In this document: positions 1 through 64,000 of the stretch, piece by piece
Position numbering within the stretch: the first letter of the stretch is position 1
Layout of the letters: each line of letters opens with the position of its first letter
Assembly: GCF_003018235.1 (NCBI RefSeq)
Contig: NZ_CP027437.1
Source of the DNA: Escherichia coli
GTDB taxonomy: Bacteria > Pseudomonadota > Gammaproteobacteria > Enterobacterales > Enterobacteriaceae
DNA length: 64,000 nt
Direction: 5' to 3' (one strand)
Made by a program: the position numbers and the translations under genes
The notes under the pieces: model-generated
Database searches by the model: none
What the model saw: only the letters and a program-made list of their open reading frames with translations
Told to the model about the DNA's origin: nothing

Positions 1-1
1 T

Positions 2-601
2 ATGCGTAAATTATGTGCAGTTATTTTGTCTGCAGCTGTCTGGCTGGTTGCTGCTGTTGTGCCAGCGGGTGCCGCAGAGTATCAGTCCACACTGAGTGCC
101 GGATATCTTCATGCCCGTTCCGGGATGTCCGGCAGTGATGATTCAGCCGGATTCAATGTGAAATACCGTTATGAATTAACGGACACACTGGGGATGGTGA
201 CGTCATTCAGCTATGCAGGAGACAGGAATTGCCAGCTGACCCGTTACAGCGATACCCGCTGGCATGAGGATTCCGTGCGTAACCGCTGGTTCAGCGTGAT
301 GGCGGGGCCGTCTGTGCGCGTGAATGAATGGTTCAGCGCGTATGCGATGGCGGGTGTTGCTTACAGCCGTGTGTCGACCTTCTCCGGGGATTATCTTCGC
401 GTGACTGACAACAAGGGAAAAACGCACGATGTGCTGACCGGAAGTGATGACGGTCGCCACAGCAACACGTCACCGGCGTGGGGGGCTGGCGTGCAGTTTA
501 ACCCGACCGAATCCGTGGCCATTGATATTGCTTATGAAGGCTCCGGCAGTGGTGACTGGCGCACTGACGGTTTCATTGTGGGTGTCGGTTATAAATTCTG
601 A
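2..601 (+). CDS. lom: Lom/Ail/OmpX-family outer membrane beta-barrel protein (phage lambda Lom homolog)
   Basis: 199 aa, signal peptide, near-identical over long stretches to lambda Lom as I recall it (STLSAGYLHA..., C-terminal FIVGVGYKF). Confidence 0.85.
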   Translation: MRKLCAVILSAAVWLVAAVVPAGAAEYQSTLSAGYLHARSGMSGSDDSAGFNVKYRYELTDTLGMVTSFSYAGDRNCQLTRYSDTRWHEDSVRNRWFSVMAGPSVRVNEWFSAYAMAGVAYSRVSTFSGDYLRVTDNKGKTHDVLTGSDDGRHSNTSPAWGAGVQFNPTESVAIDIAYEGSGSGDWRTDGFIVGVGYKF

Positions 602-628
602 TTAGCCAGGTGACACAGTGTTATGACA

Positions 629-655
629 GCCCGCCGGTTCAGGCGGGCTTTTTTG
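629..655 (+). terminator. Rho-independent terminator after lom
   Basis: GCCCGCC / GGCGGGC stem followed by a TTTTTT run. Confidence 0.7.
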
Positions 656-665
656 TGGGGGGAAT

Positions 666-1859
666 ATGCCAGTACAGATTTCAGGTGTGCTGAAGGATGG
701 TACAGGAAAACCGGTACCGGAGTGCACCATAGAGCTGAAAGCCGTGAGAACCAGTGAGACGGTGGTGGTCACCACGGTGGCGGAGTGTCAGCCGGGGGAA
801 ACAGGCAGTTACAGCATGCAGGTTGAGCCGGGGCGTTATCGTGTGACCCTGTGCGTGGAAGGTCGCCAGCCAGCATATGCCGGAGAGATTGATGTCATGG
901 CAGACGACAAACCGGGTACCCTGAATGCCTTTCTGCTCCGTGAAACGGATGCTGCGTATTACCCTGATGCACTGAAGAAACTGGAAGCGGCGGCGGATGA
1001 GGCTGTGCGCAGGGCGCGGGAAGCTGCTGAGAAAGCGGAAACTGCCGTGGGGCCACAGGGGCCAAAGGGAGATAAAGGCGAGAAGGGGGAGCAGGGGCCA
1101 AAGGGTGATAAGGGAGACACCGGTGCACAGGGGCCGAAGGGAGAAACCGGCGCTAAGGGTGACAAAGGTGATACAGGCCCCGCAGGTCCGAAAGGTGAGC
1201 GGGGCGACCCTGGCGGCCCACAGGGGCCAAAAGGGGATACGGGAGCCGCAGGTCCGGCAGGCCCACAGGGGCCGAAAGGGGATACCGGAGCCACAGGCCC
1301 GGCAGGCCCACAGGGACCAAAAGGAGATACCGGAGCCGCAGGTCCGGCAGGCCCACAGGGACCGAAAGGAGATACAGGAGCCACCGGTCCGGCAGGCCCA
1401 CAGGGACCGAAAGGAGATACGGGGGCCGCAGGCCCGGCAGGCCCACCGGGACCGAAAGGAGATACCGGAGCCACTGGTCCGGCAGGCCCACTGGGACCGA
1501 AAGGGGATACGGGAGCCACCGGTCCGGCAGGTCCGCAGGGGCCGAAAGGCGATACCGGAGCCACCGGTCCGGCAGGTCCGCAGGGTCCGGCGGGAAGTTC
1601 TGACAGCGGGTTGTTTGGCGTCGGTTCTTTTGTTCTTGCAGCGTATTACCCGACGAGTTACTCGGGGGACATGCCACCGGGCACAACTGTTGCCGGGTCA
1701 TCACTGTCTGCATGCTGCCTTTCGAATGGTACTCCCCTGATTGCGTCCGGTAATGTGGGGGAAACCCGTTTACCGGGGACGTGGCGTGCATGTGGTCCGT
1801 TAATATGGACATCTGCTGCGGGTATCAGACAGGCAGGATTATTTCAGCGCATATCATGA
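666..1859 (+). CDS. stf: Phage side tail fiber protein: lambda Stf-like N-terminal domain, central collagen-like Gly-X-Y region, short C-terminal domain
   Basis: N-terminus [17 protein letters not shown]... resembles lambda Stf; long [11 protein letters not shown] Gly-X-Y repeats; GGGGG Shine-Dalgarno before the ATG. Confidence 0.8.
1215..1583 (+). repeat. Tandem 45-bp (15-aa, [11 protein letters not shown][A/T]GPA) collagen-like repeats, 8 full units plus a partial unit, inside the tail fiber gene; the wider Gly-X-Y region spans about 1053..1595
   Basis: Direct reading of in-frame repeat units with synonymous and A/T variation between copies. Confidence 0.85.
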
Positions 1860-1869
1860 GGAGGTCAGG

Positions 1870-2475
1870 GTGGATAAGGGAAAAGAGATTCTTGCAGTAC
1901 GAAATGCCGGTTACAACGAATACGGCGGTATAAACTGTGAGGTGCAGTTTGAAGGCGCGGTGAATGAAAAAGGTGAAGCGTTATGGCTGCCATATACGGC
2001 AACGGAAACGGATAATACTGAACACGGAAAAGCATTATGGTCTGGTCTGACAGCAGGAAAGTACGGAGATGTGACCGCCTTTGCTGCCACGGAAGCTGTT
2101 CTTGAGGCGGCAAAATCGGTGAAAAGGGAGGAGATTAATCTCTGGCGGGACGTGCAGGAAAATATGGAATACGTGATGGAATTCAACGGAAGAAAATGGG
2201 ATTACGGCAAGAAGACATTGTCCAGGATAAGCACGACGCGCCTGATGGCGGAAAAAAACAGTCTTCCGGAAGGATTTGCGTGGACGGATGGTGAAAATAA
2301 TGTGGTGCCGGTGACGGCGGCGGAAGTTATCGCGCTGTCGGATGCGATAGAGAAGGCGATGTTTGCGAAGGGGGTGGAGATTAACACCAGACAGTTGCAG
2401 ATGAAAGCAGAGGTTGAGGCGCTGACAGAGCTGAAGTCCATCAGAAGTTATGTTGTTGGCTGGCCTGCCAGTTGA
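1870..2475 (+). CDS. Prophage protein in the tail fiber assembly (tfa) position, function unassigned; GTG start
   Basis: 201-aa ORF immediately after stf with a GAGGAGG Shine-Dalgarno; lambda gene order; no confident similarity to lambda Tfa from memory. Confidence 0.45.
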   Translation: MDKGKEILAVRNAGYNEYGGINCEVQFEGAVNEKGEALWLPYTATETDNTEHGKALWSGLTAGKYGDVTAFAATEAVLEAAKSVKREEINLWRDVQENMEYVMEFNGRKWDYGKKTLSRISTTRLMAEKNSLPEGFAWTDGENNVVPVTAAEVIALSDAIEKAMFAKGVEINTRQLQMKAEVEALTELKSIRSYVVGWPAS

Positions 2476-3135
2476 ATAAAAAAAGCGGGGCCACCCCCGG
2501 GCCCCGACATAACGAAGTATCAGATGTTTATAATTATTAGCTTACTAACTGTGCCATATCAGAATACTGCAGGAAGTGATGTTGTTATCATTTTTGCAAG
2601 CAGGGCGTTTCTGGAGGGAATCGATTGGTGATGGAGTGTGCAATGATGAAGGGAATAAGCCTCTGCAAAACAAAAAAAGACTTTAACAAAATCAAGCTCG
2701 CTTAGTGGCGCATCTGCCCGTATCCGCACCAGTCGTCCGGAAAATGATTCAAACACCGGGCGGCAAAAGTATTACCAGTGTAGCAACCTGGAATGCGGCG
2801 TATGCTTCTCAACTCTGGCAGCTTTCCATAAATTCACATCGAAACACGCTTCCGGCGTTCACTCTTCAGAAGGTATCCCGTGGCATGAACTGCCAGCTTC
2901 ACACTGGTGAAACAATCAGATGACTTTTCCTTTACCTCAAATTAACAGGCAGAATTGCCGGAGTAACAAAAAAACGATAGATTACGCGCGGGTGCCTTTC
3001 GGCTGATGGTCGGAGGGAATACCCGAAGGCCAGATGTGGAAAGGCCCCGGAAAACACTTTTGTTTAACCGAGGCCCTAACCGTCTACCCTAAGCAAGTGA
3101 TAGGTTAGCGCCTCCCCGAAAAAGGAGCAAGCGCT

Positions 3136-3276
3136 ATGTCGCAAAAATCGCTGATCGCCATCACGCTCTGCGTGACAGCAACCCTCATCATCTGGATATT
3201 GCACGGTTCGCTGTGTGAGATACGGATGAGTTTCTGGGGAGCGGAGTTTGCGGCGTTCTTACAGTGTAAGCAGTAA
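3136..3276 (+). CDS. Hok/Gef-family type I toxin-like small membrane protein (46 aa: MSQKSLIAITLCVTATLIIWILHGSLCEIRMSFWGAEFAAFLQCKQ)
   Basis: Not in the ORF track (under 60 aa). N-terminal transmembrane helix followed by the Hok signature SLCEIR ... E.AAF, closest in my memory to HokA and Hok of plasmid R1; AAAGGAG Shine-Dalgarno 7 nt upstream. Confidence 0.6.
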   Translation: MSQKSLIAITLCVTATLIIWILHGSLCEIRMSFWGAEFAAFLQCKQ

Positions 3277-3417
3277 GGAGACCGCGACGGGGGAGTAATC
3301 CCCCGTCAATCGGTTGTCAGGGTAAGGTCGAAGTGGCACCCAAATTTAAATAGAGGCCCACCAGTAAGAGTAAGAGCGGTGGGCTTAGCACTTGTTTAAA
3401 TTTGAAAGGAATTCTTT

Positions 3418-3714
3418 ATGAGTGAAATGGTATTTTGTCGCGGCTGCGGCAAGGAAATACATAAAAATGCCATATCTTGCCCCAATTGTGGAGCACCTCA
3501 AAGAACAGCAAGTTCAAAAAGCAGGATTACAGCTGCACTACTGGCTTTCTTTTTTGGTGGTCTCGGTGCACACAAATTTTATTTAGGTAAAGTGGGACAA
3601 GGATTTCTTTATCTTATTTTTTGCTGGACATTCATTCCGGCAATCGTGGCTTTTATTGAGTTTATTATCTATCTATGCACCTCAGATGAAGATTTCGCCC
3701 GCAAATATGGCTGA
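3418..3714 (+). CDS. Small membrane protein with an N-terminal zinc ribbon (CxxC-N11-CxxC) and a TM2 domain (GGLGAHKFYLGK motif)
   Basis: 98-aa ORF with AAGGA Shine-Dalgarno; motif reading only. Confidence 0.6.
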   Translation: MSEMVFCRGCGKEIHKNAISCPNCGAPQRTASSKSRITAALLAFFFGGLGAHKFYLGKVGQGFLYLIFCWTFIPAIVAFIEFIIYLCTSDEDFARKYG

Positions 3715-3739
3715 CATCTAGCGGACGAATCAGAATGAC

Positions 3740-3770
3740 AAACCCGCAACCCGCAGCGTAAAAACTGCGG
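3740..3770 (+). terminator. Rho-independent terminator after the TM2-domain gene
   Basis: CCCGCAG / CTGCGGG stem followed by TTTTCTTTT. Confidence 0.7.
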
Positions 3771-3960
3771 GTTTTCTTTTGCTACCCATCACGAATGAGG
3801 GCACCATAAAGAAAGCCCACAGCATAGTGGTTGCGGGCTTTTTACATTCAAAGATGGACGTTTTATGGACATTGAAAGTTTAAATCCTTTAACTTTCAAC
3901 TGGTTGATGCTAATTTTAACGCACCCGAAGGCGCGTTGGCGATACACTCAATATAAAGGA

Positions 3961-4356
<396 letters not shown>

Positions 4357-4523
4357 TCAAAATGTGTGATGGAAATCTCATAATTTTGTCACTTTTTGTC
4401 AACGAATCTTTTTTGTGAGAAATCGCAGGAAGAGGTGTTTTTTTACTTGAGGAATATCTCAAAGCGAGCCATATTTGATGAGATCGATAGTGACTAAATC
4501 GCTTCAGTTTCACAACTAACAGA

Positions 4524-4556
4524 ATAAAAAAACGGCAGCTCAAGGGCTGCCGTTTT
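4524..4556 (-). terminator. Bidirectional hairpin terminator downstream of bamD
   Basis: ACGGCAGC / GCTGCCGT stem flanked by an A-run and a T-run. Confidence 0.6.
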
Positions 4557-4572
4557 GTGTTTCAGGTTTTTG

Positions 4573-5310
4573 TTATGTATTGCTGCTGTTTGCAGCGATG
4601 ATTTTCGCTACTTTTTCAGCTTGCGCATTCATCTGCATCTGACGGTATGCATTTTCCATCAGCGGCAGCGCATCACGCGTCGCCTGGGTATCCGGGTAGT
4701 CGCGCAACATGCCTTCTACGCGGTTAACGACGGCAACCCATGCACCACGTTCTGTATAGTACTCGGCAACGGAGTATTCATATTTCGCCAGACGATCTTT
4801 CAGGAATACCAGACGTTTGGTGGCATCGGTGGTGTACTGACTGTTCGGATAGCCGCGCACCAGTTTGGAAAAGTCACTAAACGCAGCTCGTGCATGTTGA
4901 GGATCGCGATCGCTACGGTCAACGCCAAAGAACCCTTGCAGCGCACTGTCATCGAGCGCCATATTGGTCAGGCCACGCATGTACATGACATAATCGATAT
5001 TCGGATGGGTCGGGTTAAGGCGAATAAAACGATCGATGGCAGCCTGTGCTAACGGCAAATCGGCGTTTTTATAGTAGGCGTAGATGAGATCCAGCTGCAC
5101 CTGCTGCGAATATGGACCAAACGGATAGCGATTATCTAACGCTTCCAGTTGCGTTATTGCCTGTCTCCAGTTACCGTCCTGCAGCTTTTGTTGTGCAGTC
5201 GCGTAAATTTCATTTGGCGGATTATCAGGTACTTCTTCCTTTGACCCCGAGCAACCCGCCAAAAACAGGCTTAGTGTGGCGGCTGCCACCAGATATTTCA
5301 TGCGCGTCAT
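4573..5310 (-). CDS. bamD: Outer membrane protein assembly factor BamD (lipoprotein, TPR-like)
   Basis: 245 aa with lipobox LAGC. Confidence 0.95.
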
Positions 5311-5444
5311 GACGTTTTGACTTTCCTCAAAATGTAATACGGGAGATTCTCTGTTCCTGCTCCCGGTTAAGACCAGCTACAATAGCACACTATATTAAAC
5401 GGCAAAGCCGTAAAACCCCAACGATAAACGAAGAAGCAGTATAT

Positions 5445-6425
5445 ATGGCACAACGAGTACAGCTCACTGCAACGGTGTCCGAAAACCAACTCGGTCAACG
5501 CTTAGATCAGGCTTTGGCCGAAATGTTCCCGGATTATTCACGTTCGCGGATAAAAGAATGGATCCTCGACCAGCGCGTGCTGGTTAACGGCAAAGTTTGT
5601 GATAAGCCGAAAGAAAAAGTATTGGGTGGCGAGCAGGTTGCCATCAACGCAGAGATTGAAGAAGAAGCGCGTTTTGAACCGCAGGATATCCCGCTGGATA
5701 TCGTCTATGAAGATGAAGACATCATCGTCATTAATAAACCGCGCGACCTGGTGGTTCATCCTGGCGCGGGTAACCCGGATGGCACGGTACTGAATGCGTT
5801 GCTTCATTACTATCCGCCCATTGCCGATGTACCGCGTGCGGGCATCGTCCATCGTCTGGATAAAGACACCACTGGCCTGATGGTTGTGGCAAAAACCGTT
5901 CCGGCTCAGACGCGTTTAGTCGAATCTTTGCAACGGCGTGAAATTACTCGTGAGTATGAAGCGGTGGCAATTGGTCATATGACCGCTGGCGGTACAGTAG
6001 ATGAACCAATCAGCCGCCACCCGACCAAACGTACTCACATGGCGGTACATCCCATGGGCAAACCGGCGGTCACTCACTATCGCATCATGGAACACTTCCG
6101 TGTGCACACGCGTCTGCGGTTGCGTCTGGAAACCGGACGTACGCACCAGATCCGCGTGCATATGGCCCATATCACTCATCCGCTGGTGGGCGATCCGGTT
6201 TATGGTGGCCGTCCGCGTCCGCCAAAAGGTGCTTCGGAAGCGTTTATCTCCACGCTGCGTAAGTTTGACCGCCAGGCGCTTCATGCAACCATGTTGCGTC
6301 TTTATCACCCAATCTCCGGCATCGAAATGGAATGGCATGCGCCTATTCCACAAGATATGGTGGAGCTGATTGAGGTGATGCGCGCCGATTTCGAAGAGCA
6401 TAAGGATGAAGTGGACTGGTTATGA
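5445..6425 (+). CDS. rluD: 23S rRNA pseudouridine synthase RluD
   Basis: 326 aa, S4 domain plus pseudouridine synthase motif HRLDKDTTG. Confidence 0.95.
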   Translation: MAQRVQLTATVSENQLGQRLDQALAEMFPDYSRSRIKEWILDQRVLVNGKVCDKPKEKVLGGEQVAINAEIEEEARFEPQDIPLDIVYEDEDIIVINKPRDLVVHPGAGNPDGTVLNALLHYYPPIADVPRAGIVHRLDKDTTGLMVVAKTVPAQTRLVESLQRREITREYEAVAIGHMTAGGTVDEPISRHPTKRTHMAVHPMGKPAVTHYRIMEHFRVHTRLRLRLETGRTHQIRVHMAHITHPLVGDPVYGGRPRPPKGASEAFISTLRKFDRQALHATMLRLYHPISGIEMEWHAPIPQDMVELIEVMRADFEEHKDEVDWL

Positions 6426-7153
6426 GTAAGCTGATTGTCCCGCAGTGGCCGCTGCCAAAAGGTGTTGCGGCCTGTAGCTCCACTCGTATCGGCGGCGTGA
6501 GCTTGCCCCCGTATGACTCGCTCAACCTCGGTGCTCATTGTGGCGATAACCCGGATCACGTTGAGGAGAATCGTAAGCGACTTTTTGCTGCGGGCAATTT
6601 GCCTTCAAAACCGGTCTGGCTTGAGCAGGTACACGGCAAAGATGTGCTTAAGCTTACTGGCGAACCTTATGCCTCAAAACGAGCAGATGCCTCTTATAGC
6701 AACACGCCGGGCACGGTTTGCGCAGTGATGACTGCCGACTGCCTCCCCGTGCTGTTTTGCAATCGAGCGGGAACGGAAGTCGCCGCCGCTCATGCTGGCT
6801 GGCGTGGACTGTGCTCAGGCGTGCTGGAAGAGACGGTTTCCTGTTTTGCTGATAATCCGGAAAATATTCTCGCCTGGTTAGGGCCGGCAATTGGTCCACG
6901 CGCGTTTGAAGTGGGGGCGGAGGTTCGCGAGGCGTTTATGGCAGTAGACGCCAAAGCGAGTACAGCTTTCATTCAGCATGGTGATAAGTATCTGGCGGAT
7001 ATTTATCTCCTTGCCCGGCAGCGTCTGGCGAACGTCGGTGTCGAACAAATTTTCGGCGGTGACCGTTGTACATATACGGAAAATGAGACTTTCTTCTCTT
7101 ATCGTCGCGACAAGACCACCGGTCGTATGGCAAGTTTCATTTGGCTGATATAA
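6422..7153 (+). CDS. yfiH: YfiH/PgeF family protein (purine nucleoside phosphorylase-like, peptidoglycan editing factor)
   Basis: 243 aa; ATGA start/stop overlap with rluD. Confidence 0.9.
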   Translation: MSKLIVPQWPLPKGVAACSSTRIGGVSLPPYDSLNLGAHCGDNPDHVEENRKRLFAAGNLPSKPVWLEQVHGKDVLKLTGEPYASKRADASYSNTPGTVCAVMTADCLPVLFCNRAGTEVAAAHAGWRGLCSGVLEETVSCFADNPENILAWLGPAIGPRAFEVGAEVREAFMAVDAKASTAFIQHGDKYLADIYLLARQRLANVGVEQIFGGDRCTYTENETFFSYRRDKTTGRMASFIWLI

Positions 7154-7215
7154 CCTAAAGAATCAAGACGATCCGGTACGCGTGATTTTCTTTTCACATT
7201 AATCTGGTCAATAAC

Positions 7216-7243
7216 CTTGAATAATTGAGGGATGACCTCATTT
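7216..7243 (+). promoter_or_regulatory. Sigma32 heat-shock promoter of clpB (-35 CTTGAA, -10 CCTCATTT)
   Basis: Motif match to the sigma32 consensus, about 40 nt upstream of the clpB start. Confidence 0.6.
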
Positions 7244-7282
7244 AATCTCCAGTAGCAACTTTGATCCGTTATGGGAGGAGTT

Positions 7283-9856
7283 ATGCGTCTGGATCGTCTT
7301 ACTAATAAATTCCAGCTTGCTCTTGCCGATGCCCAATCACTTGCACTCGGGCACGACAACCAATTCATCGAACCACTTCATTTAATGAGCGCCCTGCTGA
7401 ATCAGGAAGGGGGTTCGGTTAGTCCTTTATTAACATCCGCTGGCATAAATGCTGGCCAGTTGCGCACAGATATCAATCAGGCATTAAATCGTTTACCGCA
7501 GGTTGAAGGTACTGGTGGTGATGTCCAGCCATCACAGGATCTGGTGCGCGTTCTTAATCTTTGCGACAAGCTGGCGCAAAAACGTGGTGATAACTTTATC
7601 TCGTCAGAACTGTTCGTTCTGGCGGCACTTGAGTCTCGCGGCACGCTGGCCGACATCCTGAAAGCAGCAGGGGCGACCACCGCCAACATTACTCAAGCGA
7701 TTGAACAAATGCGTGGAGGTGAAAGCGTGAACGATCAAGGTGCTGAAGACCAACGTCAGGCTTTGAAAAAATATACCATCGACCTTACCGAACGAGCCGA
7801 ACAGGGCAAACTCGATCCGGTGATTGGTCGTGATGAAGAAATTCGCCGTACCATTCAGGTGCTGCAACGTCGTACTAAAAATAACCCAGTACTGATTGGT
7901 GAACCCGGCGTCGGTAAAACTGCCATCGTTGAAGGTCTGGCGCAGCGTATTATCAACGGCGAAGTGCCGGAAGGGTTGAAAGGCCGCCGCGTACTGGCGC
8001 TGGATATGGGCGCGCTGGTGGCTGGGGCGAAATATCGCGGTGAGTTTGAAGAACGTTTAAAAGGCGTGCTTAACGATCTTGCCAAACAGGAAGGCAACGT
8101 CATCCTGTTTATCGACGAATTACATACCATGGTCGGCGCGGGTAAAGCCGATGGCGCAATGGACGCCGGAAACATGCTGAAACCGGCGCTGGCGCGTGGT
8201 GAATTGCACTGCGTAGGTGCCACGACGCTTGACGAATATCGCCAGTACATCGAAAAAGATGCTGCGCTGGAACGTCGTTTCCAGAAAGTGTTTGTTGCCG
8301 AGCCTTCTGTTGAAGATACCATTGCGATTCTGCGTGGCCTGAAAGAACGTTACGAATTGCACCACCATGTGCAAATTACTGACCCGGCAATTGTTGCAGC
8401 GGCGACGTTGTCTCATCGCTACATTGCTGACCGTCAGCTGCCGGATAAAGCCATCGACCTGATCGATGAAGCAGCATCCAGCATTCGTATGCAGATCGAC
8501 TCAAAACCAGAAGAACTCGACCGACTCGATCGTCGTATCATCCAGCTTAAACTGGAACAACAGGCGTTAATGAAAGAGTCTGATGAAGCCAGTAAAAAAC
8601 GCCTGGATATGCTCAACGAAGAACTGAGCGACAAAGAACGTCAGTACTCCGAGTTAGAAGAAGAGTGGAAAGCAGAGAAAGCATCGCTTTCTGGTACACA
8701 GACCATTAAAGCGGAACTGGAACAGGCGAAAATCGCTATTGAACAGGCTCGCCGTGTGGGTGACCTGGCGCGGATGTCTGAACTGCAATACGGCAAAATC
8801 CCGGAACTGGAAAAGCAACTGGAAGCCGCAACGCAGCTCGAAGGCAAAACTATGCGTCTGTTGCGTAATAAAGTGACCGATGCCGAAATTGCTGAAGTGC
8901 TGGCGCGTTGGACGGGGATTCCGGTTTCTCGCATGATGGAAAGCGAGCGCGAAAAACTGCTGCGTATGGAGCAAGAGCTGCACCATCGCGTTATTGGTCA
9001 GAACGAAGCGGTTGATGCGGTATCTAACGCTATTCGTCGTAGCCGTGCGGGGCTGGCGGATCCAAATCGCCCGATTGGTTCATTCCTGTTCCTCGGCCCA
9101 ACGGGTGTGGGGAAAACTGAGCTTTGTAAGGCGCTGGCGAACTTTATGTTTGATAGCGACGAGGCGATGGTCCGTATCGATATGTCCGAGTTTATGGAGA
9201 AACACTCGGTGTCTCGTCTGGTTGGTGCGCCTCCGGGATATGTCGGTTATGAAGAAGGTGGCTACCTGACCGAAGCGGTGCGTCGTCGTCCGTATTCCGT
9301 CATCCTGCTGGATGAAGTGGAAAAAGCGCATCCGGATGTCTTCAACATTCTGTTGCAGGTACTGGATGATGGGCGTCTGACTGACGGGCAGGGGAGAACG
9401 GTCGACTTCCGTAATACGGTTGTCATTATGACCTCTAACCTCGGTTCCGATTTGATTCAGGAACGCTTCGGTGAACTGGATTATGCGCACATGAAAGAGC
9501 TGGTGCTCGGTGTGGTAAGCCATAACTTCCGTCCGGAATTCATTAACCGTATCGATGAAGTGGTGGTCTTCCATCCGCTGGGTGAACAGCACATTGCGTC
9601 GATTGCGCAGATTCAGTTGAAACGTCTGTACAAACGTCTGGAAGAACGTGGTTATGAAATCCACATTTCTGACGAGGCGCTGAAACTGCTGAGCGAGAAC
9701 GGTTACGATCCGGTCTATGGTGCACGTCCTCTGAAACGTGCTATCCAGCAGCAGATCGAAAACCCGCTGGCACAGCAAATACTGTCTGGTGAATTGGTTC
9801 CGGGTAAAGTTATTCGCCTGGAAGTTAATGAAGACCGGATTGTCGCCGTCCAGTAA
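7283..9856 (+). CDS. clpB: Disaggregase chaperone ClpB (AAA+); internal GTG at 7727 (codon 149) is the known start of the short ClpB isoform
   Basis: 857 aa from the ATG at 7283 (GGGAGGAG Shine-Dalgarno); the ORF track begins 4 codons earlier at 7271; two Walker A motifs. Confidence 0.95.
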
Positions 9857-9863
9857 TGATAAA

Positions 9864-9888
9864 ACGAGCCCTTCGGGGCTCGTTTTTG
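9864..9888 (+). terminator. Rho-independent terminator after clpB
   Basis: ACGAGCCC-TTCG-GGGCTCGT hairpin followed by TTTTT. Confidence 0.8.
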
Positions 9889-9970
9889 TCTATAAATTAG
9901 ACGGAAAAGACTATGCTTAAGATGTTTTGCCTGAAAAATGAGCGAACGATAAAGTTTTTATATTTTTTGC

Positions 9971-9998
9971 TTGTCAGGCCGGAATAACTCCCTATAAT
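9971..9998 (+). promoter_or_regulatory. rRNA operon promoter P1 (-35 TTGTCA, 16-bp spacer, -10 TATAAT, GC-rich discriminator) with an AT-rich UP element upstream
   Basis: Classic rrn P1 architecture read directly. Confidence 0.75.
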
Positions 9999-10088
9999 GC
10001 GCCACCACTGACACGGAACAACGGCAAACACGCCGCCGGGTCAGCGGGGTTCTCCTGAGAATCTCAACAGAGTCAAGCAAGAAAATGC

Positions 10089-10116
10089 TTGACTCTGTAG
10101 CGGGAAAGCGTATTAT
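10089..10116 (+). promoter_or_regulatory. rRNA operon promoter P2 (-35 TTGACT, 16-bp spacer, -10 TATTAT)
   Basis: Motif reading. Confidence 0.65.
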
Positions 10117-10297
10117 GCACACCCCGCGCCGCTGAGAAAAAGCGAGGCGGCACTGCTCTTTAACAATTTATCAGACAATCTGTGTGGGCACTCGAAGATA
10201 CGGATTCTTAACGTCGCAAGACGAAAAATGAATACCAAGTCTCAAGAGTGAACACGTAATTCATTACGAAGTTTAATTCTTTGAGCATCAAACTTTT

Positions 10298-11839
<1,542 letters not shown>

Positions 11840-11924
11840 CCTTAAAGAACTGTGCTTTGCAGTGCTCACACAGATTGTCTGATGAAAAGTGAAAAGCAAG
11901 GCGTCTTGCGAAGCAGACTGATAC

Positions 11925-12000
11925 GTCCCCTTCGTCTAGAGGCCCAGGACACCGCCCTTTCACGGCGGTAACAGGGGTTCGAATCCCCTAGGGGACGCCA
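11925..12000 (+). tRNA. gltW: tRNA-Glu (UUC) in the 16S-23S spacer
   Basis: GTCCCCTTCGTCTAGAGG ... GGGGACGCCA, 76 nt ending in CCA. Confidence 0.95.
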
Positions 12001-12193
12001 CTTGCTGGTTTGTGAGTGAAAGTCACCTGCCTTAATATCTCAAAACTCATCTTCGGGTGACGTTTGAGATATTTGCTCTTTAAAAATCTGGATCAAGCTG
12101 AAAATTGAAACACTGAACAACGAAAGTTGTTCGTGAGTCTCTCAAATTTTCGCAACACGATGATGAATCGAAAGAAACATCTTCGGGTTGTGA

Positions 12194-15097
<2,904 letters not shown>

Positions 15098-15189
15098 ACA
15101 ACGCCGAAGCTGTTTTGGCGGATGAGAGAAGATTTTCAGCCTGATACAGATTAAATCAGAACGCAGAAGCGGTCTGATGAAACAGAATT

Positions 15190-15309
15190 TGCCTGGCGGC
15201 CTTAGCGCGGTGGTCCCACCTGACCCCATGCCGAACTCAGAAGTGAAACGCCGTAGCGCCGATGGTAGTGTGGGGTCTCCCCATGCGAGAGTAGGGAACT
15301 GCCAGGCAT
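15190..15309 (+). rRNA. rrfG: 5S ribosomal RNA
   Basis: TGCCTGGCGGC ... GCCAGGCAT; 120 nt. Confidence 0.97.
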
Positions 15310-15324
15310 CAAATTAAGCAGAAG

Positions 15325-15348
15325 GCCATCCTGACGGATGGCTTTTTT
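15325..15348 (+). terminator. rRNA operon terminator T1
   Basis: GCCATCC-TGAC-GGATGGC hairpin followed by TTTTTT. Confidence 0.8.
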
Positions 15349-15367
15349 GCATTGGCGCAGAAAAAAT

Positions 15368-15396
15368 GCCGGATGCGACGCTGGCGCGTCTTATAC
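15368..15396. repeat. Degenerate REP-like element (GCCGGATGCGACGCTGGCGCGTCTTAT)
   Basis: Resembles the REP consensus GCCGGATGCGGCG...CTTATC but lacks the closing half. Confidence 0.35.
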
Positions 15397-15631
15397 TCCC
15401 ACATAAGCTAGATTCAGCAGCGAATACGGCTTCCCAAACTTGCCCACCTCCATACGTGTCCTCCTTACCAGAAATTTATCCTTAAGCTCCTCAATAACCA
15501 TTTTCCTGCTAACTAAATTCATGGTTAAGGTTGCATAATGATGCGCAACAAATGTATAACATTTTCTTTACCAAAAAAATAAACAACAGCGACCGACAAA
15601 AGCATCGGATTACGGCAGGAGATATAATGGC

Positions 15632-16930
15632 ATGGCTGAAAGTACTGTAACGGCAGACAGCAAACTGACAAGTAGTGATACTCGTCGCCGCATTTGGGCA
15701 ATTGTGGGGGCCTCTTCAGGTAATCTGGTCGAGTGGTTCGATTTCTATGTCTACTCGTTCTGTTCACTCTACTTCGCCCACATCTTCTTCCCTTCCGGGA
15801 ACACGACGACTCAACTACTGCAAACAGCAGGTGTTTTTGCTGCGGGATTTCTGATGCGCCCGATAGGCGGTTGGCTATTTGGCCGCATAGCCGATAAACA
15901 TGGTCGCAAAAAATCGATGCTGTTATCGGTGTGTATGATGTGTTTCGGCTCACTGGTTATCGCCTGTTTGCCAGGCTACGAAACAATCGGTACCTGGGCT
16001 CCGGCATTATTGCTTCTTGCTCGTTTATTCCAGGGATTATCCGTTGGCGGAGAATATGGCACCAGCGCCACCTATATGAGTGAAGTTGCCGTTGAAGGGC
16101 GCAAAGGTTTTTACGCATCATTTCAGTATGTGACGTTGATCGGCGGGCAATTGCTAGCTCTACTGGTTGTCGTGGTTTTACAACACACCATGGAAGACGC
16201 TGCACTCAGAGAGTGGGGATGGCGTATTCCTTTCGCGTTAGGAGCTGTGTTAGCTGTTGTGGCGTTGTGGTTACGTCGTCAGTTAGATGAAACTTCACAA
16301 CAAGAAACACGCGCTTTAAAAGAAGCTGGATCTCTGAAAGGATTATGGCGCAATCGCCGTGCATTCATCATGGTTCTCGGTTTTACCGCTGCGGGCTCCC
16401 TTTGTTTCTATACCTTCACCACTTATATGCAGAAGTATCTGGTAAATACTGCGGGAATGCATGCCAACGTGGCGAGTGGCATTATGACTGCCGCATTGTT
16501 TGTATTCATGCTTATTCAACCACTTATTGGCGCGCTGTCGGATAAGATTGGTCGTCGTACCTCAATGTTATGTTTCGGTTCGCTGGCAACCATTTTTACC
16601 GTTCCTATTCTCTCAGCATTGCAGAACGTTTCTTCGCCTTATGCCGCTTTTGGTCTGGTGATGTGCGCCCTGCTGATAGTGAGTTTTTATACTTCAATCA
16701 GTGGAATACTGAAGGCTGAGATGTTCCCGGCACAGGTTCGCGCATTAGGCGTTGGTCTGTCATATGCGGTCGCCAATGCTATATTTGGTGGCTCAGCAGA
16801 GTATGTAGCGTTGTCGCTGAAATCAATAGGAATGGAAACAGCCTTCTTCTGGTATGTGACCTTGATGGCCGTGGTGGCGTTTCTGGTTTCTTTGATGCTA
16901 CATCGCAAAGGGAAGGGGATGCGCCTTTAA
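15632..16930 (+). CDS. kgtP: Alpha-ketoglutarate:proton symporter (MFS)
   Basis: 432 aa, matches KgtP as recalled. Confidence 0.95.
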
Positions 16931-17250
16931 TTATGCGCCAACTGCCAGACGGTATAGCCAGTAGTTGCACCGGCGACATCCCAGGTAAAATCTTTCCAGC
17001 TCCAGCCGCTCCCCTCGGGGCGGCTATCCCAAAGTTCTTTTGACGCGCCCAGCCCAACAGAGAACATCAGCCCGAAAGTGGCACTGCGATCTCGACTCAT
17101 CCCCTGATGCTGTGCATATTCATTTCCGGCGGCGGAAAGCATCGCCGAGGCGATAAAGTGTTGAGCTTTATCCTGCCCGCTCCAGCTATCGTTAGCCATA
17201 TGGCTGCATCCAGAAAGTAACAATAGCGAACAGACAAAAAGAATACGCAA
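16927..17250 (-). CDS. yfiM: Lipoprotein YfiM (DUF2279-like)
   Basis: Lipobox LLSGC; TTG start at 17250 preceded by GGAGG gives 107 aa, while the ORF track extends to another TTG at 17271; 4-nt convergent overlap with kgtP. Confidence 0.75.
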
Positions 17251-17295
17251 AACGTGGCCTCCAAAAAACAAACCCCGTACAGGACGGGGTTGTGA

Positions 17296-18651
17296 TTACA
17301 GGATGCGGCTAATTAATCGGTCGATGCGGATACGGCGCAAACGACGGATGAGTTTACGAACCTTCACCGGATAATCGGCAATACTTTGCAGATCGCGATA
17401 GTGCTTAACGATGGTGGTATGCTCGCGGATCAGCTCCAGTTCTTTCTCTCGCTGTGGCGCAAGCTCCAGTTGCGGATCGTGGATCAAAATGGCGTTTTCC
17501 AGATCCAGACGCCAGGCGCGCGGGTTCAGGTTATTACCAGTGATCAACATCCACTTATCATCAACCCACATCCCTTTCAGGTGATAGGTGTTGTCGTCAT
17601 CTTTCCATAACCGAACCACTAACTGGTCAGTGTTGACGTAATACTGTAAACGGCTCAGGAAACGACGCAGATTGATCTCATAGAGATAAGGCAATGCGCC
17701 AATTATCTTGAAAGGTTCATCTTCCGGAATGTAGAAGTCATTCGCGGTTTTATCACCAACAATAATTTCGACCTTTTTCCCTTCGCGCAGCAACTGGATG
17801 ATATTGCGCACAAGGATTGCTGGCAGGTTGAAGTATGGCGTACAGATGGTTAGTTTCTGCTCGGCACAAGGCATAAGGTGGAAAATGGTCTTGTTTAACA
17901 GACTCGATTTCCCCAGTCCCACTAGCGGCGTTACGGAAAGCTGATCGTTGTCGGCATCGCCCTGGAAATGATAAGCGGCATCACGCAGCTCCTGGCGGAA
18001 CAGACGAATATCGTTCTTGATTTCCGGGCTTTTTGGCCGATTAACATCATCCAGACGATTAACGCCGCGGCCATTCATAATATTCTGTGTAACCCATTCA
18101 AACATAATGTCTGACATCTTACGGTTACGGATCAGATGATAACGGTCGTAGCGATATTTATCGTGCTGATGCAGGTAAACATCGTTCAGGCTGGCACCGC
18201 TATAAAGTACGCTATCGTCGATGATAAAGCCTTTAAAGTGCAGAACACCAAGGGCTTCACGGGTATTGATTGGAACGCCATAAACCGGAACATCTACGCC
18301 CGGATTTTCCTGCGCCATGCGGCAGTACCAGTCAGCGTTAGTGTTAGATGCCGCAGCGCCAATGCGTCCACGTTGTGCACGATGCCAGTCGACCAGCACC
18401 CGCACATCCAGTTCCGGACGCTGCCTTTTAGCCTCATACAACGCGTTCAGAATGCCTTTGCCACCGTCATCCTGTTCGAGATACAGGGCGACAATGCAAA
18501 TGCGCTGCTTCGCGCTGGCTATTTTTTCCAGCAGCGTCTCCCGGAAGTCGGCGGGAGCGTAAAAGAAATCGACATCATCAACTGATTGAGAAATCTTGGG
18601 TAGTTGGGCAAGGTGTTGTTGATGTTTATTACGCTTAAATTTTGACAACAT
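17296..18651 (-). CDS. pssA: CDP-diacylglycerol-serine O-phosphatidyltransferase (phosphatidylserine synthase, PLD superfamily)
   Basis: 451 aa from the second Met; two HKD motifs. Confidence 0.95.
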   Translation of the reverse strand: MLSKFKRNKHQQHLAQLPKISQSVDDVDFFYAPADFRETLLEKIASAKQRICIVALYLEQDDGGKGILNALYEAKRQRPELDVRVLVDWHRAQRGRIGAAASNTNADWYCRMAQENPGVDVPVYGVPINTREALGVLHFKGFIIDDSVLYSGASLNDVYLHQHDKYRYDRYHLIRNRKMSDIMFEWVTQNIMNGRGVNRLDDVNRPKSPEIKNDIRLFRQELRDAAYHFQGDADNDQLSVTPLVGLGKSSLLNKTIFHLMPCAEQKLTICTPYFNLPAILVRNIIQLLREGKKVEIIVGDKTANDFYIPEDEPFKIIGALPYLYEINLRRFLSRLQYYVNTDQLVVRLWKDDDNTYHLKGMWVDDKWMLITGNNLNPRAWRLDLENAILIHDPQLELAPQREKELELIREHTTIVKHYRDLQSIADYPVKVRKLIRRLRRIRIDRLISRIL

Positions 18652-18764
18652 CACAGTGCATTTCTTCTCTGTTCATTGAAGGGTCCTCTGTGCAATGCAG
18701 ACGACATAAGCGGGCAATAATAACACCAGTCCCGATTAAGTGGTCAACATTTCCAGTACCTTAC

Positions 18765-21425
18765 TCATGATTCCTCGCGCTGGGCAAGATTTAGCGTAAG
18801 CCCAACGATCCCCTCTTCGAGCTGGATATCAACGTTAAACCCGAGCTTGCGGGCCAGCGCCACCATGCCACGATTGTTTGGCATCGTAATACCATTCAGA
18901 CGTTGTAGTCCGTGATCTCGCGTATAGGTAATCAACTTTTCCATTAAGCGTCGACCTAAGCCTAACCCTTTGAGATCCGAGCGAACCAGCACGGCAAATT
19001 CGGCATCGATGTTATCAGGGTCGGAGATCGCACGCGTGACGCCGAGGATCTCTTCCGTTTGTTCAATACGTCGTACTGCTACAAACGCCATTTCCCGATC
19101 GTAGTCGATCTGCGTCATGTTGGCTAAATCTTCATGGGTAAATTCGTTGATCTCGCTAAAGTAGCGGTAATAAAGATCTTCTTTGGTGACTCGCGAAATG
19201 AATTGCTGAAGTTGTGGCTCATCTTCTGGCAAAATCGGGCGGAACAAGCAGCGTTCACCGTTTTTCAATTCTACCCATTCTTCCAGCTGATGCGGATAAG
19301 GGCGCACTGCCAGCCGACTCTCGTTATCGCCTTCAAACGGCGCGATATCCAGCGTGACATCCAGCGCGGTAAATTCACTGCCAGAAGCCAGCAAAGGATG
19401 AATATCCAGACGCTGAATTTCCGGGCAATCGACAATCAAGTTAGAAACCTGCACCAGAAGCTGGCTCAAGCCTGCAACATCTAATGGGCGTAGCGCACTG
19501 CGCGCACGAATCTTTTTACTTTTGATCCCCTGAATAACCAGATAGCGGGCCAGGTTCATGTTCAGCGGCGGTAGTGCGACGACGGCTTGATCTTCAGGAC
19601 GCCACTCCACACCGCCTTCGCCCAGCATGATCAACGGCCCGAAAACCGGATCGTGCTCAACCACAACCCGCAACTCCTGAGCGCCAGCACGGTTAGCCAT
19701 ACTTTGCACCAACAGGCCGTGGATCCGCGCCTGCGGCCAGGCCATTTTTACGCGATCGAAAATAGCGTTTGCCGCTTGCTGGACTTCATTAGCTGTACGC
19801 AGGTAGAGCATTACGCCCTGAACTTCCGATTTATGTGGAATATCCGGCGAACGCAATTTCAGCGCCACCGGATAACCAATCTGTTCGGCAATATGCACCG
19901 CTTCGGTGCTATCGCTGGCAATCCAGGTGGGGAGCGTGTTCATGCCATACGCTTGCAGGATGGGCTGAACTTCATGGGTATCGAGCGACGTAGCCCCTTC
20001 GGCAATCGCCTGTTGCAACAGAAGATGTGCTTCTGCGGTATTGGAGGTCAGATTGCTGGGCAACGCCGGCGTTTCGCGTAGTTGCTTCTGATTACGTCGG
20101 TACTCCACCATATGCATAAAAGCAGTGATGGTTCCTTCCGGCGTGCGATAGGTCGGCAGCCCGGCTTCACTGAATAATCGTCGTGCCTCTTGAGAGGAGT
20201 GCTCGCCGCACCAGTTCGTCAGCAGAGAAACATACTTGCTGCGGGGATGATGCTTTACCGCTTCAATTAATACTTGCGCGCTTTCTGTTGCGGGAGCAGC
20301 GGCGCTGGGCGAATGAATAACCATCAGCGCATCAAAATCCTGGCTGTGGAGCAGAATGTCCAGCGTTTTGACATAATGCTCGCTGCTGGCGTCATCGCGT
20401 AGATCGAGCGGGTTAGAGACTGCCACATGTTCTGGCAGTGCATCGCGCAGTTTCTGGCAGGTTTCTTCGCTTAGTGTTGCCAGCTTGCCATTGCGTGACC
20501 ATAAGGCATCCAGCGCCAGCGCGGCAGGCGCAGCACCGTTGCTGATAATCATCAACCGGTCGCCACGCAGCGGGCGCATATGGCTAAGGGTTTCTACCGC
20601 CGAAAACAGTTCGTGGGTGTCCTGTACCCGCAACAAACCGGCACGCTGAATAGCCGCATCCCACGCCGGATCCATTCCTGCCGTGGTGTTCAACAGACGT
20701 TGAGCCGCCGGGCTACGTCCGCTTTTAATCACCAGAATCGGTTTATTGCGAGAGGCACTACGGGCCGCCGAAACAAAGCGTCGCGCGTCGCTTAACTGTT
20801 CGAGATAGAGCAGGATGGCGCTGGTTTTACTGTCGCGCGCCAGATAGTCGAGCAATTCATCAACGTCGATATCCAGGCTGTCGCCGAGCGCAATAAAGTA
20901 GGAAAAGCCCATCTCACGCTGTTGCGCCCAGTCGAGGATGGTATTGGAGACGGCAGCCGATTGCGAAATAAACGCCAGCTTGCCGCGTTTAATCGGCACA
21001 GGTGAAAAGCTGGCATTTAGACCTTGCCAGGGAGCCAGTAAACCCAGACTGTTTGGTCCTAGCAGGCGCATGTTATGGCGCAGGGCGCAGGCGCGGAGAT
21101 CTTCGTGTTGCGATGCCGGGGCGGAAAGAATAATGCAGGTTTTACAGCCTTTCTCGCCGAGCTCTTCCAGAAGAGCAAGATTACGGCTGGCATTGGTACA
21201 TAAAACCGCAAGGTCGGGTGTAAAGGGCAAGCTGGCAATATCCGGCCAGGCCAACACACCCAACACCGCTTTCCAGGCAGGCGTCACCGGGAGTACCGGT
21301 CCGTTAAAGCCTCCCGCCAGCAGGTTACGCATCATCAGGTAACCTGCGCGATTGGGTTTCATCGATGCGCCAATTACCGCAATCGATTTTGGTCGCAGTA
21401 GTGCTTCCAGTCCTCGCTGACTCAT
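18765..21425 (-). CDS. patZ: Protein lysine acetyltransferase PatZ/Pka (CoA-binding/NDP-forming acyl-CoA synthetase-like domain plus GNAT domain)
   Basis: 886 aa with a C-terminal GNAT motif. Confidence 0.9.
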   Translation of the reverse strand: MSQRGLEALLRPKSIAVIGASMKPNRAGYLMMRNLLAGGFNGPVLPVTPAWKAVLGVLAWPDIASLPFTPDLAVLCTNASRNLALLEELGEKGCKTCIILSAPASQHEDLRACALRHNMRLLGPNSLGLLAPWQGLNASFSPVPIKRGKLAFISQSAAVSNTILDWAQQREMGFSYFIALGDSLDIDVDELLDYLARDSKTSAILLYLEQLSDARRFVSAARSASRNKPILVIKSGRSPAAQRLLNTTAGMDPAWDAAIQRAGLLRVQDTHELFSAVETLSHMRPLRGDRLMIISNGAAPAALALDALWSRNGKLATLSEETCQKLRDALPEHVAVSNPLDLRDDASSEHYVKTLDILLHSQDFDALMVIHSPSAAAPATESAQVLIEAVKHHPRSKYVSLLTNWCGEHSSQEARRLFSEAGLPTYRTPEGTITAFMHMVEYRRNQKQLRETPALPSNLTSNTAEAHLLLQQAIAEGATSLDTHEVQPILQAYGMNTLPTWIASDSTEAVHIAEQIGYPVALKLRSPDIPHKSEVQGVMLYLRTANEVQQAANAIFDRVKMAWPQARIHGLLVQSMANRAGAQELRVVVEHDPVFGPLIMLGEGGVEWRPEDQAVVALPPLNMNLARYLVIQGIKSKKIRARSALRPLDVAGLSQLLVQVSNLIVDCPEIQRLDIHPLLASGSEFTALDVTLDIAPFEGDNESRLAVRPYPHQLEEWVELKNGERCLFRPILPEDEPQLQQFISRVTKEDLYYRYFSEINEFTHEDLANMTQIDYDREMAFVAVRRIEQTEEILGVTRAISDPDNIDAEFAVLVRSDLKGLGLGRRLMEKLITYTRDHGLQRLNGITMPNNRGMVALARKLGFNVDIQLEEGIVGLTLNLAQREES

Positions 21426-21456
21426 ACCGGTCTCCCGCAGAAGTGACCGAATGATT

Positions 21457-22155
21457 TTAAACGCTTTCTAACTGTTCTGCTGTGATGCTACCCAGATGTT
21501 GCGTTTTTCCTGCCAGATAGCGTGTTTTAAAGCGGGTAAAATGCTCGCCTAACCCTGCCGCCGCCCCGGTATCGCCGGCCATATCTAACAGTGCGATGGC
21601 TACCTCGGCAGTACAATATTGGCCTTCAGCCTGGGCTTCACGCAGGCGATAGGCAGAAAGCCGGGAAAGATCGACGGAAATGACGGGAAGATTATCCAGA
21701 TACGGACTTTTACGAAACATCTTGCGAGCTTCAGGCCAGGTACCATCGAGCATGATAAATAGCGGAGGCTTACCGGCAGGTGGTGTGAAGATCACTTCCC
21801 GTTGCTCATCAGCATATGAGGCGGGAAAGACCACCATTGGCTGATAGTCCGGGTTTTGTACCAGATCCAGCAAATCTAGCGAGGGTTCGGTACGCGACCA
21901 TTGAAACGCAACGGTATCAGGCAAAATATCAGCAATCAGACGCCCGGTATTACTGGGCTTCATTGGCTCGGTGTCGAACATCAGCAAACAGAAGCGACTT
22001 TTTGCTTGTGCTGGGGTAATTGTCGAACAGAGACATAATTTCTCTGGCAAAAGACAGCGTTGGCAGCGACGAACGCGATTACCGCGGGCAAGAAAAGGAC
22101 GTGTTGCGCGCGCAATACGCTCGGCGCGTAACTGGAGAACAGCGTTTTCGGTCAT
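21457..22155 (-). CDS. yfiP: DTW-domain protein YfiP (tRNA acp3U aminocarboxypropyltransferase family)
   Basis: 232 aa from the internal Met (MTENAVLQ...); the ORF track extends 17 codons further; DTW motif present. Confidence 0.8.
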   Translation of the reverse strand: MTENAVLQLRAERIARATRPFLARGNRVRRCQRCLLPEKLCLCSTITPAQAKSRFCLLMFDTEPMKPSNTGRLIADILPDTVAFQWSRTEPSLDLLDLVQNPDYQPMVVFPASYADEQREVIFTPPAGKPPLFIMLDGTWPEARKMFRKSPYLDNLPVISVDLSRLSAYRLREAQAEGQYCTAEVAIALLDMAGDTGAAAGLGEHFTRFKTRYLAGKTQHLGSITAEQLESV

Positions 22156-22223
22156 AAGAGAGCGTCGAAAAAACGCCATTGTCGCAGAGGAGAAAACGGG
22201 GCACAAGATGCGCCCCGGTAAGA

Positions 22224-22643
22224 TTAAAGAGATTCGTTCAGCCAGCTATCAAACGGCGCTTTCGGTACTGCGCCATTAAGCATGTCGACAACCTGACCGT
22301 TTTTGAAAATCATGATCGTCGGTATACTACGAATTCCAAAGCGACTGCTCAATTCACGTTCAGCTTCGGTATTCACTTTCACAAAGCGCACTTTACCGCT
22401 ACGCTCTTGCGCGACATCTTCAAAAATTGGTGCGAAATTACGGCAGGGGCCGCACCACGGTGCCCAGAAGTCGATCACCACAGGTAGATCATCTTTCAGC
22501 AATTTGTCGAGCGTTTCACCGGTCGCATTAATCACCTCTCCGTCAAACAAGTCGTGACCGCAGCGTCCGCATTTTGCCGCATCTTCGATCCGATCGTCGG
22601 GAATGCGATTGATGGCCTGACAATGGGTACAAACGGTATTCAT
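22224..22643 (-). CDS. trxC: Thioredoxin 2 (N-terminal zinc-finger CxxC x2, WCGPC active site)
   Basis: 139 aa. Confidence 0.95.
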
Positions 22644-22849
22644 AACTAACCTCGGGATGAGTAAGGAGACTTATCGGCAACGACGCCGGTATGTTTCTAA
22701 TATGTTACATATTATCGGGGACATTGTTCCAGACAACAATCTGTTTTATTCAATAGGTATGATAGTCGCAGGCTTTGGTACGAAATCATGGCGAACCGCG
22801 CGGACTTCGGGTAATCTGCGCGCTTCGCGCAGCGCTGGTGGAGAAAAGC

Positions 22850-23887
22850 ATGAACGATGAAATGAAAGGTAAAAGCGGCAAGGTCAAAGTGATGTATGTC
22901 CGCAGTGATGATGATTCTGATAAACGTACCCACAACCCGCGTACCGGGAAAGGGGGCGGGCGTCCAGGAAAATCTCGTGCTGACGGTGGCCGTCGCCCCG
23001 CCCGCGATGACAAACAGAGTCACCCCCGTGACCGCAAGTGGGAAGATTCGCCGTGGCGCACGGTTTCCCGCGCGCCGGGTGATGAGACGCCGGAAAAGGC
23101 CGATCACGGTGGCATCAGTGGTAAAAGTTTTATTGATCCGGAAGTTTTGCGTCGTCAACGTGCGGAAGAAACCCGCGTCTACGGCGAAAACGCCTGTCAG
23201 GCACTGTTCCAGAGCCGTCCGGAAGCGATTGTTCGCGCCTGGTTTATCCAGAGTGTAACGCCGCGTTTTAAAGAAGCCTTGCGCTGGATGGCAGCAAACC
23301 GCAAAGCGTACCATGTGGTAGATGAAGCGGAACTGACAAAAGCGTCAGGCACGGAACATCACGGCGGCGTTTGCTTCCTGATCAAAAAGCGTAATGGTAC
23401 AACCGTGCAGCAGTGGGTAAGCCAGGCAGGCGCGCAGGATTGTGTACTGGCGCTGGAAAACGAATCTAACCCGCATAACCTGGGCGGCATGATGCGTAGC
23501 TGTGCGCACTTCGGCGTGAAAGGTGTTGTGGTGCAGGATGCAGCACTGCTGGAGTCTGGGGCGGCTATCCGTACCGCAGAAGGCGGCGCAGAGCACGTTC
23601 AGCCGATTACTGGCGACAACATTGTTAACGTGCTGGATGATTTCCGTCAGGCGGGTTACACCGTAGTGACAACTTCCAGCGAGCAGGGGAAACCGCTGTT
23701 CAAAACCAGCCTGCCAGCGAAAATGGTACTGGTGCTGGGTCAGGAATATGAAGGGTTACCGGATGCCGCACGCGATCCGAACGATCTGCGCGTGAAGATT
23801 GACGGTACGGGCAACGTTGCCGGGCTGAATATCTCTGTTGCAACCGGCGTTTTGCTTGGTGAATGGTGGCGTCAGAATAAAGCCTGA
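22850..23887 (+). CDS. yfiF: SpoU/TrmH-family RNA methyltransferase YfiF with a basic N-terminal extension
   Basis: 345 aa from the ATG at 22850 (MNDEMKGK...); the ORF track starts 25 codons upstream. Confidence 0.85.
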
Positions 23888-23934
23888 TAAATCAGCCGGG
23901 TGGCAACTCTGCCATCCGGCATTTTCCCGCAAAT

Positions 23935-24624
23935 TTACTCACTCTCTGCCGGTAATACTGGCATCCAGTCAATCGGCGTCTCGCCATGTTGTTCCAGCCA
24001 CTGATTTGCCAGCACAAAATGGTTACAGCCAAAGAATCCACGATGCGCAGAAAGCGGTGACGGATGCGGTGCTTTCAGTACGTGATGGCGTTGCTTATCT
24101 ATAATCGCCCCTTTCTTTTGCGCATGCGATCCCCACAACAAAAACACCACGCCTTCGCGATGCTGGTTAATCAGGCTGATGACTTTATCAGTAAACGTCT
24201 CCCAACCGAGGCTGGCATGGGAATGCGCCTGACCTGCGCGAACCGTCAACACAGTATTGAGTAGCAGAACGCCCTGACGCGCCCAGCTTTCAAGATAACC
24301 ATGATTAGGGCGGGTGAAACCGGGAATAGTATTTTCCAGCTCTTTATACATATTCAGCAGTGACGGCGGTGTCGCAATGCCGGGGCGAACGGAAAATGCC
24401 AGACCATGCGCCTGTCCCGGTCCGTGATAAGGATCCTGGCCGAGAATCACCACTTTAACGTCACCCAACTCGGTAAAGCGGAACGCGTTAAAGACATCTT
24501 TTTGTGGTGGATAGATAGTGACGCCGGACTGCCGCTCGCTGGCGACGGTCTGTAGGGTATTAAGAAAATAGGGTTGTTGCTTCTCTTCAGCCAGCACGTC
24601 ATGCCAGGTTAATTCGTTTGCCAT
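23935..24624 (-). CDS. ung: Uracil-DNA glycosylase
   Basis: 229 aa; motifs GQDPYH and HPSPLS. Confidence 0.97.
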
Positions 24625-24806
24625 CTCGCTCTCCCGCGAATCTTCAATCCGCCTAGCTTAACTGCTTCTTTCTACAGAACAAAATCATGCTCATTTTTTA
24701 GACTTAAACGAGTGCAAAAAATGTAAATTGGTAAAATTTCACACCTGCATAAGTTGATGTAAAACAATAAAATCCATTTGCGACCATGCTTGATGTGTGG
24801 TTTTTA

Positions 24807-24820
24807 TTGATTTAAATCAA
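24807..24820 (+). promoter_or_regulatory. FNR/CRP-family binding site TTGAT-N4-ATCAA upstream of grcA
   Basis: Perfect palindrome TTGATTTAAATCAA about 110 nt upstream of the grcA start. Confidence 0.65.
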
Positions 24821-24927
24821 AGATTCAAGGGTGTTTGAGGAGTATATATACACTCAAGCAACAATGGTTTTACCAATTGGCCGCGACAGGCTGAACAAAT
24901 CAAATAATTTTGCCGGGGAGGCATCAC

Positions 24928-25311
24928 ATGATTACAGGTATCCAGATTACTAAAGCCGCTAACGACGATCTGCTGAACTCTTTCTGGCTGCTGGACAGCG
25001 AAAAAGGCGAAGCGCGTTGCATCGTTGCGAAAGCAGGTTTTGCAGAAGACGAAGTGGTTGCAGTAAGCAAACTGGGTGACATTGAGTACCGTGAAGTTCC
25101 AGTAGAAGTGAAACCAGAAGTTCGCGTTGAAGGTGGTCAACACCTGAACGTAAACGTTCTGCGTCGTGAAACTCTGGAAGATGCAGTTAAGCATCCGGAA
25201 AAATATCCGCAGCTGACCATCCGTGTATCCGGTTATGCAGTTCGCTTTAACTCTCTGACTCCGGAACAGCAGCGCGACGTTATCGCTCGTACCTTTACTG
25301 AAAGCCTGTAA
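24928..25311 (+). CDS. grcA: Autonomous glycyl radical cofactor (spare part for pyruvate formate-lyase)
   Basis: 127 aa, glycyl-radical motif RVSGYAV; ORF-track start trimmed by 6 codons. Confidence 0.95.
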
Positions 25312-25331
25312 GGCTTAAGTAGCAAGTTACT

Positions 25332-25363
25332 AAGCGGAAGAGGGCGACCTCTTCCGCTTTTTT
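25332..25363 (+). terminator. Hairpin terminator between grcA and eamB, apparently bidirectional
   Basis: AAGCGGAAGAGG / CCTCTTCCGCTT stem followed by TTTTTT. Confidence 0.75.
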
Positions 25364-25365
25364 CA

Positions 25366-25953
25366 TTAATAGAAAATGCGTACCGCGCAATAGACCAGCA
25401 GCAGCGCGAGCACGATATTTAACTGGCGACCATACTGGCGAAACAATCGCTGAAACAGGTGCCCCGCCAGCGCCCAGCACACATTGCCAAACGTCCCAAT
25501 CATCGCCAGCAAAACGCTGACGCCAATTACCCAGCTTAGCGCCTGCGTTTGCGGCAGGACAAACGTCGACAGTGCTGTAATGCCATACAAAATGATTTTG
25601 ACGTTCACAAACTGCAAAGCAAAGCTGGCCCAAAAACTGATTGGTTTTGTCTGAAGCCCATCTTCCTTTGTTGGACTGGTAGCGATTTTCCACGCCAGCC
25701 AGACAATATATGCCGCCCCCGCCCAACTCAACAGATGCACTGCTACCGGGTCGATAACAGCCAGTGAAAACGAAATGCCCGCGCATAGCAACATGACGAT
25801 TAAAAATCCCAGACTCATCCCTGCCAGCACGCGAGTACTCTGACGAAATCCGTGCGTTGTGGCTGAGCTAAGGGCGAGAATATTGTTCGGTCCTGGCGTC
25901 ATGGCGGTAATCAGGGTGTAAGTCCAAAAAGCACTTAAAAGGGTCGGTGTCAC
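25366..25953 (-). CDS. eamB: Cysteine/O-acetylserine exporter (LysE/RhtB family)
   Basis: 195 aa, polytopic membrane protein. Confidence 0.9.
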   Translation of the reverse strand: MTPTLLSAFWTYTLITAMTPGPNNILALSSATTHGFRQSTRVLAGMSLGFLIVMLLCAGISFSLAVIDPVAVHLLSWAGAAYIVWLAWKIATSPTKEDGLQTKPISFWASFALQFVNVKIILYGITALSTFVLPQTQALSWVIGVSVLLAMIGTFGNVCWALAGHLFQRLFRQYGRQLNIVLALLLVYCAVRIFY

Positions 25954-26055
25954 TTGTTATCTCCTCTGTTTTGGTAGACAGTACCCGACACGGAATATTT
26001 AAAAAAATGAATGTTTTTACATTCTAAATTCGATATTTTCGATAGGTTTGGGGTT

Positions 26056-26937
26056 ATGGATCTGCGCCGTTTTATTACGCTTAAAACCGTGGTGGAAGAG
26101 GGTTCCTTTTTGCGAGCTTCGCAAAAATTGTGCTGCACACAATCGACGGTGACTTTTCATATTCAGCAGCTTGAGCAGGAGTTCTCAGTACAGTTATTTG
26201 AGAAAATTGGTCGACGAATGTGCCTTACCCGCGAAGGAAAAAAGCTGCTGCCGCACATTTATGAACTTACCCGAGTGATGGATACCCTTCGTGAGGCTGC
26301 CAAAAAAGAGTCGGATCCGGACGGGGAACTACGCGTTGTTTCAGGCGAAACGTTGCTTTCTTACCGAATGCCGCAGGTGTTGCAGCGTTTTCGGCAACGC
26401 GCACCAAAAGTGCGTTTATCGTTGCAGTCTCTGAACTGTTACGTGATCCGTGATGCGCTACTGAATGATGAGGCTGATGTCGGCGTCTTTTACCGCGTAG
26501 GGAATGATGATGCTCTAAACCGACGAGAATTGGGTGAGCAATCGCTGGTGCTGGTAGCTTCACCGCAAATTGCAGATGTCGATTTTACTGAGCCGGGAAG
26601 ACATAACGCCTGTAGCTTTATTATCAACGAACCGCAATGTGTATTCCGGCAGATATTTGAGAGCACGCTGCGCCAGCGGCGGATCACGGTGGAAAACACC
26701 ATTGAGCTGTTAAGCATTGAAAGTATCAAACGTTGTGTCGCGGCGAATATCGGGGTCAGCTACCTGCCGCGCTTTGCGGTAGCAAAAGAATTGGCGAGCG
26801 GCGAGTTAATCGAATTGCCTTTTGGCGAACAGTCGCAGACGATTACAGCAATGTGCGCACACCATGCTGGAAAAGCGGTTAGCCCGGCGATGCACACTTT
26901 TATTCAGTGTGTTGAAGAGTGTTTTTTGCCGGGATAA
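26056..26937 (+). CDS. yfiE: LysR-family transcriptional regulator YfiE
   Basis: 293 aa from the internal Met (MDLRRFITLK...), N-terminal HTH. Confidence 0.85.
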   Translation: MDLRRFITLKTVVEEGSFLRASQKLCCTQSTVTFHIQQLEQEFSVQLFEKIGRRMCLTREGKKLLPHIYELTRVMDTLREAAKKESDPDGELRVVSGETLLSYRMPQVLQRFRQRAPKVRLSLQSLNCYVIRDALLNDEADVGVFYRVGNDDALNRRELGEQSLVLVASPQIADVDFTEPGRHNACSFIINEPQCVFRQIFESTLRQRRITVENTIELLSIESIKRCVAANIGVSYLPRFAVAKELASGELIELPFGEQSQTITAMCAHHAGKAVSPAMHTFIQCVEECFLPG

Positions 26938-26940
26938 AAA

Positions 26941-26968
26941 TAATGCCGGGCTTAAACCCGGCATTGAG
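26941..26968. terminator. Bidirectional hairpin between convergent yfiE and srmB
   Basis: ATGCCGGGCTTAAACCCGGCAT palindrome. Confidence 0.6.
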
Positions 26969-26969
26969 A

Positions 26970-28304
26970 TTACTCTTCTGTCGTTTGCGGTGGCACGCCC
27001 GTTCCGCTCGGTTTACGGCGCTTACCAATATTTTTGGTGTCGCGATGGCGTTTTTTCACCCGCGGCTTCTCTTTCTCTTTAGCTTTTTTCTTCTCGGCGC
27101 GTTTTGCCAGTACTTTCTTCGATGGCTTGCCGGTTTGCTTCTCGCTTGGCGCACGCGTTTTCGGGCGTAACTCATCAATTACACGAGCTTTAATTGGCTC
27201 TTCAATATAGCGACCAACTTTGCCCAGCAGCAGATGGTCATGGGCTTCTACCAGCGAAATTGCGGTGCCTTTACGACCGGCGCGCGCGGTACGTCCGATA
27301 CGGTGCAAATAAGTATCACCACTGCGCGGCATATCGAAGTTAAAGACGTGGCTGACATCAGGAATGTCGATACCGCGTGCAGCAACATCGGTGGCAACCA
27401 GTACGTTTACGCGGCCTTCGGTCAAACGCTTGATCGCTTCGTTACGCTTGCCTTGTACCATCTCACCTTCGAGATAGCAGTTGTTGATGCCCGCTTCGCG
27501 CAGCCAGTTTGCCAGCTCATGCACACGCTCACGCTTACGCACAAACACAATTGAGCGGGTCGCTTCCGGCTGTTTTAACAGATGCACCAGCAATGCGGTT
27601 TTATGTTCCAGGTCATCGGCGCGGTAATACCACTGATGAATTTTTTTGCGCTCACGGGTGGACGGATTGGCAGAAACCTCCACCGGATCTTCCAGCAGAC
27701 GCTCGGCAAAGTCTTGAATCGCATCGCCTTCCAGAGTTGCCGAAAAGAGCAGGGTCTGTTTACGCCAGCGCGTTTCGCCAGCAATATGTTCGATATCCTG
27801 AGCGAAGCCCATATCCAGCATACGGTCTGCTTCGTCGAGGATCAGCGTTTCAACCGCGCGGCAATCGAAGTTCTCTTCTTTTATGTATTGCAGCAGACGT
27901 CCGGTCGTGGCGACCACGATGTCCTGATTTTCGCTGAACACTTCCGCGTGGTTCATATAGGCTACGCCGCCGGTGATGGTGGCAATATCCAGATGCGTAT
28001 GTTTCGCCAGTTCGCGGGCATGATCGGCTACCTGCATCGCCAGCTCGCGAGTTGGGGTGAGGATCAAAATACGCGGCGGACCGGATTTCTTACGTGGGAA
28101 ATCGAGCAGGTGCTGCAACGCTGGCAGCAGATACGCCGCCGTTTTACCGGTGCCTGTCGGCGCAGAACCGAGTACATCACGGCCATCGAGCGCAGGCGGA
28201 ATGGCGGCAGCCTGAATGGCGGTCGGGCGAGTGAAACCTTTATCCTGGAGGGCTTCCAGCAGGCTTTCGTCGAGTTCAAGTTCGGAAAAAGTCGTTACAG
28301 TCAT
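26970..28304 (-). CDS. srmB: ATP-dependent DEAD-box RNA helicase SrmB
   Basis: 444 aa; DEAD, SAT and Walker A motifs; basic C-terminal tail. Confidence 0.95.
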
Positions 28305-28435
28305 GTTCTACCTCTGTGTGGGGCGCTGATTATAGACGTTACGGCTGCAATCTTCATCTGTTTGTATGGATATCGCTTCTCGGGTATTGTTCTCACCCGG
28401 TGCTATCGCCGTTTTTCCTGCAAGGTTTTATTTTC

Positions 28436-30789
<2,354 letters not shown>

Positions 30790-31077
30790 TTAATTTACTA
30801 AACACGGTTTGGTCAGCATAGCATCATGTTGTGCGATTAAACACCTGCTATTTTAATATTTGTTACAGTGGCTAAACACGCTGACGCAGGGCGGCGAGAA
30901 AAAGAGAAGTTACTGGCTGGTGGAGGATTAGGTGGTGAAATAAAAAGGCCGTTGGGTTACTCTTCAGGCAGTTAAATGGGCATTTCTACACAGATAATGC
31001 GATGTTCAGATTCTGTAGACTTATAATGATAGATAATGATCCGTCTACAGCATGACAAACAAAAACAGATGCGTTAC

Positions 31078-31105
31078 GGAACTTTACAAAAACGAGACAC
31101 TCTAA
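31078..31105 (+). promoter_or_regulatory. SigmaE-dependent promoter (rpoE P2): -35 GGAACTT, 16-bp spacer, -10 TCTAA
   Basis: Consensus match about 85 nt upstream of the rpoE start. Confidence 0.7.
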
Positions 31106-31187
31106 CCCTTTGCTTGCTCAAATTGCAGCTAATGGAGTGGCGTTTCGATAGCGCGTGGAAATTTGGTTTGGGGAGACTTTACCTCGG

Positions 31188-31763
31188 ATGAGCGAGCAGT
31201 TAACGGACCAGGTCCTGGTTGAACGGGTCCAGAAGGGAGATCAGAAAGCCTTTAACTTACTGGTAGTGCGCTATCAGCATAAAGTGGCGAGTCTGGTTTC
31301 CCGCTATGTGCCGTCGGGTGATGTTCCCGATGTGGTACAAGAAGCTTTTATTAAAGCCTATCGTGCGCTGGATTCGTTCCGGGGAGATAGCGCTTTTTAT
31401 ACATGGCTGTATCGGATTGCTGTAAATACAGCGAAAAATTACCTGGTTGCTCAGGGGCGTCGTCCACCTTCCAGTGATGTGGATGCCATTGAAGCTGAAA
31501 ACTTCGAAAGTGGCGGCGCGTTGAAAGAAATTTCGAACCCTGAGAACTTAATGTTGTCAGAAGAACTGAGACAGATAGTTTTCCGAACTATTGAGTCCCT
31601 CCCGGAAGATTTACGCATGGCAATAACCTTGCGGGAGCTGGATGGCCTGAGCTATGAAGAGATAGCCGCTATCATGGATTGTCCGGTAGGTACGGTGCGT
31701 TCACGTATCTTCCGAGCGAGGGAAGCTATTGATAACAAAGTTCAACCGCTTATCAGGCGTTGA
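31188..31763 (+). CDS. rpoE: RNA polymerase sigma factor sigmaE (ECF, envelope stress)
   Basis: 191 aa from the internal Met (MSEQLTDQ...). Confidence 0.95.
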   Translation: MSEQLTDQVLVERVQKGDQKAFNLLVVRYQHKVASLVSRYVPSGDVPDVVQEAFIKAYRALDSFRGDSAFYTWLYRIAVNTAKNYLVAQGRRPPSSDVDAIEAENFESGGALKEISNPENLMLSEELRQIVFRTIESLPEDLRMAITLRELDGLSYEEIAAIMDCPVGTVRSRIFRAREAIDNKVQPLIRR

Positions 31764-31795
31764 CGATAGCGGGATACTGGATAAGGGTATTAGGC

Positions 31796-32446
31796 ATGCA
31801 GAAAGAACAACTTTCCGCTTTAATGGATGGCGAAACGCTGGATAGTGAGCTGCTTAACGAACTGGCTCATAACCCAGAAATGCAGAAAACCTGGGAAAGC
31901 TATCACTTAATCCGTGACTCAATGCGGGGTGATACTCCCGAGGTGCTCCATTTCGATATCTCTTCACGCGTGATGGCCGCCATTGAAGAAGAGCCAGTAC
32001 GTCAACCGGCGACATTGATCCCGGAAGCCCAGCCTGCGCCGCATCAATGGCAGAAAATGCCATTCTGGCAGAAAGTACGTCCGTGGGCGGCACAGCTTAC
32101 CCAAATGGGCGTAGCCGCATGCGTATCGCTTGCAGTTATCGTTGGCGTCCAGCACTATAATGGACAATCTGAAACGTCCCAGCAGCCCGAAACGCCGGTA
32201 TTTAATACACTGCCGATGATGGGTAAAGCCAGCCCGGTTAGCTTGGGAGTACCTTCTGAAGCGACCGCAAATAATGGTCAACAGCAGCAGGTACAGGAGC
32301 AGCGTCGTCGCATTAATGCAATGTTGCAGGATTACGAACTGCAACGCCGACTCCACTCTGAACAGCTTCAGTTTGAGCAGGCGCAAACTCAGCAAGCCGC
32401 TGTACAGGTGCCAGGAATTCAAACTTTAGGAACGCAATCGCAGTAA
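31796..32446 (+). CDS. rseA: Anti-sigma-E factor RseA
   Basis: 216 aa from MQKEQLSAL...; single transmembrane segment. Confidence 0.95.
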   Translation: MQKEQLSALMDGETLDSELLNELAHNPEMQKTWESYHLIRDSMRGDTPEVLHFDISSRVMAAIEEEPVRQPATLIPEAQPAPHQWQKMPFWQKVRPWAAQLTQMGVAACVSLAVIVGVQHYNGQSETSQQPETPVFNTLPMMGKASPVSLGVPSEATANNGQQQQVQEQRRRINAMLQDYELQRRLHSEQLQFEQAQTQQAAVQVPGIQTLGTQSQ

Positions 32447-33402
32447 TGAAGCAACTTTGGTTTGCCATGTCATTAGTGACAGGTAGCCTGTTATTCTCTG
32501 CTAACGCCTCGGCCACTCCCGCGTCCGGGGCGTTATTACAGCAGATGAACCTGGCCAGTCAGTCACTGAATTACGAGCTGTCATTCATCAGCATCAATAA
32601 ACAGGGTGTTGAGTCTCTGCGTTATCGACATGCACGCCTCGATAACCGTCCTCTTGCACAATTGTTGCAAATGGATGGCCCGCGCCGGGAAGTGGTACAG
32701 CGCGGCAATGAAATCAGCTATTTTGAACCGGGACTTGAACCGTTCACGCTTAATGGCGATTACATTGTTGATTCTCTACCATCGCTCATCTATACCGATT
32801 TCAAACGCCTTTCTCCTTACTACGACTTTATCTCCGTCGGGCGCACGCGTATTGCTGATCGTCTTTGCGAAGTCATTCGTGTGGTTGCCCGAGATGGTAC
32901 ACGCTACAGCTACATCGTGTGGATGGACACCGAATCGAAATTACCGATGCGGGTTGATCTCCTTGATCGCGATGGTGAAACGCTGGAACAATTTCGCGTG
33001 ATTGCTTTTAATGTCAATCAGGATATCAGCAGCAGTATGCAGACGCTGGCGAAGGCAAATTTGCCGCCGTTGCTTTCTGTTCCTGTAGGTGAAAAAGCTA
33101 AATTCAGCTGGACGCCAACCTGGTTGCCACAGGGTTTTAGCGAAGTTTCCAGTAGTCGACGTCCGCTACCGACGATGGACAACATGCCTATCGAATCACG
33201 TCTCTATTCCGACGGATTATTCAGCTTCTCGGTAAACGTTAACCGCGCTACGCCATCGAGCACCGATCAGATGTTGCGCACCGGGCGCAGAACCGTCAGT
33301 ACAAGCGTACGTGATAACGCCGAAATCACCATTGTCGGTGAACTGCCGCCGCAAACGGCGAAACGCATTGCCGAGAATATTAAGTTCGGGGCAACGCAAT
33401 GA
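32446..33402 (+). CDS. rseB: SigmaE regulatory protein RseB (periplasmic)
   Basis: 318 aa; TAATG overlap with rseA. Confidence 0.95.
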   Translation: MKQLWFAMSLVTGSLLFSANASATPASGALLQQMNLASQSLNYELSFISINKQGVESLRYRHARLDNRPLAQLLQMDGPRREVVQRGNEISYFEPGLEPFTLNGDYIVDSLPSLIYTDFKRLSPYYDFISVGRTRIADRLCEVIRVVARDGTRYSYIVWMDTESKLPMRVDLLDRDGETLEQFRVIAFNVNQDISSSMQTLAKANLPPLLSVPVGEKAKFSWTPTWLPQGFSEVSSSRRPLPTMDNMPIESRLYSDGLFSFSVNVNRATPSSTDQMLRTGRRTVSTSVRDNAEITIVGELPPQTAKRIAENIKFGATQ

Positions 33403-33878
33403 TCAAAGAGTGGGCTACCGTCGTCTCCTGGGAAAACGGGCAGGCGCTGGTTAGTTGTGATGTTAAAGCCTCATGCAGCAGCTGCGCTTCACGTGCCGGT
33501 TGCGGTAGCCGCGTGTTGAATAAACTTGGCCCGCAAACCACGCATACCATTGTCGTACCCTGTGATGAGCCGTTAGTGCCGGGGCAAAAAGTAGAATTAG
33601 GAATCGCCGAAGGCAGCCTGCTTAGCTCCGCATTACTGGTTTATATGTCGCCGCTGGTGGGATTATTCCTCATCGCTTCACTATTTCAGCTACTCTTTGC
33701 TTCAGATATTGCAGCATTATGCGGTGCGATTCTCGGTGGCGTTGGTGGATTCCTGATTGCACGTGGCTGCTCTCGAAAGTTTGCTGCCCGGGCAGAATGG
33801 CAACCGATCATCTTAAGCGTGGCATTGCCGCCTGGCCTTGTGCGATTTGAAACATCTTCGGAAGACGCGAGCCAGTGA
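33399..33878 (+). CDS. rseC: RseC (SoxR-reducing system / sigmaE regulatory protein)
   Basis: 159 aa; ATGA overlap with rseB. Confidence 0.9.
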   Translation: MIKEWATVVSWENGQALVSCDVKASCSSCASRAGCGSRVLNKLGPQTTHTIVVPCDEPLVPGQKVELGIAEGSLLSSALLVYMSPLVGLFLIASLFQLLFASDIAALCGAILGGVGGFLIARGCSRKFAARAEWQPIILSVALPPGLVRFETSSEDASQ

Positions 33879-34075
33879 TTTCACTGGCTTTGTTGCATTT
33901 TGCATAACAAATGCGAGGACGTTTCCAGATACCACAATCCATACGGTATGAACATTTCCTCGCCTCAATGTTGTAGTGTAGAATGCGGCGTTTCTATTAA
34001 TACAGACGTTAAGCTCAGAACAGCGACTTCTAAAAGCCTGGTTAACCGGGCATTAAGGCACAATAATCATACTTT

Positions 34076-35875
<1,800 letters not shown>

Positions 35876-35890
35876 CCCTTAGGAGTTGGC

Positions 35891-36865
35891 ATGGCGAATA
35901 TGTTTGCCCTGATTCTGGTGATTGCCACACTAGTGACGGGCATTTTATGGTGCGTGGATAAATTCTTTTTCGCACCTAAACGGCGGGAACGTCAGGCAGC
36001 GGCGCAGGCGGCTGCCGGTGACTCACTGGATAAAGCAACACTGAAAAAGGTTGCGCCGAAGCCTGGCTGGCTGGAAACTGGTGCTTCTGTTTTTCCGGTG
36101 CTGGCTATCGTATTGATTGTGCGTTCGTTTATTTATGAACCGTTCCAGATCCCGTCAGGTTCGATGATGCCGACTCTGTTAATCGGTGATTTTATTCTGG
36201 TAGAGAAGTTTGCTTATGGCATTAAAGATCCTATCTACCAGAAAACGCTGATCGAAACCGGTCATCCGAAACGCGGCGATATCGTGGTCTTTAAATATCC
36301 GGAAGATCCAAAGCTTGATTACATCAAGCGCGCGGTGGGTTTACCGGGCGATAAAGTCACTTACGATCCGGTCTCAAAAGAGCTGACGATTCAACCGGGA
36401 TGCAGTTCCGGCCAGGCGTGTGAAAACGCGCTGCCGGTCACCTACTCAAACGTGGAACCGAGCGATTTCGTTCAGACCTTCTCACGCCGTAATGGTGGGG
36501 AAGCGACCAGCGGATTCTTTGAAGTGCCGAAAAACGAAACCAAAGAAAATGGAATTCGTCTTTCCGAGCGTAAAGAGACACTGGGTGATGTGACGCACCG
36601 CATTCTGACAGTGCCGATTGCGCAGGACCAGGTGGGGATGTATTACCAGCAGCCAGGGCAACAACTGGCAACCTGGATTGTTCCGCCGGGACAATACTTC
36701 ATGATGGGTGACAACCGCGACAACAGCGCGGACAGCCGTTACTGGGGCTTTGTGCCGGAAGCGAATCTGGTCGGTCGGGCAACGGCTATCTGGATGAGTT
36801 TCGATAAGCAAGAAGGCGAATGGCCGACAGGTGTGCGCTTAAGTCGCATTGGCGGCATCCATTAA
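35891..36865 (+). CDS. lepB: Signal peptidase I
   Basis: 324 aa; catalytic SGSMMPTL motif. Confidence 0.97.
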   Translation: MANMFALILVIATLVTGILWCVDKFFFAPKRRERQAAAQAAAGDSLDKATLKKVAPKPGWLETGASVFPVLAIVLIVRSFIYEPFQIPSGSMMPTLLIGDFILVEKFAYGIKDPIYQKTLIETGHPKRGDIVVFKYPEDPKLDYIKRAVGLPGDKVTYDPVSKELTIQPGCSSGQACENALPVTYSNVEPSDFVQTFSRRNGGEATSGFFEVPKNETKENGIRLSERKETLGDVTHRILTVPIAQDQVGMYYQQPGQQLATWIVPPGQYFMMGDNRDNSADSRYWGFVPEANLVGRATAIWMSFDKQEGEWPTGVRLSRIGGIH

Positions 36866-36878
36866 TAGCCCATCTTCG

Positions 36879-36915
36879 TTCACGTTGTCGCCGTTATGGC
36901 GACAACGTGAATTAT
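36879..36915 (+). terminator. Perfect 14-bp-stem hairpin after lepB
   Basis: TTCACGTTGTCGCC-GTTAT-GGCGACAACGTGAA followed by a T-rich stretch. Confidence 0.7.
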
Positions 36916-37107
36916 TTATGAGATAAATCTCCCGTGGCTAACGACATCCCCCGTCGTTGTGTATAGAATATTCCCCCGAAGTTTAAGGTTGGCACCTCCA
37001 GGTTGCCACGGCACACGAAACAGCGTTGGTCCCCATATACCGGTAAACTGAAACTGCAGCGAAGCAGTTAGCAGAACCATGTATATCAGGTCTGTTTCGT
37101 GTGCTGA

Positions 37108-38720
<1,613 letters not shown>

Positions 38721-38731
38721 GAGTAACTCCG

Positions 38732-39460
38732 ATGGAAGGCTGGCAGCGCGCATTTGTCCTGCATAGTCGCCCGTGGAGCGAAACCAGCCTGATGCTGGAC
38801 GTCTTCACGGAGGAATCGGGTCGCGTGCGTCTGGTTGCCAAAGGCGCACGCTCTAAACGCTCTACTCTGAAAGGTGCATTACAGCCTTTCACCCCTCTCT
38901 TGCTACGTTTCGGCGGGCGTGGTGAAGTCAAAACGCTGCGCAGTGCTGAAGCTGTCTCGCTGGCGCTGCCATTAAGCGGTATCACGCTTTACAGCGGTCT
39001 GTACATCAACGAACTTCTCTCCCGCGTACTGGAATACGAGACGCGCTTCTCTGAACTCTTTTTCGATTACTTGCACTGCATTCAGTCTCTTGCAGGTGCC
39101 ACTGGTACGCCAGAACCCGCGCTGCGCCGCTTTGAACTGGCACTGCTCGGGCATCTGGGCTATGGCGTCAATTTTACTCATTGTGCGGGTAGCGGCGAGC
39201 CGGTAGATGACACCATGACGTATCGTTATCGCGAAGAAAAAGGGTTTATCGCAAGCGTCGTTATCGACAATAAAACGTTCACCGGAAGGCAGTTAAAAGC
39301 GTTAAACGCGCGGGAATTTCCTGACGCAGACACACTGCGCGCCGCGAAACGCTTTACCCGCATGGCGCTTAAGCCGTATCTTGGCGGTAAACCATTAAAG
39401 AGCAGGGAACTGTTCCGGCAGTTTATGCCTAAGCGAACGGTGAAAACACATTATGAATGA
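38732..39460 (+). CDS. recO: DNA repair protein RecO
   Basis: 242 aa. Confidence 0.95.
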
Positions 39461-39471
39461 TGAGGATTGTC

Positions 39472-40203
39472 ATGGCTGAATTACTGTTAGGCGTCAACAT
39501 TGACCATATTGCAACGCTGCGTAACGCACGCGGTACTGCTTACCCGGATCCGGTGCAGGCGGCGTTTATTGCTGAGCAGGCGGGAGCGGACGGCATTACC
39601 GTGCATTTACGTGAAGATCGCCGCCACATTACTGACCGTGATGTGCGCATCCTGCGTCAGACGCTGGATACCCGCATGAATCTGGAGATGGCGGTGACCG
39701 AAGAGATGCTGGCGATCGCCGTTGAGACGAAGCCACATTTTTGCTGCCTGGTACCGGAAAAGCGTCAGGAAGTAACAACCGAAGGCGGCCTGGACGTCGC
39801 TGGACAGCGTGACAAAATGCGCGATGCCTGTAAACGTCTGGCGGAGGCCGGGATCCAGGTTTCTCTCTTTATCGACGCCGATGAAGAGCAGATCAAAGCT
39901 GCGGCAGAGGTTGGCGCACCGTTTATCGAGATCCACACCGGTTGCTATGCTGATGCCAAAACTGACGCCGAACAGGCGCAAGAGCTGGCGCGTATCGCCA
40001 AAGCCGCGACCTTTGCCGCTAGTCTCGGTCTGAAAGTTAACGCTGGTCACGGTCTGACCTATCACAACGTGAAAGCCATTGCCGCCATCCCTGAGATGCA
40101 TGAACTGAATATCGGTCATGCCATTATTGGTCGTGCAGTGATGACCGGACTGAAAGATGCGGTGGCAGAAATGAAGCGTTTGATGCTGGAAGCGCGTGGC
40201 TAA
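39472..40203 (+). CDS. pdxJ: Pyridoxine 5'-phosphate synthase
   Basis: 243 aa from [21 protein letters not shown]. Confidence 0.95.
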
Positions 40204-40583
40204 TGGCAATATTAGGTTTAGGTACGGATATTGTGGAGATTGCTCGCATAGAAGCGGTGATCGCCCGATCCGGTGAGCGCCTGGCACGCCGCGTATTAAG
40301 CGATAACGAATGGGCAATCTGGAAAACGCACCACCAGCCGGTGCGTTTTCTGGCGAAGCGTTTTGCTGTGAAAGAAGCGGCGGCAAAAGCGTTTGGCACC
40401 GGGATCCGCAATGGTCTGGCGTTTAATCAATTTGAAGTATTCAATGATGAGCTCGGCAAACCACGGCTACGGCTATGGGGTGAGGCATTAAAACTGGCGG
40501 AAAAGCTCGGCGTTGTAAATATGCATGTAACGCTGGCAGATGAACGCCACTATGCTTGTGCCACGGTAATTATTGAAAGTTAA
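40203..40583 (+). CDS. acpS: Holo-[acyl-carrier-protein] synthase
   Basis: 126 aa; TAATG overlap with pdxJ. Confidence 0.95.
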
Positions 40584-40605
40584 AAAAATACCGTTCTCTT
40601 TATAA

Positions 40606-40680
40606 AGTAAAACCCCCGAACTGGTAAGGAACGGGGGTTTTCACTTTACAACTTTAATTTTGTGCAGCACACGATTCCAA
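40606..40680 (-). ncRNA. ohsC: Putative OhsC antisense sRNA (antitoxin of shoB); extent approximate
   Basis: Known K-12 arrangement (divergent from shoB); minus-strand terminator at 40608..40641 and a candidate -10 CATAAT about 40689..40694; boundaries are inferred. Confidence 0.3.
40608..40641. terminator. Bidirectional hairpin terminator (acpS on +; presumed ohsC on -)
   Basis: CCCCCG / CGGGGG stem flanked by an A-run and a T-run. Confidence 0.7.
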
Positions 40681-41004
40681 CAGAAATGATTATGGATCAA
40701 TTTCGTTATCCTGTACAAGCAACTTGCAATCTCTGACATAAAAAACGCGAGCCTTTACGAAGAAATCGACATTGATAAAAAGATTAACGTGACCGCTTTT
40801 TGATAAGTACATTAAAATCGGTTTCGTTATTGGCAATTTTGCTGTGCTTTACACCATGCCACTGAATTCCCCCATTGAAACGAGTGGTGTCGTCAAAGCT
40901 CTGGTGTGGAGTGCAGCACTCGATTCCAATAACTCGCACGTTCAGTTTTGGGGAGATGTAAGGGCTAATCTGAACGGCTGCATTCCTTGTTTAAGGAAAA
41001 ACGA

Positions 41005-41085
41005 ATGACTGATTGCCGATACCTGATTAAACGGGTCATCAAAATCATCATTGCTGTTTTACAGCTGATCCTTCTGTTCTTATAA
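41005..41085 (+). CDS. shoB: ShoB small toxic membrane peptide (type I toxin), 26 aa: MTDCRYLIKRVIKIIIAVLQLILLFL
   Basis: Direct translation matches ShoB as recalled; not in the ORF track because of its size. Confidence 0.85.
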   Translation: MTDCRYLIKRVIKIIIAVLQLILLFL

Positions 41086-41278
41086 CATAAGGAAACGTAC
41101 TTAAGGCGCGTCAGGTTAACCAGCCAGGCGCGCCTTTAATAATTATAAATAAATGTCTGGGCAGATATTATATAAATTCATTTTGTGAATAATTATGCTA
41201 ATGTCATCAATTAAATAAATATAATGGCGTTAAGGCTTTCCTGTAAAATAATTAATACTCTACTTCCAGAGCAGAATA

Positions 41279-41575
<297 letters not shown>

Positions 41576-41594
41576 TTATACGCGCATTCTTTAC

Positions 41595-42443
41595 TCAGAC
41601 CAGTTTTTTCACCAGCGCTTCACTATGACGAATACGTTCTGGTGCCAGTTCCAGATCCTGCTGAATCAGCGCAATGAACAGCAAATCCGTTAACATTCCC
41701 TGCGCGTGACAAGCAGAGATTGAAGCACTGTTTGTCGCTTGTTCTTCGGCAATGGTATACAGGCAATGAGAAGCGCGCTGTTGCAGGGCATTGGGAGTAA
41801 AGCCGGTAATCGCCAGCACTTTTCCGCCCACTCGCAGCATCTCATCTGCCGCCAGGTTTAACTCGCGTCGTACACCGGTGTAAGAAATGGCTAATAACAG
41901 ATCGTCAGGGGACGACGCCTGTACTGTAGCGAGTAGCGCATGCATATCGCGCACTGCGGCAGCATTGAAGCCAATCTTCATCAGCTTCCAGGCAAAGTTT
42001 TGCGCCACCAGACCCGAAGCGCCAATACCGGTCAGAATTATCCGCCGCGCAGAGCGCAACATTGCCACGCACTCATGCAGCTTCTCTTCACTATTAACGT
42101 TTAGCGTTGCGTACATGGCGGCAGTATTTTCTTTAATCAGTTTTTCGCCGACCAGCCGTAACGGATCATCACCGCGGATTTGGTTATGAATGGGCACGGA
42201 GGGAGATTCCGGCTGGCTTGCCAGCGCTTCACTCAACGCCAACTTAAGTGCCGGAAAACCTTTATAGCCGAGTTTTTGTGCGAACTTCACGACGCTGGAC
42301 TGACTGACTCCGGCTTCGTTGGCCAGTTGCTGAGAGCTTAAATGGCGCGCCGTATCAGGTTGTAGCAGCAGATAATCCGCCAGTTTTTTATCACTCTGGG
42401 CAAGCCCCTGGTAACGCTGACGGATACGAAGTAAGCCGTTCAT
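41595..42443 (-). CDS. yfhH: RpiR/MurR-family transcriptional regulator (HTH plus SIS domain) YfhH
   Basis: 282 aa from the internal Met (MNGLLRIRQRY...). Confidence 0.85.
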   Translation of the reverse strand: MNGLLRIRQRYQGLAQSDKKLADYLLLQPDTARHLSSQQLANEAGVSQSSVVKFAQKLGYKGFPALKLALSEALASQPESPSVPIHNQIRGDDPLRLVGEKLIKENTAAMYATLNVNSEEKLHECVAMLRSARRIILTGIGASGLVAQNFAWKLMKIGFNAAAVRDMHALLATVQASSPDDLLLAISYTGVRRELNLAADEMLRVGGKVLAITGFTPNALQQRASHCLYTIAEEQATNSASISACHAQGMLTDLLFIALIQQDLELAPERIRHSEALVKKLV

Positions 42444-42651
42444 ATCTTTCCTCGCGATGAAATAGTGGCGACAACAGGCAATATGAGACACACGCGCGTG
42501 AATTTTATATTCCATTGCTGCTAATTGCCATGAATTAAAAATTCCAGTTAGCCATGATGTGGTCGATTGTTGCCGGAAAAGTAATGATCTATCTGTTAGG
42601 CTATGTAGTAGCGAAAATTAATCAGGATGTTTCAGTCCAGAGGAGTATGGT

Positions 42652-43287
42652 TTGGCAACTCACGAGCGTCGTGTGGTGTTTTTTGACTTAGATGGAACAT
42701 TGCATCAGCAGGATATGTTCGGCAGTTTTTTGCGTTATTTACTGCGTCGCCAACCGCTGAATGCGTTACTTGTCCTGCCGCTGTTGCCGATCATTGCCAT
42801 TGCGTTATTGATAAAAGGTCGTGCGGCACGCTGGCCGATGAGTCTGCTTCTGTGGGGGTGCACTTTTGGTCACAATGAAGCACGTTTACAGACGTTGCAG
42901 GCCGATTTCGTACGCTGGTTTCGTGACAATGTTACCGCCTTTCCGCTGGTGCAGGAGCGTTTAACCACCTACCTGTTAAGTTCCGATGCTGATATCTGGT
43001 TGATTACCGGCTCTCCGCAGCCGCTGGTTGAAGCGGTTTATTTCGATACGCCCTGGCTGCCGCGGATTAATCTTATCGCCAGTCAGATTCAGCGTGGCTA
43101 TGGTGGTTGGGTATTGACGATGCGTTGTCTGGGACATGAAAAGGTCGCGCAACTGGAGCGTAAAATCGGCACGCCACTGCGGTTGTACAGTGGCTATAGC
43201 GACAGTAATCAGGACAACCCGCTGCTTTATTTCTGTCAGCATCGTTGGCGAGTAACCCCGCGCGGTGAACTCCAGCAACTGGAATAG
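42652..43287 (+). CDS. pgpC: Phosphatidylglycerophosphatase C (HAD-like)
   Basis: 211 aa; N-terminal DLDGTL HAD motif. Confidence 0.9.
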   Translation: MATHERRVVFFDLDGTLHQQDMFGSFLRYLLRRQPLNALLVLPLLPIIAIALLIKGRAARWPMSLLLWGCTFGHNEARLQTLQADFVRWFRDNVTAFPLVQERLTTYLLSSDADIWLITGSPQPLVEAVYFDTPWLPRINLIASQIQRGYGGWVLTMRCLGHEKVAQLERKIGTPLRLYSGYSDSNQDNPLLYFCQHRWRVTPRGELQQLE

Positions 43288-43299
43288 AGTAAAGCATAG

Positions 43300-45401
<2,102 letters not shown>

Positions 45402-45566
45402 TTAGTTAATTCTCTGTGTCGTGCGCGTCCCAGCTTGAAAAAACGTAATAATAGTGAAAGGTTTACTCATAAATGAGCGGCATTTTGCGTAAACCTGCGC
45501 CAGTTGGCAACTTATTACAGCCATTGGCGGCACGCGTTGCTAATTCGCGATGGTGATTTTATTTCC

Positions 45567-45582
45567 ACGCAAACGGTTTCGT
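45567..45582 (+). promoter_or_regulatory. PurR operator-like box ACGCAAACGGTTTCGT upstream of purL
   Basis: Close match to the PurR consensus ACGCAAACGTTTGCGT, about 75 nt upstream of the purL start. Confidence 0.6.
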
Positions 45583-45658
45583 CAGCGCATCAGATTCTTT
45601 ATAATGACGCCCGTTTCCCCCCCTTGGGTACACCGAAAGCTTAGAAGACGAGAGACTT

Positions 45659-48600
45659 ATGATGGAAATTCTGCGTGGTTCGCCTGCATTGTCGGCATTC
45701 CGAATCAACAAACTGCTGGCACGTTTTCAGGCTGCCAGGCTCCCGGTTCACACTATTTACGCCGAGTATGTCCATTTTGCTGACCTCAATGCGCCGTTAA
45801 ACGATGATGAGCACGCACAACTTGAACGCCTGCTGAAATATGGCCCGGCACTCGCCAGCCACGCCCCGCAAGGCAAACTCCTGCTGGTGACCCCGCGTCC
45901 TGGCACCATCTCTCCCTGGTCTTCGAAAGCGACCGATATTGCCCATAACTGCGGGCTGCAACAGGTAAACCGTCTTGAGCGCGGCGTGGCTTACTATATA
46001 GAAGCCGGTACGCTGACCAATGAACAATGGCAGCAGGTTACCGCTGAACTGCACGACCGCATGATGGAAACGGTCTTTTTTGCTTTAGATGATGCAGAGC
46101 AGCTGTTTGCACACCATCAACCGACTCCGGTCACCAGCGTTGATTTGCTGGGGCTGGGCCGTCAGGCGCTAATCGACGCTAACCTGCGTCTTGGCCTGGC
46201 ACTGGCGGAAGATGAAATTGACTATTTGCAGGATGCTTTCACAAAGCTTGGTCGTAACCCGAACGACATCGAACTGTATATGTTTGCCCAGGCGAACTCC
46301 GAGCACTGCCGCCACAAAATTTTTAACGCCGACTGGGTTATCGATGGTGAACAGCAGCCGAAATCGCTGTTTAAGATGATCAAAAACACCTTCGAAACTA
46401 CGCCGGATCACGTTCTCTCTGCTTATAAAGATAACGCCGCCGTCATGGAAGGGTCTGAAGTGGGCCGCTACTTTGCTGACCACGAAACGGGCCGCTACGA
46501 TTTCCATCAGGAACCGGCGCATATTCTGATGAAAGTTGAAACCCACAACCACCCGACGGCGATTTCTCCGTGGCCGGGCGCGGCGACCGGTTCCGGCGGT
46601 GAAATCCGCGATGAAGGTGCCACCGGGCGCGGCGCGAAGCCGAAAGCTGGTTTGGTTGGTTTCTCCGTTTCCAACCTGCGAATTCCTGGCTTCGAACAGC
46701 CGTGGGAAGAAGATTTCGGTAAGCCTGAGCGCATTGTCACCGCGCTGGACATCATGACCGAAGGCCCGCTGGGTGGCGCGGCATTTAACAACGAATTTGG
46801 TCGTCCGGCACTGAACGGCTACTTCCGTACTTATGAAGAAAAAGTGAACAGCCACAATGGCGAAGAGCTGCGCGGTTATCACAAACCGATCATGCTGGCG
46901 GGCGGGATCGGCAACATTCGTGCCGATCACGTACAAAAAGGCGAGATCAACGTTGGTGCGAAGCTGGTCGTTCTCGGCGGCCCGGCAATGAACATCGGTC
47001 TTGGCGGCGGCGCGGCGTCTTCCATGGCGTCTGGTCAGTCTGATGCCGACCTCGACTTCGCTTCCGTACAGCGCGACAACCCGGAGATGGAGCGTCGCTG
47101 CCAGGAAGTGATCGACCGTTGCTGGCAGCTTGGTGATGCCAACCCAATCCTGTTTATCCACGACGTTGGCGCAGGCGGTCTTTCTAACGCCATGCCGGAA
47201 CTGGTGAGCGACGGCGGGCGCGGCGGTAAATTCGAACTGCGCGATATCCTGAGCGACGAACCGGGCATGAGCCCGCTGGAAATCTGGTGTAACGAATCCC
47301 AGGAACGCTACGTGCTGGCGGTTGCTGCCGATCAGTTACCGCTGTTTGACGAACTGTGTAAGCGTGAGCGCGCGCCATACGCGGTGATTGGTGAAGCGAC
47401 CGAAGAACTGCATCTTTCTTTGCACGATCGTCATTTTGATAATCAGCCGATCGATCTGCCGCTGGACGTACTGCTTGGTAAAACGCCGAAGATGACCCGC
47501 GAAGTACAAACGCTGAAAGCGAAGGGTGATGCGCTGGTTCGTGAAGGGATTACCATTGCTGACGCGGTGAAACGCGTGCTGCACCTGCCGACCGTGGCGG
47601 AGAAAACTTTCCTGGTGACCATTGGTGACCGCAGCGTAACCGGCATGGTAGCGCGCGATCAGATGGTGGGTCCGTGGCAGGTGCCGGTCGCTAACTGCGC
47701 GGTCACTACCGCCAGCCTTGACAGCTACTATGGTGAAGCGATGGCGATTGGCGAGCGTGCGCCGGTTGCGCTGCTGGATTTCGCCGCCTCTGCCCGTCTG
47801 GCGGTCGGTGAAGCGTTAACCAATATTGCCGCAACACAGATTGGCGATATCAAACGCATTAAACTTTCCGCCAACTGGATGGCGGCGGCAGGCCACCCTG
47901 GTGAAGATGCGGGCCTGTATGAAGCCGTTAAAGCTGTGGGCGAAGAACTTTGTCCGGTGCTGGGCCTGACGATCCCGGTGGGTAAAGACTCTATGTCGAT
48001 GAAAACCCGCTGGCAGGAAGGTAACGAAGAGCGCGAAATGACGTCGCCGCTGTCGCTGGTGATTTCTGCATTTGCCCGTGTGGAAGATGTGCGTCACACC
48101 ATCACGCCGCAGCTTTCTACCGAAGATAACGCATTACTGCTGATTGATCTGGGCAAAGGCAATAACGCGCTGGGCGCAACGGCGCTGGCGCAGGTTTATC
48201 GTCAGCTTGGCGACAAACCGGCAGATGTACGCGACGTTGCCCAACTGAAAGGCTTCTATGACGCGATTCAGGCGCTGGTTGCACAGCGTAAGCTGCTCGC
48301 GTACCACGACCGCTCGGATGGCGGCCTGCTGGTAACGCTGGCGGAAATGGCCTTTGCTGGTCATTGCGGCATTGACGCGGATATCGCCACTCTGGGTGAC
48401 GATCGCCTGGCGGCGTTGTTTAACGAAGAACTGGGTGCGGTGATTCAGGTTCGTGCCGCTGACCGTGAAGCAGTTGAAGCGGTACTGGCACAGCATGGGC
48501 TTGCGGATTGCGTCCATTATGTAGGGCAGGCGGTTTCCGGTGACCGTTTTGTGATTACCGCCAACGGGCAGACTGTATTCAGCGAAAGCCGCACTACGTT

Positions 48601-49546
48601 GCGTGTCTGGTGGGCAGAAACTACCTGGCAGATGCAGCGCCTGCGTGACAACCCGGAGTGTGCCGATCAGGAGCATCAGGCGAAATCAAACGACGCCGAT
48701 CCGGGCCTGAATGTAAAACTGTCGTTCGATATCAACGAAGATGTGGCAGCACCGTATATTGCCACTGGCGCACGTCCGAAAGTTGCTGTGCTGCGTGAGC
48801 AGGGCGTGAACTCGCATGTTGAAATGGCGGCAGCTTTCCACCGTGCAGGCTTCGATGCTATCGACGTGCATATGAGCGACCTGCTGGCTGGACGCACGGG
48901 CCTGGAGGATTTCCACGCCCTGGTAGCGTGCGGTGGTTTCTCCTACGGTGATGTGCTGGGTGCCGGTGAAGGTTGGGCGAAGTCTATCCTGTTCAATGAC
49001 CGTGTACGCGATGAGTTTGCAACCTTCTTCCACCGTCCGCAAACGCTGGCGCTGGGGGTATGTAACGGTTGCCAGATGATGTCTAATCTGCGCGAACTGA
49101 TCCCAGGTAGTGAGTTGTGGCCACGTTTTGTGCGCAATACCTCCGATCGCTTTGAAGCGCGTTTCAGCCTGGTTGAAGTAACCCAAAGCCCGTCTCTGCT
49201 GTTGCAGGGGATGGGGGGCTCGCAAATGCCGATTGCTGTCTCTCATGGTGAAGGGCGCGTGGAAGTGCGTGATGCGGCGCATCTGGCGGCACTGGAAAGC
49301 AAAGGGCTGGTGGCACTGCGCTATGTCGATAACTTCGGTAAAGTCACTGAAACCTACCCGGCTAACCCGAACGGTTCACCGAACGGTATTACGGCGGTTA
49401 CGACTGAAAGTGGTCGAGTCACCATTATGATGCCGCACCCGGAACGTGTTTTCCGTACTGTCAGCAACTCCTGGCATCCGGAAAACTGGGGCGAGGATGG
49501 GCCGTGGATGCGTATTTTCCGCAATGCACGTAAGCAATTGGGATAA
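45659..49546 (+). CDS. purL: Phosphoribosylformylglycinamidine synthase (FGAM synthase, large single-chain type)
   Basis: 1295 aa. Confidence 0.97.
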
Positions 49547-49630
49547 GCCGTCAACCCATTGGTTTTGCAGCCGCATCCGGCATTAAGCACCAACCGCTAT
49601 TATAAGCTCCCAACTTCGGGAGCTTTTTTG

Positions 49631-49744
49631 TGTCTGTAAATCACGACAATGGTTGGTTTACCGTGTCGCTTTCTGGCGACACTTAACTGATTGATTTTAA
49701 TAGCATCTAATAAGTTTATCTTAAGTTGTCTCTTTTTAGCGACA
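49631..49744 (+). promoter_or_regulatory. Three GlrR (QseF) binding sites TGTC-N10-GACA at 49631..49648, 49664..49681 and 49727..49744, upstream of glmY
   Basis: Three exact TGTC-N10-GACA elements read directly. Confidence 0.7.
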
Positions 49745-49833
49745 CAGTGGCTGATTTACAGCCAAATAGCGAAGAAGCCATAACCCCTTCAAAACAGCGT
49801 ACAATCAGTACGTTATCAAACTATTTTCTTTAT

Positions 49834-49849
49834 TGGCACAGTTACTGCA
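49834..49849 (+). promoter_or_regulatory. Sigma54 (-24/-12) promoter TGGCAC-N5-CTGCA for glmY
   Basis: GG at 49835..49836 and GC at 49847..49848; predicted transcription start about 49861. Confidence 0.7.
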
Positions 49850-49860
49850 TAATAGTAACC

Positions 49861-50050
49861 AGTGGCTCATTCACCGACTTATGTCAGCCCCTTCGGGACG
49901 TGCTACATAAAATTCGAATGACGCACAACAAGGTGCCTGCCGTCCAACTTCTGATATCAGCGTAGCTATATCAACCATCGGGCGAAACGTCGAGTTAGGC
50001 ACCGCCTTATTCCATAACAAAGCCGGGTAATTCCCGGCTTTGTTGTATCT
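49861..50050 (+). ncRNA. glmY: GlmY small RNA (regulator of glmS via GlmZ/RapZ)
   Basis: Starts AGTGGCTCATTCACCGACTTATGTCAGCCCCTTCGGG as recalled for GlmY; ends at the terminator AAAGCCGGGTAATTCCCGGCTTTGTT. Confidence 0.85.
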
Positions 50051-50102
50051 GAACTTCCCCTCGGTTAGCATCAGGCTATTCGCGTCTGACGAGAGTAACA
50101 CC

Positions 50103-51530
50103 TTGAAACGCTGGCCCGTTTTTCCCCGCTCATTACGACAACTGGTAATGCTGGCATTTTTGCTGATTCTGCTGCCCCTGTTGGTGCTGGCATGGCAAGC
50201 CTGGCAAAGCCTGAATGCGCTTAGCGATCAGGCGGCGCTGGTTAACCGCACTACGCTTATTGATGCCCGGCGCAGTGAAGCGATGACCAACGCGGCGCTG
50301 GAGATGGAGCGTAGTTACCGTCAGTATTGCGTGCTGGACGACCCTACGCTTGCGAAGGTTTATCAAAGCCAGCGCAAGCGTTACAGCGAAATGCTCGATG
50401 CCCACGCAGGCGTGCTGCCGGACGATAAACTCTACCAGGCATTACGTCAGGATTTGAACAATCTGGCTCAACTTCAGTGTAACAACAGCGGTCCCGATGC
50501 TGCCGCCGCCGCACGTCTTGAAGCCTTTGCCAGTGCCAATACCGAAATGGTGCAGGCCACGCGCACAGTGGTGTTCTCTCGTGGGCAGCAGCTTCAGCGT
50601 GAAATCGCCGAACGTGGGCAATATTTTGGTTGGCAATCGCTTGTGCTATTTCTGGTGAGTCTGGTGATGGTACTGCTTTTCACGCGGATGATTATCGGTC
50701 CGGTAAAAAATATCGAGAGGATGATCAACCGGTTGGGGGAAGGGCGTTCTCTGGGCAATAGCGTTTCGTTCAGTGGACCGAGTGAGTTACGCTCGGTTGG
50801 GCAACGTATTCTTTGGTTAAGTGAGCGCCTGTCATGGCTGGAATCCCAACGTCATCAATTCTTAAGACATTTATCTCATGAATTAAAAACGCCGCTGGCG
50901 AGTATGCGCGAGGGCACTGAATTACTGGCTGACCAGGTTGTCGGGCCGCTTACGCCAGAGCAAAAAGAGGTGGTGAGCATTCTTGATAGCAGCAGCCGCA
51001 ATTTGCAAAAGTTGATCGAACAACTGCTTGATTACAACCGTAAACAGGCGGACGGTGCGGTGGAACTGGAGAATGTTGAGTTAGCGCCACTGGTGGAAAT
51101 GGTGGTTTCTGCTCATAGCCTGCCCGCACGGGCTAAAATGATGCATACCTACGTCGATCTCAAAGCAACAGCTTGCCTGGCGGAGTCAATGCTGCTGATG
51201 AGCGTACTGGATAATCTTTACTCCAATGCGGTGCACTACGGGGCTGAATCCGGTAACATTTGCCTTCGCAGCAGTTTACATGGCGCGCGGGTTTATATTG
51301 ATGTCATCAATACAGGAACACCCATTCCGCAAGAGGAACGCGCCATGATCTTCGAACCCTTTTTTCAGGGAAGCCACCAGCGAAAAGGGGCGGTGAAGGG
51401 CAGCGGTCTGGGATTAAGCATTGCCAGGGATTGTATTCGCCGTATGCAAGGGGAACTGTATCTGGTCGACGAGAGCGGGCAAGACGTTTGCTTCCGCATT
51501 GAATTGCCGTCGTCGAAAAACACGAAATAA
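50103..51530 (+). CDS. glrK: Sensor histidine kinase GlrK (QseE)
   Basis: 475 aa from the TTG at 50103 (MKRWPVFPRS...), which lies downstream of the glmY terminator; the ORF-track start at 50040 would overlap glmY. Confidence 0.9.
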   Translation: MKRWPVFPRSLRQLVMLAFLLILLPLLVLAWQAWQSLNALSDQAALVNRTTLIDARRSEAMTNAALEMERSYRQYCVLDDPTLAKVYQSQRKRYSEMLDAHAGVLPDDKLYQALRQDLNNLAQLQCNNSGPDAAAAARLEAFASANTEMVQATRTVVFSRGQQLQREIAERGQYFGWQSLVLFLVSLVMVLLFTRMIIGPVKNIERMINRLGEGRSLGNSVSFSGPSELRSVGQRILWLSERLSWLESQRHQFLRHLSHELKTPLASMREGTELLADQVVGPLTPEQKEVVSILDSSSRNLQKLIEQLLDYNRKQADGAVELENVELAPLVEMVVSAHSLPARAKMMHTYVDLKATACLAESMLLMSVLDNLYSNAVHYGAESGNICLRSSLHGARVYIDVINTGTPIPQEERAMIFEPFFQGSHQRKGAVKGSGLGLSIARDCIRRMQGELYLVDESGQDVCFRIELPSSKNTK

Positions 51531-51694
51531 TGCTAACAGCCTATCCCATCAGGCTATTTTATTTGCCAGTTTGGCCCTGGGCAGTGCTCGAAATCCTCAC
51601 GTACGACATGTACGCTCCGGTTTCTCCGCGCTGTCCGTATCCAAACTGCCTGCAACAATTACGCCCACTGGGAAAGGCGCTAAGTCTGGTGAAT

Positions 51695-52408
51695 ATGCGA
51701 CACATTTTTCAACGATTATTGCCCCGACGGCTGTGGCTGGCAGGGCTGCCATGTCTGGCATTGCTGGGTTGCGTGCAGAGTCACAATAAGCCAGCCATTG
51801 ATACGCCAGCAGAAGAAAAAATTCCGGTTTATCAACTGGCTGACTATCTTTCTACTGAATGTAGCGACATCTGGGCGCTGCAAGGTAAATCAACCGAAAC
51901 CAATCCGCTTTACTGGCTGCGGGCGATGGATTGTGCTGATCGTTTAATGCCTGCGCAGTCGCGTCAGCAAGCCCGCCAATATGACGACGGCAGCTGGCAA
52001 AATACCTTTAAACAAGGGATTTTGCTCGCCGACGCCAAAATTACGCCGTATGAGCGCCGCCAGCTGGTCGCGCGCATTGATGCGCTAAGTACCGAGATCC
52101 CGGCACAGGTTCGCCCTCTGTATCAACTCTGGCGCGACAGTCAGGCGCTGCAACTGCAACTGGCGGAAGAGCGCCAACGCTACGGCAAGCTCCAGCAATC
52201 CAGCGACAGCGAGCTGGATACTTTGCGCCAGCAATATCACGTTCTACAGCAGCAACTGGAACTCACCACCCGCAAGCTGGAAAACCTGACTGATATTGAA
52301 CGCCAGCTCTCGACCCGCAAACCGGCTGGAAATTTCTCGCCGGATACGCCACACGAGAGTGAAAAGCCCGCGCCATCCACCGATGAGGTCACTCCTGATG
52401 AGCCATAA
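51695..52408 (+). CDS. qseG: Outer membrane lipoprotein GlrP/QseG
   Basis: 237 aa from MRHIFQRLLP...; lipobox LLGC. Confidence 0.85.
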   Translation: MRHIFQRLLPRRLWLAGLPCLALLGCVQSHNKPAIDTPAEEKIPVYQLADYLSTECSDIWALQGKSTETNPLYWLRAMDCADRLMPAQSRQQARQYDDGSWQNTFKQGILLADAKITPYERRQLVARIDALSTEIPAQVRPLYQLWRDSQALQLQLAEERQRYGKLQQSSDSELDTLRQQYHVLQQQLELTTRKLENLTDIERQLSTRKPAGNFSPDTPHESEKPAPSTDEVTPDEP

Positions 52409-53732
52409 ACCTGCGCATTTATTATTGGTCGATGACGATCCGGGATTGCTGAAACTGCTTGGCCTGCGCCTGACCAGCGAAGGCTACAGCGTGGTCACGG
52501 CGGAAAGTGGTGCTGAAGGATTACGGGTACTGAATCGCGAAAAAGTAGATTTAGTTATCAGCGACCTGCGGATGGATGAAATGGATGGTATGCAGCTGTT
52601 TGCTGAAATCCAGAAAGTGCAGCCGGGAATGCCGGTAATTATTCTTACCGCACATGGTTCTATTCCCGATGCCGTTGCTGCAACACAGCAGGGAGTGTTC
52701 AGTTTCCTCACCAAGCCTGTCGATAAAGATGCGCTATATCAGGCAATTGACGATGCGCTGGAACAATCCGCGCCAGCCACCGATGAACGCTGGCGCGAGG
52801 CGATTGTCACCCGCAGCCCGCTGATGCTGCGTTTGCTGGAACAGGCGCGGCTGGTGGCGCAATCAGACGTTAGCGTTTTGATTAACGGCCAGAGCGGCAC
52901 CGGGAAAGAGATTTTCGCCCAGGCTATCCACAACGCCAGCCCGCGCAACAGCAAGCCATTTATTGCTATTAACTGTGGCGCATTACCCGAGCAATTGCTG
53001 GAGTCGGAGCTATTTGGTCATGCGCGTGGCGCGTTTACTGGCGCTGTCAGCAATCGCGAAGGTTTATTCCAGGCGGCGGAAGGCGGTACGCTATTTCTCG
53101 ATGAGATTGGCGATATGCCCGCACCGTTGCAGGTCAAACTGCTGCGCGTGTTGCAGGAGCGTAAAGTGCGCCCGCTGGGCAGTAACCGCGATATTGATAT
53201 CGACGTGCGGATTATTTCCGCCACTCACCGCGACCTGCCAAAAGCGATGGCGCGCGGGGAATTCCGCGAAGATCTCTATTACCGCCTCAACGTTGTCAGC
53301 CTGAAAATTCCGGCACTGGCGGAGCGCACAGAAGACATTCCGCTACTGGCAAATCACCTGTTGCGCCAGGCGGCAAAGCGACATAAACCGTTTGTCCGCG
53401 CGTTCTCTACCGATGCGATGAAACGCCTGATGACCGCGAGCTGGCCGGGTAATGTGCGCCAGTTGGTCAACGTGATTGAACAGTGCGTGGCGCTGACCTC
53501 ATCTCCGGTGATTAGTGATGCGCTGGTGGAGCAGGCGCTGGAGGGTGAAAATACGGCGCTGCCAACCTTTGTTGAGGCACGTAATCAGTTTGAACTCAAC
53601 TATTTGCGTAAGCTGCTGCAAATCACCAAAGGCAACGTCACCCACGCGGCGAGAACGGCGGGGCGCAACCGGACAGAATTTTATAAACTGCTTTCCCGAC
53701 ACGAGCTGGATGCAAACGATTTCAAGGAATGA
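52398..53732 (+). CDS. glrR: Sigma54-dependent response regulator GlrR (QseF)
   Basis: 444 aa from [14 protein letters not shown]; receiver, AAA+ (GESGTGKE-like, GAFTGA) and HTH domains. Confidence 0.95.
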
Positions 53733-53756
53733 ATTGGCGTTATGTGTTACGTTTAG

Positions 53757-54131
<375 letters not shown>

Positions 54132-54144
54132 ACCGCGTCAAGGG

Positions 54145-54169
54145 TTGCCGGATGTTTCCATCCGGCAAC
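54145..54169. terminator. Palindromic hairpin between glnB and hmp (REP-like; no clear T-run)
   Basis: GTTGCCGGATG-TTTCC-ATCCGGCAAC. Confidence 0.4.
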
Positions 54170-54175
54170 ATCAAA

Positions 54176-55366
54176 TCACAGCACCTTATGCGGGCCAAAG
54201 CATTCGTAATGAATGTTTTCCTGCTTCACGCCCAGATCCACTAACTGTTTCGCGGCAAACTGCATGAAGCCAACCGGGCCGCAGAGATAGAACTGCATTG
54301 TCGGATCGCTGAACGCACCTTCCAGTTTGCTCAAATCCATCAGACCTTCGCTATCAAACTGACCTTTAGCGCGATCGGCTTCGCTTGGCTGACGATACCA
54401 GGTGTGCGCGGTAAAGCGCGGCAGTGCTTGCCCCAGTTCCTTAACTTCATCGGCAAAGGCGTGAACATCGCCATTTTCTGCCGCATGGAACCAGTTCACT
54501 TGTGCTGTGTGGCCAGCTTTTGCCAGCGTGTCGAGCATTGCCAGCATTGGCGTTTGACCGACACCGGCAGAGATTAACGTCACTGGTGTGTCATCTGCGA
54601 CAGCCATAAAGAAATCACCTGCTGGAGCAACCAGTTTCACGACATCGCCAACATTGGCGTGATTGTGCAGCCAGTTGGATACCTGCCCACCCTCTTCGCG
54701 TTTCACCGCAATACGATAGCCTTTGCCATCCGGTTTGCGAGTCAAAGAGTACTGACGAATTTCCTGATGCGGGAAACCTTCCGGCTTCAGCCAGACGCCG
54801 AGATATTGCCCCGGACGGTATTCTGCCACTGCGCCACCGTCGACCGGCTCCAGTTCGAAGCTGGTGATAAGTGCGCTGCGCGGTGTTTTAGCCACAATGC
54901 GGAAATCGCGAGTACCTTCCCAGCCACCGGCTTTGCTGGCGTTTTCGTTATAGATTTCCGCCTCGCGATTGATAAATACATTAGCCAGTACGCCATAGGC
55001 TTTACCCCACGCGTCCAGCACTTCCTGGCCCGGGCTGAACATTTCGTCCAGCGTCGCCAACAGGTGTTCACCGACAATGTTGTACTGTTCCGGTTTGATC
55101 TGGAAGCTGGTGTGCTTCTGCGCGATTTTTTCTACCGCTGGCAGCAGCGCAGGCAGGTTTTCAATATTACTGGCGTAGGCGGCAATAGCGTTAAACAGGG
55201 CTTCACGTTGATCGCCATTGCGCTGGTTACTCATGTTAAAAATTTCTTTGAGTTCTGGGTTATGAGTAAACATACGGTCGTAGAAATGGGCGGTTAACTT
55301 TGGCCCCGTTTCCACCAGTAAAGGGATGGTGGCTTTTACTGTAGCGATGGTTTGAGCGTCAAGCAT
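54176..55366 (-). CDS. hmp: Flavohemoglobin (nitric oxide dioxygenase)
   Basis: 396 aa from [11 protein letters not shown]; globin plus FAD/NAD reductase domains. Confidence 0.95.
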
Positions 55367-55394
55367 ATGGTCTTCCTTTTTTTGCATCTTAATT

Positions 55395-55415
55395 GATGTA
55401 TCTCAAATGCATCTT
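55395..55415 (-). promoter_or_regulatory. NsrR operator in the hmp promoter (AAGATGCATTTGAGATACATC on the minus strand)
   Basis: Matches the well-known hmp NsrR site as recalled. Confidence 0.7.
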
Positions 55416-55693
55416 ATAAAAAATAGCCCTGCAATGTAAATGGTTCTTTGGTGTTTTTCAGAAAGAATGTGATGAAGTGAAAAATTTGCATCACAAACCT
55501 GAAAAGAAATCCGTTTCCGGTTGCAAGCTCTTTATTCTCCAAAGCCTTGCGCAGCCTGAAGGTAATCGTTTGCGTAAATTCCTTTGTCAAGACCTGTTAT
55601 CGCACAATGATTCGGTTATACTGTTCGCCGTTGTCCAACAGGACCGCCTATAAAGGCCAAAAATTTTATTGTTAGCTGAGTCAGGAGATGCGG

Positions 55694-56947
55694 ATGTTAA
55701 AGCGTGAAATGAACATTGCCGATTATGATGCCGAACTGTGGCAGGCTATGGAGCAGGAAAAAGTACGTCAGGAAGAGCACATCGAACTGATCGCCTCCGA
55801 AAACTACACCAGCCCGCGCGTAATGCAGGCGCAGGGTTCTCAGCTGACCAACAAATATGCTGAAGGTTATCCGGGCAAACGCTACTACGGCGGTTGCGAG
55901 TATGTTGATATCGTTGAACAACTGGCGATCGATCGTGCGAAAGAACTGTTCGGTGCTGACTACGCTAACGTCCAGCCGCACTCCGGCTCCCAGGCTAACT
56001 TTGCGGTGTACACCGCGCTGCTGGAACCAGGTGATACCGTTCTGGGTATGAACCTGGCGCATGGCGGTCACCTGACTCACGGTTCTCCGGTTAACTTCTC
56101 CGGTAAACTGTACAACATCGTTCCTTACGGTATCGATGCTAGCGGTCATATCGACTACGCCGATCTGGAAAAACAAGCCAAAGAACACAAACCGAAAATG
56201 ATTATCGGTGGCTTCTCTGCATATTCCGGCGTGGTGGACTGGGCGAAAATGCGTGAAATCGCTGACAGCATCGGTGCTTACCTGTTCGTTGATATGGCGC
56301 ACGTTGCGGGCCTGGTTGCTGCTGGCGTCTACCCGAACCCGGTTCCTCATGCTCACGTTGTTACTACCACCACTCACAAAACCCTGGCGGGTCCGCGCGG
56401 TGGCCTGATCCTGGCGAAAGGTGGTAGCGAAGAGCTGTACAAAAAACTGAACTCTGCCGTTTTCCCTGGTGGTCAGGGCGGTCCGTTGATGCACGTAATC
56501 GCCGGTAAAGCGGTTGCTCTGAAAGAAGCGATGGAGCCTGAGTTCAAAACTTACCAGCAGCAGGTCGCTAAAAACGCTAAAGCGATGGTAGAAGTGTTCC
56601 TGGAACGCGGCTACAAAGTGGTTTCCGGCGGCACTGATAACCACCTGTTCCTGGTTGATCTGGTTGATAAAAAACTGACCGGTAAAGAAGCGGACGCCGC
56701 TCTGGGCCGTGCTAACATCACCGTCAACAAAAACAGCGTACCGAACGATCCGAAGAGCCCGTTTGTGACCTCCGGTATTCGCGTGGGTACTCCGGCGATT
56801 ACCCGTCGTGGCTTTAAAGAAGCCGAAGCGAAAGAACTGGCTGGCTGGATGTGTGACGTGCTGGACAGCATCAATGATGAAGCGGTTATTGAGCGCATCA
56901 AAGGTAAAGTTCTCGACATCTGTGCACGTTACCCGGTTTACGCATAA
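55694..56947 (+). CDS. glyA: Serine hydroxymethyltransferase
   Basis: 417 aa from [12 protein letters not shown]. Confidence 0.97.
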
Positions 56948-56969
56948 GCGAAACGGTTAATCTGTTGAA

Positions 56970-56995
56970 AAAAGGCTTCCTTCGGGAAGCCTTTC
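56970..56995 (+). terminator. Terminator hairpin after glyA
   Basis: AAAGGCTTCC-TTCG-GGAAGCCTTT followed by a T-rich stretch. Confidence 0.7.
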
Positions 56996-57010
56996 TACGT
57001 TATCGCGCCA

Positions 57011-58204
57011 TCAAATCTGTCGTAACTGCGCCTCAACATACAAATAGCCAATCCCCAGCACCTGTTGTGCGCGGCTTAATTGCCCAAAGCCAATTTTCGT
57101 CGCTTTCACGCTCGGTCCTTCGTCGCGGTCGAACGGGTTAAATCCCGTCTGGCGAATAATGGTATTAAGCCAGTGCTTACCAAAGGCACAACTGCGACCG
57201 TACAACCAAATCTGATTAATATTGAGGATGTTGAGGAAGTTATACAGACTCAAACCAATGGCATTGGCAGAGCGATCAACCCAACTGGTGATCCACGGTT
57301 CTCCACTCTGCCAGGCAGCGATTAACTGCGCTGTTGTCAGTTTTTCAGGATCAAGCTGAGTATTAACCGGTTGTGATTTTAGCCATACCCGCGCCTGTTT
57401 TTTTAATGCACTTAACGAGGCGACGGTTTCCAGGCAGCCGTAACGTCCACAGTCGCAGACGACGCCATCCGGATTAACGATGGTGTGACCAATCTGTCCG
57501 CTACCATACAAACAGCCGCGATAAATTTGCTCGTTAATCACGAACGACGAGCCAATGCCGTAATCAACGTTGATCACGCAGAAATCCCGTTCCTGCGAAT
57601 TATTTTGCCATTTCTCCGCCAGCGCCAGCATCACGCAGTCATTATCGACCATCACCCGAATGCCGAGCTTCTCTTCCAGCAGATACTTTACCTCAACCGG
57701 CGTTGTCCACGGCGCTTGCGGCATGGTTTGCGACACGCCAGTCACCGGATCAACCTGACCGTGGATTGCCAGCGCCAGGTTGATGGTACGGTCCGGCCAC
57801 AATTTACGGTGGCGATGCCAGCATTTTTCGATTTCGGACAGCAGCGCCTGCGGCGTCGGTGCATCAATCTGTAAATACTCAAATTCACCTTTCGGACTTA
57901 AACAGGCGTTAGCGACCTGACACTCAATACTGGTGGGCGTCACGTTCAGGCACAGCGTCCAGTCACCTTCCGGCGCAATCAGCCATGTACCGCTACTATG
58001 CCCGCGCGTCTGGCTTTCATCGTCGATATTCACCACCCGTTTTTCGCTTTCCAGTTCCTGCAAAATATTACTGACCGCCGGAATCGAAATTTGCGCCAGC
58101 CGGGCCAGGGTTGATTTATTGGCGCGCTTTTGCCGGTACAGCAGTTCCAGAATCACGCATTTGTTATGGTGGCGAATCTGTTGATTATTAATGCAGGCTC
58201 TCAT
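57011..58204 (-). CDS. yphH: ROK-family (NagC/XylR-like) transcriptional regulator YphH
   Basis: 397 aa from MRACINNQQIRHH; N-terminal HTH and ROK sugar-kinase-like fold. Confidence 0.85.
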   Translation of the reverse strand: MRACINNQQIRHHNKCVILELLYRQKRANKSTLARLAQISIPAVSNILQELESEKRVVNIDDESQTRGHSSGTWLIAPEGDWTLCLNVTPTSIECQVANACLSPKGEFEYLQIDAPTPQALLSEIEKCWHRHRKLWPDRTINLALAIHGQVDPVTGVSQTMPQAPWTTPVEVKYLLEEKLGIRVMVDNDCVMLALAEKWQNNSQERDFCVINVDYGIGSSFVINEQIYRGCLYGSGQIGHTIVNPDGVVCDCGRYGCLETVASLSALKKQARVWLKSQPVNTQLDPEKLTTAQLIAAWQSGEPWITSWVDRSANAIGLSLYNFLNILNINQIWLYGRSCAFGKHWLNTIIRQTGFNPFDRDEGPSVKATKIGFGQLSRAQQVLGIGYLYVEAQLRQI

Positions 58205-58321
58205 CTTCACTAAACCTTGTTTAGTTAATTGCGTGATTATTCCGCGAAAACATTGCCAGATTGTTCAATACACTGCCACAAATCTTTTAATTCAGTATGT
58301 CTTGTTAATATTGAGGGCACC

Positions 58322-61300
58322 ATGACTCCAGTAAAAGTGTGGCAAGAGCGCGTTGAGATCCCGACCTATGAAACCGGGCCGCAGGATATACATCCTATGT
58401 TCCTGGAAAATCGCGTTTATCAGGGATCGTCCGGCGCGGTTTATCCCTACGGCGTGACCGATACGCTGAGCGAGCAGAAAACCCTGAAATCCTGGCAGGC
58501 GGTGTGGCTGGAAAACGACTACATCAAAGTGATGATCCTGCCGGAGTTGGGCGGTCGGGTGCATCGCGCATGGGATAAAGTGAAACAGCGCGATTTTGTC
58601 TATCACAATGAAGTCATTAAACCGGCGCTGGTGGGGCTGCTGGGACCGTGGATCTCCGGCGGGATTGAGTTTAACTGGCCGCAACACCATCGCCCGACCA
58701 CCTTTATGCCCGTTGATTTCACCCTCGAAGCCCATGAAGACGGCGCACAGACGGTGTGGGTAGGCGAAACGGAGCCGATGCATGGTTTACAGGTGATGAC
58801 AGGTTTCACCCTGCGTCCTGACCGGGCGGCACTGGAAATCGCCAGCCGCGTCTATAACGGCAACGCCACGCCGCGTCATTTCTTGTGGTGGGCCAACCCG
58901 GCAGTGAAAGGGGGTGAAGGGCATCAGAGCGTCTTCCCGCCGGATGTAACGGCGGTGTTTGATCACGGCAAACGGGCCGTCTCTGCTTTCCCCATCGCCA
59001 CCGGCACTTACTACAAAGTGGACTACTCCGCTGGAGTGGACATTTCTCGCTATAAAAATGTGCCTGTTCCAACCTCATATATGGCTGAAAAATCACAGTA
59101 CGATTTTGTTGGCGCGTGGTGTCACGATGAAGATGGCGGTTTGCTACACGTTGCCAACCACCATATCGCGCCAGGTAAAAAACAGTGGAGCTGGGGACAC
59201 AGTGAATTTGGCCAGGCGTGGGATAAGAGTCTGACCGACAATAACGGCCCGTATATCGAACTGATGACCGGTATTTTTGCCGATAACCAGCCTGATTTTA
59301 CCTGGCTTGATGCGTACGAGGAGAAGCGTTTCGAGCAGTATTTCCTGCCTTATCATTCTCTGGGCATGGTGCAAAATGCCTCCCGCGATGCGGCGATAAA
59401 ACTCCAGCGTAGTGAGCGGGGGATTGAGTGGGGGCTGTATGCCATCTCTCCGTTGAAAGGATACCGTCTGGCGATCCGCGAAATCGGCAAATGCAACGCG
59501 TTACTCGATGATGCCGTGGCCCTGACACCAGCGACCGCCATCCAGGGCGTGTTGCACGGTATCAATCCTGACAGACTGACCATTGAACTCTCCGATGCCG
59601 ACGGCAATATTGTACTGAGTTATCAGGAACATCAGCCGCAGGAGTTGCCGTTGCCGGACGTCGCCAAAGCGCCACTGGCAGCACAAGACATTGCCAGTAC
59701 AGATGAAGCCTGGTTTATCGGTCAGCATCTAGAGCAATATCATCACGCCAGTCGTTCACCGTTCGATTACTACCTGCGCGGTGTGGCGCTGGACCCGCTG
59801 GATTATCGCTGTAACCTGGCGCTGGCGATGCTGGAATATAACCGCGCAGATTTCCCGCAAGCGGTGGTGTATGCCAGTCAGGCGCTGAAACGCGCACATG
59901 CGCTGAACAAAAACCCGCAGAGTGGACAGGCCAGTTTGATTCGCGCCAGTGCTTACGAACGTCAGGGGCAATATCAACAAGCCGAAGAGGATTTCTGGCG
60001 GGCGGTCTGGAGCGGCAACAGTAAAGCAGGTGGCTATTATGGTCTGGCACGGCTGGCGGCGCGTAATGGTAACTTCGACGCTGGTCTGGATTTTTGCCAA
60101 CAAAGTCTTCGCGCCTGCCCAACCAATCAGGAAGTGCTTTGCCTGCATAATCTGCTGCTGGTGTTAAGTGGTCGTCAGGACAACGCGCGTTTGCAGCGCG
60201 AGAAACTGCTGCGTGATTATCCGCTGAACGCCACTCTGTGGTGGCTGAACTGGTTCGATGGTCGTAGCGAATCAGCCTTCGCGCAGTGGCGCGGTCTGTG
60301 TCAGGGACGCGACGTTAACGCCCTGATGACCGCCGGGCAACTGATTAACTGGGGAATGCCCACCCTGGCGGCAGAGATGCTGAACGCACTGGACTGCCAG
60401 CGCACACTGCCGCTTTACCTGCAAGCCAGCTTGCTGCCGAAAGCTGAACGCGGCGAACTGGTCGCAAAAGCCATTGATGTCTTCCCACAGTTTGTCCGTT
60501 TCCCGAATACGCTGGAAGAAGTGGCGGCGCTGGAGAGTATTGAAGAGTGCTGGTTTGCCCGTCATTTACTGGCCTGCTTCTACTACAACAAGCGCAGCTA
60601 CAACAAAGCCATTACTTTATGGCAACGTTGCGTAGAGATGTCGCCGGAGTTTGCCGACGGCTGGCGCGGGTTAGCGATCCATGCGTGGAATAAGCAACAC
60701 GATTATGAGCTGGCCGCGCGTTATCTTGATAATGCTTATCAGCTTGCGCCGCAGGATGCACGTCTGCTTTTTGAACGGGATTTGCTGGATAAGTTAAGCG
60801 GTGTCACACCGGAGAAACGACTGGCGCGTCTGGAAAATAATCTTGAAATTGCGCTGAAACGCGACGACATGACCGCAGAACTGCTCAATTTGTGGCATCT
60901 CACTGGTCAGGCAGACAAAGCGGCGGACATTCTCGCCACGCGCAAATTCCACCCGTGGGAAGGCGGGGAAGGGAAGATCACCAGTCAGTTTATCCTCAAC
61001 CAGTTATTACGCGCCTGGCAGCATCTTGATGCCAGAGAGCCGCAGCAGGCCAGCGAACTGCTTCATGCCGCGCTGCATTATCCGGAGAATTTAAGTGAAG
61101 GCCGTTTACCGGGGCAAACTGATAACGACATCTGGTTCTGGCAGGCGATATGCGCCAACGCGCAGGGCGATGAAACTGAAGCGATGCGTTGTTTACGTCT
61201 GGCGGCGACTGGCGATCGCACCATTAACATTCACAGTTATTACAACGATCAGCCGGTTGATTATCTCTTCTGGCAAGGGATGGCGCTGCGACTGCTGGGC

Positions 61301-61603
61301 GAACAACAAACCGCACAGCAACTGTTTAGTGAAATGAAACAGTGGGCGCAAGAGATGGCGAAAACCAGTATCGAAGCGGATTTCTTTGCCGTCTCGCAAC
61401 CTGACTTGTTGTCGCTGTATGGCGATTTACAACAGCAGCATAAAGAAAAATGCCTGATGGTGGCGATGCTGGCGTCCGCGGGACTCGGGGAGATTGTGCA
61501 CTATGAATCTGCTCGCGCTGAATTGACGGCGATTAATCCGGCCTGGCCGAAAGCGGCATTATTCACCACTGTGATGCCTTTTATTTTTAACTACGTTCAC
61601 TAA
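58322..61603 (+). CDS. yphG: Large uncharacterised protein YphG with TPR-like C-terminal repeats
   Basis: ATG at 58322 with a GAGGG Shine-Dalgarno gives 1093 aa; the ORF track starts at a TTG at 58229 (1124 aa), only 24 bp from the divergent yphH start and without a Shine-Dalgarno. Start is uncertain. Confidence 0.8.
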   Translation: MTPVKVWQERVEIPTYETGPQDIHPMFLENRVYQGSSGAVYPYGVTDTLSEQKTLKSWQAVWLENDYIKVMILPELGGRVHRAWDKVKQRDFVYHNEVIKPALVGLLGPWISGGIEFNWPQHHRPTTFMPVDFTLEAHEDGAQTVWVGETEPMHGLQVMTGFTLRPDRAALEIASRVYNGNATPRHFLWWANPAVKGGEGHQSVFPPDVTAVFDHGKRAVSAFPIATGTYYKVDYSAGVDISRYKNVPVPTSYMAEKSQYDFVGAWCHDEDGGLLHVANHHIAPGKKQWSWGHSEFGQAWDKSLTDNNGPYIELMTGIFADNQPDFTWLDAYEEKRFEQYFLPYHSLGMVQNASRDAAIKLQRSERGIEWGLYAISPLKGYRLAIREIGKCNALLDDAVALTPATAIQGVLHGINPDRLTIELSDADGNIVLSYQEHQPQELPLPDVAKAPLAAQDIASTDEAWFIGQHLEQYHHASRSPFDYYLRGVALDPLDYRCNLALAMLEYNRADFPQAVVYASQALKRAHALNKNPQSGQASLIRASAYERQGQYQQAEEDFWRAVWSGNSKAGGYYGLARLAARNGNFDAGLDFCQQSLRACPTNQEVLCLHNLLLVLSGRQDNARLQREKLLRDYPLNATLWWLNWFDGRSESAFAQWRGLCQGRDVNALMTAGQLINWGMPTLAAEMLNALDCQRTLPLYLQASLLPKAERGELVAKAIDVFPQFVRFPNTLEEVAALESIEECWFARHLLACFYYNKRSYNKAITLWQRCVEMSPEFADGWRGLAIHAWNKQHDYELAARYLDNAYQLAPQDARLLFERDLLDKLSGVTPEKRLARLENNLEIALKRDDMTAELLNLWHLTGQADKAADILATRKFHPWEGGEGKITSQFILNQLLRAWQHLDAREPQQASELLHAALHYPENLSEGRLPGQTDNDIWFWQAICANAQGDETEAMRCLRLAATGDRTINIHSYYNDQPVDYLFWQGMALRLLGEQQTAQQLFSEMKQWAQEMAKTSIEADFFAVSQPDLLSLYGDLQQQHKEKCLMVAMLASAGLGEIVHYESARAELTAINPAWPKAALFTTVMPFIFNYVH

Positions 61604-61699
61604 ACCCTATTAACTGTAATATTTGAGCGGCACGCGCTGCCGCTCACGCTCAAATAATTAAAATAAGCCGTTGTAAATAAAAAACCTACAGGAGGTACT

Positions 61700-62683
61700 A
61701 TGCCTAAAAAAATGAGAACAACCCGTAATCTATTATTAATGGCTACGCTATTAGGTAGCGCACTATTTGCCAGGGCTGCGGATAAAGAAATGACCATTGG
61801 CGCAATATACCTTGATACCCAGGGATATTACGCTGGCGTGCGTCAGGGCGTTCAGGATGCGGCAAAAGATTCTTCAGTACAGGTACAGTTAATTGAAACT
61901 AACGCCCAGGGTGATATTTCGAAAGAAAGTACCTTTGTTGATACCCTCGTGGCGCGTAATGTCGATGCCATTATTTTATCGGCAGTGTCTGAAAATGGCA
62001 GTAGCCGTACCGTTCGTCGCGCCAGTGAAGCGGGTATTCCGGTTATTTGCTACAACACCTGTATTAATCAAAAGGGGGTCGATAAATATGTCTCGGCGTA
62101 TCTGGTCGGCGATCCGCTGGAATTTGGTAAAAAACTGGGTAATGCTGCCGCCGATTATTTTATTGCCAACAAAATTGACCAGCCGAAAATTGCCGTTATC
62201 AATTGCGAAGCCTTTGAAGTTTGTGTGCAACGACGTAAAGGGTTTGAAGAAGTATTAAAAGCCCGTGTTCCCGGCGTGCAAATTGTCGCTAATCAGGAAG
62301 GGACTGTTTTAGATAAAGCGATTTCCGTTGGTGAAAAACTAATTATCTCCACGCCGGATCTCAACGCCATTATGGGCGAATCGGGCGGTGCGACACTCGG
62401 CGCGGTAAAAGCGGTACGTAATCAAAATCAGGCCGGAAAAATTGCTGTTTTCGGTTCGGATATGACAACCGAAATTGCTCAGGAGCTGGAAAACAATCAG
62501 GTGCTGAAAGCGGTAGTGGATATTTCCGGTAAGAAAATGGGCAATGCTGTTTTCGCGCAAACTTTGAAGGTTATCAATAAACAAGCCGACGGTGCAAAAG
62601 TGATTCAGGTGCCTATCGATCTCTATACCAAAACGGAAGACGGTAAACAGTGGCTGGCAACGCACGTTGATAGTCTGCCCTAA
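61700..62683 (+). CDS. yphF: ABC transporter periplasmic sugar-binding protein (LacI/RbsB-type fold) YphF
   Basis: 327 aa with signal peptide. Confidence 0.85.
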   Translation: MPKKMRTTRNLLLMATLLGSALFARAADKEMTIGAIYLDTQGYYAGVRQGVQDAAKDSSVQVQLIETNAQGDISKESTFVDTLVARNVDAIILSAVSENGSSRTVRRASEAGIPVICYNTCINQKGVDKYVSAYLVGDPLEFGKKLGNAAADYFIANKIDQPKIAVINCEAFEVCVQRRKGFEEVLKARVPGVQIVANQEGTVLDKAISVGEKLIISTPDLNAIMGESGGATLGAVKAVRNQNQAGKIAVFGSDMTTEIAQELENNQVLKAVVDISGKKMGNAVFAQTLKVINKQADGAKVIQVPIDLYTKTEDGKQWLATHVDSLP

Positions 62684-62705
62684 TCGCTGATTCGCAGAGG
62701 TCCCT

Positions 62706-64000
62706 ATGTTCACGGCAACAGAGGCAGTCCCGGTAGCAAAAGTGGTGGCAGGAAATAAGCGTTATCCCGGCGTCGTTGCGTTGGATAACGTTAACTTCAC
62801 GCTCAATAAAGGCGAAGTTCGTGCGCTGTTAGGCAAAAACGGCGCGGGCAAATCGACCCTCATTCGAATGCTTACCGGTAGCGAACGTCCGGATAGCGGT
62901 GATATCTGGATTGGCGAGACGCGACTGGAAGGTGACGAAGCTACGTTGACTCGCCGTGCCGCTGAACTGGGGGGTCGTGCGGTTTATCAGGAGTTAAGTC
63001 TGGTGGAGGGACTGACGGTGGCGGAAAACCTCTGCCTCGGTCAGTGGCCCCGCCGCAACGGCATGATTGATTACCTGCAAATGGCGCAGGATGCCCAACG
63101 TTGCTTACAGGCGCTGGGCGTTGACGTTAGCCCTGAACAACTTGTTTCAACGCTAAGCCCGGCGCAAAAGCAACTGGTGGAAATTGCGCGGGTGATGAAG
63201 GGCGAGCCGCGCGTGGTCATTCTTGATGAACCTACCAGTTCGCTTGCCAGTGCGGAAGTTGAACTGGTGATCAGCGCGGTTAAAAAGATGTCGGCACTGG
63301 GCGTGGCGGTGATTTATGTCAGCCACCGGATGGAAGAAATCCGCCGCATTGCCTCCTGTGCCACCGTTATGCGCGATGGTCAGGTGGCGGGCGATGTGAT
63401 GCTCGAAAACACCTCCACGCATCATATTGTGTCGCTAATGCTCGGGCGCGATCACGTTGATATTGCGCCGGTTTCCCCTCAGGAAATTGTCGATCAGGCC
63501 GTGCTGGAAGTCCGTGCGTTACGCCATAAGCCCAAGCTGGAGGATATCAGCTTTACGCTCCGTCGTGGCGAAGTACTCGGCATTGCTGGCCTGCTGGGGG
63601 CAGGGCGCAGTGAATTGTTGAAAGCCATAGTTGGGCTGGAGACGTATGAACAGGGCGAAATTGTTATCAACGGCGAGAAAATCACGCGCCCCGATTACGG
63701 CGACATGCTGAAACGCGGCATTGGCTATACGCCAGAAAACCGCAAAGAAGCGGGGATCATTCCCTGGCTGGGCGTTGACGAAAATACAGTGCTGACCAAT
63801 CGGCAAAAAATCAGCGCCAACGGTGTGCTGCAATGGTCCACCATCCGCCGCCTGACCGAAGAGGTGATGCAGCGGATGACGGTCAAGGCCGCCAGTAGCG
63901 AAACGCCCATCGGCACGCTTTCTGGCGGCAATCAGCAAAAAGTGGTGATCGGTCGTTGGGTCTATGCCGCCAGCCAGATTTTGTTGCTCGACGAGCCAAC
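62706..64000 (+). CDS. yphE: ABC transporter ATP-binding protein YphE (sugar importer type, two ATPase domains); 3' end truncated by the window
   Basis: Walker A GKNGAGKST, LSGGNQQK signature, second Walker A region GLLGAGRSE; open reading frame runs to the window end. Confidence 0.85.
   Translation, partial: MFTATEAVPVAKVVAGNKRYPGVVALDNVNFTLNKGEVRALLGKNGAGKSTLIRMLTGSERPDSGDIWIGETRLEGDEATLTRRAAELGGRAVYQELSLVEGLTVAENLCLGQWPRRNGMIDYLQMAQDAQRCLQALGVDVSPEQLVSTLSPAQKQLVEIARVMKGEPRVVILDEPTSSLASAEVELVISAVKKMSALGVAVIYVSHRMEEIRRIASCATVMRDGQVAGDVMLENTSTHHIVSLMLGRDHVDIAPVSPQEIVDQAVLEVRALRHKPKLEDISFTLRRGEVLGIAGLLGAGRSELLKAIVGLETYEQGEIVINGEKITRPDYGDMLKRGIGYTPENRKEAGIIPWLGVDENTVLTNRQKISANGVLQWSTIRRLTEEVMQRMTVKAASSETPIGTLSGGNQQKVVIGRWVYAASQILLLDEP

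What the first reader, a model, noticed from the sequence alone, without database searches (positions are those of the whole stretch)
57011..64000. Uncharacterised yph locus: ROK regulator divergent from a >1000-aa TPR protein plus ABC sugar-type importer
yphH (ROK family), yphG (about 1100 aa, TPR-like C-terminus, no assigned function to my knowledge), yphF (periplasmic binding protein) and yphE (double ATPase) look like a carbohydrate uptake and utilisation system whose substrate, and the role of the giant YphG, are unknown. The yphG start is ambiguous: a TTG at 58229 is 24 bp from the divergent yphH start, versus an ATG with Shine-Dalgarno at 58322.
Basis: partly seen in the sequence, partly recalled or inferred. 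Interest (0 to 1): 0.4.

Follow-up and report, generated by a model that had tools for sequence, protein, structure and literature searches.

The report
Uncharacterised yph sugar operon, YphG enzyme
This is the known but still unexplained E. coli yph sugar operon; its 1093-residue protein YphG has a sugar-mutarotase-type domain capped by a long helical-repeat domain, and belongs to a large family that sits next to sugar importers and galactose-releasing enzymes in many bacteria.

Summary
Window 57011-64000 holds yphH (ROK repressor, minus strand), then yphG, yphF and the 5' part of yphE on the plus strand. The locus is present in 5425 of 5426 complete E. coli genomes and continues beyond the window with yphD, yphC and yphB.

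The start-codon question is settled. yphG starts at the ATG at 58322. The TTG at 58229 lies inside a conserved DNA box and has no counterpart in Klebsiella or Aeromonas.

YphG is not only a TPR protein:
- Residues 460-1092 are a helical solenoid.
- The gene is under purifying selection (dN/dS about 0.06-0.10).
- The full-length family has over 1000 sequence clusters across phyla, and no paper assigns it a function.

In 80 genomes the close, cytoplasmic YphG homologues sit beside:
- an AraC or ROK regulator (58 loci);
- a monosaccharide-type importer (50 loci);
- galactosidase-family enzymes (44 loci);
- mutarotases (21 loci).

My best reading is a cytoplasmic enzyme that converts an imported galactose-like sugar. 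The reaction itself remains unknown. The locus is ordinary in kind and is a genuine gap in gene function.

The parts
57011..58204 (-). yphH, a ROK-family repressor of 397 aa, transcribed divergently from yphG.
   Evidence: ORF and RefSeq CDS. Pfam ROK 113 bits, with weak MarR and HTH_24 matches at the N-terminus. NCBIfam places it nearest NagC and Mlc but far below their cut-offs. The zinc motif CDCGRYGC is present. The CAT of the ATG start is conserved across genera, whereas the upstream GTG lies inside DNA box A.
58206..58228 (.). Box A: the 23-bp palindrome TTCACTAAACCTTGTTTAGTTAA, a candidate YphH operator that abuts the yphH start codon.
   Evidence: Inverted repeat with 10-nt arms, 90% complementary, 3-nt spacer. 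Conserved in Klebsiella, Enterobacter, Citrobacter, Hafnia and Aeromonas. One mismatch to CACTAAACNNNGTTTAGTG; with up to 3 mismatches the window has 3 hits against 0.28 expected. Binding by YphH is inferred, not shown.
58228..58236 (.).
   Evidence: TTGCGTGA is identical in all 11 aligned Enterobacterales intergenic regions and in Aeromonas, while the in-frame codons after it are not conserved as protein.
58291..58309 (.). Box B: TTCAGTATGTCTTGTTAAT, a degenerate copy of box A lying 85 bp from it and just upstream of the yphG Shine-Dalgarno sequence.
   Evidence: Direct repeats D1 and D2. The position is conserved in other genera.
58322..61603 (+). yphG, 1093 aa. Residues 1-345 form the DUF5107 mutarotase-fold beta sandwich (58322-59356). 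Residues 357-435 form a small beta domain. Residues 460-1092 form a TPR-like helical solenoid (59699-61597).
61596..61619 (.). Box C: TTCACTAAACCCTATTAACTGTAA, a third box-A-like palindrome overlapping the yphG stop codon, ahead of yphF.
   Evidence: Pattern hit with 3 mismatches. Conserved at the same position in E. albertii, Klebsiella, Enterobacter and Budvicia.
61624..61644 (+). GC-rich stem-loop GAGCGGC...GCCGCTC between yphG and yphF, with no T-run after it.
   Evidence: The stem is kept and the loop varies in five genera. The surrounding 59 nt fold at -16.1 kcal/mol, z = -2.5. The minimum-energy fold uses an overlapping alternative pairing.
61700..62683 (+). yphF, a periplasmic CUT2-type sugar-binding protein of 327 aa with a signal peptide.
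   Evidence: Peripla_BP_4 119 bits. Below every NCBIfam equivalog cut-off, including allose, galactose, ribose and galactofuranose binders. Signal peptide seen. The nearest solved structures are uncharacterised or ribose/galactose-type binding proteins.
62706..64000 (+). yphE, a fused double ABC ATPase, with its 3' end cut by the window end (about 217 nt missing).
   Evidence: Two ABC_tran stretches. Nearest to AraG, XylG, AlsA and MglA but below their cut-offs. The full gene is seen in L001. Start read.

Best explanation
The locus is a substrate-inducible sugar utilisation operon.

YphH, a ROK repressor, most likely binds the palindromic boxes A and B in the 117-bp divergent control region and box C ahead of yphF. 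It would release them when the sugar or a derivative is present.

YphF, YphE and YphD import a monosaccharide-sized sugar from the periplasm.

YphG is the signature cytoplasmic enzyme. I propose that it holds the sugar in a mutarotase-type pocket of the N-terminal beta sandwich. The pocket residues would be the invariant E313 and the near-invariant H122, H123, R124, E116, H215, K286, K287, D306 and D325. Conserved residues of the helical domain (R782, E818, E880) would close the pocket.

I commit to ring-opening acid-base chemistry on a free galactose-configured monosaccharide, such as D-galactose, L-arabinopyranose, D-fucose or a derivative. This would be an anomer, ring-form, epimer or aldose-ketose conversion, not glycoside hydrolysis.

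YphB would then equilibrate the anomers of the product, and YphC, a zinc-dependent dehydrogenase, would carry out a redox step.

Shown: the gene content, the start codon, the fold, the conservation, the cytoplasmic location of close homologues and the genomic associations. Inferred: the catalytic residues, the sugar class, the reaction type, the operator function and the roles of YphB and YphC.
For: Fold:
- The second model has pLDDT 95.3.

Conservation:
- E313 and R782 are invariant in 125 full-length homologues that go down to about 28% identity.
- H122, H123, K100, N192, H215, K287 and E880 are conserved in at least 96% of them.
- By strand order, H122/H123 and E313 occupy the positions of the first catalytic His and the catalytic Glu of mutarotases. 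This mapping is low-confidence.

Functional gene: dN/dS is 0.06-0.10.

Context in 80 species:
- A sugar-porter MFS nearest XylE in 41 loci, mostly adjacent and co-directional; a sugar-porter MFS or a CUT2 ABC system in 50 loci.
- A divergent AraC or ROK regulator in 58 loci.
- GH2 (related to BT4151 beta-1,4-galactosidase), GH35, GH36 or GH97 in 44 loci.
- A mutarotase-like gene in 21 loci.

Location:
- None of the 80 close homologues has room for, or the look of, a signal peptide.
- The neighbouring GH2, GH35, GH36 and GH97 genes in Bacteroidota do carry signal peptides.
- In those bacteria the sugar is therefore released in the periplasm, imported by the porter, and meets YphG in the cytoplasm.

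Minimal module: Aeromonas carries only ROK, YphG, MFS and a mutarotase.

Regulatory boxes.
Against: - No enzymatic, binding or genetic data exist for any family member.
- Profile comparison with aldose 1-epimerases is not significant.
- The position equivalent to the second catalytic His of mutarotases (H186) is Thr or Ser in most of the family.
- A separate mutarotase in the same operon makes a plain mutarotase role redundant.
- A 1093-residue protein is large for a monosaccharide interconversion.
- In Firmicutes and Bifidobacterium, YphG is often co-operonic with a cytoplasmic GH2, or stands alone with only its AraC regulator. That pattern is typical of glycosidases.
- Distant family members are secreted, and one of them lies in a polysaccharide utilisation locus beside GH16 and sulfatases.
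- I could not inspect model coordinates, so the idea that the helical domain caps the pocket is untested.
Confidence: 0.4

Rival explanations
1. YphG founds an unrecognised glycoside hydrolase-type family. It would cleave a small galactoside or arabinopyranoside, for example a glyceryl-, methyl- or polyol-galactoside or a short galacto-oligosaccharide. The aldose is released in one anomeric form and handled by YphB, and the aglycone is handled by YphC.
For: - Tight same-strand adjacency to GH2-like genes: 21 of 37 lie within 300 bp.
- Cytoplasmic GH2 partners in Firmicutes and Bifidobacterium.
- Stand-alone AraC-YphG pairs.
- Secreted distant members, one of them in a SusCD locus with GH16 and sulfatases.
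- The pairing of a glycosidase with a mutarotase is an established operon logic, as in lacZ with galM and yihQ with yihR (general knowledge).
- Many conserved carboxylates: E64, D85, E116, D306, E313, D325 and E333.
Against: - No match to any GH family in Pfam or NCBIfam.
- The nearest structures are true mutarotases, not glycosidase domains.
- The linked importers are monosaccharide types: a sugar porter nearest XylE, and CUT2 ABC systems.
- In Bacteroidota the protein is cytoplasmic and lies behind such a porter, while the glycosidases are exported.
Confidence: 0.3
2. YphG is not an enzyme. It would be a cytoplasmic sugar sensor or scaffold. The mutarotase-fold domain binds the sugar, and the TPR solenoid contacts the regulator, the transporter or another protein to tune induction or uptake.
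For: - TPR solenoids commonly mediate protein-protein contacts.
- The most constant neighbours are a regulator (58 of 80 loci) and a transporter (50 of 80), not a full catabolic pathway.
- One distant homologue lies next to a histidine kinase.
- The second mutarotase His is not conserved.
Against: - More than 25 polar residues are nearly invariant down to about 28% identity, including motifs inside the helical domain such as HPWEGGEG. This is more typical of catalysis.
- Secreted family members sit among degradative enzymes.
- The regulator type changes between AraC and ROK across phyla while YphG stays the same, which argues against a specific partner interface.
Confidence: 0.12
3. The locus is an evolutionary remnant that is silent or decaying in E. 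coli and no longer has a role.
For: - Truncated YphG entries exist in some E. coli assemblies.
- One strain (L010) shows an in-frame stop and elevated dN.
- No sigma-70-like promoter was found in the control region by a simple scan.
- No phenotype is reported in the library searched.
Against: - Present and near full length in 5403 of 5426 complete genomes.
- Intact 1093-codon frame in the window, and dN/dS of 0.06-0.10 against E. coli, E. albertii, Enterobacter and Klebsiella.
- Regulatory boxes are conserved across genera.
Confidence: 0.05

Closest known systems
Aldose 1-epimerases / galactose mutarotase (GalM, YphB, YeaD; Pfam PF01263)
   Different: - No significant sequence or profile similarity.
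- The second catalytic His position is Thr or Ser in most family members.
- About 50 extra residues in the domain, an extra small beta domain, and a 630-residue helical solenoid with its own conserved motifs.
- A genuine mutarotase, YphB, is encoded in the same operon.
PDB 5CD6 (BDI_1685, Parabacteroides distasonis; structural-genomics 'TPR-domain containing protein', DUF5107)
   Different: - Only 580 residues, so it lacks about 500 residues of the helical domain and the conserved motifs there.
- N118, H122, R124 and the DNQPD motif are not kept.
- No function is assigned, so it does not explain YphG.
NagC/Mlc-type ROK repressors with paired palindromic operators at divergent promoters
   Same: - ROK domain with an N-terminal HTH and the zinc motif.
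- Divergent arrangement.
- A 23-bp palindrome next to the regulator's own start.
- A second related box 85 bp away. That spacing would allow looping as described for NagC at nagE-nagB (general knowledge).
   Different: - YphH scores far below the NagC and Mlc equivalog cut-offs.
- It forms its own small, long-branched cluster with an atypical linker motif (PMC4288165).
- The box sequence differs from NagC and Mlc sites.
- Binding and inducer are untested.
CUT2 monosaccharide ABC importers of E. coli (RbsABC, MglBAC, AraFGH, XylFGH, AlsBAC, YtfQRT-YjfF)
   Same: A Peripla_BP_4 binding protein with a signal peptide, a fused double ATPase and a BPD_transp_2 permease.
   Different: YphF and YphE fall below every substrate-specific NCBIfam cut-off. 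The ligand is unknown. In related genera the ABC system is replaced by, or accompanied by, a sugar-porter MFS.

Membership tests
DUF5107 (Pfam PF17128) | Match to the family HMM above the gathering score | tested here: met
   188.9 bits against a cut-off of 24.4, over residues 39-324. It is the only Pfam hit for residues 1-473, even at E up to 10.
DUF5107 (Pfam PF17128) | Structural correspondence with the solved family member 5CD6 | tested here: met
Aldose 1-epimerase (PF01263, EC 5.1.3.3) | Mutarotase beta-supersandwich fold | tested here: met
Aldose 1-epimerase (PF01263, EC 5.1.3.3) | Sequence or profile similarity to the family | tested here: not met
   No PF01263 hit at E up to 10. hhalign against a profile of 13 operon-linked epimerases gives probability of 1% or less.
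Aldose 1-epimerase (PF01263, EC 5.1.3.3) | Catalytic Glu base plus two His (L. lactis GalM E304, H96 and H170, from general knowledge) | tested here: inconclusive
   E313 is invariant, and H122 and H123 are conserved at 98%, at positions that match by strand order. The position matching the second His (H186) is T, S or H in 53, 34 and 17 of 125 sequences. H215 is nearly invariant and could substitute. No structure-based residue alignment was available.
Aldose 1-epimerase (PF01263, EC 5.1.3.3) | Mutarotase activity | not testable with these tools
   Needs an enzyme assay.
TPR repeat proteins | TPR HMM matches above cut-off and an all-helical solenoid | tested here: met
Glycoside hydrolases (any CAZy family) | Sequence membership of a described GH family | tested here: not met
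   No GH family appears among the Pfam or NCBIfam hits. CAZy itself could not be queried.
Glycoside hydrolases (any CAZy family) | Hydrolysis of a glycosidic bond | not testable with these tools
   Needs an enzyme assay.
ROK repressors (NagC/Mlc/XylR type) | ROK domain with the CxCGxxGC zinc motif and an N-terminal DNA-binding domain | tested here: met
   ROK 113.1 bits. CDCGRYGC is present in the sequence. The MarR and HTH_24 matches at residues 18-56 are below the Pfam cut-offs but correctly placed.
ROK repressors (NagC/Mlc/XylR type) | Binding to a palindromic operator, relieved by a sugar effector | not testable with these tools
   Candidate boxes A, B and C were found and are conserved. 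No binding data exist.
CUT2 sugar ABC importers | Periplasmic Peripla_BP_4 binding protein, fused double ATPase and BPD_transp_2 permease | tested here: met
   for the binding protein and ATPase. The permease yphD lies outside the window but is present in E. coli and Klebsiella.
CUT2 sugar ABC importers | Known substrate (equivalog-level match) | tested here: not met
   The best NCBIfam scores are 65.7 bits (cut-off 335) for YphF and 384 bits (cut-off 689) for YphE.

The most novel reading that the evidence does not exclude
YphG and its more than 1000 sequence clusters form a new carbohydrate-active enzyme family. In it, a mutarotase-type beta sandwich closed by a TPR solenoid would be the catalytic unit. 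The reaction would be one not yet assigned to this fold: either a new glycoside hydrolase family, or a new isomerase or epimerase for galacto-configured sugars. It would work downstream of galactosidases in gut, soil and marine bacteria, with a new ROK regulon in E. coli.
Probability: 0.5. Interest if true: 0.6.

Novelty: new variant of a known kind. Interest (0 to 1): 0.4.

Why it matters
The yph genes are among the remaining sugar-related genes of unknown function in E. coli K-12. YphFED is the one sugar ABC importer listed without a defined substrate in the 2023 review table of E. coli sugar transporters.

YphG represents a large family. About 1158 clusters at 50% identity match with E of 1e-30 or better, and most of the best-listed matches cover nearly the full length. 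The family is found in Enterobacterales, Aeromonas, Bacteroidota, Lachnospiraceae, Paenibacillus and Bifidobacterium, repeatedly next to galactan- and pectin-degrading enzymes.

Assigning its reaction would fill a gap in how gut and marine bacteria process galactose-type sugars after the glycosidases have acted.

This work turns the question into concrete tests:
- a sugar class to try;
- residues to mutate (E313, H122, H123, R782, E880);
- three DNA boxes to footprint;
- a settled start codon for cloning.

Tried and rejected
- First AlphaFold run, with 32 close homologues: the N-terminal domain came out unreliable (pLDDT below 50 for residues 93-129 and 179-334). A Foldseek search on that model returned only generic TPR proteins.
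- A 125-sequence alignment was too large to submit. A 71-sequence alignment gave the good model.
- The afdb50 fold library was not available.
- hhalign of the YphG family against operon-linked epimerases was not significant, and the long low-confidence alignment is unusable for residue mapping beyond the first strands and the HH motif.
- Model coordinates are not exposed, so I could not measure contacts between the N-domain pocket and the helical domain.
- Literature searches for yphG, DUF5107, PF17128/IPR033396, 5CD6/BDI_1685, yph operon names and b2549 found no functional study.
- A GH174 review did not state the fold, so that lead stays unverified.
- The simple sigma-70 scan found no promoter in the control region.
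- I considered a CRP-like or NagC/Mlc-like reading of the ATTGCGTGA...CGCGAAAA stretch and rejected it by eye as too weak.
- Several downstream genes in Firmicutes loci turned out to be unrelated housekeeping genes such as pheST and carAB.
- TTG 58229 as the start is rejected:
  - Klebsiella has an in-frame TGA and no start codon in the 22 codons upstream of its ATG.
  - Aeromonas has a TAA nine codons upstream; the only alternative start there is a TTG directly before the ATG, not a counterpart of 58229.
  - All homologues are about 1090 aa long.
Full report
**What is there.** The ORF table shows yphH at 57011-58210 on the minus strand, a long plus-strand ORF at 58229-61603, yphF at 61700-62683, and an ORF running off the window end. 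Megablast of 57011-64000 finds the stretch in 5425 of 5426 complete E. coli genomes. It is always chromosomal and at most 98.8% identical. The annotations are yphH (ROK family), yphG (DUF5107 domain-containing), yphF (substrate-binding) and yphE (sugar ABC ATPase). In E. coli T-HYM1 the operon continues with yphD (permease), yphC (zinc-dependent alcohol dehydrogenase family) and yphB (aldose 1-epimerase), followed by yphA (DoxX) on the other strand. The flanks are glyA and the hca genes. So the window cuts the operon inside yphE. Pfam, NCBIfam and direct reading confirm the domain content:
- YphH has a ROK domain, a weak winged-HTH match and the zinc motif CDCGRYGC.
- YphF is a Peripla_BP_4 protein with a Sec signal peptide.
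- YphE has two ABC_tran domains.
- None of the three reaches any substrate-specific NCBIfam cut-off.

**Start codon.** RefSeq starts yphG at the ATG at 58322. GAGGG lies at 58313-58317. All close and moderately distant homologues are 1084-1109 residues long and align from residues 1-4. In Klebsiella the frame upstream of the ATG is closed by a TGA 22 codons back, with no ATG, GTG or TTG in between. In Aeromonas a TAA lies nine codons upstream. The TTG at 58229 lies inside ATTGCGTGA, a DNA box whose TTGCGTGA core is identical in 11 Enterobacterales and in Aeromonas. The codons after it are not conserved as protein. The TTG is therefore an artefact of ORF extension into a regulatory element. For yphH, the CAT of the ATG at 58204 is conserved, and the upstream GTG falls inside box A.

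**YphG is a real, constrained gene.** The frame is intact. dN/dS is 0.097 against another E. coli, 0.059 against E. albertii, 0.072 against an Enterobacter and 0.093 against Klebsiella. Sporadic truncated copies exist in some assemblies.

**Anatomy of YphG.** Pfam finds DUF5107 at residues 39-324 and TPR families between residues 499 and 1004. The only solved relative by sequence is 5CD6, a 580-residue structural-genomics protein with no assigned function. A first model from 32 close sequences was poor in the N-domain. A second model, from 71 sequences reaching down to 26% identity, gave pLDDT 95.3 and pTM 0.93. It shows three parts:
- a beta-rich domain, residues 1-345;
- a small beta domain, residues 357-435;
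- about 33 helices, residues 460-1092.

**Conservation.** The exhaustive search finds 1158 clusters at 50% identity with E of 1e-30 or better. Most of the 150 best-listed are about 1100 residues long and match over nearly the full length, down to about 29% identity. In 125 full-length sequences:
- E313 and R782 are invariant.
- R31, Q34, E64, N65, D85, K100, E116, H122, H123, R124, N192, H215, K286, K287, D306, N322, Q323, D325 and E333 are nearly invariant in the N-domain.
- Q472, Y483, E818 and E880 are nearly invariant in the helical domain.

After the H122-H123-R124 loop come four strands and then the segment RHFLWWAN. This reproduces the mutarotase order of an LHG motif, four strands and then HPYFN. 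On that count H122/H123 and E313 would match the first His and the catalytic Glu. The second His position (H186) is Thr or Ser in most members. This many conserved polar residues in both domains points to catalysis, but not to a canonical mutarotase.

**Genomic context.** I fetched 80 loci from different species at 39-96% identity. They cover Escherichia, Enterobacter, Budvicia, Aeromonas, Photobacterium, many Bacteroidota, Lachnospiraceae, Paenibacillus, Ruminiclostridium and Bifidobacterium. I clustered the neighbouring ORFs and named the clusters with Pfam and NCBIfam:

| Neighbour | Loci (of 80) | Notes |
|---|---|---|
| AraC-family regulator | 45 | 40 of 48 copies divergent and upstream |
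| ROK regulator | 13 | |
| Sugar-porter MFS, nearest XylE | 41 | 26 copies within 300 bp, co-directional |
| GH2-like protein of about 925 aa | 30 | 21 of 37 copies within 300 bp |
| CUT2 permease or binding protein | 14 | |
| Aldose_epim or DUF4432 proteins | 21 | |
| GH35 | 10 | |
| GH36 | 6 | |
| GH97 | 4 | |
| Sulfatases, SusC/SusD, GDSL esterase | fewer | marine Flavobacteria |

The GH2-like protein is nearest to PDB 8U01 and to the NCBIfam model for B. thetaiotaomicron BT4151 exo-beta-1,4-galactosidase. It belongs to subfamily GH2_20, described as beta-galactosidases acting on decorated xyloglucan or rhamnogalacturonan II (PMC12243196).

Overall, 58 loci have a regulator, 50 have a monosaccharide-type importer and 44 have a galactosidase-family enzyme. 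Aeromonas, Citrobacter and Hafnia carry only ROK, YphG, MFS and a YphB-like epimerase. Several Firmicutes have only AraC and YphG, followed by unrelated genes.

**Location.** In 52 of 79 close homologues the maximal upstream extension is five residues or fewer. None of the longer extensions looks like a signal peptide. The adjacent GH2, GH35, GH36 and GH97 genes in Bacteroidota carry clear signal or lipoprotein peptides, while those of Firmicutes and Bifidobacterium do not. About 20 of 125 more distant homologues (32% identity or less) do have signal peptides. One of them lies in a SusCD locus next to GH16, sulfatases and beta-helix proteins.

**Mechanism.** In Bacteroidota the order of events is readable. 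Exported galactosidase-family enzymes release a sugar in the periplasm. A XylE-like porter imports it. YphG then meets it in the cytoplasm. This pattern, the CUT2 system in E. coli and the closeness of the fold to true mutarotases all favour a monosaccharide-level conversion of a galacto-configured sugar. GH2, GH35, GH36 and GH97 are also known for acting on L-arabinopyranosides, so L-arabinose and D-fucose remain candidates alongside D-galactose. That last point rests on general knowledge.

I put this reading at about 0.4. The main rival, at about 0.3, is that YphG is an unrecognised glycosidase for small galactosides. Support for the rival comes from co-operonic cytoplasmic GH2 genes in Gram-positives, stand-alone AraC-YphG pairs, secreted relatives, and the classic pairing of a glycosidase with a mutarotase. 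A non-enzymatic sensor or scaffold (about 0.12) and a decaying remnant (about 0.05) are less likely. YphC is nearest to threonine, xylitol and sorbitol dehydrogenases and to scyllo-inosose 3-dehydrogenase, all well below cut-off. YphB is the solved but uncharacterised 3NRE. Their proposed roles are inference.

**Regulation.** The 117-bp region between the two start codons contains three elements:
- a 23-bp palindrome, box A, at 58206-58228;
- the invariant ATTGCGTGA box at 58228-58236;
- a degenerate copy of box A, box B, at 58291-58309, 85 bp from box A.

A third copy, box C at 61596-61619, overlaps the yphG stop codon. A GC-rich stem-loop at 61624-61644 follows it; the stem is kept and the loop varies between genera. 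The consensus with up to three mismatches occurs three times in the window against 0.28 expected, and two of the three hits are in this locus. Boxes A and C are conserved at orthologous positions in several genera. These are good candidates for YphH operators and for an internal control point ahead of yphF. YphH itself is described in the literature only as an uncharacterised third ROK repressor with an atypical linker (PMC4288165, PMC9308461).

**Novelty and verdict.** The locus is catalogued in every E. coli annotation, and its kind, a repressor-controlled ABC sugar operon, is ordinary. What is not known is the substrate and the reaction of YphG. Its family is large and widespread, and it combines a known fold with an unusual architecture. 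I rate it a new variant of a known kind, with interest 0.4. A specialist would not be surprised that the operon exists, but the function is a real open question, and the results here make it directly testable.

Noticed in passing
window 58206-58228, 58291-58309, 61596-61619: Three related palindromic boxes with consensus about TTCACTAAAC-N3-GTTTAGTGAA. Two lie in the yphH-yphG control region, 85 bp apart. One overlaps the yphG stop codon. Boxes A and C are conserved at orthologous positions in other genera. They are candidate YphH operators.
   Followed up: partly
window 61624-61644: A GC-rich stem-loop (GAGCGGC...GCCGCTC) directly after box C in the yphG-yphF spacer. The stem is kept and the loop differs in E. 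albertii, Klebsiella and two Enterobacteriaceae. No T-run follows it, so it is not a classic terminator. It could be an attenuating or stabilising hairpin.
   Followed up: partly
window 58228-58236: The DNA box ATTGCGTGA; its TTGCGTGA core is invariant from E. coli to Aeromonas and its role is unknown. It contains the TTG that produced the apparent start-codon ambiguity.
   Followed up: partly
L010 2379-5660 (E. coli SCPM-O-B-8794); proteins P0002, P0028, P0039: Some E. coli assemblies carry yphG copies with an in-frame stop or truncated products of 955, 741 and 643 aa. This suggests sporadic decay or assembly errors in individual strains, against a strongly conserved background.
   Followed up: no
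L002/L003 (Klebsiella) 8195-9885; L012-L015, L018, L019, L024: The operon is modular across Enterobacterales. In Klebsiella the DoxX gene (yphA) sits between glyA and yphH. Some genera have the ABC system, the dehydrogenase, the epimerase and an additional sugar-porter MFS. Others have only the MFS and the epimerase.
   Followed up: partly
L090 1-14872: A distant YphG-like protein with a signal peptide (P0252) lies in a SusC/SusD locus with GH16, two sulfatases and two beta-helix proteins. This suggests that an exported subfamily acts on a sulfated glycan.
   Followed up: no
L030, L041, L051, L052, L081, L085, L087 (marine Flavobacteriia): A recurrent block of genes in the order sulfatase, sugar-porter MFS, GDSL esterase, GH2-like, YphG-like, sulfatases, GH2-like. 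In L051, L052 and L082 a GH30-type protein also lies nearby. It looks like an uncharacterised locus for a sulfated, possibly acetylated, galactan.
   Followed up: no
window 7164-15307, 33363-34194, 36978-37192, 40604-40681, 49861-50008: The rest of the window carries known E. coli RNA features at Rfam gathering scores: RyfD, an rrn operon with an internal tRNA, AsrC antisense of rseC, rncO, OhsC and GlmY. All are consistent with the E. coli chromosome region upstream of glyA.
   Followed up: no
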